Origin: Minutocellus sp. GHC0000111
Lineage: Eukaryota
Direction: 5' to 3'
DNA length: 64,000 nucleotides
NCBI GenBank assembly: GCA_977018835.1
Contig: OZ361259.1
Coordinates: 3,968,001 to 4,032,000, forward strand
Of this stretch, positions 1 to 64,000 are shown piece after piece. Position numbers and translations under genes: made by a program. The notes beneath the pieces were generated by a model, which made no database searches, was not told the origin of the DNA, and worked only from the letters and a program-made list of their open reading frames with translations. Position 1 is the first letter of the stretch. Every line of letters starts with the position of its first letter.

Positions 1-1
1 A

Positions 2-1834
2 TCCAGCTACCGCGGATTCTCGTGGGACAACTTCCGCGATCAGCTCCCTAAGGCTCTGCTTGAACACAAAAATGGCAATGCTGTCTACAATATCACCCAT
101 CCTTTAACGCAGCACTACGTTCAAGAGCTCAAGGAGGAAAAGTCAACCTACTGCAACAGCATCGCTTACGATTATCGTATATCCCAAATGATTGTCGAGG
201 GTCGTGACGGAATTCCGCCCGAATTTCCCTTTCCTGAGATTATCGACGAGAGCACCGGTGGGGCCGTCGTCTTGCCCCCAAAGACGGCCAAATTCAGTTC
301 TTGGTGGAATCAGTGGGGTGGCCCCGACGCAATCAAGGAGTCAGATGTGATCGCCAACTGGGCGGCCACGAATTACCTGCCACTGCACATTGACGACGGG
401 TCGCCCATTGTCCATGGCAAGGGCGCCTGGCTGCCCTTTGATGATACCCACCATAAGGTCACCTTGGTGGTAACGGACTGGGATGAAGATTTCGCGGATA
501 GCCTACTCTCGACCATTGACTCATCGGACCATCCCTTTGCAGAGATTCTCGTTGTTAAATCACCCACCGCCTCTACCGAGTATCACTCTTTGTGGGAGAC
601 AGTGTCGAGCCTGTGGCATTCCAATACTCCTACCAACATTCCCGTACGTTTCGTCGAGCGCACTTGGTCCGACTTTATGGATGTTTGCGATGCTCCTGTT
701 GGTACTGAATTCTTCATGACTACAAATTCCTACCACGAGGTCGTAGAAAAATTCGACCTAATGTTCAGCCATGACGACCCCCCTCGTCCTCTCATTGCCT
801 ATACCCCGGCAAGCTCGAAGCATTGTACCGACTACGAAGCCTGCACCGAGACTGTCAAACTTTCGAAGCTCTTCAACCCCGGCCTAGACAAGGTCATCCT
901 CGACATGGACATGGTCTATCACACCTCCAGCCGCAATGCCTTTTGCCATGAGTGGAAAAAGAAAAATGGCGACCAAGGAGAGATCTTATTGGATCGTCTG
1001 GGAGGGTCGGATGCCTACCTCGATCTTCTCCGATCTGGAACTCCTCGAGGTCCCACTGCCACTTCATACTACGCCTATCTCGAGAACTCCGGCATGGCTG
1101 ACAACATCTACGCTTTCACCAATAGGCTTGACCACGGTGCCGTCGATCACTTCGTGAAAGTTCGCCAAGACGAAGAAGTAGAACGTCATCTCGCCGCCAT
1201 GGGACAAGTCCCTACCCAGCGGATGGTCAAGGAAGTGCCACAAAATGAAAAGCCCGGTCCTCCACAGGATGCCGAGGCCGTTGCTCTTCATATGGCCGCT
1301 CTTCAGGGCAACTTTGGAAGTGTTCGACGAATGGACGCTGTCGACGAAGGTTCTGTTCGACGTATGCTTCAGAGTGACGAATCCAACAAGGAGGAAGAGC
1401 CTGGTTTCTTCGCCCGACTTTGGCACCGCTTCATCGACTTCTTTCGCAGAATTTTCTTCATCAAGACGGATGATGAGGAGAAGGAGCCTCTTGTCGACGT
1501 TACTCGTTATGATGATGCTCAGAGCGAGACATCATCATCTGATAGGGCGCCAATTTCTCCGAATCGTAACCGTGCCAAGCCCGGCGGTATCCAATTTGCT
1601 GCTCAGACCAGTGCTAATAGCATAAATACTACACTGGATGAAAACACTTGGTACTCTGGTGGTAGTGTGAACCGAGAACTTGTTTTGGAAAGGCCGGGTT
1701 GGCTCGTCCAGAAGGATCGGAATCGCAAAGATGCCACATTTGTGGCAAGGCAGGCCAGAATGAGAGCGCAAAAGCGGAAACGAGCTCGTAAAAGAGAACA
1801 AACAAGGAGAAAACTGCGTAGCTTCTTCTTCTAG
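2..1834 (+). CDS. 5'-truncated hypothetical protein (gene begins upstream of the window)
   Basis: The frame of ORF 188..1834 stays open back to position 2 (SSYRGFSWDNFRDQLPKALLEHKNGNAVYN...). No family confidently recognised. Confidence 0.75.
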   Translation, partial: SSYRGFSWDNFRDQLPKALLEHKNGNAVYNITHPLTQHYVQELKEEKSTYCNSIAYDYRISQMIVEGRDGIPPEFPFPEIIDESTGGAVVLPPKTAKFSSWWNQWGGPDAIKESDVIANWAATNYLPLHIDDGSPIVHGKGAWLPFDDTHHKVTLVVTDWDEDFADSLLSTIDSSDHPFAEILVVKSPTASTEYHSLWETVSSLWHSNTPTNIPVRFVERTWSDFMDVCDAPVGTEFFMTTNSYHEVVEKFDLMFSHDDPPRPLIAYTPASSKHCTDYEACTETVKLSKLFNPGLDKVILDMDMVYHTSSRNAFCHEWKKKNGDQGEILLDRLGGSDAYLDLLRSGTPRGPTATSYYAYLENSGMADNIYAFTNRLDHGAVDHFVKVRQDEEVERHLAAMGQVPTQRMVKEVPQNEKPGPPQDAEAVALHMAALQGNFGSVRRMDAVDEGSVRRMLQSDESNKEEEPGFFARLWHRFIDFFRRIFFIKTDDEEKEPLVDVTRYDDAQSETSSSDRAPISPNRNRAKPGGIQFAAQTSANSINTTLDENTWYSGGSVNRELVLERPGWLVQKDRNRKDATFVARQARMRAQKRKRARKREQTRRKLRSFFF

Positions 1835-1880
1835 CAAAGTAGCGTTACATGATAATACATGAAATCCTGCATGATTAGAC

Positions 1881-4325
1881 TTATGCGTGCCCTGACCCAG
1901 CCTTTCTCGCCTGGCTGACCCTCAACCTCTCGGCCCTCTGGAGCTTCGCAACTCGGTCATTTTCTTTCTGCAGGGCATTGAAGATCTCGGCGCTTGCATC
2001 CGCCTTGGTGGGATCACCTCCAAAGATATGAGATCGGATCTGGTTTGAACTCAATTTCATCAGTGCCTTTCCGTCCATCTTACTTGGTAGTTTCGCATGA
2101 ATCTTCTTTTTTTTAGGAAGGCACAGAGCTGCTCATGGGAGTATGCCTTCGGAGCAACATCTACCTTTTTCATCTCGGCGACGACAGATACTACTTCTCT
2201 CGCTGGATCCTCTCTAATATCCTTTTCTTTGCCTGCAAGTTGAGAGACAAAACGAAGCGTTTCCATAGAATGTTCCGTGTCGGTGGCATTTGGTGCCACT
2301 GTGGCAATGACGCAGAGTTTGGCAGATTCTCGTTCAAACGACTCTCGAAGAAGTCTTGTGAGGTTATTTGATCGATAGGGGATAGAGGCACTTTTCTTGT
2401 TTTTGCCACTTTTGTTGGCCACTCGAACGCACTCTTTGAGGGCCCAGAGGCTACTGTTGATCTCGTTTGACTCCTTTTGTCTCTCGCTGCTGTGGTACAT
2501 GCTGTCGTTCTTCCGCTCGGACCCCGCCAGGTCCAATAGATTCAAGAGGCCTCGCCGACAACGCATTTTTTTCTTACCTGCATCATTTCCCCCTTCTTCT
2601 TGACTCTTGAATGCAATTTGGATCTGCACAACTGCATGACTCCTTGAGCTCACGCCGTTAACGTCGGTCGCCTCGGTGGCGCGCCGGCTCTTGCCGAGCT
2701 CGATTGCCTTGGTCAAATCCTCAGGAGTTTTTACCTCGATTGATTCTGCATTCAATAATTTGACGGATCCATCCTTGGCCTCAGCGAGTGTTACTTCCTC
2801 GCCGTCGTCACCTAGAAGATCACGGCATATCTTTCCAGCCAATTCCACAAACTGGATCGAGATGGTAGCATCGGCATTCCCAGCGGAAGCAAGCTCATCG
2901 AAGATGCCAGTTGCCGTCCTCTCTTCAATGCCAGTCATCGTGTGGCTTTTACCCTGTAAAATTTTGAGAGCGGAAGAAAAGTAAAGCGATGGCTTTGTGA
3001 GAATAAAGAGAATGGAGAAGCGCATAATGCAATGTGAAGGCAGTGCTCCAAAATAGATACACCACTCACACTACCAGTCTGGCCAAACATGAAGATGGTG
3101 GATATGCCCCCCTCGCCGCATGTTGCACCATGGGCTGGGCTACTTTGGTGTAGATGTCATCTTGGGTAGTGTGTTCGTCAAAAGCTTTGGTGCAGGGAAA
3201 GAAGGTCGGCTTGACCAACTTGCGCCGCATATCTGCATGCATAACGCAGTTGTTGATGGTGATTTCAGCACCATTACCGGTATCATCGCCAATCGCAACC
3301 ACGTCAAACTCTCCACGCGCTAACTCGTATTGGAAGATTGGCCTCTTCCTGATGCAGATTTCGACGTTATTGTTGGACGACGAAGGAGTAGCAGCTTCGG
3401 CATCAATAGCAGCTGCGCAACTTGCCTCCTTGGCAAGGGGTGAGGCCAACGAAGTACGATGCTTGGCCAAATCGGCCATGAAATCTCCCGAATATCGCAA
3501 CCGCGCCGTCCGTTTGTCCAAATTGCGCCGCGAATCAAAGTTGGGATTGGTACTAGACTTGGACGCCGCCAGCTCCCTCGCGTCCTTCTTGCGTTCCATC
3601 TCTCGTTGGACCGATAGGGGTAGCGTTTTGAGAGGAGTCCTGCTGTCGCCATCTTCTCCGATGGATGGAGACGTCGCGGTGCCATTGATGGATCGTCGAG
3701 AAGAATTGGGCCTACCAGTACATGCAGCGCCCTTCTTTCCACCCCCACTGCTCTTTTGCTGAGAGGACACAAATCTCCTCGTACCGGCGGAAGTTGCACC
3801 CGATAGCGGCGGAGATGCAAAGCAGCCTGCTGTCTTGGACTTGCCTTTGTTGCTCCGAGTAGTCGCAGTTGTGGACGTACCAGTACTGCCCTTCTCCTCA
3901 CCAAAGTCCGAGTCAAGATTCACGGCACCATTGCGGTTGCTGCTCGTCATTGCTTTGGGTGCATCCACGTTGGTGGTGTATGTAGGAGTAGATTCCATCT
4001 TCTCCTCGCCATCCCCACCACCAATGACGCCACTTCCAACAAGCTCCTTGGGACTTGTCGTCTTGCGCCGCTCGGCCAACTTGGCCGCAGCCCTCTGAGT
4101 CCGCTTCGTCGTAGGCGAGGCAAAGGGTGCCGAATCATTCGGCTTTACCGGCGTAAGTGCGCCCGTAGCCTTGAGCTGCTCGTACGTCATGACAACCTTC
4201 CCCTCAAAACCGCCACTGTTGGACTCCTCAGCAAGTGCTACTCGTGATGCGCCAGGATTCGCTGTCGCCGCCGGAACGAACGACGAGTTGGATTCGAGGA
4301 ACTTCTCTCCCTCGGCTTCGTTCAT
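1881..4325 (-). CDS. Kinesin motor protein, kinesin-13-like (internal motor domain)
   Basis: ICIRKRP start motif; P-loop GQTGS|GKS reconstituted across a GT-AG intron 3069..2954; switch motifs NGVSSRSHA and DLAGSER; IPYRSNNLTRLL. Two single-base frameshifts in runs (G6 near 3110, A8 near 2110). Confidence 0.9.
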
Positions 4326-4664
4326 TGTTGCACTGAGTTCTGTGTTATGTTATGTCGGGGGTAAGTGATGTACAAGCAAGCACGTCAGCTCAACAACTCA
4401 TCAGCTCAAACACAAGATGTGTTCGTACGATCAACGGCGGTATCTTTGGGTATGAGTATCGAAATGACGTTGGATACGTCATCGAGAAACATTTATTTCT
4501 CGCGGCTCATCATCACCTGCTCATGATGTGCGACCGTCATTTACTTATTGAACCGTATCCATCGCTCGCTCGTTGGGCGAGTCTGCTTCAAAGTCAGTTG
4601 CAGCAGCTTGTAAAACACTATCTACCTGTGCGCTGGATTCTCCCCCTGCCTCCATCTCACTACC

Positions 4665-5552
4665 ATGTCAACCACCACAAGAAGGAGAGGCAAGCAACAG
4701 CGCTCCGCCACTGGCGCCGGCGAAAGTGCGCCATCGGCACCACCAGCTGCTGCCGCCTCCACAAGCAATACTGCTGCTTCAAGTAGTGCAGCGGGAGGAG
4801 CCGACACCGACGCGCAGGTCCATCAGGCCATCGCTCGGGTGGCCATGGCCAACACCCGGACCAAGGACCTGCACAAAATGTGGCGCAGCACGCTGCACAA
4901 AATGTCCTACCTGGTTGTCATGCTGGCCCTCCACCAGCTGAACGGCACGGTCGGACAGTGCATTCGCGACGACAAGGGTGTGAATGCGTCCGCGGGTGAT
5001 GGAAGCGGATCACCACTGCTAAGTGGAATGGATACCCTTGGTTTGGTGCTGACCGATGCTCTGCCGGCTATTTTGGGCGTGGTCATTTCGGGGCTTTTGG
5101 TCAAATTTTTGTCTTTGTACAACGATCGGACCGAACAACCCGCTGATTTCTCGTCTCCGTGGTACTACGTGGGTGCTGGGATTGTTCCCATGATCATTTC
5201 GTTGCACTTTCAGACTTTGAATAGTAATGATGCAGATGGCGATATTGTTGGTGTGACGAGCTGTGTTTCCACTCACGAGACGGCATCGCAATTCTTTGAC
5301 CCTGGTACGGAAGCCGACATTACCGCCCGAGTACAGAAGCAGATACCCGTGGCGATTGTGTACCACACCGTGGTGTCCGTGTCGTATTGGTTCATGAAGA
5401 AAGGCAGAGAGCAGTGCGAACGGAATATGGAGTTACTGAGGTCTCTCAACGGGCAGATTCGGGATCTCAAGGAGACAAACAAGAATCTCAAGGAAAAGAA
5501 GAAGAAGGCTGCCGCTGGGAAAGGTGGCGGCAGTACCAAAAAGAAGAAATAA
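4665..5552 (+). CDS. Hypothetical multi-pass membrane protein
   Basis: 295-aa ORF with about four hydrophobic segments, a C-terminal coiled coil and a KKKK tail (possible ER retrieval signal). Confidence 0.75.
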   Translation: MSTTTRRRGKQQRSATGAGESAPSAPPAAAASTSNTAASSSAAGGADTDAQVHQAIARVAMANTRTKDLHKMWRSTLHKMSYLVVMLALHQLNGTVGQCIRDDKGVNASAGDGSGSPLLSGMDTLGLVLTDALPAILGVVISGLLVKFLSLYNDRTEQPADFSSPWYYVGAGIVPMIISLHFQTLNSNDADGDIVGVTSCVSTHETASQFFDPGTEADITARVQKQIPVAIVYHTVVSVSYWFMKKGREQCERNMELLRSLNGQIRDLKETNKNLKEKKKKAAAGKGGGSTKKKK

Positions 5553-5695
5553 GGTGCTACAATATAAATATTTGGATATCAATCCTTTTCAAGCTTGGTT
5601 TCGTCTAAGATTTTTGGCTGTATTTGTTCACATTCTGTTTACATATATTCGCAATGTTCAAGAGAAGCTGTTATCAGCATCCGTTGCATCGATCA

Positions 5696-6393
5696 TTACT
5701 GCTGGCTCCCCTCCAGCACCGCCTTCTCCTCAGCAATGCGCTCGGTACTCCACTCCGACGCCATCACATCCAACAAATCTTCCTCATTGACAACCCCCAG
5801 CGAGGCGGCAATGTCAGGTGTTCTCAATATCACATCGAGGTCATTGCTATCATTCTTCGTTTGTGCTGCGTGGCCACCTTTGGGACGACGTCCAACTGCT
5901 GGTTGGGATGCCTTTGAAGATGAAAATCCCTTGCTCCTCTTTGAGACTTTACTATTCTTTGCTGATTTGCTCGATGACTTGGCACCTTTGCTACTTATCG
6001 ATGCCCCCTTGCCTAGTTTGCTCTTTTTGGAGATTCTGCTACTTCCCTTGTCCAGCAGCCTGCGACCAATCTTGAGCTGAGAGACAGACCTCTACATTGC
6101 GACAACGTTGCATACAACGAGAGATCAGACCAGTAGGGGAAACAAGACCACAGAGGGAAACAAGGGCATGGTAAGATATTTGGAGGACACAACGTGGGAT
6201 TCATCCAAAAGTCTCGTATCGCGCACCTCATCCAATCTGAAATGTGAATAGATATTGGTGGTGTCCTTACCTCCTCTGGCGCCAATGGAGCACCGAAAAC
6301 GTCCTTGGCATAGGACACACTGAAACATGATACGAGGACGAGTAAATATACGGGCCACGCCGTGGCGGCTCGTATCCTCGACTTGCCTGTCAT
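5696..6393 (-). CDS. Secreted Ser/Lys-rich silaffin-like protein, 2 exons, ~172 aa
   Basis: Exon 1 6393..6271 encodes a signal peptide; intron GTAAGG...TGTAG 6270..6092; in-frame exon 2 6091..5696 has RRLL (RXL) followed by KGAK, KSSSK and KSAKNSKVSKRSK. Confidence 0.65.
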
Positions 6394-6523
6394 CGTTGAA
6401 AGTCGAGTTGCTTTGGGGGCAGCAGCGTACCTAGGTACGGATTTTTGCTTGCGAGAGTGATCACAACCAACGGAGAAGATCTTATTCTTTAACGACGGAC
6501 AGACGGTTTGTTCGGCGCTAGAC

Positions 6524-8301
6524 ATGGGCATTGCCTGCGCCAAAATCTGATTATCTCGCTGACAAGGATACAATCGAATTACTGAAAGAGCTACGAAATG
6601 CCATCAATAACCACCCAAATATTATCAAGGAGCAGCGGCGTGAAAAGAATGATCAGTCTCAAAAGAAGGACAGCGACGGGGGTGAGGAGAAAGAGGAGGA
6701 GCCCAACGGCGACGATGACAACAATGGCCACGATGATGAACTCGAATATTTGTCCCTTCTTTGTCAACTCTCTCCCAGAAGAGAGCCAAAGAAAATTGAT
6801 ATTTATCCACCCCGACAAGCTGCAAGAAAATATAGAGGAAATAATACCGTACTTGGACGCAGACCCAGATGTAGCCATGGACAAACTCACCAAATGCTTT
6901 ATTCGATTGGTGAAATGGAGCGCCATGAATAAGGGGATGGCAATTAAGTCTGGCCATAGCTACGCGAGAGGGTCTTTTACGAGAATTAAGAAGGACAGCG
7001 TCACATATCCGCCGCATCACTACCTCGTCGAGCATGCATGGGCTGGACTGGAACTGTCTGGGCGCCACCTACGCCACATTGCTGATGCATCGCCTTCTGC
7101 AGAAAACATGTCAATGAGGGCCACATGCGCTGAGGATCTCATGATGGAATTTGTTGATTACATCTTGGGTGCATCTATTAATATCAATCTAGCGGGTTGG
7201 ATAGGCGCACATGAATCCATGAAGCCCGAAGGACGAATACCCGAAACTTCTCTGGAAGAGGGGATGTCATATCATTGCCCGATGACCCAACATGTCTATT
7301 TCATTGGAACAGTTCTCAATCAGCATGATTTTGCTGCAGAGACTATGCACGGAGAACGTTCCACTTCCAAACGAAGCAGAGAGTTTCGTGATTTGGTCGA
7401 TCGCATATTGTACGCATTCAAGGCAAATGATCGCAGGAGCCGAAGCATTGAATTGCCTTTCAAAGAAGAACATTTGACCTTTGAAGAAGACGATGATGTT
7501 GATGGAGATGAATTGCTATCAGGCAAACCGCCTGATGTAGTGGCTGCGGAATTTAACAAATTTCTCGATGGGAAACGCAGCAGGTATCGTAACAAGAAAA
7601 CTCCAATGTTGCTGCAGTGGGAGGGAGAGCATCTGTTCCAGAGAAGCGAAATTCGGAGCTATTTTGGTGACGGAAATTATGCAACGACGTACAATGAGAG
7701 GTTCGATCTTATGTTTGAAGAATTACGTCGGCAGAAACCGCTCCACAACAACGGAGAATTTCCTCCGAATAGTTTCGAAGACTTAGCCTTTGATGCTTGG
7801 TTTCAAATGCAGATGGCATTCACATCGAGGGGGGTGATACGGGCTGATCATCTGTCTCGATTGAAAGAATTGTACAATGCAGAGGCTCCCAATGATTGGG
7901 AAAGCTTTTCCGAGAGTAGGTTTCGCGAGGGCATTATCAGGATGCCATCATCGAAGAGAGCAATGTTTGCTCGGTACATGCCCTTGGAAAATCTTTCATC
8001 AATAGATCGCTTGAAATGCACATGCGGCATTGTCCATGCCAAGCAACGTCACGACGTAATCAACATTTCTTGTTGCGAGTGCGGGGAAGACTTTCAGGTT
8101 GCTGAAGAGTGTACGAAGAAGAATCAGAAGATGGATAGAATGAAAATTTTATCGCTTAGAAAGGGTCAACGGAAGGGAAAATCAGCCGAAGATTACGAGA
8201 ACGACACTTCAGAATGGCTCTGTTTGGACTGCAAACCGGCAACAGAGTATGAAGATGGAGACCACGACAGTGAGCTTCTCGATAGAGCAGAAGAGATATA
8301 A
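6524..8301 (+). CDS. Hypothetical protein with C-terminal PHD-like zinc finger; 5' part frameshifted
   Basis: ORF 6531..6932 switches into ORF 6598..8301 near the CT repeat at ~6770. C-terminus CTCG...SCCECG...C...WLCLDC resembles a PHD finger. The ATG at 6524 is out of frame by one base. Confidence 0.6.
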
Positions 8302-8615
8302 AGTTTGTACTTTGTAGCATCTAATTAGATCTAGCAGAAATTGCTATCGTTTGTTTTTCTATTATTATTGTTATTATTTGTCCTGTTGATACGTACGTAT
8401 GCAGATACCTTACGGAAGAATGGTTCAACATGAGAATTGAGGCAGAGGCCTAGCGATGGACATTATTCGTCCTGGTAGTCCTGTAACTACGATAGATGTT
8501 AGTATCGCTAGCTCTACCTTAGCTATTAACATGTCCGAGGGAAAACTTGCCGAGGGAAAACTTGCCGTGGCCACCTCTAGATCTACCTACGTAGCTACGT
8601 AGATCTACCTAGAAA

Positions 8616-9923
8616 CTAGTTACTCTCAATCTCTAGATCTAGTTGCAATTCGACATCATCAAGTTGAAGCTCCTCGAGGTCAGAATCAAAATCAACGTCG
8701 TCTCCAACTGCCTCCGCAACTGACTTATCGTCATCTTCTATTTCATTCTCATCTTCACCCCCCGCATTTTTGATCCACTCCCACTTGCCCTCAACTTTCC
8801 TCATTCGGCGACACCTTGTGTGTTGCAAGTAATGCCGAACTTTCCGAGCCTCCGAATCAGCATGAACCGCAAGCAAGTACAGCTCACTCTTGCCAATGGC
8901 GCCTCGCCCATTCTTCCCCCACACATCTTCTTGTAATGCAATCTCTCGTGCAAGGTGAGAAGTCCATTTGGCAATGTGAGGAACGAAATTCCCGAGGTAC
9001 AGCGCCTCACCACGAACATTCACATATGCTCCAACTTTGCCGACATGGGCTATCTTAGAGCCCTCTCGAGGTTTGGCAGGGACAATCACAGTGATGTCTG
9101 GACACAGTCGATATGACTTTGCAATGAATCCAGGTATGGCAATTTTATTTCTGGCCAGTTCATGACGAATCCGGTGCTTAAATGCCGCTGCAGATAATGA
9201 AGAGGCTTGCGGATTTTGAGACATGAATCCATCAATGATGGATTGGGCACGTTCTCCAAGATTGCGATAGCAACCGTGTGACATGCAATATCCGCCAGAT
9301 TTAGATCTAGCACCCTTGTTGCACCCTGGATGCTGGCAGCGACGACCGCCGCCGTGTGACATGCAGTGTCCGCCAGATAAGGCTCCATTCGTGCAACCAG
9401 GGTGCTGGCAGCGAGGACCGCCACCATGTGACATGCAATGTCCGCCAGATAAGGCTCCATTCGTGCAATTGGGATGCTGGCAATCTTTTCGCTGGCAATC
9501 TTTTCCGGACACGCAATGCGGATGCGGTCGTTGGCGCCAATGATTCTCGGTAGTGGCCTTGGCCACGGGAGCACCAACTCCTCCTTCTCCTCTACCGGGA
9601 GCGTGTCCAGCGACGGCATTGTCGGTCGCCGAGCCTGGGAACACAGCAAACAGCCTGCCACCGCCGGGTGGCCATCCAATCCTGTAACCTGGCCATCCAA
9701 TCCTGTAACCCTCGGGGAGGAACATGTTGAAACCAACAGCAAGTGTGCGATTCTTGCCCTGGAAGAGATTCGCCACCCTCTCGATAACACAAACAATGCC
9801 CATTTGGCGTGACTTGTGTTTGTTCATAATGTCGATGAACACGTTGTAAATGAAGTGCCCACATTCTGACAGGACCAACTCAAGATACGTGCTGACGTCC
9901 TCCGGGCACAGGTCCCGCGCCAT
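8616..9923 (-). CDS. Putative transcription regulator: Sin3-type PAH domain + three Cys/His repeats + AP2-like segment
   Basis: YLELV...IYNVFIDIM...VIERVANLF...GFNMFLPEGYRI matches the PAH consensus; three CQHPxCxxGAxxGGxCMSHG repeats; GKVGAYVNVRGEALYLGNF resembles an AP2 beta-sheet; acidic tail. Confidence 0.7.
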   Translation of the reverse strand: MARDLCPEDVSTYLELVLSECGHFIYNVFIDIMNKHKSRQMGIVCVIERVANLFQGKNRTLAVGFNMFLPEGYRIGWPGYRIGWPPGGGRLFAVFPGSATDNAVAGHAPGRGEGGVGAPVAKATTENHWRQRPHPHCVSGKDCQRKDCQHPNCTNGALSGGHCMSHGGGPRCQHPGCTNGALSGGHCMSHGGGRRCQHPGCNKGARSKSGGYCMSHGCYRNLGERAQSIIDGFMSQNPQASSLSAAAFKHRIRHELARNKIAIPGFIAKSYRLCPDITVIVPAKPREGSKIAHVGKVGAYVNVRGEALYLGNFVPHIAKWTSHLAREIALQEDVWGKNGRGAIGKSELYLLAVHADSEARKVRHYLQHTRCRRMRKVEGKWEWIKNAGGEDENEIEDDDKSVAEAVGDDVDFDSDLEELQLDDVELQLDLEIESN

Positions 9924-10196
9924 GGTTGAAAGGAAGATCAAACCAGCCACAAACAACTTACTACGTGCAAGCTAGCTCTAGCTTGTAGAGTACATGTAGT
10001 ACTTGCTCTACTAGTAGCTAGTAAATAGAGAGTATGTGACAGGCGAGCGGCCGGCCAGGTTAGCTACTTCGACGCAGGCAGCAGCCCGCAGCAGTAGCAG
10101 GCAGCAGCGAGCGTTGCGCTGCGTTGCGAGGAGAACAAATCCGTTGGTCGCGCGCGCGTTCTGCTTAGTACGTACGTATGTTACGTACGAGGAGTG

Positions 10197-11671
10197 GGCC
10201 CTGGTGCCCTCTGTTTGATCGTTTTGTTGGCGTTTCGGGGTTCGGGGGCACCAAGGGGCATTTTAGCAACTACGTCCTCTCAGCAAAAATTCTAGTTGTA
10301 AACATATACGTTCTTAAGATTTGGGTGTAGCTTAATTTTGTAGCACACACTGGCAAAATGTATTGGATGTTCACCCTGGCAGGCTTTCTCCCTTGTTTCC
10401 CCCCTTTTTAATTTCTGAATGACGTCATTATCTGACATGTAAAAATGCTGGATTCCCCTCATTTTTAAATCCTCTGTTTGGTTTTCGTGCCTTTGTGGAT
10501 CTCCATTCTTTCATGCTTAGTATGACTTCTAAGTCACTAGTGCTCATTCGAAAGGTCTTCGCCCATCTGATCAGATCCTCTTTTTGCTTTTTCCCCAGCT
10601 TGGTTTGATTGTATTTTTGTCTAGTTAGTCTTTCAATCCATCCATTTTTTTCTCTCAGTTGCACTTTCTTGTGCAGTGTTGCTCCGTCTCGTTGGTATTT
10701 GAGGCCTAGGACTCTGTGTGTGTTCATGTCTTGCCCCGAGAAATATATTGCTGCGTCTAGATTTCCTGTCCCTGATGTTGTTGCTCTACAGCGCGCCGAA
10801 TGACATCGATAATGAATGACGCAGAGGCAGCGATCGACGAGAGGCTCAACAGAGACGAGGAACGAGGAAAAGATCGGGGATCTTCGAGAGAGCGCGACAT
10901 GGGATCGACGTCGAAAGAAGAGAAAAACGTGGATCGAGATCGGCATAGGTTCGCAATGAATGATTGAAATTCGACCGAGAGAATGATTTCGACGAGTGGT
11001 GATGAAAAGCCAAGTGAGAGAGAGGTCGCCATCGCACCATTCACTTCTCCCCTCTTCTCGTGTGCACCCATCCCGTTTCTGTTTGATGTCAACTGTTCTC
11101 AAGTTTCTAGTAGTTGCATTGTAGCTGTAATCGGAATTATCTGCAGGTGCGCCTTCGTCCTGTCTCGGTGCGCCAAGGCAGTCTGCTTTCTGGAGCCATC
11201 TCCCCCCCCCAGCACTCTTTTGACAACCTTTTTCTCTTCCATGGCCTTTCGCACTCTCCCTTGTCTCACTCTCGTCTCCAAGAATCACCGCGAATTTCCA
11301 TGGATGGGTTCATTGGCTCTCCTCTCGGTAAGGAGTTCTTCCGTCGCCTCTGGTTGGCGTCTCATTGTCGCCGGTGCGCGAGGGAGATGACTCCAGAAAG
11401 TAGACTGCCTTGGCGCACCGAGACAGGACGAAGGCGCACCTGCAGATAATTCCGATTACAGCTACAATGCAACTACTAGAAACTTGAGAACAGTTGACAT
11501 CAAACAGAAACGGGATGGGTGCACACGAGAAGAGGGGAGAAGTGAATGGTGCGATGACTGACACTACACGTAGACACGCCGCATGAAAAAAGGAAGGAAT
11601 AGTTGTGTTGTAGCACGAAGTGCCAATTTACAAATAATAGAAAAAGACGCACCCACTAGGGCACCCGGGCC
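10197..11671. mobile_element. Possible degenerate non-autonomous DNA transposon containing the hairpin below
   Basis: 13/14 inverted match GGCCCTGGTGCCCT (10197..10210) / AGGGCACCCGGGCC (11658..11671). No clean target-site duplication and no recognisable transposase. Confidence 0.3.
11030..11556. repeat. Long inverted repeat: 175-bp arms (11030..11204 / 11382..11556), 177-bp spacer, 2 mismatches
   Basis: Direct reverse-complement alignment; also seen as matching peptides in ORFs 10983..11390(+) and 11310..11564(-). Confidence 0.95.
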
Positions 11672-12285
11672 ATCTGCTGCGGCATCCCTCCTCTCCCACC
11701 CCGACACGAACACCGCCTCGAATGAGAAGCCACGCTACGGGGCCTGCCGAAACGTACCGTACCTACGCACCTACTGCACGAGGAAGAGCCGACAGCCCCC
11801 TCCGATGCCATTTGGTCTGTCCGCCGCTACACGAACGCGCCGACCACATGAGCAGCGGAGCTCTTGTATCATCCAGCATCTGCTTATCTGCTTGAATTTG
11901 GCGGCCCGCGCTCAAGGCTCAAGGTGCACCATCGATGCGTTGGACCTACACCATTTTTGACCATATCAATTCATGAACGTCGAACGCCTCATTTCCAATT
12001 AGGCGACGGTTGGGGTTGAACGAGGAAACGATTTGATTTCTTTTTTCATCTTTCCTTGATTCATTCTCCAACTCCGTGCGTACAGTCGAGTTCAGGCGCG
12101 AGTTTGTTTGGCGCCACTTTCAGTACAGGAAGTGTTGGGTTGGATTGGAGTTGTTAATATTGGGACTACTGCCTTGCTTGTCTGGTCAGGAATTGGGAGC
12201 AGGGAGCGGTAGTGCCAGAAGCAACTGATTAAGAGAAAACGGGCATTAGCTCGTTACCAGTTGACATTTTGGGCATTTACAAAAA

Positions 12286-13476
12286 ATGATCGGCATATTC
12301 AACTGTGGCCGTGATCTGGACTGCTATGACAACGACTACGAAGATTCGCTCTATGGGGGCGACGGCCACGTGGGATCTGCCTCTTACGACTACGGCGGTG
12401 GAGACGACGTGACGCTTCGACAGTACCGCGGTCGTGCTGAGCGCCCTTCCTTCGACGTCGACGATCGATCAGTAACGGAGAGGGAGATGACGGCTCTGCC
12501 ATCCGTGGAAGAGCTGGGTGATAATCTGAGGGCATTGGCCATGAGGCGAATATCGAGTCAGAGAGTATCGATCAGTGCTGGGCAAAGTAGTGGTGGTAGA
12601 GCAGCCAAACGTAGGGGAAGTGCCGCAATGAGTAGCATTGGCATGAGCAGTGGCAGCCATCGACAGTATCCTGAAAGGACCTCCGATTACGAACATGAAG
12701 AGGTGGTCCTTACGCAGGTGCACACGATTAGGCGCCCTCAATCATACCTTTCCAGGCAGCAGAAGGAAAAGAATTGCCCTGCTGACAAAACAAGCAAAAA
12801 TGCGAAACCAATCTTCAGCAAAGAGAGACACAAAACAGGCATTCCGAAAGAAATCTGCATAGAGATTGAACGAGAGCCCCGTGGCGGAGATGATGATACC
12901 GACCAACGAGCAATGGTGGACGAACGAGATCAGGAGGAGCTTAACAACGATTGTGATCGCGAGTCGGTTGAGATTGTCAATTATTGTGAAGAAATACAAC
13001 AGGAACCTGAAGATTATTCTGAGTTCATCATTGGCAAACGTGATGTCGTGGCAGATAGCAATGCTCGGGGAGCTGCTACCCCTAGCTCCGGAATTGGCAA
13101 GGGGGCACAGTTTGGGATGACCCGGCCTCCCCTCCCAGACGCCGCAAAGAGCAAACACATTCGCGTGCGCATCCGCAAGCCACTGGGCATTGTGTTTGAG
13201 TCTCTTCAAGAGGGCTCGGTGCGCATCATTGAAATGCCCATGACTGGCAATGCAGCTCGAAGTGGTCGCATCGCTATCTGGGATGAGCTGGTGAGTATGA
13301 ACGCGAAGAGCATGAAGCATCGATCGTTCGACTTTGTGATGGAGCAATTTGCCAAGTCTGATTCGAGCAAGAAGCTTGATCTTGTCTTTAGACGGAGGAA
13401 TGCTTATGCGAATGCCGCCATTGGTAGAGATAATGCCATCGATGACAAATACGAGATGCCCGAGTATGACCTCTAA
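12286..13476 (+). CDS. Protein with C-terminal PDZ domain
   Basis: IRKPLGIVFE...VRIIEM..GNAARSGRIAIWDELVSMN...SFDFVMEQF...LDLVFRR follows the PDZ pattern. Confidence 0.8.
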   Translation: MIGIFNCGRDLDCYDNDYEDSLYGGDGHVGSASYDYGGGDDVTLRQYRGRAERPSFDVDDRSVTEREMTALPSVEELGDNLRALAMRRISSQRVSISAGQSSGGRAAKRRGSAAMSSIGMSSGSHRQYPERTSDYEHEEVVLTQVHTIRRPQSYLSRQQKEKNCPADKTSKNAKPIFSKERHKTGIPKEICIEIEREPRGGDDDTDQRAMVDERDQEELNNDCDRESVEIVNYCEEIQQEPEDYSEFIIGKRDVVADSNARGAATPSSGIGKGAQFGMTRPPLPDAAKSKHIRVRIRKPLGIVFESLQEGSVRIIEMPMTGNAARSGRIAIWDELVSMNAKSMKHRSFDFVMEQFAKSDSSKKLDLVFRRRNAYANAAIGRDNAIDDKYEMPEYDL

Positions 13477-13946
13477 AGCCGTGGAAATGGTTGATAGGAT
13501 GATATCTTTTAGAATCATAGAAATAGAGATTATTTTTTGTTGCAATCGACATGATACAAGATGAATATAGAGTCTACTTATTAACGTTATTTCCGAAGCA
13601 GCAAGGCCACAGGCTTCATCTTTCATGGAATCATCGTGGTCAGTTTCAGCAACGCCTGCAGTCTTCCTGCGTACCTCTCCTCTTCTCGAATAACAAACAC
13701 ACACTAGGTTGACAAACCAACGGCCGAAGCTTCTATGAAATAGAACCTTCAAGTAAAAATCACCATGCCACCATTTCTCTTCTTTGTGAACATTTACCCC
13801 CTGCACTGATGCTTGCCCCGGCGGGGGTCTTTTTTATGTGTAAAAGCATATGAAATTTCGTCGAGCGAAAACCAACAAAGAAAAGAAATTCCTTCGAGAA
13901 CCCGTCACGCCCAAAGCTCAACCAGCTTCCTGGGTTCGTATCTTTC

Positions 13947-16575
13947 TTAAGTTTGAATGATCTGCGATAGCACGTTGAGTAATGCATCGTCATCGAGATC
14001 GAACTCCTGCCCCAGATCGAACAGCTCTTTGTCAAACTCGCTGACGTCCTCCAATCCAGCATCGACGCCGTTCGCCAAAGCCTCTTGCTGTGCGGCGGCC
14101 TCTTGTTTTTGGGCCGCTGCTCGAGCTCGTTCGGCGGCGACGCATGGGGAGCACGCCATAAGGACAAATCCCTGACATCCACGGCTACCGCACATGAGGG
14201 TCTCGCCGAGGTCAATCAAGGGGGCACCGGGTTCACCTCCACCACCGAGGGCAGCCATGTTGGGGCGGGGAATGCCATGGCAGCGCAGCCGGACGGGAAG
14301 TTTCCTCCGATGGATGCTGAGCAGCTTCCGAACCGAAAGAAACGTATCAAGGACCTCGTCAAACAGCGCGGCCTCCATCTCACCGGGCGACTCGCCACCG
14401 GCACCACGCTGGGCATGCATGCCATTGAGCAAGTGGCACAGCAGGACGGCCGCATTGGAAATCATATGATACGTCGGACCGGCCTGGTACAGAAGCAGGG
14501 GATGCTCGATGAGGGTGTTGCACACGCTGAGCAAGCCCTGAATCTGCGAATCGGTGAAGCCACCGGCCTCCTCCTCGTCTCCACCCTCGAGGAAGGCGTC
14601 CATGGCCGAAACGACGAGATGGTGGCCGTGATTCTTGCTGACCGTGCCCTGCCCGCCGCCTCCGGGGACGATGGCGGCCGACTCGTGCTGCTGGAGCAGG
14701 GTGAAGGCCGACAGGACCATGTTGCGGCTGCACAGCTCGTCCTCGTTGGCCATGACGGCCGATCCGGTGGCGGTCATCTTGCCGCATCCGCCATTGTCGC
14801 ACTGGGCACCGTAACCTCCTTCACCGTTCATGAGCTCCTTGGCCATGCCCTCGAAACGGGCATTCGCTTGATCGCAGCAACTGCGGATGGCACAGGCCAA
14901 GGCATCGAGGGAGCGGCTGAGGGCCGGAGCCTCGTTGTTGATGAAGACGGGCGGAGGACCCTGGATCCACATCTTGTTCATGGGGTTGGCCGCCACGTAC
15001 GAGGGGTTGGTGGCCGTGCCGTACTTGGCCACGGTATCACCGCCGCCCCCAGACTGCTGCGGAGCCGGCAGGGGCGGGATGGCATCGTCAATATAGGGCA
15101 GAGCCGCCTCGGACGCGTTGTGGATCATGTAGGCCCAGGAATCGTGGAAGGAAATGGCGGCCAGCAGGGCCTCGACGCCGGGGACGTTGTCCATCTGGCT
15201 CAAATGGGTGAGGCAGACGCGTCTGTACTTGAAGTACCGGACCATGTCGCCGCGGTACGAGCGGAACATCCCGTGGAGGAAGTACGCCCGGGCGACGTCG
15301 TACATGCAGCTGGGGTGGACGGGCTCGTCGACGCACTCCCTGAGGCACATGACGGTGGCGTTGGACAGCTCGAGGGCCAGCGCCACCTGGTTGTTGGCCA
15401 GGGCTCCGAGGGCGATCTCGGAGAACCGCGCGGCCTGGAGGGCGGCCCGGTCGAAGCGGGGGAGGACGCCGGAATGGAGCGGCACGGACAGGCGCCGGGC
15501 GTACTCCTCGTCGGTCGGGACGGGGGGGAGACGGAACAGATCGTCGATGCCCAGGGAGTAGTACGATCGGAGGCGGTTGCCGTCAATGTTGGACGGGGAG
15601 AGGAGGGGCAGATGCTTCTGGACCGACTTGGGCAGACCCCCACCAACGCCGTTGGAATTAGAATTGGAGCCGGAGGTGGCCTGCTGGGGGGTGGTCCGCG
15701 CCCTCCTCGCGGCGGGTTCGGAGGTGGTGGTTTGGTTCATGCCACCACCCATACCGTTCATACCACCCATGCCATTCATGCCCATACCACCCATACCCAT
15801 ACCTCCCATGCCATTGCTCTGGGCCTGCATCTGCTGCTGAAGGTGCTGCTGCTGATTCTGGAGCTGCTGGAGCTGGAAGAGCTGCTGCTGGACGGCATCG
15901 CCCCCCGGTCCGACGGGCGGAGACGGGGAGCTTATGCTCATCGGCCCTCCGTTGCCGGCGACACCACCGGCACTGGCGCCCATCAGGTTGCCTCCGACAC
16001 CACCGCCGCTGATGGCCGGGTCGGACGCCAGCTGCTGGTTCGTCCCGACCTGGGCCATCTGCTGCTCGAGCTGCTGCTGCAGCTGGAGCTGGCGCTGCAG
16101 CTCGACCATGTCGTCGACCATGCCACCAGCGCCAGCTCCGACGCCAGCACCACCGAAGCCTCCCAGTCCGCCGCCGAGTCCGCCGTCGAGCCCGCCCCCG
16201 ACGCCCATCATGCCGCCGGGACCACCCACCGCCCCCCCGTACTGTCCGGGATGGAGCTGCGACAGCTGGGCGTGGGCCTCGTGCTGGACGGCCAGGGCCT
16301 CCGACGCCTTCCGGGCCGCCCCGGCCTTGCCGGGCACTGGACCGCGGCGCTTGGCGGGACTGTACACGCACCCCAGCAGGGCGAGGTCGACGCCGTCCAA
16401 ACTCGACGCCGTCCAAACTGGTCAGCTTGTGCTTCTTCATGTACTTGGAGGCGCAGTTGCCGCACGGGCGGTTGCCGTCGCATTTGGTCTTGCGCGCCCG
16501 GCACCGGTCGCACGACGCGCAGAGGCCCTGGGCTCCCGCCGCCTTCTTGGCCAGGGCACCGCTCGGGTCCGACAT
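13947..16575 (-). CDS. Zn2Cys6 (GAL4-type) transcription factor, frame broken by a 16-nt tandem duplication
   Basis: SCDRCRARKTKCDGNRPCGNC in ORF 15658..16575 joins ORF 13947..16400 (CVYSPAKRRGP) if one copy of TCGACGCCGTCCAAAC (16387..16402 = 16403..16418) is removed; Gln/Gly-rich linker. Confidence 0.88.
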
Positions 16576-17314
16576 GGTGGGGGTGGTGGGGTGGGTAGGC
16601 GGGTGTTCGTCGGGCTGGATGGGCTGGATTTTGTGTATGTGCTACGCACCCTTGTGAAACGTATTCTTTATGCGACCGAAACGATGCAATTCGAGCCCAG
16701 ACGCTTCGAGATACCAAACAACAAAAGGCTCGAGATATATGACTTTCCGGTCGCGCCTTGCCTTAAGGAGGTCCTTAACACAGTGTTGCTGAGTTGGTAC
16801 CAATACACTTCAACGTGATATCTATCTCTCTGTGTGCCTCGCTCGGGGGGTGGTCGTAAAAAAAAGGCCCCGCGCCGAACAAAGCCCTCAAACTTCGCCG
16901 GCAGAGAAAAGATTCTACGCCGGTCAGTTCTTCTCTCCCGGCAAGGCTCCAAGACTCCTGGCTGGGCGCACAATAGCAAATTTGATGCAGATATATGCCA
17001 ATGCAATGGCACGGTGGTTGTGTGTGTATTGCGGTGGGGAAGGAGGCAAGATGACGGAAGGGACCGACTTGACTTGGGTGATGCGCTTCAAGCGGCATGT
17101 TGCACCGGCAAGGAGTTTGAGGCGCCGAGCCGCCGCTTTTTTTCAGAAACAGCCAGCAGGTGCCAGAAACTAAACATTTCCGGATGACAGCTATGTTAGA
17201 ATGTGCGTAGCGAAGGTGTTCCGATGAGGCCTGCGATGCCTGCATGCCTGCCGCCGATGCCTGCATGCCTGCCGCCACGCCCGCAAGCAAGATAAGAGCA
17301 AGTCATGACGACTC

Positions 17315-17344
17315 TACCTACCTAGGTACCTAGGTACCTAGGTA
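17315..17344. repeat. (TA-CC / TA-GG)n array abutting the transposon end
   Basis: TACCTACCTAGGTACCTAGGTACCTAGGTA: 8 TA dinucleotides separated only by CC or GG. Confidence 0.9.
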
Positions 17345-20300
17345 CCTTTCGAGTTCAGAGGATTTGAAAGTGACGTGATGATGACGTATTAGAAACACGA
17401 CCACACCAGACCAAAAATCCAAGCTCACTTTTTCTAACTCCGAGGAATAAATGACGGCCAAGATGGAAGTCGGGGCAAGAACCAAGTTATGGTCACCAAC
17501 TTCTACATATAGTCGAGAGATATTGTGCACCAGAACCAATAAATGTACATTATGTGATGATTTTTTTCGACATTTGCATTCCTCACCCCGGGAAAAAACA
17601 CATTTTTGGAAGCACCAAAAATCAAAATGTAATGAATAGAAATGGACATGCTATGATAAGTTATAGCAAATCAATGACTCCATCGTCTTCATCATTTTCA
17701 TCTATGTCGTCCTCAATGTCATCATCTTCGCCGGGAGCATCAATTGGCCAGAGTGGTTCACCATCCTCTTCAGCTTCTTCCTCGGCAATTTTTGCGAGAG
17801 ACCAGCCTTTCCCCGTCTGGTCTCCACAAGATTGTTACCGCCACGACTTCTCTTGATGTTGTTATATATCACTGGAAGTTTTCCAAATACATTGAGAAAG
17901 GCCTCTTTTGATGCGACATTGGCCCATACTTTCATCACAGTCTTGTCAAGAGCATTCGCATCATTCTTCTGACCGCGATGCTCCTTTTCGACGGCCGACT
18001 GCAAAGACATCCAGATGCCGAGATCAAGAACATTTGTCTCGGGCGACCGAGGAACCTGCTGGATTATCTCAATCTTATATTTGTTTTTGAGGTCCTCGGT
18101 GTGCTTCTCAACTGCTTCATTGGACCCATGACCGCCGGCATTGTCCATCATAAGACACACAACATCACAGACTCCTGAACATTTTGTGGATCCCACTTCA
18201 CCCAATGATGTGCGTCTCGAATCGCCTTCCCGACCTCATTCATGGTCTCCAACATCCATTTGGAGTCGCAGCTACAGTCCTTGGTAACCTTATCGCCCCG
18301 TTGATACCGCACCCCGAGCTCAAGGTGGTCGTCGATCTCAACCTTCACCTTCTCTCCATTGCTATCAGGAGTGTGTCGCTTGAGACTCGAGATCTTTTGA
18401 TTGTAGCCAACAGCGGCATGCTTGCGACTTTTTGCCTGACCGTCGGATTTGTAGTCCTCGTGTTGAAGTTCCAATCGTTCTGTAACAAACTCAGAAAGGC
18501 CGTAGATTTCGGCAATGTGGTCGCAAAGATGGCCGGCGGTCATGTCAGCATTCTCGTCGTAAATGTCGCGCCAATCTTTGTCATTTTTAGCGCATCGTTG
18601 ACCTTAGCATCTGGAGAGAAATTCTGATTACGCGTAAGCTTTTCCACCTTCTGCTCCCTGGCGACTCTCTTGATCATGATGCGCCCATTGAAATCAACGT
18701 CTTTGGTTTCATCCTTCATTGGTCGGCCAACAACTCCAAGACACATAACTTTGACAGGGTGTCTTCTGGATCGAATTTTCGGGCTTGCCTCGGAAGCATG
18801 GATAGACGCGAGGTTCGGACTACTTAGTTCTTCGTCAGAAAGTGGCAACATCTTGATCTTTCGTCGCCGAGTAGCAGTGTAAAACCACTTTTCATCAAGA
18901 TGCGCTACAGGAATGTTGGGATCGGTCGCAATGTCCTCCCACTTTTCGATCCAATCAAGTCGCTTCCTACAATGTTCGGGGGTGAGCCTCGGCTTCTCGA
19001 TCGACGACTTCTCCTTGCCGCCTTGCTTTTTCCACCAGCGAAAAAGCTGAAGACGATGGAGACTAATTGTCAGCCTGTCTTCATCTGGAGTAGCTGATTT
19101 TGCGCTCATGCAGTCAGCTAGCTCCTTAAAGGTTGCCATCGCACCCTTCATCCGAGTAGCATGCCGACACAGCTCGCGGAGACATCCTGGCTCCTTCTCC
19201 TCGATCATGTCCGTGCATGCCTTCCTTCCACGAACCTCCTTTCTGCCGATGGGATTGCTGATGCCATCAGTGAGGCTTTTGTAGAGCTGGTCTCTCCACT
19301 TGTAAAGCTGAGAACCACCGGTTGACTTGGCATAGCCGTGATCGTGCGCAACTTGCCGACACGCGGCAGTTGCAATTTGTTGCCGGTCTTCATGCGTGCG
19401 AGTTGGGTCGCCGCATCCCCACCAATCCGCGAGAGCCACGGCGCTGAACCGCATTCTTTCATTCGCCTGCTTTTCTTTTCTGATTGGTGTTGGTTCGGTG
19501 ACGGTTGCATTGGGACGAGGAGGACGGAGCATGTCATCGTTGGCCATCCGAACAACAAAGTCGAGGCCGAGAGCGACCTTTACCTGTTCATCAATGTCAC
19601 TGGAGGTGGCACAGACAACGGAAGTGTCGGCTCCTCCTAAACCTTCATCATTGGGGGAGGCTGCAGCTGCTTCAGTGGCGGAAGCATCACCAGTTCCCTT
19701 CAGCATGCTGAGGAGACTTGCTGGCATCCAACCCAGTTTCTTGGCCTCGTCGACTAGTGATTTCACTCTTGCTTCGCAATGCGCTGACTGCACCTCCTTT
19801 CTGTGAGCTGACAACCTCTCATCTAGCTTAGTAGCTAAGACAGTCGAGCGCCCAGAGAACAGAACTTCATCGGGATTTCTTCTCTCGTGCACCTTCTGTC
19901 CCTCCGGTCCAGAGAATTTCGGGTGGTTGTCCTCCTTCTTTTTACGCAACCTGTGAGCACAAACATAAAGCGCCCTGCGTCTTGTCTTCCCTCTCGGCCG
20001 ACACGTCGACAAGTGCAACTTCAAACTACAATGCTCCTTGAGATGTTGCTGCACATCCTTCCATTTTTCCTCGTTGTACTGTAGCTCATACTTTCCTCCA
20101 CCGACGGACTTGGAACGCAACAAGTCGGCCTCGATGAAAGCAGGGAGGACGTCTTCCCATTTCTGCCGAGAACCAACACAAATGTCATCTTTGCCGCAGG
20201 AATCGGGGGTTGCTCTCCACCACAGATCCTTACCAGCCCTTCGAATGACATCTGCTGCAAGGAGAAAGGCCATGGGGATAGGAGGAGGGGCCGTCCTCTT

Positions 20301-20801
20301 CTTCGCCGACGACGGTGACGGTTTGGCGGGCGAATTTGTGACCGTGGCCGCTTCTTCGACGTGCTTGCGCTCGGCGATGGTGTTTTCGGCTCAGCTGCCG
20401 CCTTTGCCGCCTTCCTGGATGCCTTGGTGTTGCCTCTCTTGCTCCCTGAGAACGAAGTTCTGCTGCGTTTGTATTTTTTGGGCGTGGTCTGGTTGGTCGT
20501 CGTCATCGTCACAAAATTTGCGGGTTGCGGTGAGGGTGTGCGGGGGACCAAAAAACACATGTGTTCCTGCCAGAATCTACTGGACCTGCGAATTCAGTGG
20601 ATAACACTACTGGTCGGTGGCAACCTACTGAATGAGCAGGTCCAGTAGACATCCACGAGTTGAGGAGAGTGTTTTTGCGTTCCTCCCGAAGAGAACATCG
20701 ACTAACAAGACACGTGTGGTGGGAAATGAGAAATGGGTGCAAGAATGACCTTTTTTAGGGGTTGTTGGTATACCCTCTACAAATCCTCTGAAACCGAAAG
20801 G
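17345..20801 (-). mobile_element. Tc1/mariner DD39D-type DNA transposon, copy 1 (3457 bp)
   Basis: 22-bp TIRs CCTTTCGAGTTCAGAGGATTTG (17345..17366) / CAAATCCTCTGAAACCGAAAGG (20780..20801), 2 mismatches; flanked by TA on the left and TG on the right; internal transposase. Confidence 0.92.
17661..20506 (-). pseudogene. DD39D transposase, frameshifted and hypermutated
   Basis: LDEKWFY, MDNAGGHG and SPETNVLDLG motifs; 39 residues between the second and third Asp; three frameshifts shared with copy 2 plus a private 2-nt insertion near 18167. Confidence 0.88.
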
Positions 20802-21357
20802 TGCTTCCCAACGCTGACCATTTGTTTGTCAAAATCATGAGACGACTTGATGGCCAGTTCTGTGGCGACCCCATGCTGCGGCAGGACGTCCTGCATCAGC
20901 ACACCCTCTCGCTGAAGCTGACGCCGCTTTCGAATTCCGACCCGAAGCCAGTGGTCTCGGGGTGTTTGGTGATGCACTCCCACAGGAGCGTGGTGCCAGA
21001 TCGATGTGCACCGCCAATGGTCAAAATGGTCTTGTGCTCGCGAATGAGTGACTTCCACTCCGACGGCGTATTGTGCAAATCAAAATAGGCATGTCCGAGA
21101 ATTGCAGTTGGACCAAACATCCAACACCGCGATGTTTGCGGCAATGTCACTGTGAATCCGAGAGTGGTTGCCAGGGGAATCAGAGGCATTTCCTTGCGTT
21201 TCATTGGGGAAGAAGATGAGGATGATGAGGCAGAGGCATTCGCATTGTCTTTTTACTTTTTCTTGCGTGCTGCTGCTGCTGCTGCTGCTCCTGTTGCCGG
21301 CGACGATGTGTCAGGCCCCACCTTGTCTTTCTTCCTTTGTTTCTTGGTCGGGGACAT
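20802..21357 (-). pseudogene. Truncated sulfotransferase-family pseudogene
   Basis: TIGGAHRSGTTLL (5'-PSB loop) followed by HPETTGF...SEGVLMQDV; in-frame TAA near 21253, frameshift near 20905; ends abruptly at the TIR of copy 1. Confidence 0.8.
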
Positions 21358-22097
21358 TGCACCATTAGTGGTCGGAATGAGTAGAGAGTACGCACTCAAC
21401 AACGCATTAGAGTTAGCACCGCGTGTTGCGGCAGAGCGTTGCAGACGGCCGTTGAAAAGTGGAGGTTGACCACTCCTTGGCAAAACTTTTTCTCATTTTT
21501 TGCCTCATCATCTCTGTGAGGGAGCAGGCCTACTCCGCGAAGTCTGAGGCTCGACGTGGATCGACGACCATTGCGTCATCAAGGCGCAATCGGACTGCGC
21601 TCACAATGCAAAACTGCGTCACGAAAGCCCTTGAAGTCGCAATCGACTTGGATGACGAAGAGAAAGTGGCTTTGTGTGGCATATTTGTCCCTTTATGCAC
21701 CAGCACACTGTGGTCTTTTGTGGCCTTTTCATCCCTCCCGTTCCACAAGAGCTTTCATACTTTTTTATGTTTATCCGTACTCCCGTCTCTGTACGAGGAC
21801 TTCTGTGCTTGCACACTAATTCTCACACTGCACGTCAAAACTTACATATACTAGACTAGTAGGAATTCCTATGGGGGAAACGCCGGAGGCGAAAAGATAT
21901 CCCGCCGCAAGTTATGTTATCCCGCGATGCGTGCATCATAGGAATGTTCCTACATGTAACACGTGCTGATGCTCTCACTGCATCTCACTTTTTCTGGAAG
22001 AGCAAAATAGCGAGACCAACCAAAGCCGCTTACATACAGCTAACTCCGAGCCATCCACCCACAACTACGAGCTCCAAACCTACCGCATTATTCAAAA

Positions 22098-22559
22098 ATG
22101 ATCAACATCTCTTCAGTACAAACCCCCACCACACCCATCGATCGCCGCCGCCGTTGCCACCGTCGTGTCACATTCGTGAAAACGGCGTATGTTTACAATA
22201 TCCCCAGCTTGAAGGAATTCACCGATAAGGAGATCTCTCAAACATGGCTCACACCGCAAGACGAGGAAAGGATCAAGAACGACATGCTTCGTACTGTCGT
22301 ATGCATGCGCAAAGGTGACATCAACATTGGCATGTGCACTCGCGGTTTAGAGCACTTGAAGAGCTCCGAAAGAACGCAGAGACGCGTCTCGGACAAACAA
22401 CGTGTGGTCCATGCCGTCCTTTCCGAGCAGTCCAATCAATGTCACCGAGAGATCTATAGCTCAAAAAATATAGCCGCTGTTTCGTCGGCGCTGAGCCAGA
22501 GAGCTAGAGATCGTGCCGTCCTTTTGGCGGCGCATGATGCCATCGATATCAATGCATAA
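22098..22559 (+). CDS. Small hypothetical protein of a type common in diatoms
   Basis: RRVTF...V..IP...E....W...+ CTRGLE...R...V.AVL.EQ...IA.VS..LS..A...A...A..DA pattern. Confidence 0.7.
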   Translation: MINISSVQTPTTPIDRRRRCHRRVTFVKTAYVYNIPSLKEFTDKEISQTWLTPQDEERIKNDMLRTVVCMRKGDINIGMCTRGLEHLKSSERTQRRVSDKQRVVHAVLSEQSNQCHREIYSSKNIAAVSSALSQRARDRAVLLAAHDAIDINA

Positions 22560-22732
22560 TTAAATATTCAGAGATGATGTGAATTAGATTTCTAGCTCCG
22601 TAATATGTATGTATAATTTTGGATTCGTACGCGTAGCCATTCTGTTTATGTATCTAGGACTCTATTAGATCTACCTGAAAGATCCACCTCCTGTTATATC
22701 AAGTGATGGTTATATTGTAACTCAAAACTTTA

Positions 22733-24091
22733 TCATTTTAGCGGTAGGCACGCTGGTCGCAACACTGCTCCTCCCATACCAATGGTGCTTCGAAAGCCAT
22801 AGCCAGATTTGGTAGGTTTGTCTTTCTCCTCATCAGCATCACTCGACTGGTTCTCATCTTGATGCATTTTCAGCTCATCTTCGTATACCTTGAGGACACA
22901 ATCTCTTGCGAGAGCAATAGCCTCATCCATGGACAGGGTACAAAGAAATTTTTTCGCATCATTATTTGACAACGAAGCCATCGTTTCCTCGAGGACGTCA
23001 TTGTCAATCTCTTCTTCGTCGTAATCGCCGCCTCCTCTACTCCCCTCCATATCTGTTGAGCTCGTCATCCGTCTTGCGATTTCTTTCATTAAGTATGCTT
23101 CGGCAACTGCTGCCCCTCTTCCCACAGTTGCCGCATCGCACGACCAGAACTGACCACTGGGATCGACACGCCAGATCTTGGGTGCACCACAACCTTCAGC
23201 CGTGTCTACAATGATCGCCGATGCTGCCAGGGCACGATTTCTAGTTGACTGCGTCGAAACTTGGACCATGTCGGCAATTTTTCGTGCCAAGATTGATCCA
23301 TCGACTCCAAACATTCCACATTTTGAGCGGCGCCCTCCTTTGGGTGTAGATTGGTAGGTGAATCCAGTACCACCAAAATTGGAATTGTGCATGTCCGATG
23401 CCATTGATCTTATCCGATCAAGCAATACAGCTGCATCGGTTGGGGTTCCTCCTGCTGCTACCAACATAGTCGGCGAAAGAATTGACATTGTCGGTGGGAT
23501 GGACCTGTCTGATGAGTTAACAAGGAGGTCCGAGCGGAAGCTTGGCTCATTTTGTTCCTCGTTGTTGGTCTCCTCGCCTTCTTCACTGTCGTCATCTTCC
23601 TTTCGGTCATTGTCCGTACTAGTAGTTGCCAGTAGGGCCGATGCTTGAATCGCAAGAGGACTTCGCGGTGACGTCCCAACAACCACGATGAATTCCTTGT
23701 TGGAATCATAACCCTCTTCCTTGCCGACGCCACCACATCGTAGCGCCACTACAAGGCCGGCAGTTGCATCATCTTTGTTGCATGCCGCCATCCCTACGCT
23801 ATCGACCATGTGAAGCCAACCCGTTGGTGCGAATACGGTCGGTGGATAGGTTTCGTACTGTGCCCGCTCGAACGGGTCAATGTGAATGCTCGGGGCTGAT
23901 GCTGCAACTGAAAGAGACATGTGGAGGAAGCATGCTGCATTTGCAGCACACACGAAAAAGGAGCGTCGTACGGCGGCGGCGGTCCGAAGTGCCGCTTTGA
24001 CAGCTGCTGGTTTGGGCCGATCCATTGAGCTCATTCCTACAACACCAAGAACGATAGCATCAGCGAATGAAGGGCTAATCTTCCTATGCAA
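22733..24091 (-). CDS. Divergent 20S proteasome alpha-subunit-like Ntn-fold protein with N-terminal extension
   Basis: YETYPPTVFAPTGWLHMVD resembles the alpha N-terminal YDRxxTxFSPxGRLxQVE; KIADMVQVSTQ...RAL; IWRVDPSGQFWSCDAATVGRGA. Confidence 0.75.
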   Translation of the reverse strand: MHRKISPSFADAIVLGVVGMSSMDRPKPAAVKAALRTAAAVRRSFFVCAANAACFLHMSLSVAASAPSIHIDPFERAQYETYPPTVFAPTGWLHMVDSVGMAACNKDDATAGLVVALRCGGVGKEEGYDSNKEFIVVVGTSPRSPLAIQASALLATTSTDNDRKEDDDSEEGEETNNEEQNEPSFRSDLLVNSSDRSIPPTMSILSPTMLVAAGGTPTDAAVLLDRIRSMASDMHNSNFGGTGFTYQSTPKGGRRSKCGMFGVDGSILARKIADMVQVSTQSTRNRALAASAIIVDTAEGCGAPKIWRVDPSGQFWSCDAATVGRGAAVAEAYLMKEIARRMTSSTDMEGSRGGGDYDEEEIDNDVLEETMASLSNNDAKKFLCTLSMDEAIALARDCVLKVYEDELKMHQDENQSSDADEEKDKPTKSGYGFRSTIGMGGAVLRPACLPLK

Positions 24092-24391
24092 TGAGTGCCA
24101 ATGAAGTGTTGTTTGTCAGATTGGTGGCGGTACAAACTCTCCTCCGATTCCTCCGGGTTTTTATTTTGGCGGGCCCGCCAAACCGCCAAATATGCGTCAG
24201 GATCTGGTAGGAGCGAAAAAGAACTTATTGAATTGCCAGGGGAATGAGCGTGTTGCTCGTCATTTGATTAATATCGCCGGCATGACTCACATGGGCGATG
24301 GTATCCGCCATCGGTACAGGCCAGATTCCCAAAAAAAAAATGGGGTGAACGAGCAGCGAATAGCGGTGGGTACACAAACAAATCGTCTGAT

Positions 24392-25234
24392 GTGTGGTTT
24401 TATGTTGCGATCATCGGGTTCTTTGTGTTCCTGCGCTTTCTCCCGTGGATATTGAGGAAACTTGGATGTATCCCACCAAGACCAGAGCGCGTCGTTCTTC
24501 GCCGTAACCCCGGTGAGGAGACCACAGAAGAGCTCTCCGGGGAAGAGCGTAAAGAGCTGGTCACCAAAAGCCTCTCAACTACGAAAGTCACAAAGCACTC
24601 TCCTGATATTTGTTTGGGCGAGTGTGTGGAGAGACAACCCATAGGTACGGGGAAACAAGATCCATCCCGGATATCGCTGGCTTCAGTCAGTACCGTGACA
24701 GCAGATGAAGAAGAGATTGAACAAGAAGAAGAAGAAGGAATCGAAAGGGCCAGAGAGGACGTTGGTGTTGGTGATGAAGCCTCTTCAAATGACGACCAAA
24801 CCACTCTCAGTCCGTGCCATATATGCCTTGATCACTTTCGAGTCGGTGAGGAGATATCCTGGTCAAATGTATCAAAATGTGAACACTGCTTTCACTCCCA
24901 GTGCATCAATGAGTGGCTGCTCAAGCATCAAGCCTGTCTGCTCTGCAGAGCGAATATGCTGGATCTCACAAGTTTACAACGACGGGATTCCGAGGAGGGA
25001 CGAGAAGATGATGATAGCAGTAACGTACAAGATGAAGTCGCTGACGTCCAGGTAGAAATTACGCCTGGCCTCGATACATCGTGCAATCCTTTGCCTGCCA
25101 ACGAGGAGAACTTGGTGGCGGCTGAGGAAGGTGAAGCCAAGAGCATTAACGTCGATGCGACAGGAAATAGGCAAGAAGAAGCTTTAGGAGAGAGGATGTG
25201 TTTTTGTGTTGAGCACGGAGTAGAGGATTTGTAG
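24392..25234 (+). CDS. Transmembrane RING-H2 E3 ligase-like protein; true start uncertain, stop supplied by the transposon end
   Basis: N-terminal TM helix; CHIC...CEHCFHSQCINEWL...CLLC; last codons (EDL*) lie within the element TIR. Listed start codon is GTG. Confidence 0.8.
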   Translation: MWFYVAIIGFFVFLRFLPWILRKLGCIPPRPERVVLRRNPGEETTEELSGEERKELVTKSLSTTKVTKHSPDICLGECVERQPIGTGKQDPSRISLASVSTVTADEEEIEQEEEEGIERAREDVGVGDEASSNDDQTTLSPCHICLDHFRVGEEISWSNVSKCEHCFHSQCINEWLLKHQACLLCRANMLDLTSLQRRDSEEGREDDDSSNVQDEVADVQVEITPGLDTSCNPLPANEENLVAAEEGEAKSINVDATGNRQEEALGERMCFCVEHGVEDL

Positions 25235-28200
25235 AGGGTATACCAACAACCCCTAAAAAAGGTCATTCTTGCACCCATTTCTCATTTCCCACCACACGTG
25301 TCTTGTTAGTCGATGTTCTCTTCGGGAGGAACGCAAAAACACTCTCCTCAACTCGTGGATGTCTACTGGACCTGCTCATTCAGTAGGTTGCCACCGACCA
25401 GTAGTGTTATCCACTGAATTCGCAGGTCCAGTAGATTCTGGCAGGAACACATGTGTTTTTTGGTCCCCCGCACACCCTCACCGCAACCCGCAAATTTTGT
25501 GACGATGACGACGACCAACCAGACCACGCCCAAAAAATACAAACGCAGCAGAACTTCGTTCTCAGGGAGCAAGAGAGGCAACACCAAGGCATCCAGGAAG
25601 GCGGCAAAGGCGGCAGCTGAGCCGAAAACACCATCGCCGAGCGCAAGCACGTCGAAGAAGCGGCCACGGTCACAAATTCGCCCGCCAAACCGTCACCGTC
25701 GTCGGCGAAGAAGAGGACGGCCCCTCCTCCTATCCCCATGGCCTTTCTCCTTGCAGCAGATGTCATTCGAAGGGCTGGTAAGGATCTGTGGTGGAGAGCA
25801 ACCCCCGATTCCTGCGGCAAAGATGACATTTGTGTTGGTTCTCGGCAGAAATGGGAAGACGTCCTCCCTGCTTTCATCGAGGCCGACTTGTTGCGTTCCA
25901 AGTCCGTCGGTGGAGGAAAGTATGAGCTACAGTACAACGAGGAAAAATGGAAGGATGTGCAGCAACATCTCAAGGAGCATTGTAGTTTGAAGTTGCACTT
26001 GTCGACGTGTCGGCCGAGAGGGAAGACAAGACGCAGGGCGCTTTATGTTTGTGCTCACAGGTTGCGTAAAAAGAAGGAGGACAACCACCCGAAATTCTCT
26101 GGACCGGAGGGACAGAAGGTGCACGAGAAAAGAAATCCCGATGAAGTTCTGTTCTCTGGGCGCTCGACTGTCTTAGCTACTAAGCTAGGTGAGAGGTTGT
26201 CAGCTCACAGAAAGGAGGTGCAGTCAGCGCATTGCGAAGCAAGAGTGAAATCACTAGTCGACGAGGCCAAGAAACTGGGTTGGATGCCAGCAAGTCTCCT
26301 CAGCATGCTGAAGGGAACTGGTGATGCTTCCGCCACTGAAGCAGCTGCAGCCTCCCCCAATGATGAAGGTTTAGGAGGAGCCGACACTTCCGTTGTCTGT
26401 GCCACCTCCAGTGACATTGATGAACAGGTAAAGGTCGCTCTCGGCCTCGACTTTGTTGTTCGGATGGCCAACGATGACATGCTCCGTCCTCCTCGTCCCA
26501 ATGCAACCGTCACCGAACCAACACCAATCAGAAAAGAAAAGCAGGCGAATGAAAGAATGCGGTTCAGCGCCGTGGCTCTCGCGGATTGGTGGGGATGCGG
26601 CGACCCAACTCGCACGCATGAAGACCGGCAACAAATTGCAACTGCCGCGTGTCGGCAAGTTGCGCACGATCACGGCTATGCCAAGTCAACCGGTGGTTCT
26701 CAGCTTTACAAGTGGAGAGACCAGCTCTACAAAAGCCTCACTGATGGCATCAGCAATCCCATCGGCAGAAAGGAGGTTCGTGGAAGGAAGGCATGCACGG
26801 ACATGATCGAGGAGAAGGAGCCAGGATGTCTCCGCGAGCTGTGTCGGCATGCTACTCGGATGAAGGGTGCGATGGCAACCTTTAAGGAGCTAGCTGACTG
26901 CATGAGCGCAAAATCAGCTACTCCAGATGAAGACAGGCTGACAATTAGTCTCCATCGTCTTCAGCTTTTTCGCTGGTGGAAAAAGCAAGGCGGCAAGGAG
27001 AAGTCGTCGATCGAGAAGCCGAGGCTCACCCCCGAACATTGTAGGAAGCGACTTGATTGGATCGAAAAGTGGGAGGACATTGCGACCGATCCCAACATTC
27101 CTGTAGCGCATCTTGATGAAAAGTGGTTTTACACTGCTACTCGGCGACGAAAGATCAAGATGTTGCCACTTTCTGACGAAGAACTAAGCAGTCCGAACCT
27201 CGCGTCTATCCATGCTTCCGAGGCAAGCCCGAAAATTCGATCCAGAAGATGCCCTGTCAAAGTTATGTGTCTTGGAGTTGTTGGCCGACCAATGAAGGAT
27301 GAAACCAAAGACGTTGATTTCAATGGGCGCATCATGATCAAGAGAGTCGCCAGGGAGCAGAAGGTGGAAAAGCTTACGCGTAATCAGAATTTCTCTCCAG
27401 ATGCTAAGGTCAACGATGCGCTAAAAATGACAAAGATTGGCGCGACATTTACGACGAGAATGCTGACATGACCGCCGGCCATCTTTGCGACCACATTGCC
27501 GAAATCTACGGCCTTTCTGAGTTTGTTACAGAGCGATTGGAACTTCAATGCGAGGACTGTAAATCCGACGGTCAGGCAAAAAGTCGCAAGCATGCCGCTG
27601 TTGGCTGCAATCAAAAGATCTCGAGTCTCAAGCGACACACTCCTGATAGCAATGGAGAGAAGGTGAAGGTTGAGATCGACGACCTTGAGCTCGGGGTGCG
27701 GTATCAACGGGGCGATAAGGTTACCAAGGACTGTAGCTGCGACTCCAAATGGATGTTGGAGACTGTGAATGAGGTCGGGAAGGCGATTCGAGACGCACAT
27801 CATTGGGTGAAGTGGGATCCACAAAATATTCAGGAGTCTGATGTTACATATCTTATGATGGACAATGCCGGCGGTCATGGGTCCAATGAAGCAGTTGAGA
27901 AGCACACCGAGGACCTCAAAAACAAATATAAGATTGAGATAATCCAGCAGGTTCCTCGGTCGCCCGAGACAAATGTTCTTGATCTCGGCATCTGGATGTC
28001 TTTGCAGTCGGCCGTCGAAAAGGAGCATCGCGGTCAGAAGAATGATGCGAATGCTCTTGACAAGACTGTGATGAAAGTATGGGCCAATGTCGCATCAAAA
28101 GAGGCCTTTCTCAATGTATTTGGAAAACTTCCAGTGATATATAACAACATCAAGAGAAGTCGTGGCGGTAACAATCTTGTGGAGACCAGACGGGGAAAGG

Positions 28201-28657
28201 CTGGTCTCTCGCAAAAATTGCCGAGGAAGAAGCTGAAGAGGATGGTGAACCACTCTGGCCAATTGATGCTCCCGGCGAAGATGATGACATTGAGGACGAC
28301 ATAGATGAAAATGATGAAGACGATGGAGTCATTGATTTGCTATAACTTATCATAGCATGTCCATTTCTATTCATTACATTTTGATTTTTGGTGCTTCCAA
28401 AAATGTGTTTTTTCCCGGGGTGAGGAATGCAAATGTCGAAAAAAATCATCACATAATGTACATTTATTGGTTCTGGTGCACAATATCTCTCGACTATATG
28501 TAGAAGTTGGTGACCATAACTTGGTTCTTGCCCCGACTTCCATCTTGGCCGTCATTTATTCCTCGGAGTTAGAAAAAGTGAGCTTGGATTTTTGGTCTGG
28601 TGTGGTCGTGTTTCTAATACGTCATCATCACGTCACTTTCAAATCCTCTGAACTAGG
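25222..28657 (+). mobile_element. Tc1/mariner DD39D-type DNA transposon, copy 2 (inverted relative to copy 1)
   Basis: Reverse complement of copy 1 at >99% identity; 5' TIR lacks its outer 12 bp; 3' TIR has a 4-bp deletion (CGAA) and is followed by TA at 28658..28659. Confidence 0.92.
25505..28345 (+). pseudogene. DD39D transposase (~945 aa if three A-run frameshifts are repaired)
   Basis: ORFs 25451.., 25738..27471, 27468..28304 and an acidic tail ending VIDLL* join after adding one A near 25673, 27425 and 28215; catalytic motifs LDEKWF, DNAGGH, NVLDLG. Confidence 0.88.
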
Positions 28658-28659
28658 TA

Positions 28660-30478
28660 CGTCCAGGTCAATTTTATTCTTGTACCAGGAGGGGATCAAA
28701 AAAACTCATTTCCCGGGGGAAAACCCCCTGTTGACAGCATCGCGCGTTTGTTAGCAAAAAACACAGACAAGATGATCAACCGTCAACAATGGAACACATG
28801 AATAAACCAAGCTACGCTGGGCGATACACTCCATGAGACGCAGCCATATACAGCACATGCCTGCATTAGGATGTTATGAGCGCGTCTTGACCGCCGAAGC
28901 CCGTCGCTGACGCCGCAGAGCATAAATTTATTTATTGCTGCTCACTTACACGTCGTTCCGCCCCTCGTTACCGCGCGGAATTGGAGCTTGCTTGCACTCA
29001 AAAGAGCAGGAAGTAGACCACCGCTTGCTGCAAGACGATGGTATATCATCTTCATAATATATTGTGGGATGGATTGATAGCGATATTTGAGGTGGAGAAT
29101 GCTGGAAACAACTTCGTTTTCCAACTTTTCGGTCAAATTCTTGCTGAAAATCGATGATTCGGAGGTGGCTGCAGCCAGAACATGGGACTTAAAGCCTCAT
29201 ATACGATCGAAACTGGCCGATGCTTGGCTTTGGCGGCCAATGGATACACATGAGATGGGTTGGGCAGCCGCTGATTGGGGTCTCCGGTGAGAGGTATTGT
29301 TCTATTTACACACATGGACAAGTAAAAGGAAATCTTTTGCACTCTCCTCAACTACTCCTTTGCTCCTCACTTTACCTGCAGAGAACACAACCACCCCATC
29401 TGGCGGCCATCCAGTCCAGCCACAGGCTAGTATATTTACACAGCGGATATCGTCATCATTTCTGTGACCATCGGGGCCTCAATCGTCGAAAAACATTGAG
29501 CATTTGTGATTTTGAAATGGTTCAAGATTTGGGGTGGAATCATTTAACTTTAGAGATGCTTATGATATGGGGCACTGAGCGCTGAATGGCCGCAGTAGCG
29601 GGTATTCTCGCTCATATATGATATAACAGCACTCAAATATGGTGGGTGGGGACGATGGGCCGTTCCTCTTGCCCATTCGGCAGATGTCTGAATCACTGGG
29701 AATGGAGCGAAATCGAACCTGAAATAAGGAGGAGAATGGATCATATAAAATAAAGAGATAAAGCCCCACTGAGGCGCTATGGCACTTAACTTCACCCTCT
29801 ATATATATTAGTTGGTCTGCATGGCTATCATCTGAGGGAAGGAAGCAGCACAATGGGTGCTCATGCTGCTATCCTCCCCCAACCACCACCAGCGCCAGCG
29901 CAATTATACCACAATCAGGGCTCATGGGGTCACGTTCTTTGTCCGGTGTGGAGCTCCACGACGAAGCCGAAAATGTCGATTTTGGGGCATCTTCGTGGTG
30001 GAAATTCGAATGAATAAAAGCCCCCGTTGCTCGGAGTCTCGGTGCATGCAGCCTCAACACATACTGAATGGACAATACAAATGCAGACTCCGAGCAAATG
30101 GGTGGTAGACAATGCATTCATGGGCGCTTCCTGGTGGGGTGGTGCCGTCGAATCGGCACAAACTCGTGACATGTGTTGTGTTTGAGACATTATTTCTCAA
30201 GAAATACATGCGAGTAACTTGCACTCTCGGTGCGCACGTGCCGAAGAGGTATCAAATGGTCATTTCGAATGCAGAGTGTAAGTTACTCGTTGGTGGTGGT
30301 GGAGATATCTGCGGCGGCGGTGACCATGGTTGAGCCCATGCTTTCGCCGTGATAAAAAAATGAGCGGGTTTTCGGTCGAGAGGGCGAAAACAAGTGGGGG
30401 CATAAGTATTTTGGTCCCGATTTCCAACGAGTTCCTCGCACGTAGAACCTACGTGAGACGGGACCACTGTCCTGGACG
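28660..30478. mobile_element. Probable degenerate TA-flanked element with short TIRs, directly abutting copy 2
   Basis: TA|CGTCCAGGTCAAT at 28658 versus ACTGTCCTGGACG|TA ending 30480 (8-bp perfect, 11/13 overall). The interior has only stop-riddled minus-strand coding remnants (~28942..29500). Confidence 0.5.
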
Positions 30479-30686
30479 TAGACTCGACTCGACACGCTCA
30501 ACAGTTACTCAACATGCATGCAAATGGCGAGAGCGAGAGCAAAGAGATAGATCGAGAGGAAGCAGCAGCGGCAAGATAGCACCCATTTGATTTTTCTAAT
30601 ATATTTGCGTTTTTGATAGTTACGACCAGCCCCCCTCGCCGGATCAACCCGCATCACGCCACTTGCAAGCCAAGTCGTACACGAGC

Positions 30687-33600
30687 ATGGGAGTCAAGGG
30701 CCTCTGGCGCCTCCTCCTCCCCATCGGCCGCCGAATTTCCATCGAAACCCTCGAGGGACGCGTCCTGGCCATCGACGCCTCCATCTGGCTCACGCAATTC
30801 CTCAAGGCCAATCGCGATCCCGACACCGGCACCGTCCGGCCGGGGGCGCATCTCGTCGGATTCTTGCGACGCATCTGCAAGCTCTTGTATCATGGCATCC
30901 GACCCGTGTTTGTGTTTGATGGGGCCACGCCGGAGATCAAGTTGAGGGAGATTCGAGCACGACGAGAGCGGAGGGAGAAGATGACCATCGGCGTCGGTGG
31001 TGGTGGTGGTGGGGACAACGACGATGGGGCCATCAAGCGCATGGCCCGCAAGCTGCTCGTGGCGGATCTGAAGCGCCAAAAGGAGTTGAAGCAGGCGGCG
31101 AAATCTTCCGCGAAGAAGGACAATTACAAGGGCGCATCCGGTGGTGGGGCATTTTCGTCTAATTTCAATCTAGATGGCGATGACGATGATGGAGATGATG
31201 GTCAAGTGCAAGAGGGTGATAATCAAACGCAGGATCAGAATCCAAGCAATGCAGATGAAGAGAAGAAGACGGCAGCAGACAAGGGCCCAGATACTAATAA
31301 CGACGATGCCGACGATGGCGTCATTGATTTATCGGAGTTGGACGACGGAGCAGAATATTTGCGGCGAGGTCAAGATGTAGAAGATCACGACCAGAACGAC
31401 TGGGACAATCCTAAGCCTGCCCTGTTTGGGTCTGACGATGATTCCTCGTCTTCGGGCGCATCGAACGGGGAGGTCCAAATCCCCGAAGATGAGGAACAGC
31501 TCGATATCGATGCCTTTCTATCTCTGCCCGCCAGTCAGCGAAAGGACATCATCGAAAAGGCCAAGAGGCAGCAGCGGATGCGCTCGCGGAAGGAATTCAT
31601 GCAGGCGGCGGCCAATCCAGAAGTGTATTCGCAGGTGCAGCTGCGCAACTTCCTCAGGTCGTCCAACCTGAACAAGAAGATCAATGAGATGGGCGTCAAG
31701 GCTGCCAAGGGAGAAGGCGTCGATGGGTTGGAGGGGGAGGCAATCGCATCCGATGCCACTAGACGCTTTATTTTTACCAAGGATAGTGACAAGGATAAGA
31801 ATGGTGGCGGCAGCGGTGGTGGGAGGACGGGTGCCAGTACTGGTCCTTTGGGTGGATCCACATTGGCTTCTTCGGGAGCTGCTGCATCTCAGCTCGATGA
31901 CACTCCCAGTCGTCGTCATCGGCTGCGTCGCTTGGGGAAGCACAACAACAACGCCACCAGCGATGATGATGACGACGACGACGACGACGATATCTTTGGA
32001 GTCGATTCGAATGCAAACGGCAATAAGCGTGGGGCAACTGCCGCGTCGGGGAAGGCTCAGCCATTCTATTCCTCCACGGATGATGATGATGACGACGAAG
32101 AAGATGGGGGCGGAGGCTTCCTGGTTGAAGACGAAGCCAGTCCCAAGCAAGGAGGAAGTCCCGATCCCAAGCGCTCAAACTATAAGTCCCGCACGCACCA
32201 CGACGCAAGCGGGTGGACACTTGACGAGGCCAATGTGTTCGGATCAACAGCCAGCGATCACAATGGTGGCGCATCCGATGATGATAGCGGGGGAGGTGGG
32301 TTTCTAGCGGAAGATACCCCGAATCTCTCGATAAGTCGCCACGGCAACGAAGCAAAGGGAGGCAACAGCAATGCTCAAATGGTGGAAGATGAAATTCTTG
32401 CCCGCGCTCTCCAAGAAGCAGAAGATGAGGACGCTGTGGTGGCCGAATCTGTGGGTGACGAAGAATATCTTGTGGGAACGACCGCCCACGCCAGAAAAAG
32501 ATCGCCGAAGAAGGACGGCAGGGTGGTTTCTCGTACTAGTAGTAGCCGCAGCCAGGAAGAATCCGATGCTATTCTTGCAGCTCAACTCGAGGCGGAGGAA
32601 CGAAGCCAGACCAACAATATTGGGCGAAAATCTGAAATTATTGGTCTGAGTGGCACCTCTGATCAACAAAGTAAAGGGAAGAGCAAAGAGGGATCTGTTG
32701 TGTTGTTGGACTCGGATTCTGACAAGAATGGCGCTGAAGATGACGACAATGACTCAGATGTCGAGGTATTGCCACCTCCTGGCAAACGTAAGCGTGGTGG
32801 CGTTCGCCACAAGAAACCCGCGGTCCCCGTTGAATCGCCTTCTGAGAAGGACGTTTCTAATGAGTCGGAAGAAGAGGAGGACCAAGAAAATGATGATATT
32901 GATTGGGAGGACGGAAACGAAGCCGAGTTCGCCGCCGATGATGACCTTCCTGCTGAAACACAGCCCAAAGCCTCTACACATGCACAAATGGGTATGGACA
33001 CGCCTGAAGAGCTCGCCAATGAGATCGATGTTGATGAAGGTGGCGACGACGATATTGGCTGGCAGGATGGGGACGACGGCGGTGAAGAAGAGGAGGTGGA
33101 AGTCAAGCCTGCTGCGGCTGCTTCGCCTCAGAAAAGAACGGGGGAGGAAAGCATATCGGAAGAGGATGGTGATATCGCATGGGAAGATGGTGAGGGTGAA
33201 GAGGATGAAGCTTCAAATGGAGAATTGCAAGCACCAGTGAAAGTCGACAATGCTGACGGTAGTGATGCCAAAGCCGGAGACGAAATCGGCGAAATAACTG
33301 ATATCTCACGACGGAACAGCAGCAGAAGGAGCAGTCTGAGCGAGACTGATGGAGAGTTTGGCGACGAAGCTACAAATGATTTCGCTGCAACACCATCAAG
33401 TAACGCCAATATGGCTGCCCTGAAGCACGCAGAGGAGACGGCTGCAAATCTTACGGACTGGGCTGGCCGGGCCGTCCGCAGGGCCATTGCAACTCACATG
33501 GAAGAGTCGGGTGCTCAGGATAGTCCACAAGGTACCGGCACATCGGCCACGGCAAAGCCATTGGGATTCACAATGTCTGAAGAGGTCGTTGTTGATGACT

Positions 33601-34912
33601 CAAGCGATGCTTCCAGCGACCAAGAACTTGACGATGCCATCAACGAGGCTGTTGCAAAGCAGGCAGCTGTTTTCAATGAAGGAAAGAAACCAGAGGAAAG
33701 TTCGGTACCAGCAGCCCCGCCTATCCCGCAGCCACCTGCTCCAATCCAGGAGGCACTACCGTCCGCTTCTGCGTCGCCCCACACCACAAAAGCAGCTGCA
33801 GCCTCAACTACCAAAGTTTCAACGGCGGCAGCCGCTTCCTCCGCTCCAGCAATGGACACGTCCCTCGAGGCCCTACAAATGGAGCACAGTCAGATGCAAG
33901 ACGAGCTGAATAGACAGCAAAGAGACATGGACGCGGTGACGGATGAAATGAAAGAAGAGATTGTTCAGCTTCTTCAGCTTTTTGGAATTCCCTATATCGA
34001 GGCTCCGGCAGAAGCAGAAGCTCAGGCCTGCGCTCTCGAGTCCTTGGGGTTGGTCGATGGAGTGGTTACAGAAGATAGCGACGCCTTTGTATTTGGAGGC
34101 AAGAGGGTCTACAAAAATATATTTGACGACCAGAAATACGTCGAATGTTACGTTTCAAGCGATGCCCAAAGAGATCTTGGCCTTGCCCACAATCACATGA
34201 TTGCTCTCGCAATGCTTTTGGGAGGCGACTATACCGAGGGTGTCAAGGGTGTCGGCATTGTCAATGGTATGGAGGTCCTTCAAGCGTTTGACGTGTCTGC
34301 CGACATCAAGTCTGGTCTGACCAAGTTCCGCCAATGGCTCGATGGTTTCGAGCCCACTGACAACGTGGCAACGCGTACACCAGCGGAGAAGGAGTTCCAC
34401 AACAAACACCGATCGGCCCGTAACCGATGGATTGCCCCCAAGGACTTTCCTAGTCCAAGCGTCCTCACAGCATATCAAAAGCCCGTGGTGGACAAATCCG
34501 ATGCCAGATTCTCATGGGGATTGCCGGACATCGAGGCTCTACGAATATTTTGCGCTCGTAAATTGGCTGGCCGGTAGAGGAGACCGATCGAGTGATACTA
34601 CCGGTGATCAAGGCACTGGAAAGTGCCGGCACAAGACAAACCCGTCTGGAGTCCTATTTTATGCGCTACGAAGATGATATCAAGTTTGCTGATGTCAAGT
34701 CCAAGCGTTTGCAGAGTGTGCTGAGGAAGGTCAAGGGGAGTAGCAACGCCGAAGAGAAGGATTCTGCTTCAAATGATATGGACGAAGAAGCTGAAGTATT
34801 GTTGGATACCGAGGCATCGGGGCCGAAAGACAGCAAGGCCAGCGGCAAGAAACGAAAGAGTAAAACGGGTGAAAAGAAGACCAAGAAGAAGAAGAAGGCG
34901 GCGAGTGCGTAG
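30687..34912 (+). CDS. ERCC5: XPG/Rad2 structure-specific nucleotide excision repair endonuclease
   Basis: N domain MGVKGLW...AIDASIW...PVFVFDG; long acidic spacer; I domain APAEAEAQCA...TEDSDAFVFGG...LGGDYTEGVKGVG; QTRLESYF PIP box; one missing A near 34560. Confidence 0.95.
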
Positions 34913-34972
34913 AGGATGGGATGGGCATGGTAGGAAGGAATCGAGGAGGATATCCACTAGCACACATGAATA

Positions 34973-35923
34973 TCAAACAGCCTTGTCCTTCCTGTTCTTC
35001 TTTCCGACCTTGTAGTACTCATCCAAATTCATGCAAATGTAAGCAATGATGGAACAAAAGGCAACGGTAACAGAGATGAGAATCTTGACAAGACGCTTGA
35101 GCTCCTCGTTCCACTTCTCCGATGTCGCATATGGCTTCTTGGTAGCAACCTCCGCAAAGGCCTTGAATAGGCGACCATAGAGTAGAATCTGAACAGGCGT
35201 CATGTCTTCGGTGTTCATCCTGCTTATGCCCAGGAAGGGGTTTCTCGACCCTCCCAGGTCGTAATTCTTGTCAGACTCGTGAGTAATCAAAATATGGGCG
35301 CTCTGGAGCAGATCATGGTATGCAACCTGAAGCACCTGGTTGAAGTCGTCACCGTGATCCTTGCCTTGGTTGAAAACGTCGACAAAGTGGTCACGGTAGC
35401 TTGTAAGGACCATAATGCAATGGGCAGATGAAGTTTGTCCGATAAAAGTCCGATACATACGATACTCCTCGGTGTTTTTGATAACTACTCCGACGTTCCT
35501 GTCGAGGTCGACGCAGTTCATCGCTGCCTGCACCTGAATGGGCGATAGGTGGCCGATCTGAGGCTTCTTCGGCTCGGACTCGGCAATGTATCCCAAGATG
35601 CGTTCGAGTACGCCGCTCCTGGCGGATGGGTCCATTGCATAGAAGTCCTTGCAAAGGAGGAGAGCCTCCTTGAGCTCCTTGGATGATCCGATCGCTTCAT
35701 ACTGACTCTTGTACCACTCGCGATCCTCCTCGTCGGCGTAGGAGTTGGATATTTCCACGACATTGCAGCTGGAGGACAAGTCGGTGATGGGCTGGTCGAA
35801 GATGATGGGGAGATCGGGCAGGGACTTGGATGGCAACGATGACGCACCTCCACCAGAGGCTTGGGCGGCGCAGTAGATGGCCATAGAGGCAAAGATGGCC
35901 AGAGTGGCAATGGAGATGCGCAT
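34973..35923 (-). CDS. Hypothetical protein with signal peptide and C-terminal TM helix
   Basis: 316-aa ORF; hydrophobic N-terminus MRISIATLAIFASMAIYCAA and hydrophobic C-terminal segment. Confidence 0.75.
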   Translation of the reverse strand: MRISIATLAIFASMAIYCAAQASGGGASSLPSKSLPDLPIIFDQPITDLSSSCNVVEISNSYADEEDREWYKSQYEAIGSSKELKEALLLCKDFYAMDPSARSGVLERILGYIAESEPKKPQIGHLSPIQVQAAMNCVDLDRNVGVVIKNTEEYRMYRTFIGQTSSAHCIMVLTSYRDHFVDVFNQGKDHGDDFNQVLQVAYHDLLQSAHILITHESDKNYDLGGSRNPFLGISRMNTEDMTPVQILLYGRLFKAFAEVATKKPYATSEKWNEELKRLVKILISVTVAFCSIIAYICMNLDEYYKVGKKNRKDKAV

Positions 35924-37125
35924 GATGCTATTGACTGGGGGGTGCTTCTCGAGTTCCTACTATGGAGCAATGCGATCTGCCAATTTAGTAGGAAGTCGTA
36001 GGTCTCGATATGTAACCCGGACCACGAACTCTCGAGAAGCTTCTCGAGAGTTGCTTGCTTTGGATCGATCTCGAACGGGCTGGGATGCGAATTGCGACCG
36101 GAAAAGAACCCACGGTGATAAAGAAACGAAGAACAACTGTTATGTCATTTGGTCCTACTTACCGTAAGTTCACTGGGGACATGCGCAGAATTAATTGTGG
36201 TGCAGTATGTGGCGAGATATCATCACGTCCAGAGACTGGTCAAATCCACACGACGGTGCCTCATTATCATCGAGGAGTGTGGATACCAAGAACGATTACG
36301 ACAGAATTCGCACACAAATTGACTTGCTGCGCATTGATATGTTTCAAATAGTGACTCTACTTTGATCGTGTGGGTGTGAAATGTCAATCGGCGAAGAGGC
36401 AAAATAGTAGTTCATTCAACAATCAACCATCGATCGATTTCCCTGCTGGATACAATAATTGAGGTGATGGAAGTAAAGAGGGAGGATGATTCGAGAGTAA
36501 GCTTTCAGTTCCAATCACCTTGCGAAATTGCATCATGATGTAGCCTATGAATGTTAGTGTCGTTCTTTGTGTTATCAATGATAAAGTGGCATATCTCTTC
36601 TTCACTTGCTTTTTGCTCATCTCAAGCCATCATCTCTTCCATGGCCTTCTTCGACCTTCCAATTCACCAGTATCATCAAGGAGAGCCCCTTCAGCCCATC
36701 CATTGTTCAACGCCAATCAATATACTCCTATGAAACGTGATGGATTCGGATTCGCCTACGACATCGTCGGTCTGTCATATACCTTGGTCATAATTCCAAA
36801 AAAGAGAACTCAAAGTAAAACCAAACCAAAGAAGCATATCTTCACGTACGCAAATGAATATTTGATTTGCAAAACAAGATGAAGGACTAGTAAATCTTAT
36901 TCTACAAAGGCTATATTCTTCTCTTCACATATCGAATGGTGCAGATGAGCATATGCATCGGCCAACGAGCATACGGGACGAAACGTACATGAGTTGACAG
37001 ATATGCAATGACCAAACAAAGCAAAACATCCGATGATACTTCGATTCAAAAATGAATTCTAAAAATGACAAATAATATGATCCCCATCCCCATATATGTA
37101 GTGGATAGCTTGTGAGACGCACTGC

Positions 37126-38142
37126 TCACTGGGCCTCGGCGGCGGGAGGGGCAGCCTCGGCCTTGCCTTCGGGGACGTCGACGGTCTTGACGGTGGGCTC
37201 GGCAGCGTCCTCCTCCTTCTTCTCCTCCTCGACAGAGGCGGGGTCCTTGGGAGGGGTCTTCTGCTTCTTGGTGACCTCCTCGGTGGCGTCCTTGGCGTCC
37301 TCGGCCTTCTCGGGGGACTTGCGCTTGCCGGCGGTGGGGGGGTCCTTCTTCTCGGCCTGGGCATATACAGAAGTGGGAGGATGGAGGGGGTGGTAAAAAT
37401 TCAAGCACAAAATTTTGGTCAGATACATATCGAATTGCACATTTTACCGCCGCCATTTCACCCCCAGCACGGTTGCATACGGTCCCTACCAACCCAAATA
37501 ACTCGATAATGTATCGGGTTGGCCGGTAGGTCACCTCCCAAAGATTCGTCATATTTCACCATTTCACGCACAAACCCGTCATAACAACAAGGACCGGCAC
37601 AAAAATAACTCACCTCCTCGTCCTTCTTGGCCTCGTCGCCGTCCTTGGGAGCCTCGTCGGCGACCTTGTCGTCCTTGTCGGTCATCTTGGCGTCGTCCTT
37701 GGGGGCATCCTCGGTGGCCTTGGCCTCGTCGTCCTTCTTGGGGGCGGCATCATCGGCGGGAGGGGCGGCGGTCTCGTCGGCACCGTCCTTCTTGTCCTCG
37801 ACGGTCTTGGCCTCGTCGGCCTTCTTCTCGTCGGCGGGAACCTCGGTGGCGGTGGCGGCGGCCTTGCCCTCCATCTTCTTGGACTGATGATGGTTGTTTG
37901 GGTTGTGGGGAAGGGAGAAGATGGGGTGAGAGTTGATCATAATTGTACGACCTTCCATCCTCCTCCATGGCGATCTTTGGGTTTGTGTTTTGAGAAAAAT
38001 TTGGCCGGCGAAATGAATTGACGATAGATCGACAGGCGGCAGGACGCCGCGCTGGCAATGGTCATGCACGGCCTAATATGGGTCGAATACTCACGTCGTC
38101 GGCGGGGGCGGGGGCAGCGGGGGCAGCAGCGTCGGTGGACAT
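37126..38142 (-). CDS. Low-complexity Ala/Asp/Glu/Lys-rich protein, 3 exons
   Basis: Exons 38142..38095, 37883..37614 and 37356..37126 with GTGAGT donors and CAG acceptors, all phase 0; strong C/G third-position bias; KRKSP...KKQK NLS-like motif. Confidence 0.8.
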
Positions 38143-38534
38143 GGTTGATAACTGGAGGAGGGTTGGGCTTTGGTTCGGAGCTCGAAAAATGAGAAATGAG
38201 CAAAGCAAGGCGCGAAAGCAAGCAAGGCAAAAACGCGCGGCGAAGATCTGCGCGAGGTCTGGAGGTCGCCACCTCGTACGTGTTTTTTTCGATTGCTAAC
38301 GAGCGAGCAAATTCCAATTGAAATCTCACTCTGCCTGGCGCGCCTTTTTGGCCGACTGAAGTCAGTGGAACATCCTGGAACGAGCAAGGCAGTGCGAACC
38401 ATGAATGCTTGCTTGTATCGCAAGCAGTTCTCTCCAAGTTCGTTTGTGCAAAAAGCCTCTTGAAATTGCCTCGATTGCTCGAGAGACTCTGGGCACAGAA
38501 CCAAAATCATCTCAAAAGTGACACAAAATATAGC

Positions 38535-39776
38535 ATGCTGAAACGTCGCTTCACCCTTCGTTCGTCGGCTACAATCTCTGCGGTCTTTTCCATCCTACTT
38601 TTTGCCATCACTGCTGGCGCCGAAACTATCGATGTTTCATTCCCCTCGTTCGATAATTTTATGCTGGAGGGAACGTTCTACCTTCCCTTGGAACCTTCGG
38701 ACACAAGTACTGCTCCTGGCGTAGTTCTCATTCATGGGTCAGGACCACAAAGTCGGGAAGCAAATCTCAACGGCCAAGTAGGCATGGCATTTCCCACCAC
38801 CATCCCGGCCTTTGTGGAGATAGCCACCGAGCTGCAGAAACTGGGCATAGCAGTGCTCACGTATGACAAGCGGTCTTGTGGCACTTTCAATAATTGCTAC
38901 AACAACAGCTACCCGATGCCCGAGCAAATTGACTCCATTGATGTCTTTCTATCGGATGCACTGTCGGCACTGGAGTACCTGCAAAGTCGAGAAGAAGTGG
39001 ACTCGGGTAGGGTAGTACCAATTGGTCATAGTCAGGCTGGCTCGTACATGCCCATATTGCTGAGAGATGGACCAGAGGGCATCGTTGGAGGAGTTGTACT
39101 CCAGGGACCGTTCCATCCGGTAGACGAATTGGTTGCATATCAGCTCAATTATACTCTCCAACTTGTTGAAGATCTGTATGGACTAAATGCCACAGATGCT
39201 ATGAGCATGCCGCAAATTGCCGGTATTGTCCAATTTGCGGAAAGTGCTGCGGAAAGTGTTGCGGCCATCCGCGACGGTACGTCGGACGAGGCCTTTGGTG
39301 GCGCATCGGCGTCGTTTTGGCGTTCTTGGTTCCAATTATCAGACGAGGCCCCGGCAGCCGCAGCCGTTGTGGAGCAACCTCTCTTCATTCTGAATGGAGA
39401 GCTGGATACAAATGTACCGGTAAAAGAAGCTTACGCCTGGGAGGAACATCTTGTTGAATCTGGGAAGACCAATTTTGACGTCCAGATTTTAGACTGTGTG
39501 ACCCATGCGCTGAACTGTCTGGCTGAGAGCGACGTTACCGAATTGGACCCCGCAATCGACATTGGAAGCGAGGTAGACCAGAGAGTTCACGATGCCCTCG
39601 CAGAATTTGTGTTGAGGGTGACTTCAGTAGCAGACGGAGATGAAGATGATGAAGATGATAACAACGAAAATCCAGGAAGTGATACAACTTCTTCTGCCAA
39701 TTTCTCTATGTTACGGCCAGACATTTCTATCCTCCTTTTGACTGCTTTGTTTCTGCTAACCGGAATTGGTTCATAA
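38535..39776 (+). CDS. Secreted or GPI-anchored alpha/beta hydrolase
   Basis: Signal peptide; VLIHGSGP, YDKR, nucleophile GHSQAG, NGELDTNV, VTHAL; hydrophobic C-terminal tail. Confidence 0.88.
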   Translation: MLKRRFTLRSSATISAVFSILLFAITAGAETIDVSFPSFDNFMLEGTFYLPLEPSDTSTAPGVVLIHGSGPQSREANLNGQVGMAFPTTIPAFVEIATELQKLGIAVLTYDKRSCGTFNNCYNNSYPMPEQIDSIDVFLSDALSALEYLQSREEVDSGRVVPIGHSQAGSYMPILLRDGPEGIVGGVVLQGPFHPVDELVAYQLNYTLQLVEDLYGLNATDAMSMPQIAGIVQFAESAAESVAAIRDGTSDEAFGGASASFWRSWFQLSDEAPAAAAVVEQPLFILNGELDTNVPVKEAYAWEEHLVESGKTNFDVQILDCVTHALNCLAESDVTELDPAIDIGSEVDQRVHDALAEFVLRVTSVADGDEDDEDDNNENPGSDTTSSANFSMLRPDISILLLTALFLLTGIGS

Positions 39777-39901
39777 ATACCATGGTACTTGCTGATTTGT
39801 AATGTGATTTATAAATAATACTCAGGCTCTCTTGGTTTCACGCCATCTTGATTTCAACTTAAAATAAATATATTTAATTGTTCCTGCTGAGATCTATCTA
39901 T

Positions 39902-40777
39902 CTATCTCCTCCCAATCGCCTCTGCAAATGTTTTGGCAATTATAGCAAAGGATTCGTCCTTTGGGTGGCAACCATCGCAAGTAAGAAATGGGTCCATATC
40001 GATGCCGCCCAGAGCGGACCAGGTGTCAATGATCCCATCCACATTGGCATATGAGGCAATATCTCGAATTAGGACGGGATAAATGGTATCTTCTGAAGAC
40101 ATGTTGAATGGCGGTGTAAGGTCGGGGTGGCCAGGTGGATGTGTCAGCGGTGGAGGAATGGCGACATAAATTTTCGGCCTACTTGGAAGGTTCCGAAACA
40201 TATTGATCATGTCAAGATATGCTTCCCTGTACGCCACACCCACACCTTTGGGTGATCCGTTTCGATCTGTCGAATAGAAATTGCAATACCTGGCATCGTT
40301 CGTTCCCAGCATAATCGTCACAATGTCAGGTGAGGAGTGCAAGGCATTTGCAAAGGTATCTTGGTGCCAATAGGAGCAATCCCCACTGCACTGGGGAATC
40401 GGTTCCCCACCATTTCCACACAATCCTTCTTTCAGCATGGTTTTGCCGCTATCACCATAATTTTCTACAATGTACCGCGCACCCAAAAGTCTCTGAAGCT
40501 GCGATGGGTAGGTCATGGATTCGTTGCTGGCGCAACCACGAAAAGTAATGCTATCTCCAACGCAAGAAACTCGTATCATATCATTCCGACCATCACCCTT
40601 TCGCCGTCTGCTGATGCTGTCGAGCAGCTTCGAAATCAGCGTGCCATCTAACGCCCCAATGGATCGATCGATGACATCGATGGCAGGGACGTGTCCATTG
40701 CTATTGATATTGAAAGCAATGAGGAAGACAAAGAAGGCTAATGAAAGGAGATGGGAGAGGATAAAGGCCATCGACAT
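39902..40777 (-). CDS. SGNH/GDSL esterase-lipase
   Basis: VGDSIT block I, NYGDSG block II, LGTNDA block III, DGCHP block V; frame open upstream to 40891. Confidence 0.9.
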   Translation of the reverse strand: MSMAFILSHLLSLAFFVFLIAFNINSNGHVPAIDVIDRSIGALDGTLISKLLDSISRRRKGDGRNDMIRVSCVGDSITFRGCASNESMTYPSQLQRLLGARYIVENYGDSGKTMLKEGLCGNGGEPIPQCSGDCSYWHQDTFANALHSSPDIVTIMLGTNDARYCNFYSTDRNGSPKGVGVAYREAYLDMINMFRNLPSRPKIYVAIPPPLTHPPGHPDLTPPFNMSSEDTIYPVLIRDIASYANVDGIIDTWSALGGIDMDPFLTCDGCHPKDESFAIIAKTFAEAIGRR

Positions 40778-41029
40778 GAATGATGATTTCGTGGCCAGAC
40801 AAGAGAAGAGTCTATTACCAATTGGTATCTGAGATTTGCAAGATTTGCCGTATCTTTTTGGATCTTGACGATCGGGCGACGACCAGACCAAAACGCACTC
40901 TCAAAAGATTTGTCATGAGATTTTTCCGAAAAGTCGGAAACTAAGGAGTACTTTTGTTGTGACTCTGTCGTCACTTCCAGCACGAAGCCAAATAGCGACG
41001 TGCTGCAGTGCCACCCTCCAGCTTTGACG

Positions 41030-42015
41030 ATGATTCGCCGACTAGTCAACCTTCTTGCCGTCCTTTTGTGCCTTCTGGTCGCCCCCTGCCAGATTACCGA
41101 GGCAAAGAAACAACGGAATGCCCCGCACGAACACAAGGTGGGCCGGTCCAGAGGGATGCCGATTGATGACGCGCTGTTCGGCCGTCAGTGACGTTTTGCT
41201 TGGATGCATGGAAACTTGCCTCATTTTTCACTCCTATCCTACATTCTTTCAAATACATAGGGCAAGCTCACACCCTACAGTCCCGGTCCATTCGATGTGC
41301 TCAAGCTGGGTCCCAAGGATGAGGACGCTCTGTCGAAGGATAAGGCTGTGATGAAGCAAATCCCAGGTGAAGGTGGTGGTAACGAGGGCGGTCGGGCGAT
41401 TTGCATCCAGGACGTCAACGCACCCAAGGAGGCGGTGTGGAATCAGATCCTTGACCTCGATCACTACGTTGGGAAGGTTAACAAGCTGAAGGAGTGCAAG
41501 AATTACTTTGTGAAGAAGAATGCCGACGGCACTTCGACGATCAAGACCAAGATGGTGGTCGGCGTCATCCCTGGATACTCGGTGAGTTGCTTGTGATATT
41601 ATACGGGACAATTCTTCCGTTTTCTTCTCTGTATATTTGCATTTTGGCTAATAATTCATTTTTCTTCCCCTACCTTTCAATTCAGTATGAATACTACTGT
41701 GATCACGTCTATTCCCCGGAGCATGATTCGGTCACCTGGACACTCGATTACGACAAACTTTCGGACTTTGACGATGTGGCGGGACATTGGCATCTCGAAG
41801 ACCACCCCACCAAGCCTGGCTGCACCCGCGTCTTTTATGCCTGTGATATCAAATTCAAGCGTGCGGTACCGGGTCCTGTGATGAAATTTCTGACCAAGTC
41901 TGCATTGAAGCAGGCCACGTCTTGGGTGAAGAGGGAGAGCGAAAGCAAGCCTCAAGCCTGTATTCCGAAGGAATTCGCGGTAGCGTTTGTGCCTACGTAC
42001 AGGCCCAAGTGTTAA
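41030..42015 (+). CDS. Secreted SRPBCC (START / polyketide cyclase-like) domain protein, 3 exons
   Basis: Exons 41030..41137, 41261..41581 and 41686..42015 with canonical GT-AG; VNAPKEAVWNQILDLDHY...WTLDY...GHW pattern. Confidence 0.8.
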
Positions 42016-42228
42016 TGGTTGTACTACTCTGTGAAGAGGGAGAGCATGCGCATAGTATCTTGGATATAAGCTATATAAAGCGCAGACTTTTGATAAACCC
42101 ATGAAAACAGTGTAGATAGGGCGCAGAATGCTGTTGTAGCCAAACTCAATATCTTTATGAGCATAAGTCAAAAGTTGTAGTGTGGGAGAATGAGGTTTTC
42201 ATAATTCAAGTTAGTTTTGCAACAACCT

Positions 42229-43740
42229 TTACAAACTGATTGGCCCGATGCCAGTTGTCAAAAAGTATGGGTGGAGCAATATCTGCGTAATGCCAGGTCG
42301 CTTGTCCGGGTTTAATACCAGGCATTGCTTGATAAGATCTCTCAATCTCCCATCGGGGACATCGCTGACATCGGGATCAAAGCTCGGGGCTCGCAGTATC
42401 TTGGTAATCTGAGCTGGAGATTTGCCCTCAGAGTATGTTCGGCCGGTGGAAAGTTCATACATCAGCATGCCGAAGCTCCAAATATCGTAGTGATAGTCCA
42501 CTCGAAATTCCAGGCCGCGTCCAGCCAAGTATTCCTCGGCAAATTCAGGTGGGCAGGCTTCGGGACTGTAATCCATTGGTGGCCCTCCCATCGGCACCAC
42601 TGATTCCAAGTCGATGCCCTTGACACCATCGAAGCTACCCTCGCCGATTGAATCGGAAACAACGACAAAGTTTTCGGCCTTCAAATCGGTCCACACCAAA
42701 TTGGACGTGTGCATTGCTTGGATGCATTGTGCCAGGGCCACACCAGCCTGTCGCAGACTCTTCCCGGTGAGTCCCTGGTTCATTCGAGCAGTCATGACAT
42801 CCTTGAGGTTGCGATTGCCAGACTCCAAGATGAGGGCAGCACCCGATACGCCCTTACCCTGGGCATCGGGCAGATATTCGACCTTCTTGACAAAAGACCC
42901 GCTGAACAAACCACCGGTGACCTTGTCGTAATTGGCACTCTCCTGCTCCAACCGATCGAAGTTGCTGGAAAGCTTCACGGTCAGTCTGGGTCCGGTGGGA
43001 AGTCCATCCTCATCGGCCTTGTAGGCATTGTATATCTGCGATTTGCCCGATGTACTTCGGAGCATGTTGCCCGATAGCAGATACCGACCGTTGCCCACCT
43101 CCTTGCCATTGAGACCAAAGTCGATCTTGGCCTGACGCACTCGTTCTTTGATAGAGGGACCGGCCGGTGCAGCAGCTGCTGCCTTTGCTACCGGAGCAGG
43201 GGCAGGGGCAGGAGCTGCCTTCTTGGCAGCTGCAGCCTGCTTCTTGGCGGCGGTAGCCGCTGCCTTTTCCTCGGCGGCCTGCTTCTTGGCCAGTGCTGCA
43301 GCCTCTCTCGCGGCAGCCTGCTCGGCCTTCTTGGCCGCAGCCTCGGCAGCCTTGCGATCCTTCTCCATCTGCTTCATCGTGGCCTCACTCAGACCCAGCT
43401 TGTACTTGGATCCTGATTCCGTCGTTACAATCTTATTGTCGGCCAGAGATTTCGGGTCGCTGAGGGGGCTGGTCGTTATCAGATCCCCGTCGGGAAGTGT
43501 CGGGTGGTTGCTCACCACTCCCAAGAGCTCACCCTTTCGACTTATGCGCCAGCCATCGACGACTGGCACGCCAGCCATCATGACGATATTCTGTCTACTA
43601 CTTCTGGAAGAGGAAGGCCCATTGGCATGCCGATGGAGTTGTTGAGAGGAAGTTCCGACGAAAGTAGATGAGGTGGAAGTGAAGGCGGTCACTGATGACG
43701 ATGCCGACAAAGCCAGCAGAGCCGATACGGAGAGCTTCAT
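42229..43740 (-). CDS. Plastid-targeted Ser/Thr protein kinase-like protein
   Basis: Signal peptide with VTA-F cleavage motif and Ser-rich transit peptide; VWTDLKAEN, IDLES, YSPEACPPE, DIWSFG. Confidence 0.88.
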   Translation of the reverse strand: MKLSVSALLALSASSSVTAFTSTSSTFVGTSSQQLHRHANGPSSSRSSRQNIVMMAGVPVVDGWRISRKGELLGVVSNHPTLPDGDLITTSPLSDPKSLADNKIVTTESGSKYKLGLSEATMKQMEKDRKAAEAAAKKAEQAAAREAAALAKKQAAEEKAAATAAKKQAAAAKKAAPAPAPAPVAKAAAAAPAGPSIKERVRQAKIDFGLNGKEVGNGRYLLSGNMLRSTSGKSQIYNAYKADEDGLPTGPRLTVKLSSNFDRLEQESANYDKVTGGLFSGSFVKKVEYLPDAQGKGVSGAALILESGNRNLKDVMTARMNQGLTGKSLRQAGVALAQCIQAMHTSNLVWTDLKAENFVVVSDSIGEGSFDGVKGIDLESVVPMGGPPMDYSPEACPPEFAEEYLAGRGLEFRVDYHYDIWSFGMLMYELSTGRTYSEGKSPAQITKILRAPSFDPDVSDVPDGRLRDLIKQCLVLNPDKRPGITQILLHPYFLTTGIGPISL

Positions 43741-43948
43741 GATGAGCGTAAATATCTAGCTAGGCGGCAGAGATAGACGGCAACACAATAGGATTGCTTG
43801 ACTTCCAGACTTTGCGGCGCAACTTGACTTCGTTCCTTCGTTTGAAGAATGACAGTGATTTCTGACGAATGCGTCTGTCCTTCGCCCTGGATATGGCTTC
43901 AACAACATCGCATGCGCAGTCAGCTTCATTTCTCGACGAGCAAGAACA

Positions 43949-45487
43949 ATGAAGATACCGCTGGAGATCCTTGCCACTGTGGCGCTGTTCTTGCGGTCGT
44001 CTGAGGCATTTGTCCCTGCGTCTAGCTTGCCTTCCTCTGTTGGAAGTAGCGCTCATGATGTGCTGCACCAGAGTAGCTGTCTGATTCCAAGCCACAGCAA
44101 CAGCAGCGAAAGACAGCGTCCCCTCTCCCTTCTCAGTGCTACATTATCATCCTCGGCATTCGACGAAAAGCAAAAGGACTTTACCATTGGGTATCTCAAC
44201 AAGCATCATGGTGATCTCCTCACTTCCTTTGCCATTGCCTTCACGGAGCTCGGTGCCGAGATGACCAAACGCAATCGATTTAGTGGTGGGTCCTTCAAGA
44301 TCTTGGACGCCACGCTGGTCGACGTGTCGGCTGACTCCATTACGTTGGATGTGACTGTCAAGGATAGAGAGAAGAAGGACCCGTCAGTGGAGCGTGTGGA
44401 ATGTTCGTTGGATGCCACTGTGGTCAAGGGTGCACCCGGTGGGTTCAAAGATCTGCCCCTCGTTCCACCAGCCAAAGAAGGAACTGCATCTTCCATTGAT
44501 CAGTTCGTTCGGCGCATGAATCGATTGTGCGCCATCGTCAAACAACCTGCAGTGACAGGAAAACTTATTCAACTTGGACTGCAAATTCAACCCGAGGGCA
44601 ATCGAGTGGGAGAAGTCAAGGAGAACATGTTTCTAAACCAAGTGCCTCACAATAGATTTGTTCGTCAATACTTTTATGATATGGCAGCCGAAGCAGCACT
44701 GGAGGCCGTGATTGCCTGTTCGGAAGGAAAGATATCCAATCGAATGAAAATACAAATGATGTTTCCCGAGATGAATCCAGGGATGGACAGTTATCGGATT
44801 GGCACACTGCTCGAGTTGACTAGGCAGGTTGCAATACATTTGGTCGAGCAAAATCTTCGGGTCAGAGTTTGTGTACAAGGATCGATGGGAGTCGGAATAT
44901 TCACAGGCACCCCGAAACAATTCAATGGGGTGGCCACTCTCCTCCAACGTATGGACTGGCAGGCGGGGGAAGGCGAAGAGAATGAAGGTATACTTGGTGA
45001 TTATATCAGATTTGGTGCAATTGGAAAGGACCACGTAATGAATGAGCATACTGATCGCGATGGCAATAAGATCGAGCAGGACGATGTTTTCCTTTTGATT
45101 TGTCCACAAAATATGGTGGGTCTGGAATCTAGCATCATTCCTTACATGCAAGAAATGGTGGAGGCCGCAGGTGATCGCCCGGTGATACTCATCAACCCTG
45201 ATCTTACTGATAAGGTATCTAGTCAGGGCCAGCAGAGCGTTCGTGGTCGACAAGAACGCCTCGACTTTGCCGATTCATTTGTGCCCATATATGAGTTTTC
45301 AAATATTTACGTCAGTGGTACATCTTACTTCCCCATCCTTGGATCAATTTTCAAGAAGAGTATCAGTGCACCTTGGGTGGCTCATCAACGACGAGACCTG
45401 ACCAATGGAGATGAGAGATACATTCCGATTCTGTGTACAGAGGAGCGTCCAGATGGAGAGCTTATCATGGATACTTTTGATATCTAG
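43949..45487 (+). CDS. Plastid-targeted protein, DUF1995/LPA3-like with N-terminal DUF2470-like domain
   Basis: SEA-FVP presequence; YLNKHHGDLL; FPEMNP..DSYRIGTLLE, VCVQGSMGVGIFTG, RPVILINPDL motifs. Confidence 0.75.
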   Translation: MKIPLEILATVALFLRSSEAFVPASSLPSSVGSSAHDVLHQSSCLIPSHSNSSERQRPLSLLSATLSSSAFDEKQKDFTIGYLNKHHGDLLTSFAIAFTELGAEMTKRNRFSGGSFKILDATLVDVSADSITLDVTVKDREKKDPSVERVECSLDATVVKGAPGGFKDLPLVPPAKEGTASSIDQFVRRMNRLCAIVKQPAVTGKLIQLGLQIQPEGNRVGEVKENMFLNQVPHNRFVRQYFYDMAAEAALEAVIACSEGKISNRMKIQMMFPEMNPGMDSYRIGTLLELTRQVAIHLVEQNLRVRVCVQGSMGVGIFTGTPKQFNGVATLLQRMDWQAGEGEENEGILGDYIRFGAIGKDHVMNEHTDRDGNKIEQDDVFLLICPQNMVGLESSIIPYMQEMVEAAGDRPVILINPDLTDKVSSQGQQSVRGRQERLDFADSFVPIYEFSNIYVSGTSYFPILGSIFKKSISAPWVAHQRRDLTNGDERYIPILCTEERPDGELIMDTFDI

Positions 45488-45557
45488 TAGCTACATGTGT
45501 ACATGTAGCTACTCTAGTAGAAATAGATTCCTACATAAGAAAATTTCTTTCAAATAT

Positions 45558-47133
45558 TCATATCGCAACGTCCCAACCAAGCGTCGTCAGCCTGGCAAAT
45601 TCACGCTCAATTTTCCCTAACAAATCTGGCTTGCTCTCCCATGGATTTCTGCACCCACCAACAAGGTTCATGCTCTGTAAAAGTAGCGTGGTGATGCTAT
45701 GAGTAGCCTCAAGCTTGAGCCAAGGTTCAATTGGGCCAACGTCGAGATTATGCCTCATCTTCAATTGATGAGAATAATGCGCCCACAGTGTATCGGCCTG
45801 TTTCCGATTTGCGCAGACCTTTCGTGCCATGAGCAGGACTTCAAATCTAGGGTCGGCGTAACATGCTTCTTCCCAGTCTAGCACGGAAGAGACGAATGGA
45901 ACTGCGTTCACGTCATATTCCTCTCCTTTGTGACGACGAAGAATGAGGTTCTGAGGTTGCACGTCCATGTGACACAAAGATGCTGGCAGTACATCACTCC
46001 CACTCAAATAAGCACAAGCCTCAGCCTCATCGGCCAACTTTTCAATGCAAATGTGTAGAGCGGAGAGAAGCTTTCCTGTCGTGATATCGATTGAATCTGA
46101 AGTTTGTATTGTTTCAGACATTTTCGTCGCAGCGTCGCAATAAATTGCTACCATATAGAATAAATCGAAACGGATTTGGCTTCATACCACTGGGTCTCCC
46201 AAGAACAACCAAGTCTTCTTCATGTCCACCGAAGCAATCGCATTTGTTTGTAATGTCAGTGGAGGGGAAGAATGCGCTTTGGATGGGTAAAATAACGCTA
46301 TCCAGTACCCGCATGGCGTAATTCAATGCCTGATCCTCCTTCACTCGACCCCATCTTGGGTGAGGCTCGTCGAAGCCATATTCATGCCGTATTTTGACCA
46401 TGTCTTTTGCATATTACCCATCAAATATCCATGGAGAGTTGTGTTCTGGTGATGCACCATTACCATCCCCTTGAAAGTAGCAGCTATCCTCACCCACATA
46501 TGATAAAATTGCCCATGGATTCTCCTCCTCCTTTTGCCGATGCTCAACAGCCTCCACCACATTGTTTGCTTTATCTCTACGATAATCACAAGAAAAGTAA
46601 ATCACTTCTGGTATAATGACCCCGTCAACTTCTGGTGATACTGTCCCTGATGCAGCATTCGATGCACTCGTCGCTGCCCGGGCCATGCGATATCCGGCAA
46701 TTTCCGATCGAGCAATGTCGACAACTCCACCCCTTGTGCCAGACGCATCGTTGGTATTGAGGTTCCACCACCTCGCCGATCCCTTCCAAACCCGTGCAAC
46801 GATTTTATTATTTCCCTTTGCTATTGGTGCTATCTCCTCTCCCCGCTGAGAGCCATGGTCAGTCTCTGAATCGAAGCACAGGGTGAGAATGAAGACCTGC
46901 TGCTGGGCTGATTTCACCTCATCTGAGGATACTACCCTGGCCCTCTTTCCGCAGAGGGATGCCGTCACCTCTACATAGTCAATGATATGCGCTGGGCAAG
47001 GACAGCCCTGCCTCTGGGGAGGTCTCATGGTGCTGGTGCTGGTTCTGGTGCTGAGCAAATAAATGAGTGGCCGCTGGCGGGACGAGGTTGCAGTTTCGGT
47101 CTCGTCATTCTTACGAATTTTCTGGTCCCGCAT
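45558..47133 (-). pseudogene. APH/choline kinase-like phosphotransferase with an in-frame stop and a frameshift
   Basis: LCHMDVQPQNLI and VLDWEEACYADPRFE motifs; in-frame TAA at 46414..46416 between same-frame ORFs; frameshift near 46155. Could be consensus errors. Confidence 0.7.
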
Positions 47134-47256
47134 TTATTTTTGAACACATCATGTGCTCATTTTTGTTGTTCTGCCACGCTTCCCCAACTCGCTAGCGCTC
47201 CTTGACTTGATTGGAGTTACAAGTGACCCACCCTGCTACTCTAGTAGCTAGTCACC

Positions 47257-49386
47257 ATGCCCGGAACGACCATGATCGGCGACTGCCGGTACAACGGCGC
47301 GGCCAGCAGTGTCCTCCCAGCCGATGCCCGGCAAGCCAAGCGTCTGCTGAAAAGTCTCCGGTCCCTCAAAATATCGGCCCGTGCTCTCATCGATGCCGTC
47401 AACATGGTCGACGTCTACCTCCCCTCGGAGCAGGAGGCCGACGGCGGAACGTTCGATCCGGTAATGGCGGCGCTGGCCGCCTCCCGGGCCAAGCGGGAGA
47501 GCGGCGGAGGTGGCGCCTCGGCGGCCATGGCGGCCTTTGCCCCGCCGTCGGCGCACTACACGGACCATCACAAGCGTGCCATTCGGGTGGCGACCGAGAC
47601 GCTTCGGCGGTTGCTGAGGGAGACGTTGGATTCCATGATGGCGGCCGATGCCAAAACAATGGAGCAGTATGACCATCACAAGGGGCTGATCGAAGAGCGG
47701 ATGGGATTGGCGCTTCATTTGGCCGTGGACCGTGCCGTCGATGTGGGCATGGCCGAGCTGGCCAAGGAAGAAGAGAGTGGCGATAAGCAAGAGGGCAGTG
47801 ATCTGAACGGTGATGATGATATGGACAAGAAGAGGTCTGCGTCGAATGACAAGAAGTCCAAAAAGAAGAAGAAGCGACGCCGCAAAAGCAGCAGCGGTGA
47901 AGAAGATGACGACGACGATGCAGCCAGCAAGCGCAGCAATCCACGATTTGATACCACCTCCGAGGATCGAGATCGGACCTTTGCCTTCCGTCGGACCACG
48001 TCGCTATGTTTGGAATCGCTCAGTCTGCAAGTCATGGCCCGCACTACGGTAACGTGGGGTAAGAAGAAGATGTACGAGGTGCATAAGTTGCCCCGACCCC
48101 TCCGACCTGTCGGCGGTGAGAGCGGTGTGCTGGCCGTGCAGAATGCCGTGGAGAGGGAATTCCGTGCCATCTTCCGTGGAGGTGGGGAAGATCAGTGCGG
48201 TATTCGTGTGTATGGGATGTTGCGAAAGATTGCCGGGGCATGTTTGGAGGATGGTATTGAAGAGGGAGAGGAGGAGCAGAAGAATGACGATGCAAAGACA
48301 TACCTTTTCATCCACATGTGCATCGGCAAACCTCTCGATCTGCACGATGAGAATCTTCGAGCACCCAGTGGCGAGAAACGGAAGAAGAAAGCAAATGAAT
48401 TCATTGCCATACTGAGACCAGGATCAACACTCTTTGCCCTTTCGGCGAGTCGGGCTCCCAGCGGTTCGCGCTTTACGAGATTTCTCCTGCCGGCATTGGC
48501 TAGAGCTCTGAGTTCTACCAGCGGAATAACTGCCGACCAGACTTTATCTGCCGAGCGTGTCGGTGACATATCGGGCACGGAGCCTCTGGACCTGCTCCGG
48601 TCGGCGTCCTCTTTTGTTGATGGATCTGCGATAGGAAGGTATTCCAACTACGCCGAAGCAATTGTAGCTGACGGCAAATCATCCAGCGACCCCTTTGCAA
48701 CATCTGCTAGTGGAACAACACATGACCCTCTCGTTGAGATGAACCAAGTGTCAACGGGCACACTTTTGAGCCGAGCAGAGGAAGAGAGGCGACTAGATAC
48801 AGGTATGGCCACATACACATCGTTGACTGCGTGTCATTTGTTAGCATTCAGGGCATACTCACTCAACTTTCTTCTTGCCTGTCCCTCTCTCAATTACGTA
48901 GCCGGTCAACATGGTCAGACTGTATCCAACCTCGCCACCAATATTGCGGGAACGAGCGGTGGATCGTCTTCTCTCGTTGCCGCAAACCAAACAGGCTTAA
49001 TTGTAGATCATAGCGCTGCATCGGGCCGTGCAAAAAAAACGGATGGTAATATCGATTTTGGAAAAGAAGGCGCTTGTCCAAGGCTAGACCGAGTATGCTG
49101 GAAATGGTCTGGGACAACTCGTGCTGCCTCCATGTGCTGGGAGGACGAGGAAGATGCATTCAATGTGGACCATGATACCCAGGGAGATGAGACTGGCACA
49201 AAGTTCAAATGTGGTATTGTAATGGAAGGATCGGACGTGTTTGGTGGCCTTCGAGCCTTAGTAGCTTCCGGTATTGCCAAGGCTCCCCTTCCCAATTATG
49301 TACGTGACGCGGCTACGACAGGCACAAAGACTATTACGGTCGCAGATGGTGCATTTGGTGCCGCGGATTCATTAGCTGCTGTGTGA
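47257..49386 (+). CDS. Hypothetical protein with CENP-N/Chl4-like C-terminus; probable in-frame 99-nt intron 48803..48901
   Basis: C-terminal IVMEGSDVFGGLRALVASGIAKAPLPNYV resembles the Chl4/CENP-N terminal motif; GTATGG...TAG intron with a pyrimidine tract. Confidence 0.6.
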   Translation: MPGTTMIGDCRYNGAASSVLPADARQAKRLLKSLRSLKISARALIDAVNMVDVYLPSEQEADGGTFDPVMAALAASRAKRESGGGGASAAMAAFAPPSAHYTDHHKRAIRVATETLRRLLRETLDSMMAADAKTMEQYDHHKGLIEERMGLALHLAVDRAVDVGMAELAKEEESGDKQEGSDLNGDDDMDKKRSASNDKKSKKKKKRRRKSSSGEEDDDDDAASKRSNPRFDTTSEDRDRTFAFRRTTSLCLESLSLQVMARTTVTWGKKKMYEVHKLPRPLRPVGGESGVLAVQNAVEREFRAIFRGGGEDQCGIRVYGMLRKIAGACLEDGIEEGEEEQKNDDAKTYLFIHMCIGKPLDLHDENLRAPSGEKRKKKANEFIAILRPGSTLFALSASRAPSGSRFTRFLLPALARALSSTSGITADQTLSAERVGDISGTEPLDLLRSASSFVDGSAIGRYSNYAEAIVADGKSSSDPFATSASGTTHDPLVEMNQVSTGTLLSRAEEERRLDTGMATYTSLTACHLLAFRAYSLNFLLACPSLNYVAGQHGQTVSNLATNIAGTSGGSSSLVAANQTGLIVDHSAASGRAKKTDGNIDFGKEGACPRLDRVCWKWSGTTRAASMCWEDEEDAFNVDHDTQGDETGTKFKCGIVMEGSDVFGGLRALVASGIAKAPLPNYVRDAATTGTKTITVADGAFGAADSLAAV

Positions 49387-49530
49387 AGGAAGGCGGCCGT
49401 ATCTCAGAATTACTAGATAATCGCGAATGTAACGTTTTAAGTAATGAATACTACAATATTATATCTCAACACTTATGGGGTTCGATGCCGATCTCTACCT
49501 TCGATTTTACACCCATTTATTGCTAGTACC

Positions 49531-50916
49531 TCACGAACTTTCGAGCCTTCGCCTCTTCAACTTTGGCTTGGCCTGGTATTGGCTATTGTCTGGGGTTCGC
49601 GTGCCGGCAAGACCTTCCGCGATCTTCTCATCACCTGCTTTTGTTCCGTCGCAGATTGAAGGCTGTTCCCTGAGCACATGAAACGCAGCCTGAGCATCGT
49701 CACTGACTCGACTTAGTAAGTCAACCCAAGCAGCTTTCGAACCACCGTCTTTTGAAACCAAAAGATTCCTCATCCCTGCCTTCTCGAGACGGACACCTCT
49801 CCTCACTTCAGCCTTCTGTAAGTACCAATCTGCATCACCTTGGTTGTTAAGGATAAGTGGCTTCCTCTCCCGGAAAGAGAAGAAGCAGGATACCTTCACT
49901 CTTAGTGACGGTTGTTTTTCAACGAGACCAAAGAGCATCTCGGCCATGTCTTGGGTAAACCAAGTTTGTGGGCAGCTTTTCCAGGTGGGAATGGAAATGA
50001 CAAATGGGAAGGAGAGATCAATGATGTTCAGGTTTCCCTTGCTTTCGCCCAGAGTATCTGCAACAACCTTGCAAAACATATGGTTATTTGGAAGACCACG
50101 GAGCGACAACGTTAAGAGCTTTGGATGGCGAAGAATTTTCTGAATGGGCTCAGCAGCGTTCGTGGTGTACAGTGCGTTGCATGTGAGTGCCAGTTGGTCG
50201 AGGTTCCGGATACTGGCAAGCGACTCGAAGAGAGGGTCTACCACGTAGGTTTGCTTCAGCAGATAATCGTGCTGGACAGGAGGCTCGAAATTCAGATTGA
50301 GCCACACTTCTTTTAGTGATGGATGGTCTCGAAGCCTGTCGGCGAGCAGCGAGATGCGGTCCGAACCTTCCACGTTGAGAGGGTCAATTTTCACACGCTG
50401 CAGCTTATCGTTGTCAAACACATCGATTATCTCCGATAAACAGCACTCGTGTTGATCCTCGATCTCAAACGATTCCAGATTTGGTAGCTGCGACAGTGCT
50501 TTGGTCAGCGCAATGGCCTTGTCCCAGGGGAGTGTGCTCCGCAGCTCGTAACGGAAAAAGCCACTGATTTTCACATGCTTAATGGACGTGTTGGATCCAA
50601 CGGCGTTGATGGCCTCGTCGAGATGTCTCTCACATAGACGAATACGCCCAGCATCACCGTCGTGAGACCCAAGATCGGATATACTAAACTCTTCCCACCA
50701 CATCATGAGCGATGCTTCGTCCTCATCTTCTTCCAACTTTGGTTCGCCCAGATCAAAGAAGTGTCTAAGATTGAGCGTGGAAACAGCAGGGTCGTTGTTT
50801 GCGATGCGTTCAAGAAGGCGCGGCTGCTGCTGCTGCTGCTCATCCTCATCGCCGTCATCTTCTTCCTCGGCGTCTTCGAAGACTTCGTCGTTGGGCGGTG
50901 GGTCTTCGTCTGCCAT
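49531..50916 (-). CDS. RNI-like leucine-rich repeat protein
   Basis: RIANNDP...LNL start; LPNLESFEI, HPSLKEVWL, IRNLDQLAL, HPKLLTLSL repeats; C-terminal W..LL......F..LREQPSIC. Confidence 0.75.
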   Translation of the reverse strand: MADEDPPPNDEVFEDAEEEDDGDEDEQQQQQPRLLERIANNDPAVSTLNLRHFFDLGEPKLEEDEDEASLMMWWEEFSISDLGSHDGDAGRIRLCERHLDEAINAVGSNTSIKHVKISGFFRYELRSTLPWDKAIALTKALSQLPNLESFEIEDQHECCLSEIIDVFDNDKLQRVKIDPLNVEGSDRISLLADRLRDHPSLKEVWLNLNFEPPVQHDYLLKQTYVVDPLFESLASIRNLDQLALTCNALYTTNAAEPIQKILRHPKLLTLSLRGLPNNHMFCKVVADTLGESKGNLNIIDLSFPFVISIPTWKSCPQTWFTQDMAEMLFGLVEKQPSLRVKVSCFFSFRERKPLILNNQGDADWYLQKAEVRRGVRLEKAGMRNLLVSKDGGSKAAWVDLLSRVSDDAQAAFHVLREQPSICDGTKAGDEKIAEGLAGTRTPDNSQYQAKPKLKRRRLESS

Positions 50917-51249
50917 AGCGCTTCTGGTGATTGATTGATATCGATCGTGCCGTGTATCGATCGTGCCGTATCTTCTAATCTTTCCTGTCACCGAAAAGTG
51001 GCAAAGACTGGCACAGTCCCCCTTTTCCCTCTTTTGGATTTTCCTCCTGATAAGCTTCCCTTTTTGCCGTTCAGGCACATTATGAAAGATATGCGTGGAA
51101 ATTGCATAAGATAATGCGTTAACGTATTGTCTGGCCTAATAGCTAATTAACTCTGACGGCATCATCATGTACATATCTCGACCGCCAAACCTAACTGCCG
51201 ATTCGAAATTCTACCGTTACTAGATCTAGAGAGATTCATTCAGGTGTGC

Positions 51250-52923
51250 TCAAATGGTGAGGGGCTGATCCTCAACATCGTCCTTCTTCTCCTCACTTTC
51301 CTTATCAGCCGACTCACAGGTCTTTTTGCCCTTTATTTCCGGAGAATCCAGCACAGATCCGACACGGGTAACGTTACCATGAGGATCATTGGGATCAACT
51401 TCGAGCTTGCCGAGCTGTGACATGTCCACCATCGACAGACCACGGCCGAGGTTCTCTGGCTTCGACCATCCATCCTTGATGACCGAGGTGATGGTGGGAA
51501 TGTAATCCTTCTTTCTTGATACACGGCCACCCAAATCCATGAGGGCACCATCCATGGTCACATTTCCACCAAATGCCTTGGAGGCAAGAGCATGCTCGGT
51601 GGGACCACAAAGAAGCAGGTTGGAATGAAGCTTGACGATGTTGACGACAGCCAAAAAGATGCACTGCAAATTCTTCTCCTTCTTGCAGGCGACCATCTCG
51701 GGCAGGAGCTCATCGACGCGACTCAGGATGGCATCATCATCGGTCGTTTCCACGACGGCAAATCCAATATCACCCTGGAATCCAGAGGCATCGAACGAGA
51801 ACGTCTTCTGGTCACCATTGACCAGTGCGGGCGCGCTCATGGTAGCCAATTCCTTGCTCTTGGCCTTGAACTGCTGCGAGGCAAGGAGCTGGATGTCATC
51901 GACCTCGGCAATTTCGGCCAGGACGGCCACCATGAGCCGATCCCAATCGGTCGTGGTGGGGCCCAACAAGTTGAGAGTGTCCGAGAGGATGGCACAAAGG
52001 AGCATACCGGCGACGGGCTTGGACGGACGGCGGTTATGCGTCAAGAATGTATGGGCAATGATGGTACTCATGGAACCCCAGGGGCGGATGCTGAAATGAT
52101 CAAAATGGTATAGAAGATTCGTGTGAGATGTTTTTGCAAACAAAAAAGGGACATCATAAAACACATGTCGTGGCGAATGGCCTCATCGGAATTCAAGTTT
52201 CATTATCTCGCTCAGATGGGGCAGCACAAAGACTGCCGTCGGTATTAGCATGGTTTTGTCCTCATCGAGGGCCGTTTCGCACAACGAAAAAAGAAGCATA
52301 TACATGTGCGTCAGCATCTAAAACACTCACTCAATGTAAATGGGCTTGTCCGTAACAATCGTCTTGGACTGAAGAGCATGATGGTCAATTACGCCCACGA
52401 TTTGATCAACATTGATGGCGGGATTCATCTGAGAAGTCTGCTGATGGTCGACGAGGCAGACCTTGGCATCAGGATTCTCCTTGAGGATGTCCTCAATGGG
52501 ACGGGGGGTCTCGACGCCCCAGTAGTCCAACGCGAACTGCGTCTCGGAGTTCACCTTGCTGGCACTGGCGGGGACGCCCCCGTACAGGGCGGCAGCACCA
52601 ATGGCACCACCGATGGAGTCCAGGTCGGTAACCAAGTGTCCAACAAAGATGACATCCTTGAGCGATTGGGGCATGTAGAGATCGACCTTGGGGACGGAGT
52701 CGTCCTTGGGAAGACTCTCGACGATGAGCTCGGCATCGGCCTCCTTGGCAATGACCTGCTCCTCGACCTCCGTACGCTTACGAACGATATCTCCGTCGTA
52801 CTTTTTCTCGTGGTCGCCGGCGGCCAGCTCGAGCGCCTTGGCGGCGCCAGCGTGATGCGGGTGCTCTTCGGCGGGGGCGTCGATCTTGACCTTCTTGGCG
52901 GGAGGCTGCTCGTCGGTATTCAT
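51250..52923 (-). CDS. ppaC: Family II (Mn-dependent, DHH/DHHA2) inorganic pyrophosphatase, 2 exons
   Basis: GHLVTDLDSI, LVDH, VIDHH, D|IRPWGS across intron 52330..52091, AILSDTL, VSRKKDYIP. Confidence 0.9.
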
Positions 52924-53398
52924 GATGATGATGAATGGTTGTGCCTGATGTTTGTTTGGTTTGGATTTCGTGAGAAAATGACGACCGGCCATGGCCATGG
53001 ACGGACGGCAGGGAAAGACAAGACGCGACAACGTGGCGAAGGGCGTTCTGTCTGTCTGAATGATACGACTAGCTCGACTCGACTCTCATCCCCCCGAGAA
53101 TAATTTCAACTCTTGCTTGTGGTGTGAGACTTTGAGATAGTCTGCTACCGGTACATGCACCGGTACATGCACAGTGTAGGTCTAACCGGTACCAGAACTG
53201 ACCATATAGTAAACTCCATTCATATCCCCACGTAGAAATTTCTATTTCAACAAAGTGCTACCGAATTTGATTCCGTAAGTTGCACTTGTTGAGAGAGTCG
53301 AGTCTCTGCCGGTGGGCTGGGGTGATTTCGTCGTCCTTCCCCCAACCTCAACAAAAATGACGAATCTTGCAAGCAAAATGGCGTCTATACTATGCATA

Positions 53399-54520
53399 TC
53401 AAAACGACTTGACATCCACCTGCAACACCGAGCCACCGCCAACAACATGTACGTTTGGTTGGCCTCCCTTTTTGATCTTCGGCCTTCCACTAGTAGCAAT
53501 ATCGGATTCCTCCTCCGCGATTCCGTGAGCATCCAACACCCTTTGTCGCTCCTTCCTCCACGATGCATCTTGATTATCTTTGTCACTCCAAGACACCGAG
53601 GCGAATTTGTGCTCCACATTTATACCATCAAAGTATGCGGACTCCTCCAGGCATAGCCCAATTGTCTTGGCCTTGGCCTTATCTTCGCTGCTGGAAATGA
53701 TTTTGCTCGCAACTTCGTGCTCACTTTGGAGGACATCGCGGATGGAAGCCGTCAGGACCGGCGGGCCAGTGTAGGCCGCGACAAAATGAGCATCCTTTGG
53801 TACAACCCCGCCATCTTGCTCGACCTTTTCCACCACCCGATCCAGGGCTCGCTTGAAGACGGGATGGCGTGGAGCCGCAGCAAATGCCCAATTTGCAAAG
53901 CTGTTGTAGGACTCCATGGCAACGATGGCTGTACATCCCTCTGTGTGCGCCGGACCTACCCACTCATCGATCGGACGGACGCATTCCGTGTCCACATCGG
54001 CGTAGACACCGCCATAGTAATACATCACTGCCAACCGAAACGTATCGGCTTTCATTACGCCCAACGGAAGCGTGGAAAAGGCCTCGTAGACATTGGGTGG
54101 AAATTTTGTTCGAAAGAATATGTCCACATCGTCATCTGTCGCTATCATGTGCTTCCAAGTTGGATTCTTAGCAATCCATGTTGATACGGTGGCATTGGCA
54201 CGATCGCTAAGCGTCAGCGATCGGGACGTTTGCCATATGAGCCGTGGAATGGCCTCGTAGGACTTTCCGTCAGTCCCGTCGGGTATTGGATCTGGTGGCC
54301 ATTCCAGCAGTGCTGCAACGGGAGACGACACCCGCGAGGACGATACAGCAGTGGCCGATCGATGACCACTTGGTGGGCTGGTACTGCCACCGATAGATGA
54401 AGACACGGCCGAAAACAGCTTGCGCATCGATGTCACAAAACCAAACAACACGACCAGGAAGAGGACGCAGAGGCGGCCTCGGGCCAACCCAGGCCGCCTT
54501 CTTCTCACGTGCGATGGCAT
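53399..54520 (-). CDS. GT32 glycosyltransferase (DXD sugar-binding, OCH1/SUR1-like), type II membrane protein
   Basis: IPRLIWQT, KADTFRLAVMYYYGGVYADVD, NWAFAAAPRHP, TGP motifs; N-terminal TM anchor. Confidence 0.9.
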   Translation of the reverse strand: MPSHVRRRRPGLARGRLCVLFLVVLFGFVTSMRKLFSAVSSSIGGSTSPPSGHRSATAVSSSRVSSPVAALLEWPPDPIPDGTDGKSYEAIPRLIWQTSRSLTLSDRANATVSTWIAKNPTWKHMIATDDDVDIFFRTKFPPNVYEAFSTLPLGVMKADTFRLAVMYYYGGVYADVDTECVRPIDEWVGPAHTEGCTAIVAMESYNSFANWAFAAAPRHPVFKRALDRVVEKVEQDGGVVPKDAHFVAAYTGPPVLTASIRDVLQSEHEVASKIISSSEDKAKAKTIGLCLEESAYFDGINVEHKFASVSWSDKDNQDASWRKERQRVLDAHGIAEEESDIATSGRPKIKKGGQPNVHVVGGGSVLQVDVKSF

Positions 54521-54775
54521 GCTATGAGGGACAGAATTATGCCATATTTTGTGCTATCGTCGACACGACATTGCGGCTGAGGGGTGAGTGTCCAGCAGCA
54601 AGAATTGAATCAACAAATTGATGTGAGGGAGCGTTTGTTAGTTCGTTTGACCGAGGTTTGAGGAGGATGCATCGGCAGTTGGATTGATTGACCAAGCTGC
54701 ATCAAGTGAAAGAAGATCGAAGGGAGGGATAAGTGTTTCAGAAACGTGGCATAAGTGTTAATGCAAACGGCATAA

Positions 54776-56818
54776 TTGTTTGATGAAAAAGCGACGGACA
54801 GACCGATCGATCTCGCTCTCTGCCGCTCGCGCAAACCGCCACAGCTGAGATGCACATGCCCAGCTCCCACTTGCCACTGCCCCCTTTTGGCAGCACTGAG
54901 CAAGGAGCAAGATGCGCCTCATCATGACGGCAGCAAGCTTATTCATTTCGTTTGCGCAGTTCGTGCGAATGGTCGCAATCCAATCTCTTTGGCTCGTCGA
55001 AGCTTGACCGCAATCCGAGCTGGCGCTACCGACGATTATCTGTCCTCGTTATCTCGTCCATTCATGACGAATGCCCATGATCAAAAGCTCACAAAGGCTG
55101 CATATGCTGCAGTAGACAGTGCAAATGTTCCAAATATTGACACAACCAGTGAAGATTACAATTCTCAATCCGTCGCTATTGCCAGAGCCTTCCTCCAAAA
55201 GTCGTGCCCGTCATTCCTATTATCGGACGTATGTAAAGACGAGGACCGGTTGATCAAAATTGGGAGGAGCCTAGCCGATCTAGTCAGCAGATCAAACGAG
55301 GACGAGGGGCCGGCAACGACTTCCGACGAGTTAGAGGATGGTCTTCATCTTCTTGTCGAAGAGTGCTCCCTTTTGGCATCGGATGGAATCCAAGTGCCAA
55401 AGAAGAGATTTGGCAAAACCGAATTAATGATGCCAATTGTATCGCTCGGGTGCATGCGTTTCCAGCAGGCATGGGGCACCAGCATCGAATCAATGGACGA
55501 TGTTACACCCGAGTGTCAGGAGAATCTACTCAGCATTCTACGCCGATCTTTTGCTCTCGGGATAAATCATATCGAGACAGCACGAGGATATGGCTCGTCG
55601 GAGATGCAGATCGGCGAAGCGCTGAAAACTTTGTTTGAGAATGGCGAAGTCAAGCGTGAGGATCTCATCATTCAGACCAAGGTGCCTCTCCGACCGACAG
55701 CGGCAGAATTCCGAGAAGTGATCGAGAGGAGCTTTCGGGAATTGCAGGTTGATTATGTGGATCTTTTAGGTTTACACGGACTCAACCTCGACGAGCAATA
55801 TGACCTGCTGTACAACAACGGCGACAATGGGAATTTGATTGACGTTGTCAGAGAGTACATGTCAAAAGGAAAGGTTCGGCATCTCGGCTTTTCAACTCAT
55901 GCAAGGCCTGATCTCATTCGACGATTTATCGAAACTGGCGATTTTGAATATTGCAACCTACACTATCATTGGTGCGGTTCCTATACAGCCTCTGGCGACG
56001 GCCAATATGGTGGAAATCTTGAAGTCATACGCCTATTGAACAAGATGGATCTCGGCGTCTTTATCATATCCGCATTTGATAAGGGCGGGATGCTTTATGC
56101 GCCATCCAAGAAGCTTCGGTCGCTCACTTTGCCGGACTTGGAGCCAATAGCGTTTGGCTCTCATTTCTTGTGGCAGCATCAGCTATTCGACGCTGATGGA
56201 GCAGATATTCACACAATAAGTTGTGGTGCGGCAAGGCCTAGTGATCTTGACCAACCAGCTGTCGGAGCCCATATGCACGCTCTCAAACCCAGCGAAATGG
56301 AAGAGCGAGTTGATGCCATCAGGAAGCGAATAAGGGCTGCTGAAGAAGCTGCTCTGGGCGCAGACTGGGTCCGTTCATGGTTTCAGGGCCTTCCAAACTT
56401 TCTTGGATCGGAAAGTGCTACTCACCACGGCAACATCGTATGGTTGTATAACTCGATTAATTCGTTTGGGATTTTAGAGTTTGCCAAGGCACGTTATGCA
56501 AGCATGGAAAATAACAGCCAAAAGTGGGATGAATCCTTGTCTAACGAGGAAAACATAAAAAACCTTGGCCCAGCTTGGGGATGGACTCCTGGCACCGCTA
56601 TCAAGCCCGGGAAGGATTACAGCGCCGACTTGATTGCCGTGCCAGAGGCTAACAAAGAGCGGGTAGCAGAGGCTATTGAATTCATTCACAAGTGGTGCTC
56701 TAAAGATCGGCCCGAAGGAGGAGCCGATGATGACGACGGTGCTTCCATCACATCTCCAAAAGAGTGGGAAACAGCCTATGACATGCGACCGTGGACCGCT
56801 TTCCCTGAACGGAGGTAG
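54776..56818 (+). CDS. Aldo/keto reductase family oxidoreductase; 5' end uncertain
   Basis: RFGKTELMMPIVSLGCMRF, GINHIETARGYGSSE, IIQTK, VDYVDLLGLHG, GKVRHLGFSTH. Confidence 0.88.
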   Translation: MFDEKATDRPIDLALCRSRKPPQLRCTCPAPTCHCPLLAALSKEQDAPHHDGSKLIHFVCAVRANGRNPISLARRSLTAIRAGATDDYLSSLSRPFMTNAHDQKLTKAAYAAVDSANVPNIDTTSEDYNSQSVAIARAFLQKSCPSFLLSDVCKDEDRLIKIGRSLADLVSRSNEDEGPATTSDELEDGLHLLVEECSLLASDGIQVPKKRFGKTELMMPIVSLGCMRFQQAWGTSIESMDDVTPECQENLLSILRRSFALGINHIETARGYGSSEMQIGEALKTLFENGEVKREDLIIQTKVPLRPTAAEFREVIERSFRELQVDYVDLLGLHGLNLDEQYDLLYNNGDNGNLIDVVREYMSKGKVRHLGFSTHARPDLIRRFIETGDFEYCNLHYHWCGSYTASGDGQYGGNLEVIRLLNKMDLGVFIISAFDKGGMLYAPSKKLRSLTLPDLEPIAFGSHFLWQHQLFDADGADIHTISCGAARPSDLDQPAVGAHMHALKPSEMEERVDAIRKRIRAAEEAALGADWVRSWFQGLPNFLGSESATHHGNIVWLYNSINSFGILEFAKARYASMENNSQKWDESLSNEENIKNLGPAWGWTPGTAIKPGKDYSADLIAVPEANKERVAEAIEFIHKWCSKDRPEGGADDDDGASITSPKEWETAYDMRPWTAFPERR

Positions 56819-57051
56819 ACACAACAAATCTAAACTGGTGTTGTCGTTGTTTAATAATGAATGACAGTAGAGGACTTTTTCTGCTTGCCTTTCAAGGCTC
56901 GGTCAAGCTGCATGCTGCATTGCTTAAGAGGGCGCTGTCCATAATTTTCCCCGTTTTTAATCCCCTTTATTCTTATTTCTTATGACGAGCGAAGCATGAC
57001 AAAAACTCGACCCCACCATGAGAATCGCCGCTCTGCCCCCTCTTCATTACG

Positions 57052-57474
57052 ATGAAGCGCAGCGCTGATAATAGTGCCGGCCCGGCCCACAACGCAGATA
57101 CGCGGTTGCGGAAACTCAAGACAGATAACTCCGGTCGCCCGATTTTGCCTGTTGACAAGAAGAAAGAGAAGGCGGAGGACAAAGCGAAAGACGCCGTTAC
57201 CGAGATACTGGAGGGCCTCGCCGTCACGTTGGAGAACGACCCGAACGGACAAGGACGAGAATTATGGAACAATCCCGGCGTCGGCCATGCACTTCAACAT
57301 CTTGTCAAAGCAGTCGAGGCTCGCGCTGATAAGTATCATGTTCGGGATGATATTGATGTCGCTGCTGAGCGGCCCGGCCTCGTATTACCTCCACACTGGC
57401 GCCCAACTTTCCAAATCGAACCACCTCTACTTGAATCTTGTCGTACCGTCGAAGGTTTGGTGCCTCGAAATTAA
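57052..57474 (+). pseudogene. 5' fragment of an unknown gene, probably ending at a junction near 57384
   Basis: Protein-like helical sequence up to ...AERPGLV; the remainder is antisense of the converging fragment. Confidence 0.4.
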
Positions 57475-57676
57475 CGTCATTCGACGATGATAACGGGAAG
57501 GAACCAGGAGTTGTTCTGACAACACTGCTGGTTGAAAAATGAAGTTGATGAGCAGAAGGCGCGGCGACCGAAGTGGATGGGCTGATGAACGCCGACGCAA
57601 ATGGTGAGCTACTGGCATAAGCGGCAGCTGCCGCCGTAGCGAGGAAGCGTTTGCTGTGCATGGCAGCGATGGCCAT
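57305..57676 (-). pseudogene. 5' fragment of a plastid-targeted S1/OB-fold-like protein
   Basis: ASA-FISP presequence, then DKIQVEVVRFGKLGASVEVI (S1-like first strands); protein-like character stops near 57383. Confidence 0.55.
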
Positions 57677-57796
57677 CTCGAAGAGTGGCGTGAGGCTGTG
57701 AGATGAGCATGCATTGTGGGGCGCCGTTGCCAGAGTTGCCAGAGGCCGTGCGGCCAGAGAGAGAGCGAGAGGCGAGGAGCAGCGAGCAGATACGTA

Positions 57797-60111
57797 CGAA
57801 GTCCGTTTCGCGAGAAATCGAGCGCAGGGTCGGCACCAAAACAGCGTCTTTTTGGGCCCGCAACCGCCTGAATCTTAGATCTACCGGCATTGAATACATG
57901 TACAATGCAAAGTACATGTACCTAGGTATTGCAGCAGCTAGTATCCAGATCTACAATCCAATCTAGTATTATTAAACACAATATAACTTAAAAGCACCGC
58001 AGGACTAATTATCCATGGTTGGATCAGCAGGAGGAGGAGCGATAATTTTCCCATCTATCCGAACCATGCCATTTTCAGTCGGCCTGAAATCCTTTCGCAC
58101 CCCAACATGAATGCCTTCACCGTTTCCAAGAAAATCATTGTTGCCTTTTGCAACGATTACCTTCTTTGCAATTCTATGAGCCTGGATGTATGCCGATGCG
58201 ATCTTCCAGTTTTCCAGCCCCATCCAAACTTCCTCCGCTGCATCCCAAGTCTGATCCTCTGTCAAAACCTTCAGCCCCTCCCGATCGCGGCACACCATTG
58301 TATGCTGCTTTGACATGCAAGGGAAAACAGACAGATCAAGAACATTCATATGGGGCATTTGCGGGGCCTGAGGTTCCCAACGCCATCCCTTGTCCCGACA
58401 GTATCCTTCCACATATTCCACAAATTCAGTCTCGGCATGGGGCCCAGCATTGTCGCCCTGGAAAATAGGGACATAGCCTTCAAACTTTCCGCCAGGTCCG
58501 ACCAAAGCCTCAATATCCGGAAATATCTTGTTCTCAAACAAAGCTTTCAGTGGGAACTTGGGATTATCAAGGGTGCCATGGCTGCATCCAGTCACCGCGC
58601 AATCCACAAGGTATAGATCGTCTTTCTTCCGAACCACCGGGCCGCAATATTTGATTCTACCATCTGCCTGCCGCACCGCCTCCCTTACCATCTGCCTCGC
58701 AATTTTATGCGCCTGAGCCCAAAAAAGTCCAAGCTTGAACGCAATGCCGCCATTCTCAATGCTGTCAATAAAAGCCAAGGCAGTGACAGCCACCAACATG
58801 CACTTGTTGTTGATGTGATTTCGGTGATATGCCGAGAAGGACCGAGGATCAATACCCAATTCTGCAACTTGCTTGGCATACGATCGAAGAACCAAGCCCC
58901 AAAACCACTTCTCATCGAACATAACAAGGAGAAACTTGCCACCGCCGAGCCCCCAATTGTTTCGGAATTTCCGCGCAAATGCCAAATGTTTCTCCATCTG
59001 ATGTGTAGTAAGGAGAGGGATGATCCTTTCGGCATAGTACCGGAACCCTTCCCGCGACATTATCCACCGCCGTATTGCCGAGTAGGAACACCAAAAGTTG
59101 ACATCCACCTCCAGCTCCCGCCAAGATTCCCGAGGATTTCGTATCAGAGCATCAACAATAACATCTCGAATGTATGGCTGCATAGCCAGATGAGATCTCC
59201 TCTTCATCTCCCACATCGCCTTCTCAGATGCAGGTAGAGCACCATACGCCTTCATCCATCCCGAAAATCGTGCACCATGCTCTGCGCTGGACAGCACCGA
59301 ATAGTCCACCTTTGCCTGCTCCCTGCACTTGGCAATTGCAAAGAGACATGGTGCAGTATACCGCCGGGTCGCCGTTACAAGATCGTCGATGACAGAACGG
59401 AAGGCGGCCGAATCAGATGAATCATCGGCACTCGTTGGGAAGCAGTATACCGGTCCAAGTATGCCGATCGCGTCATCGAAATGCTCAGCTTCGACTTCCG
59501 CCCGAGACACAAATGGATTGAACACATGCTCACCGCTGTCTTGGCCATCATCATTGACCAGGAGAAAACTCTCAAGATTGACGGGCCCGAGGATTTTGAG
59601 AAGCACATGCTCCTCAATGTCGTCAGTCGACTCGTCTGCCGGGCGATAAGGGCCGAGAACATGCCCCTCGACATGGATGATGTCGTGGCAATAACTGAAT
59701 CGGTGTACGACAAGGCCGCGGAGATGTTCCACTCCTCAGTTACCTTCATCTACAAGTTCAACGGCGTGAAGCGGGAGCTAAAGAAGCTCAAACTCATCCC
59801 GGATTGGCTGTGGTGCGAGATCCGGGACGAATGCATCGTACTGCCGATCCGAGGCGAGTATCATGCCATCGTTCAAGATGAAGACGAGATGGAGGCCGAA
59901 CCGTCGCGTCGCACGAACGCGTCCATTTGATTAGAGCCGCTGAAATCTAAAGTCTTATCCGAATTATTGTTTCACATGAAGATAAATGAAAATTAGAGTA
60001 AAAATAGCCATTTTCTTAAATATTTCAGCATGACTATTCTTCGAGGCGCTTTTCAATCCCCTCGAAAGCAGTCAAAAACCGGGCGCTCGATTTCTCGCGA
60101 ATCTGACCTCG
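57797..60111 (-). mobile_element. Tc1/mariner DD38D-type DNA transposon (2315 bp)
   Basis: 29-bp TIRs CGAAGTCCGTTTCGCGAGAAATCGAGCGC (57797..57825) / 60083..60111, 3 mismatches; TA on both sides; the empty site would be the palindrome ACGTACGT. Confidence 0.92.
58005..59732 (-). CDS. DD38D transposase with HMG-box-like and HTH-like N-terminal segments; start uncertain
   Basis: MFDEKWF, QGDNAGPH, PHMNVLDLSVF; 38 residues between the second and third Asp; listed start is GTG. Confidence 0.85.
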   Translation of the reverse strand: MEHLRGLVVHRFSYCHDIIHVEGHVLGPYRPADESTDDIEEHVLLKILGPVNLESFLLVNDDGQDSGEHVFNPFVSRAEVEAEHFDDAIGILGPVYCFPTSADDSSDSAAFRSVIDDLVTATRRYTAPCLFAIAKCREQAKVDYSVLSSAEHGARFSGWMKAYGALPASEKAMWEMKRRSHLAMQPYIRDVIVDALIRNPRESWRELEVDVNFWCSYSAIRRWIMSREGFRYYAERIIPLLTTHQMEKHLAFARKFRNNWGLGGGKFLLVMFDEKWFWGLVLRSYAKQVAELGIDPRSFSAYHRNHINNKCMLVAVTALAFIDSIENGGIAFKLGLFWAQAHKIARQMVREAVRQADGRIKYCGPVVRKKDDLYLVDCAVTGCSHGTLDNPKFPLKALFENKIFPDIEALVGPGGKFEGYVPIFQGDNAGPHAETEFVEYVEGYCRDKGWRWEPQAPQMPHMNVLDLSVFPCMSKQHTMVCRDREGLKVLTEDQTWDAAEEVWMGLENWKIASAYIQAHRIAKKVIVAKGNNDFLGNGEGIHVGVRKDFRPTENGMVRIDGKIIAPPPADPTMDN

Positions 60112-60531
60112 TACGTCAAACGGACAGACGGACAGGTCGTTTTATTTTATTTCCCGATCCCGACACTCCTCAACCGAATTTTCCCCTGTATGTAGCCTCA
60201 ACTCTTAAATTAGAGGAGTAATTATCAACGATCCCGACACCGACACCGACACAATAGCCCGCCCTATAAAAACACCTCTTGCCATTCGGCGAGGTGTGGG
60301 GCGCCCGCAGTGTGGAAGCGAAATCGAGGCAAACAAGACGGCAACCAGCAGCACCATTGCTTCATCGGCGCCGATTCTATCCAGGACCGGTCCTCATAGA
60401 TAAGGCGGCGAGACAGATATTTTCTATTTTGAGTGGGCTCGGCGGCTCGGCTGGGACAGCAAGGCCCTGCTGTTGCCCTGTGGGGAGGGGAGAGTTTTGT
60501 AGCACAGTAACTCAGTAATAACTGATCGATC

Positions 60532-61833
60532 ATGGCCCTCTCGGACACACTCCGAGAAAATTTGGGCAAGAACGCGACGCGCTACGAGCTGCTCTCGGCA
60601 GCCCCATCGCCTCAAACGCAACAAGTGATATGGATAACATGGAGCGCCCTCGCCGGCGTCGTCGGGATCCTCACCCTAATTTTCTTTCTCAGCATCTTGT
60701 CGTCTCCCAAGGCCCATGGTCGCTCCTTTAACGTTTATGTTCTTTTCATAACGTTCCCCGATATGTTCTTTTCGATAGCCTGCTCGGTGACCTGTGGGCT
60801 CAATGCAGCGGCCGGTCGATATTATTCGGAAAGAGGATGCTCGTTCCAGACCTTTTATACCATTTTTGCATTCGCGGGCAATGCCTGGCTCAATGCGGTC
60901 ATTTGCCGCCAGGTGCACATCATGCTGCGCAGCTCGTACCAGAGGAAGCGGTACAAGCCACCTCCGATCAAGGTAGTCTGTGGTCATGCCGCGGCCGTGT
61001 ATTGCTACGCGGCCTTCATCGCCTCCATGACACTGTGGGGTACCTCGGTACTTCGCCACTCAGACGCACGGGGTTTGGCATGTCTCCCCGTCGAGCACGA
61101 AGTCCGATCGTCACTATTTTTCTGGCTGTTCTACTTTTGGTTTCTCATTGGCATACCTCTAGTGTATGTGACATACGTTCTATTCGATGTTAAGCGTCGC
61201 GGATTGCTCCCGCCGGGTGGGAGAACTCGTTCGGTCGCCCTTTTCTTTGCTCGAATTACAATCGTGTTTGTGGTGATGTGGTTTCCTACGATGGTTGCAA
61301 TCTACATGGCAAATCGAATGACAGGGGTGTGGTTTGGATTCATCGGTGGCATCTGGTCTCACTTACAGCCAATTGTTTCGGCAGGCGTTGCCTGCATGAA
61401 AGGGGATATCAAAGAGGCAGTCTATAATTTTACCACGTGCCGCTGGTGCAATGCAGAGGGTCAGATAGACACAACGGCGGACGGCAGCGACGACGATGCC
61501 GACGAAGAGGGCAGGCACAAGCCCCAATCACCCCACACCAATATTGCAAATGCTTCTCGCGGGAGAACGAACAGATCGAGACGATCAAGTGTTTTCAACT
61601 CATTCTTGAGTTGGAAGACCAACCGTGGCAGTATGGCAAACGCCAGTGGTACTAGCACTCCAAGAAAGGCGTCGATGCCGCCGATATCCTCAAGCGGAAT
61701 GACATCTGAAGCAGATGGATCTCGGCCTGGTGTTGTGGATGAGGCTGCCTTTATCCACGAAGAGAACGCAAAGGTTGAAAGAGAAGTCGAAGAGGAAGAA
61801 GGCTCTCTGTACGTAAATAATAGTAGTGTGTAG
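60532..61833 (+). CDS. Seven-transmembrane GPCR-like receptor
   Basis: Seven hydrophobic helices, FNVYVLFITFPD, TM3 Cys (GCSFQ), ECL2 Cys (GLACLP), VMWFP, Ser/Arg-rich tail. Confidence 0.8.
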   Translation: MALSDTLRENLGKNATRYELLSAAPSPQTQQVIWITWSALAGVVGILTLIFFLSILSSPKAHGRSFNVYVLFITFPDMFFSIACSVTCGLNAAAGRYYSERGCSFQTFYTIFAFAGNAWLNAVICRQVHIMLRSSYQRKRYKPPPIKVVCGHAAAVYCYAAFIASMTLWGTSVLRHSDARGLACLPVEHEVRSSLFFWLFYFWFLIGIPLVYVTYVLFDVKRRGLLPPGGRTRSVALFFARITIVFVVMWFPTMVAIYMANRMTGVWFGFIGGIWSHLQPIVSAGVACMKGDIKEAVYNFTTCRWCNAEGQIDTTADGSDDDADEEGRHKPQSPHTNIANASRGRTNRSRRSSVFNSFLSWKTNRGSMANASGTSTPRKASMPPISSSGMTSEADGSRPGVVDEAAFIHEENAKVEREVEEEEGSLYVNNSSV

Positions 61834-62098
61834 AATAATTGGTGCCTACAGGCGTTATCAATTGGGTGGCAGCGGTCGAGTTGTGCTCTGCTTGCTTGGC
61901 GGTAATCTATTACATCGATGGGTCAGCTGGGATAGTGGGCCTGCTTGGTTGAGCTTTGCCCCCAGCAGGATGGTCTGTTCGTCGTTGGTAGTTCGCTGGG
62001 ATTTGACCGTTGGTCTTTGTAGCAACGATCACCTAACTCGCCTACTAGTGACATTCATTGCTGATTTATAGAATAATGTATATTGTTTGAGCAGCTCT

Positions 62099-63274
62099 CT
62101 ACGCCAACTGACCCGAGGAACGCTGCAATTTCGGGTCTTTCTTGAACAATCGCTGATGGGGCTTCGGAAATTTGCTCCGCAATTCTTCCATAAGAACATT
62201 CTGCCTTCGAAATTTAGCCTCCAAATACTCCTGGCACGATGTTTCCTCCAATGAGCGAAATTCCGTCATGGCTCTTCGTACATCCCCCTTCTGATATTGC
62301 GTTGTATTGCCATAGCCCGTATCGAACGACTGCTGGGCCTGGGCCTTCTTCTTTCGTCCATTGAGCAATTCAGGACTCGGGGGACACTCGGAAAAGGGTT
62401 GAGGATTATGGGAGTCTCGATATCGAGCATGAAGGACTCGATCTCCACACAGCAAAGTATTTTCGTCGAAGACGCTTTCCTCAATCAAAGTAGGCATGGA
62501 CATGGAACGTATGTGCGACAATGATTGGCTACGTGGGTGCCTTTGGCTTGGAATCGCAACGCCAGATAAGCTATTGCCGCTGTTATACTGCTGCAACGAC
62601 TGGCTACGGACGTGCATATTCATATGCTGCATCGAATTACTTCTTGGATATCTTTGTCCTTCTGGCAACACAACGTATCGTTCGCCATTTTCCTTTTCTT
62701 CATCGTTTTGACAATCCTCAATAATTTCCTTTACATCCAGTGATTCATCCATATCCATAACATCTAGTATTGGCGCTTCGTCACAAGGAAATGGCGCTGC
62801 CGCCGCTGCTGCCTGCGGTGGAACCCTCGTATCGGCATGCTGCTCAAACTCATCCTCAAGTTGTCTTCTTGCTTCCTCCTCCTTGGACGCCCCCTCCTCT
62901 TCCTCCACGTCTGGCTCTGAACCACCACGACGAAAAACAAAAGAGCGAGACAAAGCAAAGAGGTTAGGGATGCAGCCAATAAGGCGTCCAAAGAAGTGAA
63001 TTGTTGAGTTGAGCGCCAAGGCGAGGCGACGACGAGCCGCCTCCACATGAAAGTGGCGCTGTTGTTCTAACCTTTTCCGCTTGCGATCTGGAGTCAGATA
63101 GACTACCGAGTCAGTAAACGAGCGATCGCGAGCGGAGCAGGTATTGGCGGCAGTAGCAGTATTGACTACGCCTGTATTGTCTGTAAGGCACGTATCGAAA
63201 CTTGCGTCCAGCATCAAGATGTCTGTATCGTCCGCCATGGGATCGACTTCACGATGTAGAAGTGGATCAAACAT
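62099..63274 (-). CDS. Hypothetical protein
   Basis: 391-aa ATG-initiated ORF, largely disordered, repeated HxRSxS motifs. Confidence 0.7.
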   Translation of the reverse strand: MFDPLLHREVDPMADDTDILMLDASFDTCLTDNTGVVNTATAANTCSARDRSFTDSVVYLTPDRKRKRLEQQRHFHVEAARRRLALALNSTIHFFGRLIGCIPNLFALSRSFVFRRGGSEPDVEEEEGASKEEEARRQLEDEFEQHADTRVPPQAAAAAAPFPCDEAPILDVMDMDESLDVKEIIEDCQNDEEKENGERYVVLPEGQRYPRSNSMQHMNMHVRSQSLQQYNSGNSLSGVAIPSQRHPRSQSLSHIRSMSMPTLIEESVFDENTLLCGDRVLHARYRDSHNPQPFSECPPSPELLNGRKKKAQAQQSFDTGYGNTTQYQKGDVRRAMTEFRSLEETSCQEYLEAKFRRQNVLMEELRSKFPKPHQRLFKKDPKLQRSSGQLA

Positions 63275-63672
63275 TGGGGCTACTTTACCGGCTAGCTAGA
63301 GCTACTGCTTTTGGGATAGGCTGATGCGGCCAAGCGCATTATGGTCTTGTCTTCAGATGCGGCCGCTGGCATGGTCACGCGTGTGGTGATGGTGGTGAGC
63401 CGAGTTGGGTTCGTTGACACCTCGCGGTCTTCGCATCCAGCCGCGGCCCCGCGCTTACTAGCTAGGCCTAGTACGCTTCGGCGCTTTGCGATTGCGCGGT
63501 TGATGTTGCCATCATCATTACGTCATCGAAACTCTCTTCCGCACCGTCAAAATAAAATAATACCGGTAAATGAAGTCAAGCAAGCGCAGAAGCTAAAAAG
63601 CTACCGCATATGGAGACGCCCGTACAGGCATGATTATGAAGGTCTAAGTTACCGCTAAGCTCCAAGAGGCTC

Positions 63673-64000
63673 CTATTCAGATTCATCCTCTTCTATCCTG
63701 TTCTCATTTGCCTCTCCATTTCCTTCCCTTCCCTCCTCTTCCCCCTCCTCATCAGCGTCGTCATCTTCATCGTCATTGTTGTTGCCGCCGTCACCGCTGT
63801 TCACTGTAAAATTCCGAGGAGCATTGCACAAAGGAAAGATCTGCTGGCTCTCGGAATGCAGCATGTCCAAGAAACATCGTTTGCCCTGCAACCACTGTTC
63901 CACCTCGTCAAAGTTGGATATGCTCAGCCGCAAATCTTCGCTCGTGACCTTGGCCGTCTTGACGTGGCTGGACCAATCAAACGACGACAACGGCCAACCC
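63673..64000 (-). CDS. 3' end of a gene extending beyond the window
   Basis: Open frame from the window edge ending in an acidic tail. Confidence 0.6.
   Translation of the reverse strand, partial: GWPLSSFDWSSHVKTAKVTSEDLRLSISNFDEVEQWLQGKRCFLDMLHSESQQIFPLCNAPRNFTVNSGDGGNNNDDEDDDADEEGEEEGREGNGEANENRIEEDESE

Follow-up and report, generated by a model that had tools for sequence, protein, structure and literature searches.

The window (the whole stretch of 64,000 nucleotides analysed here, from contig OZ361259.1 of Minutocellus sp. GHC0000111) is gene-dense eukaryotic DNA. It carries two copies of one transposon, inverted to each other, a second transposase, and a host aldo/keto reductase used as a control. 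The features are as follows.

17343..17344, forward strand: TA target duplication of copy 1, intact side, adjoining the inverted repeat
17345..20801, reverse strand: copy 1, a frameshifted DD39D Tc1/mariner-type transposon with 22-bp imperfect terminal inverted repeats
20802..20803, forward strand: the other target duplication of copy 1, reading TG in a G-TA-C context, probably derived from TA
about 25216..28657, forward strand: copy 2, with a degenerate left inverted repeat and an approximate start
25738..28345, forward strand: transposase coding region of copy 2 in three frames (25738-27423, 27426-28205 and 28208-28345)
26480..27300, forward strand: most mutated core of copy 2, where R-TA-Y makes up 0 of the 15 TA steps left
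27189..27850, forward strand: apparently unhomogenised patch of copy 2, corresponding to 18156-18822 in copy 1
55064..56818, forward strand: host aldo/keto reductase
58005..59735, reverse strand: second Tc1/mariner-type transposase, with a Pfam HTH_Tnp_Tc3_2 match below the cut-off, in a cluster of 146 members

Both copies are assigned to DD39D Tc1/mariner by the catalytic spacing, the inverted repeats and the TA duplication, and their family is a high-copy one in a diatom, to judge by the named homologs of the host reductase and the second transposase. In P0028 and six relatives, 39 residues lie between the second and the third catalytic Asp. The D..D-39-D spacing of the relatives, the short inverted repeats and the TA duplication are shared with DD39D mariner-like elements (IS630-Tc1-mariner), from which the family differs in its long transposase of 852–961 amino acids in intact relatives, without a Pfam match. 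Copy 1 is flanked by TA at one end and by TG at the opposite end, next to the 22-bp inverted repeat, in agreement with the initial annotation. The right inverted repeat of copy 2 lacks 4 bp and is followed by TA at 28658-9, and a loose-end consensus at 25222 backs the inverted repeat only, not the flanking bases.

The initial annotation had also described a frame of 577 codons free of nonsense changes and had taken it as intact. In fact, both copies are frameshifted: compared with the family, both have lost 1 bp near 27422 and gained 2 bp near 25673 and again at 28206. The frame ends because of the 1-bp loss, and it is thus a truncated piece of the transposase.

Realignment of the two copies gave 99.3% identity over 3438 columns, with the same 18 substitutions at the places first named, every one a transition, and with two indels (one of 3 bp and one of 2 bp) that had been missed. 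Fifteen of the substitutions can be explained, as proposed, by TpA changed to CA or TG. The remaining three had been described as A/G changes too. Of these, 26129 is A>G in ApA of copy 1, where the family has Lys, 26189 is not A>G but G>A in copy 1, since the family has Gly, and 27533 is synonymous and unpolarised.

Moreover, 16 of the 18 differences fall within 662 of the 3433 bp (p = 4e-10), namely in the patch at 27189–27850, and at four substitutions there, CA in one copy faces TG in its counterpart. Upstream of 27189, 25 of the 25 derived TpA states are common to both copies, compared with 1 of 12 within the patch (p = 1e-8); sharing at mutated Tyr sites between random family pairs averages 44% (452 pairs). 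Judged from these sequences, the bulk of both copies is best described as homogenised by conversion or recent duplication, while the patch looks like two copies mutated independently. Since the copies are a mosaic, the 18 differences need not be younger than the duplication, contrary to what the initial annotation implied. The mosaic could be an assembly artefact, which would speak for assembly error; both TA and the derived states, however, are found in contigs of independent runs.

Direction, spectrum and context of the changes

The search for relatives gave 26 proteins, with one cluster of 275 members, and up to 15 members per cluster were read. The family set comprised 41 proteins, leaving out P0045 (an apparent duplicate of P0002) and two fragments of 60 amino acids, and stretches of less than 65% local identity were masked as frameshifted. 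Positions with Tyr in all three outgroups (87, 75 and 62% identity) were taken as ancestral Tyr, and there are 23 of them.

As a result, 277 of the 456 observations at these sites in the 41 proteins were altered, to His (146), Cys (128), Arg (2) or Phe (1), so that His or Cys accounted for 274. Two sites fixed as His in all copies contributed 24 of the 146 His observations and may have been inherited from the source element. No change in reverse, to Tyr, was seen at ancestral Cys (0 of 124 observations) or ancestral His (0 of 138). In copy 2, 13 of the 23 Tyr are gone, as are 34 of the 90 reconstructed ancestral TpA sites in its coding region. The His and Cys residues in VAHLDEKWF, CLRELCRHA, KACTD and VMCLGV, suspected from the start to replace Tyr, correspond to Tyr in close outgroups, and at most of these sites Tyr persists down to about 43% identity. 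It had been cautioned that CA/TG pairs might come from CG. At sites where CA and TG alternate, the outgroups have Tyr, Ile, Met and Lys, whereas a CG ancestor needs Arg, Thr, Val and Glu; at most of the informative sites the outgroup residues match TA over CG.

The variants were also checked in independent sequencing runs, in whose contigs T or A prevails at places that read C or G in the window, making TA the majority state of the family. Among the 22 variant places listed inside the element, 20 are TpA-type or its sister state, and the runs of four studies agree. Read depth in these data does not equal copy number, and the RNA runs X4 and X6 are contigs and thus no evidence of transcription. 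A metagenome scan gave a single short, distant locus (L001), which was not used. The outgroups, the 41 sister copies and the reads all bear out the initial view that TA is ancestral and that the pattern is neither RIP nor CpG decay.

The spectra of the copies were obtained from proteins rather than DNA, by converting amino acid changes into the codon changes behind them. Of the 646 single-step changes, 540 were A>G in TpA. The rate of this change, 0.224 per copy-site (540/2407), uses ancestral sites partly picked from the same variation, while the outgroup test at the 23 Tyr sites is independent of that choice. Elsewhere, A>G reached 0.0030 per copy-site in ApA (13/4399), 0.0017 in CpA (6/3499) and 0.0011 in GpA (6/5368). 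C>T occurred at 0.0020 in CpA (7/3433) and 0.0052 in CpG (18/3460), and transversions at 0.0007 (46/62996), with 8/5035 at TpA bases. Slight CpG decay is present, as other C>T changes number 17/10795 (p = 5e-4), and the CpG observed/expected ratio of the element is 0.90. The C>T and A>G rates thus rule out RIP and CpG decay as the main cause.

Both TpG and CpA outcomes were found, and the two strands are affected equally, with 176 His and 169 Cys at 25 polymorphic sites (p = 0.75). Each copy was mutated independently of the others: 22 patterns occur among 23 copies at 9 sites, the mean r2 is 0.082 against 0.055 expected, and all four His/Cys combinations are present in 52 of 66 site pairs. Strand-coordinated runs were not seen across the family, where 192 of 363 adjacent pairs were alike with a permutation mean of 190.8 (p = 0.47). 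The two window copies by themselves had suggested such coordination; given its lack across the family, an origin of both copies as complementary daughters of a single edited duplex was rejected.

The bases around TpA matter strongly. Mean site frequency is 0.315 in RT[A]Y (57 sites), 0.165 in YT[A]Y (28), 0.045 in RT[A]R (25) and 0 in YT[A]R (11) (p = 5e-10), leaving out ten ancestral TA sites with one-copy support, fixed states or a position at a frame junction. T[A]C (279/946) and T[A]T (234/764) are equally hot, and T[A]G is the coldest (8/348). From 5' to 3' along the element, the RTAY mean runs 0.31, 0.42, 0.28 and 0.09, with a peak in mid-element and a fall towards the 3' end.

Host genes and other transposon families

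The host reductase, whose named homologs are from the diatoms Eucampia, Chaetoceros and Cyclotella and whose 98% match is P0197, has kept 10 of 10 outgroup-shared Tyr, compared with 13 of 23 lost in copy 2 (p = 0.002), a comparison confounded by purifying selection. TpA observed/expected is 0.37 in the element coding region and 0.52 +/- 0.09 in 23 host ORFs (range 0.27–0.66). The value of the element lies within the host range, and the TpA depletion claimed initially is weak evidence if taken alone. The share of R-TA-Y among TA steps is 354/963 for host ORFs and 159/549 for intergenic DNA, compared with 10/58 for the coding region of the element and 0/15 for its core; against intergenic DNA, the depletion is borderline for the whole coding region (p = 0.065) and clear for the core (p = 0.008). 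Among single-copy flank variants, one of four is TpA-type (24469). These comparisons are compatible with confinement to repeats, as first suggested.

The second transposase, whose named homologs are from Cylindrotheca and Nitzschia and whose family was judged from cluster representatives, is little affected in its window copy, with 2 forward changes and 1 reverse change. Five megabase-contig proteins from other mariner lineages, each compared with its nearest short-contig relative, gave 26 Tyr>His/Cys changes, 17 of them in P0184, and 0 in reverse. The data suggest that these megabase-contig proteins come from the same species as the window or a very close one. The same loss of Tyr thus extends beyond this family, apparently in the same assembly. 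Mutation load differs widely among copies and families.

Possible chemistry of the mutation

We regard it as practically certain that copies of this transposon family independently lose TpA to TpG/CpA, on both strands and nearly always by transitions. For the chemistry, our candidate is a host DNA adenine deaminase acting on silenced elements, to which we give about an even chance. The enzyme would be recruited to silenced elements, presumably guided by their chromatin, and would convert the A of TpA, best in R-T-A-Y, to inosine, which would then be read as G during replication. It may act in repeated, scattered episodes and would serve host defence.

Because TpA is palindromic, A>G on one strand and T>C on the opposite strand cannot be separated in sequence. 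The equality of strands in a DNA transposon argues against editing of an RNA intermediate. Some observations count against a deaminase. A processive single-strand enzyme might leave strand runs, and none were seen. TadA-derived editors act on CA in addition to TA, and CpA is at background here. The ADAR hot spot is UAG in the accessible part of PMC10661471, yet T[A]G is the coldest context here, which argues against ADAR-type editing. A deaminase is favoured by the same signature among new mutations in Bigelowiella natans. In the accessible text of Mettrop et al. 2026 (bioRxiv 10.64898/2026.01.13.699255), 231 new mutations are given for two viral regions, all but one TpA>TpG/CpA, so that a pathway of this kind had in fact been described, contrary to the initial annotation. 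The same text proposes an ADAT-type (ADAT2-like) deaminase, still unproven, and suggests an extension to transposons. It gives a de novo rate raised about 1000-fold and active in some lines only, and an enrichment of DDE endonuclease and reverse-transcriptase domains among TpA-poor genes.

The main rival, possible though clearly less probable, is that a TET/JBP-type enzyme marks the thymine of TpA (5-hydroxymethyluracil, then 5-formyluracil) and that the modified T pairs with G, so that T>C results. In that case mutation would be a side effect of an epigenetic mark at a palindromic site, comparable to the CpG decay that 5mC causes, and the outcome in sequence would be identical. 5-Formyluracil miscodes, and both the strict dinucleotide specificity (at least 75-fold over other contexts) and the absence of strand runs suit a written mark. 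In dinoflagellates, 5-hydroxymethyluracil is tied to transposon silencing and replaces T preferentially in TA and TC (PMC11572971, accessible part), but TC, which equals GpA, is not raised here, and diatoms go unmentioned in that part of the paper.

Error-prone resynthesis of the polymerase-eta type (WA motif), arising from repair or from recombination between repeats, is an unlikely source. It might also explain the many small indels, which are frequent and often short tandem gains. In the window copies, those polarised A:T>G:C changes that fall outside TpA (25302, 26129 and 26676) all lie at AA/TT steps, and the rate in ApA is a little higher than in CpA and GpA combined (p = 0.055). The spectrum of polymerase eta, however, has many AA hits and transversions, whereas here TpA exceeds ApA 75-fold, transversions at TpA are rare and strand-coordinated tracts are absent. 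Of the two chemistries put forward initially, error-prone repair is thus disfavoured and adenine deamination is still a candidate. Equally unlikely are explanations that need no dedicated mutator, be it some other modification or damage of adenine at TpA, such as N6-methyladenine that is later deaminated, or biased repair in heterochromatin. They would fit A>G, both strands and the centre-high gradient, but known eukaryotic 6mA sits at ApT, T[A]C is as hot as T[A]T, and adenines that do not follow T are at background. It is very improbable that the direction has been misread and that the pattern comes from ordinary CpG decay, a RIP-like change of CA to TA or an error of assembly; this reading is largely refuted by the Tyr-site test, the outgroup residues and the rates above, although low CpG decay exists and diatoms have DNMT5 and a RID-related DNMT4 (PMC9998398, accessible part).

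Comparison with known systems

The closest likeness to the present pattern, from the accessible text, is that of the NCLDV/virophage inserts of Bigelowiella natans, where TpA>TpG/CpA changes, nearly all transitions, fall on both strands of foreign DNA. That case concerns Rhizaria and a single-copy viral region with a measured de novo rate, and transposons enter it by inference only, whereas ours concerns a diatom and a DNA transposon present in many copies, each of which was polarised separately, and it shows a preference for R-TA-Y and a gradient along the element. In the main text of that preprint, so far as accessible, diatoms, stramenopiles and flanking or trinucleotide context are not mentioned, and TpA is absent as a whole word from preprint 10.64898/2026.08.24.746577. 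A literature search of titles and abstract beginnings, with most subscription papers outside its scope, found no TpA hypermutation in diatoms. RIP of ascomycetes is similar in its dinucleotide-specific transitions on both strands that disable repeats, but it changes C to T, chiefly turning CpA into TpA, and creates stop codons, whereas here C>T in CpA is at background and TpA is destroyed. Dinoflagellate 5-hydroxymethyluracil (TET/JBP; PMC11572971) is likewise transposon-linked, thymine-based and drawn to TA (and TC), but the accessible part of that paper describes it as a silencing mark, not a mutator, and we see no TC effect.

The finding adds a new lineage and a new target class to a process described once, with a putative enzyme. 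It extends that process from the viral inserts of a rhizarian alga, reported in one preprint, to diatom DNA transposons, and as diatoms have genetic tools, the enzyme becomes findable. In either case, be it natural A-to-G editing of chromosomal DNA or a TpA mark with a mutagenic effect, the chemistry of genome defence would be new. The R-TA-Y fingerprint offers a test for candidates and for a system shared by both algae. Moreover, dating and annotation of diatom transposons are biased, because the copies take on an old appearance, with tyrosines lost but no stops gained.

We hold it to be evenly balanced whether diatoms have a dedicated mutation-based defence, a chemical mirror of RIP, in which a strict-TpA DNA adenine deaminase or a TpA base mark hits R-TA-Y sites of transposons as part of an ancient SAR-wide system shared with Rhizaria. 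If so, this defence would destroy the conserved tyrosines and the TA target sites of transposons, and the enzyme of the SAR-wide system would be a natural strict-TpA A-to-G DNA editor.

Segment between the copies and the end of copy 1

Copies 1 and 2 of the DD39D Tc1/mariner transposon enclose the following segment.

20802–25215, three ORFs (proteasome-subunit-like; RING finger; unknown), between inverted copies 1 and 2

Recombination between the inverted copies would invert these three intervening ORFs, and could also explain the mosaic of the two copies, which are nearly identical outside one patch. In the two copies of this window, the only polarised A:T>G:C substitutions outside the TpA type (TA changed to CA or TG) are the three at 25302, 26129 and 26676, each of which lies in an AA/TT step.

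Tandem TACCTAGG repeats (window 17318–17344) directly adjoin the intact end of copy 1. With their TA plus terminal CC/AGG, they resemble excision footprints stacked at a single insertion hot spot; their TA steps carry no mutation.

Another repeat and a probable one in the window

11030–11204 and 11382–11556, inverted repeat of 175 bp, arms differing at two places

One of these two differences is TA versus TG (11185). The repeat overlaps an ORF without Pfam match (10428–11309), and their neighbour is a gene with PAH plus WRKY19 zinc-finger. Numerous variants were found in 28750–29500, including TpA-type ones at 28924, 29056, 29190, 29296, 29441 and 29454, and read depth there exceeds that of the single-copy flank; this stretch is probably a further repeat.

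Indels and relatives in other assemblies

Small indels, often short tandem gains, are abundant in 25222–28654 and in the family proteins, and this load may be biological or may represent assembly error. Among the 41 family proteins used for polarising, P0028, in which mutation is lightest (4 of 12 hot Tyr), is the only one to cover at least 800 of the 867 positions. In seven relatives on short contigs of other assemblies (P0004, P0024, P0062, P0068, P0069, P0075 and P0079), conserved Tyr is occasionally His or Cys, hinting that related diatoms undergo the same TpA-loss process.
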